This document shows positions 1 through 23,620 of a stretch of DNA of 23,620 nucleotides, one piece after another. Each line of letters starts with the position of its first letter. The stretch's first letter is position 1. The translations under genes were made by a program, and so were the position numbers. A model generated the notes under the pieces. The model ran no database searches and was not told where the DNA came from. It was given only the letters and a program-made list of their open reading frames with translations. The stretch covers positions 1-23,620 of the forward strand of contig CDMY01000757.1 of NCBI GenBank assembly GCA_001179505.1, read 5' to 3'. The stretch is from Vitrella brassicaformis CCMP3155. Taxonomy: Eukaryota; Protista; Chromerida.

Positions 1-449
1 CCCCCCTAATTGTGATCCCCCATCGCCAAGACGTTCAGTCTTCGATGACTGCAGAAAGCCGCCCTCCACCTTCTCTTGGAATCATCGTTCTGGCGGCGTT
101 TGGGCTGACGGAGGCGTCGTTGAAGGAATGCAGCGCGTTTCATCCTTCACTGGTGGGTCGCCCGCTGAGGCCCGTAAGGTCTGTCCACGCCACGAGCAGC
201 GGCAAGGCCAAACACTGCCTCTCAGTCCACAGGAAGGCTGCAACTACTGGGGCCGGCGAGAGCAGGACCGAGGAACATGGTCAGAAGGGTCGTCAGACAA
301 AACACCAGTGGATGAGCACCTCTCTCTGTGCATGTGACTGATATTCTTTGTGGCCCCGCTTCATGCAGCTCCCGGCAAAGCCCCCGGTCCCATCACGTTT
401 TCTTGGAAGCTTGATGGTATGTAACGCGATGCCGGACGCAGAGACGCAT

Positions 450-1126
450 CTATCGCGTGCTTGTTTGTCGGTCTGGACGGGGGGTGCAGTCAAGGGGGTC
501 TCCAAGGGAGCTTCTAAGAGCGGCCAGGGGCTCGGACTTCTCGGTATCGGGATCGGGACCGGGGCCGTTCTTAATGCCTTTGCCTTCGTTCTCATCGCGC
601 TGACGGAGGTCGGGTTTCAGGGCTTTGGTGCGGTAATCGCGGCCCTTGTTCTCTCCCTTGTGTTCACGATGCCTCTCGGGCTCGTCGAGAGCGGTTCCAG
701 GGACGGCCGAGGGCCTAGAGCCGGTGGGCTTGGGGTCCTTGGCGTCGGGATCGGGGCCGTCATGGCTGGCTATGCCTTCGTTCTCATCGTGCTGTCGGAG
801 GTCGGGCTCAAGGGATTCGGTGCGGTGGTCGCGGCCTTTGTTGTCTCGCTTGTGTTCGCGCTGCCTTTCGTGCTCATCGTCGAGAGCCTGCTCGGTTCCA
901 GGGGCGGCCGAGGGCATAGCGCCGGTGGGCTTGGGGTCCTCGGCGTCGTGCTCGGGGCCAATATCGGTGCCTGCGCCTTCCTCTTCCGAGCGCTTGTGGC
1001 AACGTTTGCCGGCTGAAAGAGGGCTACGTGGGGAGGCTTTATTGTGGCGGCGTCGGCGGCCTGGGAAACCAGCCCCCCCACCTGGCAGCTGCGTGGATGT
1101 CGGACTGGGCTGCATTCGGAGGGATA
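450..1126 (-). CDS. 3' exons of a hydrophilic, low-complexity repeat protein (D/E/K/R/P/H-rich); further upstream exons likely at about 1540-1900, 5' end unresolved
   Basis: Stop-free minus frame 450..1259 carries about 2.3 imperfect ~64-67 aa repeats (DPKPTG...HERQREHK...DLRQHDENEG). Candidate splice sites: acceptor CTCTTTCAG at 1013, donor CAG|GTGGGG at 1081, acceptor CTCTAG at 1127. No recognisable domain. Confidence 0.45.
541..960. repeat. Imperfect tandem repeat, unit about 190-200 bp, about 2.3 copies
   Basis: gccttcgttctcatcg recurs at about 582 and 775; gccggtgggcttggggtcct recurs at about 720 and 921. Confidence 0.85.
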
Positions 1127-1605
1127 CTAGAGATGACACGGGTCTGTTGAGTGTGAGGAGATGGCCGGTGTGGGAGGAGATGGCTTGTTTGCCTTTCTCG
1201 GTAACTTCCGTGCTCAGAGTATTCGGGGGCACCACGACACACCACATGTCGACACACACAAAGACATACAGACATACAACAGATAGATACGCAAAGAATA
1301 GGAAGGAAGAAGGGTTGGTGGGGCTGACTGCTCTCTCTTGTACAGACTGCCTCTCATGACTTGTCTCACATTATCTGTATGTTTATCTAGTCGCAGCAAG
1401 TCTTTTGATGTGACAATTGTGTGTGGGTGCATGACAAGTGCAGAAACGACATTCACTGCGATCTGACTTATCTCGAGACAGCATGCCGACCAGCCAGATA
1501 TCGTCTGATTTCTAAGATGAGCTAGCTGGCTGACTGGCTTCCTCACTTCACCACATATGCACACACTGTAGAAACAAAAACCTGACCTTTCTGCCACGGT
1601 GCTTC

Positions 1606-1647
1606 TGCTAAGCGTCGTTTGCTGCCTGCTAAGCGTCGTCTTCTGCC
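1606..1647. repeat. 21-bp tandem duplication (frame-preserving)
   Basis: ctgctaagcgtcgtttgctgc followed by ctgctaagcgtcgtcttctgc. Confidence 0.85.
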
Positions 1648-1810
1648 GCTCTACCTTCTGCTCGGTGGATGGCTGCTCAATGCCGCTATCGTATTCTCCT
1701 CCTCAGCCCTCCCGACAGCAAGGGCGCTTCGTCATCTTCCCTCTCTCCAGTCACAAACATGCAACCCCACGAGGGTCTGCACGCATGTAGCACTGTCCTA
1801 GCTGCTTCGG

Positions 1811-1853
1811 TCGCTTCGTCCTCGTGTTTGTCGCTTCGTCCTCGTGTTTGTCG
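1811..1853. repeat. Perfect 20-bp tandem duplication
   Basis: tcgcttcgtcctcgtgtttg x2, plus tcg. Confidence 0.95.
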
Positions 1854-2110
1854 TGGGCGGCTGGAGTGGTCTGCGCAGCATCCCTGCAGACACCCATAGC
1901 AGGGCAGAAGGACCCAGACAATGAGACGACAAACTAACTGGGCCATCCAAGCATGATGCATGAAACGGGCGACGAAGTTCGTCTAGGCATCAGTTCGTGT
2001 CAAAAGAATCAGGTTTGTTCACTGCGAAAACAAGCGTGAGACAAACAACGTGACAAACAAATTCAGGACCCAGATCCAGCAAGCCACCTCACAGCTCTGC
2101 AGCGGGTTGA

Positions 2111-2309
2111 GTATCAATACTTGAGAAGTGAGTATTAATACTTGCTACATATTGATAGAAGTATTGATACGAGACACATCCCATGTGCCCCTGGCTGAGC
2201 ATCACCCTGCACTGCTACCTTCATCGTCCTGTGGTCGGAGGTTGCGCGTCACGTAATTCCCGGAAGCTCCCGGAAGGGTGTGTTTCGTATCAATACGTGA
2301 CGCGCAACC
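2111..2309. other. Array of quasi-palindromic GTATYRATAC motifs plus a perfect 16-bp inverted repeat
   Basis: Motif at 2111, 2132, 2161 and 2287. ggttgcgcgtcacgta (2240-2255) pairs with tacgtgacgcgcaacc (2294-2309). Confidence 0.8.
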
Positions 2310-3277
2310 CTGGTCCCTATCGGTCCCACTATGACTGACGGAAGGGGTTGACGGCGTCCAATCAAGGCGCGCTCACGTGGTTGTTCTCCGTGGTAAGGGC
2401 CAACAGCCGCCCCGCCAACCCAACCGCTTGCCGGGGTGACTCACGTTGTGTGTATATTGACTGACTGCTGGTGCACATGTGCTATTGAGTGGTCTCATGG
2501 TCTCTTGTTTGCGAAGTGCGTGAGGGCCTGGTTTGTAGACGTGTGTGCGTGTACGCATTTTTGTGGTGGTGAAGAACGAAACGAATTCATTAATTTCTGA
2601 TATATGAAGAACACACATAAATCCACCGTACACGACCGAGACAAGGGGTAACCGATCGACTAATCTAGCGACCAACAACACACCCACCAATCTACCTGCG
2701 CCGCATGGTATGTACCGACACCAAATGCGGTCACATCAAAACAAATCAATACGAAAAAACATAGATGGGGCGATGGGCTGACTGTCGTAAGGTCATTCTG
2801 TCAGGCAGGCCATAAGTTACGAAACACACGTGCACTTACATATGCATTATGTGTACGAATGGCATATGGATTCGTGAGCTTGATCGTCGACACCATGCAC
2901 GAATGACAAGAACACATGAAGGCCACCCACCACACGACACACAGTAGTCACTCCACGTAATCCACCGCCAGACAGTTACAAATCCTGCCTTGGACGCAAA
3001 GATAGAGCACCGATGAAAGCAATGGAAATTACAATCATCCCACTCACCCTCTCCCCCCAGCACACCACACACATGTCACACCACACACATGTCACACCTC
3101 ACCTATGCAGCATCGTGTTCCCCACCCACTCGAACACGTACTCGATCGAGCCTCACAAGACCCCAATCCAACTACCCAGACCGCGCGATTCACGGCCTAT
3201 CTTATGTGACTTGGTGCGCGACTGGAGGCATCCCCAATTCCCTCTCCATCTCCCCCCCTGTCGCCATCGCAATCAGA

Positions 3278-4590
3278 CTATGCCCTTGTCTCCCTCGTGG
3301 TGGTCCTCGTGATGCTGCTCGTCGTCCGCTTCTCTCTCAGTCGCTCTCTCCTCACTTGAGCAAACAGCATTCCTCCTTTGAAGCAGACCATCAGACAGGT
3401 GAAGAGAATTGAAAGGACGTAAAGGACGATTGTACTGAGGTCCGACTGGTCCACCGGCATAGACATGAAGGTGATGATGGCGATTGGTATCTCTCCCAGC
3501 GAGACGATGAAAACAGTAAGATGGAATCTCACGGACAATTCCATCAGAGGCCGCGCAGGCCAGTGGGCATTGAAGGCAACGACATCGCAGAGAGAGAGGG
3601 CGAAGATGATGACGGATTGCCAGAGGAGCCCACGAGTGACAAGGTCAACACCGACGGCAAGGTCGGAAGTCCAATCGATCACCACGAGGAAAAACAGCAG
3701 GAGTTTGAGTGATCTCTCCTGACAAATAGGATCACATACATGCACACATGCAGAGAAAAAGAGAGTCGTTGGTGATCTAAACGAAGAAAGTCCGCGAGTG
3801 GCTTACCACTGCGACGGCGCTGCCTTTGCAGGAACACCATTGAGCGAGTCTTTGATACGCAATCGACTCCTCATACTGAAGAGGTGAGAACTGTTCGGCG
3901 AGAATGTGCTGAGTGATTTGCGGACGAGGAAGGCGACACCGCTCAGCCCGAGGAGAAGGGGGACTCGTTGGGACCTTGAATGACCTTGGGACGAAACAGG
4001 TGAAAACGGTGCATCCTCCGCACCAAATCGCCCCGATGTACCACAGAAATGTGAACAGACCTATTCACAAGAGGTATACCCACCCGATGCATGCAAGATT
4101 GATTCATTGTCCCTGTCCATAAATGTGCTATTCCTCACGTCCGATTGGCGCAATGTATAGACCGAAGCTGCCCAGTCCGACGGCGACGAAGCAGGCGATA
4201 TTGACAAGCAGCAGTTCAAAGACGCCGCGCGGAGGCTGGAATTGACCCATGATTTTAAGCGCGAGGATCAATGTCGGCCAGAGATATCGACAGGCAATGT
4301 CCAACCACCAATAACGCAGTCTTTCGGAGCCGACGAGATCCGCGACCACGATGCAATAGGCATAGTTGAGCGCACCCGCGAAGAGTATATCGATGAGGGC
4401 GTTGATGGGAGTGTCCCTCAGCCACTGAAGAAAAGGAAGAAGGAAGCAGAACAGAGATCTTATCGTTTGCTTGTCTGACTGAGCTGACTGACCAGTTTTA
4501 TCGGACCGCTGATCTGGATAGTCCAAAACCCCCATTCCTCAGGCACAGTGCCGATGTCCACCGGCACACTGTCATCGGCAGCCTTGGTTG
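3278..4590 (-). CDS. Multi-pass membrane protein of unknown family (weak XK-related-like motifs); 5' end unresolved
   Basis: Frame-consistent exons: about 4590-4493, 4424-4139, 4060-3807, 3718-3278, joined by GT-AG introns of 68, 78 and 88 bp. The spliced product has many hydrophobic segments (LIDILFAGALNYAYCIVV; LFTFLWYIGAIW; LLLFFLVVIDWTSDLAVG; LGEIPIAIITF; IVLYVLSILFTCLMV). Confidence 0.75.
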
Positions 4591-5289
4591 GTAAGCAAGG
4601 TGGAAGAGGCGGTCGCTGGTTGCCTTCCGTGATCCGACGACTTGAGCCTATAGGTGTCAGCGAAAGGGGACTGTCGGCACTCGGACCCTCCTTAGGGATG
4701 GAAGACAGGGAGCGGGACGGACTGCCGGAGCTATCACCTCGAGGCAGTTTCATCATCACTCATCTGAGGTTCCGAAGGAGCCCTGTGGGCGAGGGAAGAA
4801 GGGACAGCAGGCGTGTGCCAATGAGTCCGAGCAGGGCAAATTGGAGCAGGGCCAGCGAGCAGTGGAGGAAGCAGGGGGAGACGAGAAGCAACCGCAGAAT
4901 GGGATGGATGGATAGATCTCACGAATCTCAGCCTCCAACCAAACAAAGGGATCTGGAGAATGACGACAGAGAAGAGAGAGAAGACACGGGGGAGAGAAAG
5001 GGGATGCAAGCTGAAACCCTACTCCTGTATACGTCAACACAATAACCAACCAACCAACGTCTGACACGTATCCCACGAGACGTGAGCACACACCAGAAAA
5101 ACTCAAGCTTCTGCGTCTTTCCAGAACCGTACACGGGTTTGGCAGAGTGGTGTTGAGTGGTGTTTGAACAGGCATGATTCGTTGAGTCTCAGCGACGTGA
5201 TGGCAAAAGTGGCAGATGTGGTTGAGTGACACACACTGTGAGCCACAGTCGACTCAGTGGAGGAGACAGTGAGTGAGTCAGCCACTGAG

Positions 5290-7233
5290 ATGAAACAGCT
5301 CGTCATATCCATCCCAGTCTGCCATTTGAAAGAAATCAAATGGCAGGCCAGCATCGCATACAGGCTGTGTGTAACATCACGTACAGATCTTCAATTGCTT
5401 CGCTCAAATCGGACGTAAGAGGTCCGAAGGCGACAAATCATGCCCATTAATGCACGGACTACTAGACGGAGTCGTCGTCATTTGACGCACGTGACTCTCT
5501 CTGCTACAAATGTTACATACACACACGCCACACGCCCAAACGGCCAGCTGCTCAATCGCGTCTCTATTCTTTCAAGAGGCTATGTACGTCTCCTTGAATT
5601 CAAATGGTAGGCCAGCATCGCTGCAGACGGTTGAACATCAGTGTGTCTCTCCGTCTGTCCCCGCGAAGCGTGTGGCAGCCAGCCCAGTGGTCTCGTCTTC
5701 TCCAGGAAGCTGCACAGGAGAGAAGGCGGAGAACAGTAGCGCGCAGGTCACAGTGGCACAGAAAGCCCCAGGACCACAAAGGATCCGTCGAGCTTGACCA
5801 GGTCCTCAGCAGCAACAAATGCGTTAAAACCGGGGCCGCTGCTTCTCTGCATGAGCGGGCATGTTTGTACCATCTGCTGCATGCTTGTCAATCACTTCAC
5901 TCGCTCCCCCAACCTACCAGGAGTGTTGCGACGCCCTCTACCTGGCCCTCTCGCAGTGCGGGGACCAGTTCGTCCACGGGAAACTCAACCAACTCCAATC
6001 CCGGTGCCACTTCCGTCAGTGCATCGATAAAGAAGCAACCATCGCACACCCCAATGCGCTTCCTGGAAGACAACAAAGACGTGCATACTTAGTCCCACCG
6101 TTCTCTCACCCCCGCCCCCCTCTCACTCACTCTTCCAGAGCATTGGGGTCCGCCGTCAGGTCGATTGCTGTCAAATCTGAGTCTTCCAGCACCCAAACGC
6201 CAATCTCGTTCACAAAGCTGCACGCACAAATGCACGGGGACAAGGGGACTGGCCTACTCATTTGAGCGAGAAGTACTTGAGGATGGAACAACTTCTGAAG
6301 TCCACAGACTCTGCGCGTTCCGCAGTACCCTGATGGCAAACACGCGGGACCGAAATATGCGCCCTCGACCCCTTCTGTCTCACTGTGAAGAAGGTCAATA
6401 TGTCGGCGGTTCCTTCGTTCAAGGCCTCCCGAAACTGGAAAGCACACAGCAGCAATGAGATGTGAGGCCACCACACAGCCCCGCGTGTGTGTTTGTGCAC
6501 ACCTGCTCAAAAAAAATTTCCGAATTGTCTGAGTCCCGGGATCACAGTGCAACACTATGACTTCTCTTCTGGTGGCTTACCAATGATGGTGAAGTTGGCC
6601 TTAATCTCTCGCTCGTACTCCTGACGAGGGCAACATGAGGATGGCAATATGGCAACATGGCAGCCGTACCTTCGATAGCTCTGCCAGGATCAGTTCAACA
6701 ACCTCCACATCGAAGCCGTCAAGGGTCCTGTCATTTTTGACCGAAGGGTTGAGTATGGAGATACCGACCTCGACGACTCCTTCGTCCAGCACCTAACAAG
6801 AGCGTAGTCAACGCAAAGAACAGCGCTGCCTCTTGGAGTGTCGTTCACTGCTGCCCTGTAGATGCGTTCATGCCTACCAGACCTTTCTAAACGTCAAGCG
6901 GGAAGTTTTCATTGACCAAGTCCAGGTACCCGTCCGTCTCACGAACCTCAAGCAAAACAGACACATCCGGACTTATCCGTGCATGCATCTGGCACGTCTT
7001 ACATTCTTTATTGCTCTGCTAAACGCCTCGTTCAGCTGCACGTCTCCCTTGTCGCCGGTCACGTAAGGGTTGGGCTCCTCAGGACGTTTGTCACCGACCA
7101 CAGGGGCCAGCAAGTCGAGGAGAAACTCAGCCAGGTCAGTGATCTTCTCCTCATTTGGGGTGGCCGCCACGAGCGAAATCGAGAGGACAGAGAGGCTGAG
7201 CAAGGGACCGACCGGCATCAGGAGCCTTGACAT
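5290..7233 (-). CDS. Signal-peptide-bearing extracellular solute-binding protein family 3 (PBPb / glutamate-receptor ligand-binding-domain-like); 10 or more exons, probable +1 frameshift near 6888, 3' end unresolved
   Basis: Spliced translation gives MSRLLMPVGPLLSLSVLSISLVAA (signal-like), VEVGISILNPSVKNDRTLDGFDVEVVELILAELS, FREALNEGTADIL, TAERAESVDF, EIGVWVLEDSDL, KRIGVCDG and ELVPALREGQVEGV. These match, in order, the SBP_bac_3 motifs (GFDvdl; AL..G..D; T.ER...VDF; KrIGV; AL..G.VD). Confidence 0.75.
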
Positions 7234-7805
7234 GGACACCGGCTGCATGCCTGGTGCGTGTCCAGGGGAGGATGTTCCAAAAAACAAAAGTGCAAGGGAG
7301 TGTTTACCCCAGCGCTTTACAGTGTAGCGGCATGCAGCCGTTGAACGCATTCGCGAAATCGGCATTGCCACACACCTATGACCACACCGACACTACGCAC
7401 CGGGTGAAGAAAAAACGCATTAGGGCGAGATATCGTTTCACGACATTCACGATCATTCCCCTATATGAATTTTAAAACCGGGGTTTTTTCCCACTGGAAT
7501 TCCGATGCGTGTAGGCAGCGCATGCGAGAGCTGTTTTGGTTAAGCAAAACTAGACAGCATGCTCTCGCTTTTGATCCCATTCGCATGTCGTCCGGCAGCC
7601 GAACAAAGGAGGGAAAAAAGAAAACGAATTTTGGCAATGCCTTCCGGTTTCACGGATTTCCTAAACATTCGCTTTTACTGTTTTACGGACACGCCTGCCC
7701 GAAGGGCAGAACTCCACTTGTCTCCTCGAGATCTGAGCGCACCAGTTGTAGGAGTATGAGTGAGCAGGTCAAACGCGATCTCAGTGACCATGTCAAACAG
7801 GTGCC

Positions 7806-8105
7806 NNNNNNNNNNNNNNNNNNNNNNNNNNNNNNNNNNNNNNNNNNNNNNNNNNNNNNNNNNNNNNNNNNNNNNNNNNNNNNNNNNNNNNNNNNNNNNN
7901 NNNNNNNNNNNNNNNNNNNNNNNNNNNNNNNNNNNNNNNNNNNNNNNNNNNNNNNNNNNNNNNNNNNNNNNNNNNNNNNNNNNNNNNNNNNNNNNNNNNN
8001 NNNNNNNNNNNNNNNNNNNNNNNNNNNNNNNNNNNNNNNNNNNNNNNNNNNNNNNNNNNNNNNNNNNNNNNNNNNNNNNNNNNNNNNNNNNNNNNNNNNN
8101 NNNNN
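7806..8105. other. Assembly gap (300 N)
   Basis: Run of N. Confidence 1.
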
Positions 8106-8157
8106 AAAAAGGGGCCCCCCCCCCCCCCCACCCTCGCCTGAAGAAATTCGCACCCCT
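8106..8157. mobile_element. Possible terminal end of a MITE/DNA transposon whose remainder lies in the gap
   Basis: GGGG-poly(C)-CCCTCGCCTGAAGAAATTCGCACCCCT abuts the gap and looks like a TIR end. No partner TIR or TSD is visible. Confidence 0.25.
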
Positions 8158-8186
8158 CCTGAATGTGACAGATGCGATTCATGCGA

Positions 8187-8766
8187 ATGGGTGAAGAAGA
8201 TGAGCGACGAAAGGCATTGGAGGAGAAGCAAAGACAGGCCATGGACATGCACAAATGGACGCTGGGCGTGGCCACTGCAGCCCTCCCTACCCCATCGAGG
8301 AAGTAAGCACTCGATGAGCACACCGATCAGCACGTTGCACATAACGAATGAGCACGGCAACAAGCATTCTCCGCTTCTCCATATCAGGGCGACGACAAGC
8401 TTGATGGTACATGGAAGACGCTCGTACGGCAAGTGCAATCCTGTCATCGAGGTAGAGGACGCACGACGAGGAATGGTCGTTCGCGTGTGCGAGTGCATGT
8501 GGTCTTGTGTGGGTGTGATCAGGGCTATATGGTGACCATAGCCAAGCGAGTCGAAAGCGCAAAGCGGAAGAGAGAAGACGATGATGACCAGATCGGACGG
8601 TAAGAGGGAACGTCTGCCTGCTCAATACATATGTGGTGTCCTTGTCAGGCTGGCGGCCTTTCAGGTGCAAAGCGGTGCCAAGCCAGCCCCGTCCCTGTTG
8701 CAGCCGTCAGCTCCCAAGCCGGAGGGCGGCCGACGGCCGTGGAGGCAAAGGAAGCCGAACAAATGA
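8187..8766 (+). CDS. Small 4-exon hypothetical protein (about 124 aa; may be 5'-incomplete, alternative start 8172)
   Basis: Exons 8187-8302, 8388-8451, 8523-8599 and 8649-8766 join in frame through three GT-AG introns (MGEEDERRKALEEKQRQAMDMHKW...AKRKREDDDDQIG...). Without splicing, the frame stops at TAA just inside intron 1. Confidence 0.5.
8303..8387 (+). mobile_element. Copy 1 of a duplicated 85-bp spliceosomal intron (Introner-like candidate)
   Basis: GTAAGCACTCG...CTTCTCCATATCAG; 82/85 identical to the reverse complement of 10045-10129. Confidence 0.65.
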
Positions 8767-9441
8767 GCGGAAGATTGCAGTGCGCGCTATGCCATGGCTG
8801 ACATGTCTGTGTACAGATCGAGTACAGAATTGACTGCGTTGCAGACCTTATGTTTTGTAATGTGTCCAAAAACGTACATACGGGAGACTCCTGATGCAAG
8901 AAGAGCTATCATTGTCAAAGGAATTACGGTGCGACCATTAGCGATCCAATTCCTACAGCCCGAGATCATGAAAGCAAAGATACCCCGTCGCATCACTGTA
9001 GAAACACGTTAGTCAGGTCATTCATGCCACTCACCCAGAAAATGATGAGATGATGATGTCATCAGTCACTGAGAATAACAGAAAAATCCAGTCTACGCAA
9101 TGAAAACCTTGCACCCGGCCGACGCACATGCTATGGCCGAAGGCAAATCAATTGGTGCGAGATACAGACAATGGTCATGCCCTGGCGTGACAGCGGAAAA
9201 TTCCCTGGAGGGGGAAAGGCGTCCACGAGAATCAGTGGCATGTGTACTTATCACAGATAAGTACAAACAAGTACTGTGCAGACAAATACATACATGGTAT
9301 GGAACAAGACCTACGTACGATGATGCACATACGGATCGCACAATGAATGCGATGATGCACGTATGGAGCATTTTCAGACAAAGACGGTGGGTGGAATGGG
9401 ATGCGGACAGAAATAGAGCCGTGCGATGCCCAGGCCGCCTC

Positions 9442-10610
9442 TCACGGAGCAAATGGACCTGATAGACACACGCAACAATAGAGACACACGCAACAATCCG
9501 GCACAAGATGTGAGCCCACGATGCTCAACCGTCTCTCAGTGCGCAATGTCTCACCTAGCAAGTTGCAGCGGATCTCTCCCGCAGGGTTGCGCACCGTGTG
9601 GACATTGATGTATACTCGCGCAGCCTTGATGGCATTCACCAGGGCGAGCAAAGGGTGGCCCGCCAGTTCGCCGACCAAATCAAGATCGCCAAATGGTGCA
9701 TCTGATTGCAACAGCCACGTGCAATGTGTGCCAAGAGGCCGTCCAACGTGTTTCCTGAACGACTCACCTCTGACCACCACCCCGGTGAGAGGCACTGGGT
9801 CGCCGGGAGGGATCATCGTGTTGCCGGACAGCTCTGCTCCCGTAAGCGGAGTGGGGGGAAGTACCTCGTCGCTGGGGAAGGTCTGAAAGCTGTTGAAAAG
9901 TACTTGATGACAGCTGGCTATGTCGACACCATTTCTTTGTTTGACCTACCTGTTGGAAAGGATAAATCCGACAACTCCTCCTGTACACGGAGCAGCAGGG
10001 CCCGGCTCTTCGAGGGTCGGTGTGGGCGTCCCAGTCAAGGTGCCCTGATATGGAGAAGCGGAGAATGCTTGTTGCTTTGCTCATTCGTTGTGTGCAACGT
10101 GCTGATCGGTGTGCTCATCGAGTGCTTACTTCCTCGCACAAGTGGAAATGCACACCGATGACGTCCGTCAGGTTGTCGAGCCGCAGCGTCACAAACAGGA
10201 GGCTCTGACTGGGGTCATACTTAGCCGGAAGACGCCTGACGAGACAGACATCTCCATTGTTGTTTGCACATCCTGTTTTCTGACGGACAGACTGCCGGCC
10301 ATTCGTACCTGAGAGGTCGGCACCGTTCGGGATGTCAGGAATGGGCTGCTCGACCTCTGCAACACACACAACCACACCACAGAGCATCAGTCCGAACACT
10401 CTCCTTTTCTTCTGCTCTACTCCGGACACCACCTGTGCTGCAAGGGATAGTGATAGGTGTCTGTGGGAATTGCTTCCTGTCCTTCACGATCTTCGGACCC
10501 CCCTTGCCGGGCCCAGTGGCGCCGGGCTTCTTCCCGCCGCCCTTCTTCGAGCTGTGATGCTGCCCGACAGCGACGGCCAGGACCAGGAAAATTGCGAAGA
10601 GTCGAGCCAT
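9442..10610 (-). CDS. Secreted CHRD-domain protein
   Basis: Exons 10610-10433, 10356-10309, 10272-10130, 10044-9950, 9889-9768, 9701-9555 and 9458-9442 are all phase-compatible. N-terminus MARLFAIFLVLAVAVG is signal-like. CHRD motifs: LFVTLRLDNLTDVIGVHFH and DLVGELAG...VYINVHTVRNPAGEIRCNL. Confidence 0.9.
10045..10129 (-). mobile_element. Copy 2 of the duplicated 85-bp intron, inside the CHRD domain (phase 0, EE|G)
   Basis: Splicing it out restores the CHRD reading frame (HFHLCEE|GTLTG); near-identical to 8303-8387. Confidence 0.65.
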
Positions 10611-10662
10611 GTGGGCAAGCGAAGAAAGCAGAGAGCTGGAAGTTGTCGGAAGCTGGGGAGAA
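10611..10662. promoter_or_regulatory. Very short head-to-head interval between the CHRD and LCCL genes
   Basis: CHRD ATG at 10610 (-) and predicted LCCL-gene ATG at 10663 (+; ATGATGAGAAGGTCAACGGCCG|GT spliced in frame to 10780). The next ATG, at 10800, is still under 200 bp away. Confidence 0.45.
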
Positions 10663-13158
10663 ATGATGAGAAGGTCAACGGCCGGTAGGGTTTGTGGCCG
10701 TTTGGGGTGGCGGTTTCAACCGGAGGACCTCTCTCAAGTTGACTTAGCTGCCCTACCTCACCACGGCCCTTAAAAGAAGGAAAGTCGGTTCCAATCATCA
10801 TGATGAAGCAGAAGACACGCAAGAAGACGGATGTGGAAGCCCCTGCCTCGAGCAGCGACCAAGTGCATGATGCCAACAAGGAAGCAATCCGAGAAGGAGG
10901 AGACCAGGAGGCAGGACCGCCCACGGCCGAGCCACAAGCGCCGCCCCCCGTGCCATCAGGGGGAAAGAACAAGGTGGCCAGCAAAATAACTCCAATGGAG
11001 GAGACGCCGATGGGTGTCAACGCTGGAAAGGCCTGGGAGAAGGGAAGAGGGAAGGCCCCGAAGGACGAGGGTGTTCCGGATCTGAGACTGTTCATGCAAG
11101 AGAAGCCGGCAGGGCGGGTGAGCCGCAGAGAAATAGATCTACACGACATTGACTCATCGGCGTCTCTGCCTTTCATAGGTCAGACGGGCGAGTCCTCGAG
11201 AGGTCGGGTCAATGTTTCTGCTCTCTTTTATTGATCTGATCCTGACTCTCTCGTTTTTCGGACAGGTGAGTCGCCAGCATGAAATACATCGAGTTGGAAA
11301 ATCTCCTGTCTCTCCCTGGTAGATTCGTGGCTCTGGGGATCGATTGTATAATTTGTATGAGGCGCGATTGGCTGTGTATGGGGCGGATGGGAGTCTTGCG
11401 TCAATCTTGTTGGTCTTTACTCTTTTTGGGGCTGCCGTTCTCGGCGCCACATTTATCAGTGTGGAATGCCTCAAGCAAGACCACTTTAGGTACTGATATT
11501 ACTGATCTCGATGTTCGCAGAAAATGGAGGCCTGTGCCTTCGTTTGTGCCGTGAGCCGGTAGGAAGCTCATGGGTGCCCGCCTTGTCGTCTCAACCTTGC
11601 CGAACATTATCATTCTCTCACTCATTGTAAGCGAGACACGGCAGTCATTCGTACAGGCCAGCGAACAAATGGATTGTGACTTTGGCTTCAGGTGTTTTCT
11701 TCTGAGGGAGGTCTGCGTGTGTTGATTGGCTTCTGCGGCCTTGTCAGTTCGTGCGTGACGGCGGGCGCATGGGCAGGATGGACACGGCAGAAGAACAAAC
11801 ATCATTTGGGGACCACTGTTACCACGGTCAGCGAGTGAATCGCCGCGATAAAGACGCACCTTCTATTCCGTTGCTTCTCTCCGTGCAGTTGCTGGATATC
11901 TTGTGGGGTCTTTGCCTTCTCTACGTCATCGCGTGAGCGACCGGCCCACTTCATGGCGCGCATTTGAATGGAGACGGATGTGTGTGTGCGGATACATAGG
12001 TTGATATCGCTCTACGCCAGCAATGAGGTGTTCTTTCTCCGCACCAAGGACTGCCCTCGCACCTTCAACAAAGCCATGCCTGTGTATGTCAAGAGCGTCG
12101 ACACATGGTACATGCATTGCACATTACACGTGCAGCATCATCATTGCCTTCCCATCTCGTTCATGCCTGCATGCCTTCAGGTTCTGCGCAAAATGGTATC
12201 GGAAAACAGCCATTAATCGGGAACCAGGTGAGCAGGTGTTGAATGACGTCCACGTCTGGCCTGCTGTGACTATTCATGTCATTGGTTGGTTGGCTGGTTG
12301 GTTCACAGATGCGCAGCAGTCACTGATGTGCGACACTACCTACATGGAGCGCTATGGCCTTGTATACGGTGAGCACTGACACGTCAAGGGCGAGAACGAA
12401 CGCATAGGCGTCTTCTCAAATGCTTGGCCCGGGCGTGTTCGTTCTCAGATGGTGTGGAAGTGACGTGTCCGCCCGGCTGCCTCACCACAAACCTCAACAT
12501 ATACGGCTGTGAGGTCAGTCTCTTTACACAATTCCAATGGCGCACACGGGGCACAATTTCATCTTGTCTCCTCCTTGAAATGTATCTTTGCAACAGACCT
12601 ACGGCAGCGACTCGAGCATATGCGTGTCGGCTATCCACGCGGGCCGCATATCAGACGGAGGTGAGCCAACAAGAGCCTCGCTTTCCTCTTTCCGAGGACC
12701 GACCTTGCTGCTGTTTGTTCTTCTGGCTTCTTTGTGTATCTTGTGCTCAGGTGGGACTACAAGAGTGTTCGGTCAGAGGGCATCAGACGCGTTCGAGTCA
12801 TGTCTCAGAAACTCTGTGGTACTTGCCTGCCTGTCTGTCATGTCTTACCGAGACACGAGGCACACCGATTGTCTCGTGTCTGCCGATCCATTGACTGCAG
12901 TCGTCGCTGACGCGCATCAATCCTGGCAACGTCGGGACGTATGGCTTCCACTTCAACACACCCAACACCCAGGGTGGAAAGCAACTCCACCTACGACAAG
13001 GGAATGGCGAAAAGAATGATTTTCGTTTTTTGCCTGTGTCAGAATTCATTTATCTGCAAGAATATGATGTGCTGTCCTCACAAGATGCCCTCGAAGCCGA
13101 CAAGCCGTGGACGCGGATCCGCGTCCGTTTAGCCGCCAAGGTGGCTGCAGTCAAGTAA
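10663..13158 (+). CDS. Multi-exon membrane protein with a C-terminal LCCL domain
   Basis: Low-complexity N-terminus, about 3 hydrophobic helices (SILLVFTLFGAAVLGATFI; VLIGFCGLVSSCVTAGAW; LLDILWGLCLLYVIALISL), then exons 12449-12513, 12597-12660 and 12751 onward giving VTCPPGCLTTNLNIYGCE-TYGSDSSICVSAIHAGRISDG-GTTRV...CLRNS, the LCCL signature. Some middle exons (11180-11690) are not resolved. Confidence 0.85.
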
Positions 13159-13526
13159 GATCACGTGTGCCAGCAAGGAGTGACGCCGGCGTGCCTGCAC
13201 ACCTTCCTCTCTGATTGATGTACAGCATGGAGAACCACTACGTGTTTCTGGGCGAGCGAGGCGGCGACGTTGAAGTGGATCTTTGTGTTCCTCACACGTG
13301 TGAGTAGGGGTGATATACCTTGTCTCCCAGTTCTCGGTGTAGGGAGTGCAGTGCACGCAACTTGAGCAAAGTCAACTCACTTTGACTACCTATCGACCTT
13401 AGCCTTCCTATACAACATGAAGCCCCATTCAAAAATGCGCCACGCACACACGCACAGACCGTCAGACAAATGAATAGGGGAAGGGCCCCCAAGCGAAACC
13501 AGCAAAATCCCCTAAGTCAGTCAGTA

Positions 13527-14815
13527 TTAGTGTCCGCTGCTGAGGCTCCTTTCCCTGCCCTTACACGCATCCTTCACCGTCAGCTGCTTCCTCTCGTCGT
13601 ACTCATGCCCAGATGCACTGGTGTGCCGTCGCACCACAGACGGGTACCACTGAGCCAGAGTGGCAACGAGCTCCCCGTACGACCCTGTCGATATCCCCAC
13701 ACATGATGCAGCACTATGCCTGCAATGCGACTGTGCGTGCTGTCCATTTTGTCCTGTGCTTACGGTTGAAGTCGTCATTCACGAGGAAGAGATCAAACCC
13801 CAGCTCGTGCGCGCGGCACATCTCACCCGTCGCGTTCTGACGATCGACATGAAGGCAATCGCACCACCGATTTACATGTGTTCTCTCCTCTCACATTTAG
13901 ACGCGTGCGAACTTTCTCCTCCTCTTCCGTACCCCTGCACAACGCACCACAGTACTGGTATCCCGTTTGCCAGAGGATGGCTAATTCCCGGCCTCTCTCA
14001 CCTGCCCCTGAGCCTCTTTTCGAGTGCTACGAGGTCGGGTGGCTCGACAAAGACAGTGTGTGCACGGCTGCCCAGAGGGAGTGCCTTTAATTGACGAACA
14101 CCTGCAGGAGAAATGGCCCATATGCCGCTTTTGAGTGCATTGGTCCGTCCGGTCATCTGCGTAGCGCACCCTGTACATCTATCTCCATGAGGCAGATCTT
14201 CCCTTCACGCTGCACCTGAGCGATCGATGCGGACACACAACATCCAAGACGTTGATGTTATCCCAAACCATCGACGGACACGTCAGCATCGCTCGTCTCA
14301 CCCTTCCGACAGCCTCGATCGAGGTTCCGTAGAGATTGCCGTGCACCTCTGCGTGCTCCAGAAACACACCGCGACCAACGTCCTGGCGCAGACAAATACA
14401 ACCGGATGCCCAATCCAGTACCTACCAATATACCCACCACCCTCTTCATCCCACTCGCCCACCGCCATGAACTGGTCCTTGTCGACGAAGAAGTATTCCC
14501 TCCCATGGGCCTCCCCCGGCCGTGCCTTGCGCGTCGTGTGCGACACGCACTTGCGAATGTGAGGGCCGTACGGGGAGTGCATCAGCCGCTCAATCAAAGT
14601 GCCCTGGGGTAAGGACAAAGAGGGACAGTAACGACAACGCTCGATGTCTGCGCTCTTGGTGTTCTTTGTACCTTCCCCACTCCCGACGGTCCGGCAATGA
14701 TGAGCGGCCATGGCGGCCCGTCATCGGTCCGACCACTAGGGCTGTCGCCATCAGGTAGGCACGCGTCTTCGGCAGTCGAAGGGGACGACGAGCATCCCAC
14801 CTCGTCTGTGCGCAT
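13527..14815 (-). CDS. gmk: Guanylate kinase (multi-exon)
   Basis: Spliced motifs LIIAGPSGVGK|GTL, VSHTTRKARPGEAHGREYFFV, FLEHAEVHGNLYGTS, EIDVQG, VFVEPPDLVALEKRLRGRGTE and FDLFLVNDD; stop TAA at 13527-13529. Confidence 0.97.
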
Positions 14816-14992
14816 TCCCCGACTTGTGACCTCGAATCTCCTCTTTGTCTGTGCGAATTCCCCGAGTTTTGTTGTTCTGTTGCCGAGGACGCCAAGAGTT
14901 AAGGTAGCGGAAAACGGGATTTAAAGGGAAACGGGATGGGTGGATAGAAAGGAGAATAGTGACGAAGCGAAAGTAGAGGCGGCAGCTGACCG
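14816..14992. promoter_or_regulatory. Putative bidirectional promoter between guanylate kinase and DGAT2
   Basis: 177 bp between divergent ATGs (14815 - and 14993 +). Confidence 0.55.
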
Positions 14993-16659
14993 ATGGCGGA
15001 GACCACCATGCCGGTACGCGGATCATCTGTGTCGCGCTTAATGAAACTCTTGTGTTGCAGACGGAGCACGCCACAAGCAAGAAAGCGGGAGAGGCAAACC
15101 TTTTGGAGAGCATCGTGGCAATGGTAGCACAAGACAAGAGCGAAAAACAGCGTCTTCCGTCGACCCATTCACACTTGTGTGTGCGGCGTTCAGGCCGTGT
15201 GTGCGTTCATTGCTTCTTTGTACATCACTGTTCCGCTTCTCTGCGTCGTCTTGATCATCGGGCGGCTTTATTTCTCGGTGCACGTGAGTGGTTGCACTGA
15301 CTGAAGTCACACGTGTGCGCGTCTGAATGGTCTGAAATGCGCACCATGTGCCGTGATTTGTCTTGTGCGAGTGCAGGCGTGTGGGTACCTGTTGCTTGTC
15401 CTGGTGTCGATGGCTTTGCTGCCTGCCGTCGATTCGAGGGCATTGAGGACGTCGTGGGTCTTTCTGGCGGTTGCAAAGTACTTCTCTGCAGAGATCTTGC
15501 ATGGTAAGATCCGGCATGGAATACGCCACATGAATCATATCATGTGCGAGTGACGTTGGGTGTTCAGACGTGCCTGCCGAGGAGCTGCTTGCGAATCCCA
15601 AGCGCTATCTCGTGGCGATCGTCCCACACGGGCTCATATCATTCGGCGGCTTGTCTGCCGCTGGTACGACACTCCCGATGCCTACCTTTTCTCGATCATT
15701 TGTTTCATCGATGTCCTTTTGCTGTTGAAAATAGCGATGGATCCGCCCATCTACGGTCCTCCGCCCCCCCTCCTGACCACACACACACACACACACCCAT
15801 ATGTGTCGATTCGATCCATGTGCAGGTCCCACGGCAGCAGCAGAGATTGTCCTGAGATTGCCGTTCCTTCGCCACATCTTCGGCGTCTTTTCGATGATCC
15901 GCGCCGACAAGACGTCGATCGTCAAAACTCTGAAGAGAGACAACGTTATTGTCTATACAGGTCGTGTGCCCGCGGACACTCAACCGCAGATGTAAGTGGG
16001 AGTGTGCATGTGAATGTGTTCCAGGCGGAATCGCCGAACTGTTTCTGTCCGACCGAAGAAAAGAAGAGCTGTATCTGCTGAAGCGGAAGGGCTTCATACG
16101 CGCAGCAATCGCGGGCAACGCAGACATTCTCCCGGTACCCGCGATGGTTGTGCATATTCACAATCATTGTATACATTCGATGTGATTGCTTTGTCGGTGA
16201 TGGCTGTACACATTCACACCAACCACGACAGGTGTACCTCTTCGGGAACACGCAGATGTACGAAGTGTCACATGCACGATGGATCCAGGTGGGTGCACGT
16301 CATCGTCACAGACGCAGTGTAGAGGTATCAGGCGTTCTTTCGGTAGGTACTGTCACGGACTCTGCGCATGTCGCTGTGCGTCTACTGGGGCAGATTCTTT
16401 TCCTTCGTTCCATTCAGGTAGGTGTGGGTAGGTGGATCAGAAAGCCCGACAAACCCTCTGTACGTGTGCTGGCTGCAGGACCAAGGTGCTGTTTGCCGTT
16501 GGAAAGCCGATCAAAGTGAACATCTCGCCCGACACGGAGCCAACGCAGCTCGAGGTCGACCTCTATCACGACAGATTCGTCAACGAGATCAAGCGGCTTT
16601 TCGACACTTACAAAGAGGATCTTCCAGCATACAAGGACAAGACTCTCACCATCACATGA
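14993..16659 (+). CDS. DGAT2: Diacylglycerol O-acyltransferase 2 / DAGAT-family acyltransferase (multi-exon)
   Basis: Spliced: MAETTMP|TEHATSK..., N-terminal hydrophobic helices, KYFSAEIL, RYLVAIVPHGLISFGG (HPHG-like), LRLPFLRHIF, YTGGIAELF, KRKGFIRAA, DILPVYLFGNT, WGRFFSFVPF, VGKPI, and YHDRFVNEIKRLFDTYK. Confidence 0.93.
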
Positions 16660-17258
16660 CCGACCAACGCCGTGGGTGGCCTTGTTTTTGCCCAAGATAT
16701 GCACTAAAGATGTGCATGTTGTGCATGTCCGCGGCCTTGGTTGGTTACTGATGGGTGATGACGCGGCGTTCTTGTGAACAGAAATTAACAGACGTATCAT
16801 CACCGACACGCCATATCAAAAGGAAGAACCACCTGACGGCGCTAACCTAGCTGAAGACACACATCTTGCTCCACAGCAAGTAGAAATACAATGGCATCAG
16901 TTCGTCCCTCCCTCCCTCCCGACAGACGTCATAGCAACCTCACTCAATTGTGGGAGACGGCGGCAACAGGAACAGTGATGACCTCCCTGGCCGAAAATTT
17001 AAGTCGTGATGAGCTTTCCTTCTTCTGCTACGCTCATGACTGCAACCGAATAGATGTCATTACAAGGCGAGACACGAACAATTCGCAGTCTTGCACCTGT
17101 TTGCTTAGTCTAAATTTTGAATTTATCCTTCTCTGGTGCACACGTGAGTGACCCCTGTGTGTCTACTGCTCGTGTCACGAGCCTCCTCAAGGTCATCTGA
17201 TTCTGTGAGGGTTAGCAAGGGGTTTCGTTGAAAACAACCCGGTTGTGGGAAGGTAGCA

Positions 17259-18046
17259 AGTCATATATAGTGTGAGGAAATGTGTTATACCCCGCTGAGA
17301 GATCTTGATGACCTGCAAGGGTGCACAAGCAGGCAGATCAACCAGGGAAGCAGTGCTGCAGTACACTGTGAACACTGAAAGTGCACTCACATCTGACGTG
17401 AAAACACGAAACAATCAATGAGGTCCACAGTAGAAAAACAGCCATTGATTGTTTCGTGCACCCGCAACGCTGGTAGCGGTTTCAGGGAGCACCCTAGGTG
17501 GCCTGACGGCCAACTCCTGTCTCTGTCAAGTCCTCTGTGTCTCTCCCAAGACAAAAACACGCACCCTTACATGCAACACAGACACGCAACACATTTCCTC
17601 ACACTATATATGACTATGGCTTGGTCCAGCAAGAAAGGCCAAGCCATAGGCGCTGTTTCTTGCTGGACCAAGCCATAGGCGCTGCGAAGACCCTCCTTCG
17701 GTTTCACGCGTGGCACTAATGACAGGTTTCGTGAAACCGCTCTCGGCTGATGACCAACCCTGATGTCTTCACACTCAAAAAAACTCCACTGGTGGGCGCC
17801 ACCACAGCACACTGATCAACGATATGTATGCGGGATCTGCATGTGTTCTAATCGCAGGATGCAGCATATGTTCTAATCTCATCGTCTCCTGATGGCCATC
17901 CTGGTGTGGACCGTAGCGATGATGACTGTTTCGTCTGTTTCGTCTGTTCACGGCGAACGTGAGCACCCTCATGGTTCACAGTCCACTGCTTCTCTGGTTG
18001 ATCTGCCTGCTTGTGCACCCTTGCAGGTCATCAAGATCTCTCAGCG
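17259..18046. repeat. Interleaved inverted repeats and a hairpin with direct repeat
   Basis: IR-A 17259-17286 / 17588-17615 (28 bp perfect); IR-B 17293-17355 / 17984-18046 (about 63 bp, 1 mismatch); hairpin 17614-17636 / 17656-17678 (23 bp perfect); direct repeat ccaagccataggcgctg at 17639 and 17668. Confidence 0.9.
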
Positions 18047-18256
18047 TTCGTGTCTCCGCACTCGGCTCTGACTCGCAAGAGCACCTCAGGTATTTAAGTA
18101 CTGAAAATGGGACTGCACAATCACGACTGTTGGACTGCATGTCCGTCTGCATCCGTGACAGGTTTGCGGCCGTCGTTGCTGTACCGTTGCCGGGCCCTTA
18201 AGAGACGCACACGCCTCATCTCTCACCGTGCGGGCAGCTCACTTCGCGTCCTTCAC

Positions 18257-20369
18257 ATGAGTGAGGATGACGGGGAACAGGACAAGCCCAATGAGCATGT
18301 GCGCCACTTCTTCCTTCGATGTGTTTGCGTATGACTATGCAGACGCCGGTGTTGGACAAGCCCACCGCTTTCGCGACTTTCCGATCACAGAAAGCCACAT
18401 CATCTCACTGGACAAGCTCACGGACTCAGGCAGTCAGCGCGACTCTCCACTTGTGCCCACACTCGTCTCAGACTCCCCGTCCGTCCGGACGACAGTCTGC
18501 CGTCCAGAGCCTGATGTCTACGTCGGCCTCAAAAGAGTGCAGCAAAAGGTCGAGAACTAAATTCTACCCCTATTCGAGCTCGCTGACACGGATCTCCTGC
18601 GGGTGGGCCCTGCGGCGCTGACGCGGTTCGCGAGAGGGGGCAAAACTCGGTGTCTGAAGGTGCTCGGGGCCGAGCTGCAACGGAAGGGCAAGCCGGTGCT
18701 TTTCATCACGTTCAATGGACGTACCATTATGTCAGAGGCAGAGCAAGACCTCCACAAGCGCAGCGAGTTGACTCTGCTGGACTCGATGGTGCTGCGGATG
18801 ACGTGGGCTTGTGCAACAGGGGAGACAGTCGCGAGTCTGGCGAAGCAGATCGGCAAGGACCTGGGTGACATCTCGTTCGAAGACTGGAGAGACCACGTCT
18901 CTCTTGATCGGCTCCTTCTGGAGAGATGGCTCATCGGTCCCCTCATACTCATCGTGGATGAGCTCAACATGCTTCTCACGAAGGAGACCCTGGCGACACT
19001 GGATGTGGAGGGATCAGAGGACCCGATGGGGGCGAAAGCGCTGGCTGGCTTCATCAGGTCTAGGTGTCTGGGCCCGAAAGATCGCTTCTTCATCTTCAGT
19101 AGTCACGTCGCTACCGTGGGGAGAAGCATCGGGAATTATTGGGTGAACAGCAGAAGCGCCCGCAAAGTCTACAAGGTCCAGCTCCCGCGTATCGAGACGC
19201 TAGCCGAGGCAGCGGCCATCAGCCCCTCCGCCGACCATGGTGAGATTCTAGCAAGAACAAGCTGAGGAAGCTTGCTCTGAGTATCTGCTTTTTCTGTTTG
19301 CCTTTCAGGGGAGATATGCTGGACTGGCCGAGCACCTGCGCTGCTCTTTCAGCTGTACCTACAGAGCGCGACCTCCCGCGACGAGGACGATGTGCTGGCC
19401 TACTTCTCTGTCAGCACATCGATTGTCGACGCATCTACAGCCAAAGCTGTCATCCGCTCGGCGATTGTGGGGGACCTAAAGGCTCCCTCGCCTAAGGCCC
19501 CATACATTGAGTCGCTCGGCACGATGGCGGCGAATCTGGACGTCTATGGTAATGGATGTGTGTGGCCTCCCTGCTACCTGGGCCAGGCTTGCACGGACTT
19601 GGGCACGTCAATCTATGTCAAGGAGCAGCTTGGCTACCACTTTGCTGCCGATATCGGCCAGGTGGACCGATTCCTGAGACAGCTGCTGGAGCCCCGAGGC
19701 TCTGGAAAGCGGTGGGAGGGGGTGGCGGCGGCTGCCGTACTTCTACGACTGCTGGACAGCCACATTACGGCAATGGATGGATCCGAGTCGCCCACATCGT
19801 TGCTGACCGGCATGCCAGCAGACCTTCTGCCGCCTCCGGTGACAAGTAACCGTGGCTGCCCATTCGGAGGCTTTGTGGAATCGCCGGATTCAAAGAGGGA
19901 CCTGCCGCAGCTCATCGAGTGGTTCAATGGCGATGGAGTGCGCAAGGACATGAACGAAGGCTACGTGACTTACCTCGTCAAGCCCAAGAGCCCCCAATTC
20001 GAGGGCTGGGATTTCTTTGTCTTCGTCGTCGAGGACGGGGAGCTGCGCCACATCTGGGGCTACCAGTGCAAAGAAGCGACTGACTCTCCGGACAGCAGGA
20101 AGCCAACGATCGAGCGGGCTCTCCAGGCCCTCGAGAATGAGGGTCTTCTCGATGGCGGCCTGGACATTCACACCGTGTGGATGCAAAGCGATGCACCGAC
20201 TTCCTTCGACACAGCCAAGGCTGAGTCAGATCAAGCTGCTCGACCTGACAAAACGGACGACATCAACGGCACGCCGCTGTACTATCCTTCTCAGTCGTCT
20301 CTGAGGGTGTTCGTGGGATTTTCCCTGGCCGAGACCTGTCCATTCAGCTTTGTAACGGGACGAGCATGA
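18257..20369 (+). pseudogene. Crinkler/CR-effector-like P-loop NTPase plus PD-(D/E)xK restriction-endonuclease-fold protein, apparently disabled
   Basis: Walker A-like RFARGGKT (about 18624-18647) and Walker B LILIVDE (about 18945-18962). A GT-AG intron at 19240-19308 joins in frame to WTGRAPALL. C-terminal FEGWDFFVF...WGYQCKE nuclease motif. In-frame TAA at 18558-18560 (KVEN*ILPLF) and a probable frameshift at about 18310. Confidence 0.7.
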
Positions 20370-21056
20370 GTGAGGGAGGCGGGGGGACGGTGTGCGTTGA
20401 CGGTCGCCTGAGATAGATGGATGGCCTTTTGCTGCCTGACATTTTACCTGTCAGATCTTTCTTTTTTTTCCTCCTAAGTAGTTCATGTGAGCTGTGCGCA
20501 TGATCACTGAATTTGAGTGGATGGGTTCGTGTCTCACAACGAAGCAAAGTGACATGGGTCCTTATTGTTGGGACATCTTATTATGTGATTTTGGAGGTCT
20601 GGATGTTCGGGACTGAAAAGTCTTGACGGAACGGGGACTAACACACTTCGTGGCCAGTTCTCTGTGTATACTCTGTGTATACTCTGAAATCGATTACATT
20701 TCATGCGAGAAGTTTCGACGCACAGCATACGATCCGCAACAATGCACAGGCTGGCATGTGCACACACAGAGGAAGCCGAGTAGACGAATTGAGTGTTTGG
20801 ATACCCACAGGGGACAAACATTTCAGGGCACATCAAAACGAACATATGCACACAAGGGTGACCAAAGAGGAGAAGAAAAGCATACAGTCGGTTGTTGGGG
20901 TTGTCGTCAGGTGCGTGGGGTGATGCCGAGGCTGTGCAGAGACACATCCGCATTGAATGCATTCACACACTCACACGCAGAGGGGTCAAGACACGCAGAA
21001 GCTCACATGCACACACTCACAGTGTGGTACACGCATCAACACCACGCACAGGGAGG

Positions 21057-21873
21057 TTATATTGTTTTCCGTCCTTTTCCCTTGCCCTTCTGCTGCGGTG
21101 CTGACCTTTTCTGGGCTAACTTCTTTGCCAACGACCATTCCTTATCCGTGGTCTCCCTCAGCAGCCTTTGCTCATCTGCTGTAGACAGCAAAGGCCTGAG
21201 TGAAAGCACACACACCAGGTCCCTCACCAGCCCTCTCAACCTCTCTTTCCTCTTCTGTTTCGATTCCAGCAGCCAGCTCTCTTGGTACGTAAAAATGGGA
21301 GTGAGAAGCGCATGCACCTTTGCTCTCGTCTTCCTCTTGTCCTCTTCTACTTTCCTGAGCTTAGAAAAGTCCCCACCCTGTGGAAACAACAGAGAGCAAT
21401 CGCTCTCCATGTCCTCCAGGCGGCTGACAAGAGTGTGCACACTGCCAAAGGACAAGTACATGCATTCACAATCAAACAGAATAGAAGGACACGTAACAGG
21501 GAGAGACTGAAGTATGTGCTGACCTAACCAGAAGGCTGATTCACCCCTGTCCCCCCAGAGCTTCCCGTCGTCATTCACAGTGGCAAGCCAATGCAAGTGC
21601 GTTTGACACAGCAGTGCACATCTTAGGTGGGAAAGCTGGCTTCACATCTATTGCAAGACGAACTTTCTTTTCTATCTGGTCGTACACACTGATATCGGGA
21701 TAGCCGGTGAACAAAATGTTCGCTATCTCATCGTCAAAACGAAATCTCAGATCTTTCTCCCTTTTGACGACAAGACCTTTGACAAGGCACAGAGGAAGAA
21801 AGTGCTTTCGAAGCCAGTTAGTGAAAAACAGCTTCATCGGATTCTCGTCTTTGAACGTGACACAGTCATCTGG
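21057..21873 (-). pseudogene. PD-(D/E)xK nuclease-fold (CR-REase-like) gene fragment with frameshift
   Basis: FTGYPDISVYDQIEKKVRLAIDVK (PD...DxK), then a +1 frameshift at about 21633 into HLRCALLCQTHLHWLA...PSILFDCECMY. Upstream exons are not found before the retrotransposon. Confidence 0.5.
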
Positions 21874-21994
21874 CTGGTGGTGGTGGTTAAGGGTAAGATT
21901 GTCCGTGTGTCCATACGCTGGGACGGTCGATTACATGTTCGCATCCAAACTATTGACAGCAACGATCAAAGCATTCGCTACCTACCCATTCACG

Positions 21995-22011
21995 CCCACC
22001 CACCCACCCCC
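21995..22011 (-). other. G-quadruplex-forming motif
   Basis: GGGGGTGGGTGGGTGGG on the minus strand, 5 nt after the retroelement stop codon. Confidence 0.7.
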
Positions 22012-22016
22012 TGCAA

Positions 22017-23620
22017 TCAACGAGGGTGGAAAGGCCCCCGCTCTAGCAACAGCCCCTCAGCAAAAACCGCCCTCTCCTGCCCATTCCACCTGCTTCCCCG
22101 CCACGCCCTGCTCCGCACCATGTGTGCGTTACCCTTCTGCAGCAGCACACTAAGTCGAGCCCACCACCTCTCCACTGCTGTCTCGCGGAAAAACTCCACG
22201 TCGCCCTCCTCCATATGGACAGATGGCCGCATGTGCCGGGCCATACGGTTGAGAAGAGCAGCCGCCTCATCCCCCCACCGTCCGTAGCTCTCCGCCGACA
22301 GTGGGATGATGGTGAAGTTGCTTGCTCTCGCCTCTGTGCCGTATTTGCTGTGCTTCCTGTCGGCCGCGTTGCGCAGCGCTTTGCCGTCCTCTGCTCCGTT
22401 CTGCCTGTTGGTAGCCGCGTGGTATCTGTTGGTGAAGGGGTCGGGGCGTGTGGGGTGGGCGATGGTGACGTCGCCGAGCATGCCTTTTTCCTCCTCCACC
22501 CAGTAAAGGTCGATCCGTTTGCCGTCTGAATCGGTGGTGGTCGGGTACACGCCCAGACGCGCCAGGTTGACCTCTCGGTCGACGGCGATCCGGACGCTCC
22601 TGATGATGCGTCGCCACTCCTTGCACAGCAGGTCGTGCCGCCAGATGCGCTCGTTGCCTGTGCCGCAGCAGAGGAGGTGGTCGCCATAGGGGTCCAGCTG
22701 AGTGCCGCACGAGCAGAAGTCCGATGCGAGTGAAGGGTGTTGAACGGCGGGGGACATGAAGGGAAAACCGATAAGGTTTCCTGGGACACGCTATCAACCC
22801 CTCCCGGTCGGTCGGTTTTTATCTGTCCTCCCCCCTCTCTCCGAAAACCTGTCGCTTTCGGTGCTCTCATTAGGTAGGACCTGAAAGGATTTACTTGGGA
22901 AACAGATAGAAAAGAGAGAAAAACCGACCGAACACAGGTTTTTTCTTGTGTGTGTCTCCTATTTTCAGTCAAGAGACGCCATTTATGGTTACTGCGTGGC
23001 GGAAAGGCGAATTCTTCTTCTAATCCAGCCAGCAGGTAGCCTGAAACAGTCAAAAGAAACACATCATTCAACCAATCGGTGTCGGTTCCGGTGGACGGAT
23101 TAGGTAGGAAACAGGAAAATCTCATAAATGCCCTGTCGGTTTTCGGTGCTATCGTTCCATAGGACCAGCTGAAGATCCACAAAATCGGCCCAAATCGGTC
23201 GGTTGGTTGGATAGGACATTTCACTCTATGTCCCCCGCCGTGGTGTTGGGTGGCGCCGATCCTCAGACGGCAGCAGGTGACGAAATCCTCGTTGGTGAAG
23301 CGCAGGCTCGGATGCGCCGGGACCGTCGTCAGCCAGCCGCTAGCTTCTGGGCCTCGACAGCTCCTCAGCCGTGCGCGGTCTCTTGACTCCTCGCCGAACT
23401 CGTCCAGCAGGGAGTCTGCTTCGATGCGCATCAGGCTGGCCGTCAGGTCGTGTTGTAGCCGTGGCTTTGTGCGTCCCTCGAGCAGCTTGGCCAGTGTGGG
23501 CACCTCCGTCTCTGGCAGCTTCTCCAGTAGCTTCTCTCTTGCCGACTCCACTGCCCGTAGCCATGGCAGCTGCAGTAGTGCTGCCGCTCCGTCCTCCCCT
23601 CCCTCCCCCCTCCCTCCCCC
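22017..23620 (-). mobile_element. 3' portion of a CRE-clade-like non-LTR retrotransposon ORF (post-RT region, Zn knuckle, restriction-like endonuclease)
   Basis: ARLRSCRGPEASGWLTTVP...FTNEDFVTCCRLRIG, CSCGTQLDPYGDHLLCC, RHD, RIDL, GDVTIAHP, KHSKY, PLSAESYGRWG. The frame is open to the window end; the RT domain lies outside the window. Confidence 0.88.
22744..23241. mobile_element. 498-bp non-autonomous TIR element (MITE; 8-bp TSD is compatible with hAT-like mobilisation)
   Basis: 14-bp perfect TIR ACGGCGGGGGACAT / ATGTCCCCCGCCGT; flanks GGTGTTGA (22736-22743) and GGTGTTGG (23242-23249). Removing the element plus one TSD restores RLRIGATQH-PSLASDFCSC. Internal repeats: CCTGTCG(C/G)TTT(T)CGGTGCT x2, ATTAGGTAGGA x2, and CGGTCGGTTTTT / AAAAACCGACCG. 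Confidence 0.93.

What the first reader, a model, noticed from the sequence alone, without database searches (positions are those of the whole stretch)
8296..10136. The same 85-bp spliceosomal intron sits in two unrelated genes: candidate Introner-like mobile intron
Seen: 8303-8387 (+) and 10045-10129 (-) are 82/85 identical. Both begin GTAAGC and end CATATCAG, and both must be spliced to keep a reading frame (CHRD domain in phase 0; orphan gene in phase 2). Identity extends only 7 nt upstream (CGAGGAA) and 3 nt downstream (GGC), then the exons diverge completely (HFHLCEE|GTLTG versus PTPSRK ATTSL). Known: near-identical introns at non-homologous sites are the diagnostic of Introner elements that create new introns. 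Inference: this is a recent intron-transposition event with a preferred CGAGGAA^GGC-like target. No TIR or TSD is evident, so the mechanism could be RNA-based (reverse splicing) or an uncharacterised DNA route. The alternative is a local micro-duplication whose ends happen to fall near the splice sites.
Basis: partly seen in the sequence, partly recalled or inferred. Interest (0 to 1): 0.85.

Follow-up and report, generated by a model that had tools for sequence, protein, structure and literature searches.

The report
Intron copied into the neighbouring gene
In the alga Vitrella brassicaformis, an 85-base intron plus a few exon letters of a CHRD gene was copied, flipped, into the next gene 1.65 kb away, where it is spliced out as a new intron. 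This looks like a single local copying event, not a mobile intron family.

Summary
Blocks 8296-8390 (+) and 10042-10136 (-) match at 92/95 positions, and the introns inside them at 82/85. Identity stops sharply at both ends.

The window is Vitrella brassicaformis CCMP3155 contig CDMY01000757.1. RNA contigs from two transcriptomes show both introns precisely spliced. One lies in an orphan gene on the + strand (phase 2). The other lies in the convergent CHRD gene on the - strand (phase 0).

The mobile-family reading is not supported.
- DNA contig graphs indicate two copies only.
- There are no terminal inverted repeats, no target-site duplication and no special RNA fold.
- A published survey scored this genome as lacking Introners.

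An intron-less Vitrella paralogue of the CHRD gene aligns without a gap across the site. It shares part of the 10 co-copied exon letters, so those letters are native to the CHRD gene. The CHRD gene is therefore the likely donor.

Removing 94 nt from the orphan gene restores an open frame. Removing all 95 creates a stop. This fits a 94-nt insert (6 exon + 85 intron + 3 exon letters) with 1 nt of junction homology, which adds three codons.

Best reading: one local, inverted, DNA-level copy made during repair or replication. It is a clean, RNA-verified intron gain of moderate interest.

Earlier notes of this scan report other twin introns and short inverted copies elsewhere in this genome. I did not test them.

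The parts
8296..8390 (+). 95-nt repeat block, copy 1 (inferred recipient copy): CGAGGAA + 85-nt intron + GGC
   Evidence: It appears as a separate 95-nt contig of about double depth in DNA run X2.
8303..8387 (+). 85-nt GT..AG intron of the orphan + gene, phase 2, spliced
   Evidence: Joint 8302>8388 in RNA runs X7 and X12. L001 and L002 read ...PTPSRKATTSL.... The public protein P0002 reads across it.
10042..10136 (-). 95-nt repeat block, copy 2 (inferred donor copy)
   Evidence: X4 contig 10042-10378 runs through 10136 unbranched at flank depth.
10045..10129 (-). 85-nt GT..AG intron of the CHRD gene, phase 0 between ...HFHLCEE and GTLTG..., spliced
   Evidence: Joint 10043>10129 in X7 and X12. 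P0001, L001 and L002 read HLCEEGTLTG. Paralogue P0004 has no intron here.
7756..8766 (+). Orphan gene. Exons are ..7800, 8172-8302, 8388-8451, 8523-8599 and 8649-8766 (stop). The intron 7801-8171 contains the assembly gap.
   Evidence: Joints and the loose end at 8168, splice-site check, ORF open through all exons. The public model is 8187-8766, 124 aa. No homologue was found among 5.8 billion proteins.
9442..10610 (-). CHRD-domain gene (public model 242 aa). RNA-supported introns are 10357-10432, 10236-10308, 10045-10129, 9890-9949, 9702-9767 and 9459-9554.
   Evidence: Paralogue P0004 is 54% identical.
7806..8105 (.). 300-N assembly gap, 190 nt upstream of copy 1. It lies inside an intron of the + gene.
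   Evidence: RNA contigs join ...CATGTCAAACAG (7800) to ATGCGATT (8172).

Best explanation
A one-off, local, DNA-level copying event. About 94 nt of the CHRD gene (6 exon nt, the whole 85-nt intron and 3 exon nt) was copied in inverted orientation into an exon of the convergent neighbouring gene 1.65 kb away. The most likely route is a templated insertion during double-strand-break repair or a replication template switch, with 1 nt (C) of junction homology. The two genes converge, so the inverted copy lies in sense orientation in its new host. It brought a complete 5' splice site, branch region and 3' splice site, so the spliceosome removes exactly 85 nt. The remaining 9 nt add three codons (R-K-A) in frame. 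Shown: two copies, both spliced, unrelated hosts, sharp ends, the CHRD flanks are native, and removing 94 nt restores the frame. Inferred: the direction of copying, the DNA (not RNA) template, and the repair or replication route.
For: (1) Both introns are spliced in two transcriptomes. (2) The copy number is consistent with two. X2 holds a 95-nt contig that is exactly 8296-8390, at depth 21.1, against neighbouring contigs at 10.9, 13.3 and 11.7. The neighbouring contigs break 30 nt inside each repeat end. X4 contig 10042-10378 crosses 10136 unbranched at depth 6.8, which equals its flanks. (3) Identity covers 7 + 3 exon nt beyond the intron. The intron-less Vitrella paralogue P0004 aligns ungapped across the site (HLCEEGTLTGTPT vs HLCTEGELTGTPT). 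Its DNA reads TGC ACT GAG GGC against our TGC GAG GAA|GGC. The flanks therefore belong to the CHRD gene. (4) Deleting 94 nt from the + gene gives an open frame (...LPTPSTTSLMVHG...), whereas deleting 95 gives TGA. (5) The copies are 1,651 nt apart and inverted. The same window holds two more sharp-ended local inverted copies: 63 nt at 98% and 28 nt at 100%. (6) There is no TIR or TSD, and the fold z-scores are +0.94 and +0.50. (7) A published survey found no Introner family in this genome.
Against: I could not search the whole assembly, so diverged copies that share too few 31-mers cannot be excluded. Contig word depth is only a proxy for copy number. No empty-site allele of the + gene was seen, and the + gene has no homologue to show its state before insertion. 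The paralogue lacks the intron, so the CHRD intron could itself be a gain of unknown source. A 1-nt junction homology is not diagnostic. A DNA template cannot be told apart from an RNA/cDNA template with these data.
Confidence: 0.6

Rival explanations
1. Introner or Introner-like element: a mobile intron-generating element that inserts at a preferred CGAGGAA^GGC-like target, of which these are two members.
For: Near-identical introns at non-homologous sites, both efficiently spliced. A 10-nt target would be rare, which could keep copy number low. First-reader notes list other twin introns in this genome (untested).
Against: Copy number is consistent with two. There is no TIR or TSD and no stable fold. 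No other copy is present in the window or in L004. Gozashti 2022 requires at least 4 introns per family and scored Vitrella ie=0. Part of the shared flanks is conserved in the intron-less paralogue. The two copies sit in adjacent genes.
Confidence: 0.1
2. RNA-mediated copying. Either the excised CHRD intron was reverse-spliced into the neighbour's transcript and then reverse-transcribed and recombined, or a cDNA or RNA fragment of unspliced CHRD pre-mRNA was captured at a break in the + gene.
For: The two genes are convergent and their transcripts overlap: single RNA contigs span both genes. This places CHRD pre-mRNA next to the + gene. Capture of an unspliced fragment would also carry exon flanks.
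Against: Classical reverse splicing moves exactly the intron and cannot explain the 10 shared exon nt, since a chance match is about 4^-10 per site. Nothing here requires reverse transcriptase. A template 1.65 kb away in inverted orientation is what DNA template switching produces.
Confidence: 0.15
3. Opposite direction: the orphan + gene is the donor and the CHRD gene gained the intron.
For: The CHRD paralogue P0004 has no intron at this site, so the CHRD intron is not shown to be old.
Against: The CHRD protein aligns with the paralogue without any gap at the junction. An insertion there must therefore have added 0 exon nt, which means all 10 flank nt matched the donor by chance. GA(A/G)|GGC and the preceding TGC are conserved in the paralogue.
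Confidence: 0.05
4. Two older, independently present introns were homogenised by local gene conversion, with the conversion tract spilling 7 and 3 nt into the exons.
For: Close inverted repeats can convert each other. In X2 only one sequence variant of the block was assembled.
Against: It needs homology at both sites beforehand, which only moves the question back. The flanks beyond the block show no residual similarity.
Confidence: 0.05

Closest known systems
Intron transposition / sequence-similar introns at new positions (Mycosphaerella, Oikopleura; 14 unambiguous events listed in Yenerall & Zhou 2012, PMC3443670)
   Same: An existing spliceosomal intron reappears nearly unchanged at a new position in an unrelated gene and is spliced there.
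   Different: The classical model (reverse splicing plus reverse transcription) moves only the intron. Here 9-10 exon nt came along, and the copy is inverted and 1.65 kb from its source, which points to a DNA-level copy.
[quoted passage not shown] 2011, PMC3020277; reviewed in PMC3443670)
   Same: A short foreign segment inserted into an exon, with minimal junction homology, becomes an intron.
   Different: In the described cases the filler is of unknown origin and splice sites are recruited or created. Here the filler is a ready-made intron from the neighbouring gene, and no flanking short direct repeats are seen.
Introners / Introner-like elements (Micromonas, Aureococcus, dinoflagellates, Dothideomycetes; Gozashti et al. 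2022, PMC9860276)
   Same: Near-identical introns in non-homologous genes, spliced efficiently.
   Different: Families have 5 to more than 2,000 copies, many with TIRs or TSDs, and the fungal ones have stable folds. Here there are two copies in adjacent genes, with no TIR, TSD or special structure. The survey scored Vitrella negative.
Tandem genomic duplication of an AGGT-containing exon segment
   Same: A DNA-level duplication creates a spliceable unit.
   Different: This copy is not tandem. It is inverted and non-adjacent, and it duplicates an existing intron, not exon sequence.

Membership tests
Introner / Introner-like element | Family of several (at least 4 in Gozashti 2022) near-identical introns in one genome | tested here: not met
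   DNA contig depth is about 1.8x the flanks in X2, and the contig is unbranched at flank depth in X4. No further copy in the window, L004, L005 or L006. SI Table 4 gives ie=0 for Vitrella_brassicaformis_CCMP3155. The whole assembly could not be searched.
Introner / Introner-like element | Copies lie in non-homologous genes at non-homologous sites and are spliced | tested here: met
   The exons beyond the block are unrelated. One host is an orphan and the other a CHRD protein. Both copies are spliced.
Introner / Introner-like element | Transposon hallmarks (TIR and/or locus-specific TSD) or, for fungal ILEs, an unusually stable fold | tested here: not met
   The ends are not inverted repeats of each other. 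No direct repeat flanks either copy. Fold z-scores are +0.94 and +0.50 against shuffles.
Introner / Introner-like element | Identity ends at the element's own boundary, with flanks being host sequence | tested here: not met
   Identity extends 7 + 3 nt into the exons. Those letters are partly conserved in the intron-less CHRD paralogue (TGC..GAR GGC), so they are donor exon sequence.
Intron transposition by reverse splicing | Exactly the intron is transferred, without exon flanks | tested here: not met
   The shared block is 95 nt against an 85-nt intron. Only removal of 94 nt restores the + gene frame.
Intron transposition by reverse splicing | Reverse-transcriptase-dependent intermediate | not testable with these tools
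   No sequence trace is expected.
Templated insertion at a break / replication template switch | Template nearby, often on the opposite strand; short insert; sharp ends | tested here: met
   The template is 1,651 nt away and inverted, the block is 95 nt and the ends are sharp. Two more such pairs lie at 17259-18046.
Templated insertion at a break / replication template switch | Junction microhomology and an empty-site allele | tested here: inconclusive
   1 nt (C) of homology is inferred from the reading frame. No empty-site allele was available.
CHRD domain protein (PF07452), host gene only | Match to the Pfam model at or above its cut-off | tested here: met
   24.6 bits against a cut-off of 24.1 for the C-terminal exon piece. 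656 CHRD-type hits in the representative search.

The most novel reading that the evidence does not exclude
Vitrella brassicaformis may have a recurrent, transposon-independent route of intron gain. Short inverted templated copies between neighbouring genes would occasionally carry a whole intron with its splice sites. This would produce many two- or three-member 'twin intron' sets, which Introner surveys discard by requiring at least 4 copies. This pair would be the first RNA-verified example with an inferred direction.
Probability: 0.25. Interest if true: 0.75.

Novelty: new member of a known kind. Interest (0 to 1): 0.45.

Why it matters
Recent intron gains whose source is still recognisable are rare. 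A 2012 review counted 14 unambiguous intron-transposition events. In this pair the donor, the recipient, splicing at both sites and the exact inserted segment can all be read. The co-copied exon letters argue for a DNA-level copy and against reverse splicing, which bears on the long-running question of how new spliceosomal introns arise. It is one event and not a family. Its wider weight depends on whether the other twin introns noted in this genome show the same signature of being local, inverted and flank-carrying.

Tried and rejected
- Rfam scan of the window: no match.
- The search of earlier findings by place near the finding and by sequence: blank.
- Two exact-pattern scans of metagenome contigs, one with both intron ends and a gap and one with the 5' 20-mer: 0 hits. 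This says little, because the genome itself is not in that collection.
- Word-index homologue search for the CHRD piece: only the organism's own transcript, P0001.
- Homologue search for the + gene: only its own public model, P0002.
- Genomic context of more distant CHRD hits P0067 and P0126: short metagenome contigs without retrievable DNA. No outgroup for the intron position beyond paralogue P0004.
- Sensitive blastn and nhmmer for diverged copies in the window and in L004-L006: only chance-level hits.
- Assembly artefact next to the 300-N gap: rejected. RNA contigs splice the copy, and an independent DNA run (X2) reproduces the repeat graph.
- Paralogous exons: rejected.
- I did not search the full-length spliced CHRD protein, because no stop-free reference for it exists.

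Full report
**Observation.** The window holds an inverted repeat with arms 8296-8390 and 10042-10136. It is 95 nt long, 97% complementary, and the arms are 1,651 nt apart. My own alignment gives 92/95 for the block and 82/85 for the intron. The three differences are at block positions 47, 60 and 61. Identity outside the block drops to random level on both sides. blastn E-values are 4e-36 and 1e-33.

**Where this is.** The + strand gene product matches a 124-aa public protein of Vitrella brassicaformis CCMP3155 at 100% identity. That protein sits on a 23,620-nt contig, and the window is NCBI GCA_001179505.1, CDMY01000757.1. The public models are a + gene at 8187-8766 and a CHRD gene at 9442-10610 on the - strand (Pfam CHRD). 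A 300-N gap at 7806-8105 lies 190 nt upstream of copy 1.

- Both RNA runs show the joints 8302>8388 (GT..AG) and 10043>10129 (CT..AC, which is GT..AG on the - strand).
- On the + strand there are two further GT..AG introns, 8452-8522 and 8600-8648.
- On the - strand there are five further introns.
- Two transcript contigs held by JGI (L001, L002) carry both genes in spliced form and read ...HFHLCEEGTLTG... and ...PTPSRKATTSL....
- The loose end before 8168 equals the sequence left of the gap. The exon ends at 7800 (CAG|GTGCC) and resumes at 8172, so the gap lies inside an intron of the + gene.
- The + gene frame is open through all exons: 198 codons up to the end of contig L001. With the intron unspliced, a TAA follows at once.
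- The + gene is transcribed, spliced and probably coding. It has no homologue among 5.8 billion proteins.
- Single RNA contigs span both genes, so the two convergent transcripts overlap at their 3' ends.

**Copy number.**
- In DNA run X2 a separate 95-nt contig equals exactly 8296-8390, at depth 21.1.
- The neighbouring X2 contigs have depths of 10.9, 13.3 and 11.7. They break 30 nt inside each repeat end (8325, 8361, 10071, 10107). This is the graph of a sequence traversed twice.
- In DNA run X4, where copy 1 is not covered, contig 10042-10378 passes the 10136 boundary unbranched at depth 6.8, the same as its flanks.
- No contig from elsewhere was laid on the element at 85% likeness or more.
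- This fits two copies. Word depth is only a proxy, and copies too diverged to share 31-mers would be missed.
- No further copy exists in the window or in 13 kb of another contig.
- Gozashti et al. 2022 keep families of at least four introns. Their SI Table 4 lists Vitrella_brassicaformis_CCMP3155 with marine=1 and ie=0.

**Direction.** An exhaustive HMMER search found a Vitrella paralogue, P0004 (243 aa), encoded on CDMY01000307.1.
- It shares two intron positions with the window gene, at VVVR|D and after IRCNL.
- It reads HFHLCTEGELTG without interruption.
- The two proteins align without a gap across the junction.
- The paralogue DNA there is TGC ACT GAG GGC, against TGC GAG GAA|GGC in the window gene.
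- At least part of the ten shared exon letters is therefore native CHRD coding sequence.
- If the CHRD gene were the recipient, the insertion must have added no exon letter, so all ten flank letters would have matched the donor by chance.
- If the + gene is the recipient, no coincidence is needed.

**Anatomy of the insertion.** Deleting all 95 nt from the + gene creates an in-frame TGA. Deleting 94 nt gives an open frame...LPTPSTTSLMVHG.... The simplest history is a 94-nt insert of 6 exon nt, the 85-nt intron and 3 exon nt, with one C of junction homology. After splicing this adds AGG AAG GCG-type codons (R-K-A) in frame.

**Features that are absent.** There are no terminal inverted repeats and no flanking direct repeats at either copy. 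The intron folds no better than shuffled sequence, with z-scores of +0.94 and +0.50. There is no Rfam match.

**Context.** The same window has two more sharp-ended local inverted copies: 17293-17355 / 17984-18046 (63 nt, 98%) and 17259-17286 / 17588-17615 (28 nt, 100%). Earlier notes of this scan on other pieces of this genome describe further short inverted copies between neighbouring genes and other twin introns. These are unchecked leads. They agree with a recurrent local copying process but are not independent evidence.

**Mechanism.** I judge a local, inverted, DNA-templated insertion, from break repair or a replication template switch, to be the most likely (0.6). The genes converge, so the flipped copy is in sense orientation in its new host, and it arrived with complete splice signals. 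The rivals are:
- an RNA or cDNA template (0.15);
- an Introner with a long target motif (0.1);
- the opposite direction (0.05);
- gene conversion between older introns (0.05).

**Comparison with what is known.** The event is an intron transposition in the broad sense. The 2012 review counts 14 unambiguous events, in Mycosphaerella and Oikopleura. It departs from the reverse-splicing model because exon flanks were carried along. [quoted passage not shown] It fails the tested defining features of Introners.

**Verdict.** This is a new member of a known kind: a recognisable intron copy in a new organism. Interest is 0.45.

**Limits.**
- I could not search the full assembly.
- No empty-site allele was available.
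- Copy number rests on contig depth and graph shape.

Noticed in passing
window 10236-10308 (-), CHRD gene: Both transcriptomes splice a 73-nt intron here. That puts the signal-peptide ORF out of frame with the CHRD ORF (...GADLSGVFRLSMTPVRASCL*). By length, the public 242-aa model needs a 57-nt intron instead, and I saw no RNA support for one. The paralogue reads GLFRFVF where the RNA frame reads GVFRLSM, so the window gene may carry a real frameshift and could be decaying.
   Followed up: partly
window 17259-18046: Two more sharp-ended local inverted copies: 63 nt at 98% (17293-17355 / 17984-18046, the second inside the first exon of the gene at 17922-18560) and 28 nt at 100% (17259-17286 / 17588-17615). 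The two source arms lie side by side. The 28-nt pair could also be the TIRs of a 357-nt MITE-like element.
   Followed up: partly
window 8106-9456 and 9100-9458: The orphan + gene and the CHRD gene are convergent, and their 3' ends overlap. Single RNA contigs (L001, L002, X7 record 15) contain + strand and - strand introns spliced in one assembled sequence.
   Followed up: partly
window 8106-8360: The stretch right of the 300-N gap starts with A5 G4 C15 homopolymer runs. It has no contig in the 2012 DNA run X4 but is present in the 2015 run X2, so it is a hard-to-sequence region.
   Followed up: no
window 528-980: Tandem repeats of about 200 nt (81-84% identical) inside the first annotated gene (45-1016, +), giving a repeated Gly/Val-rich protein unit.
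   Followed up: no
L004 6001-6953 vs window 9442-10610: The two Vitrella CHRD paralogues share only two intron positions and each has private ones, so intron turnover after the duplication was substantial.
   Followed up: partly
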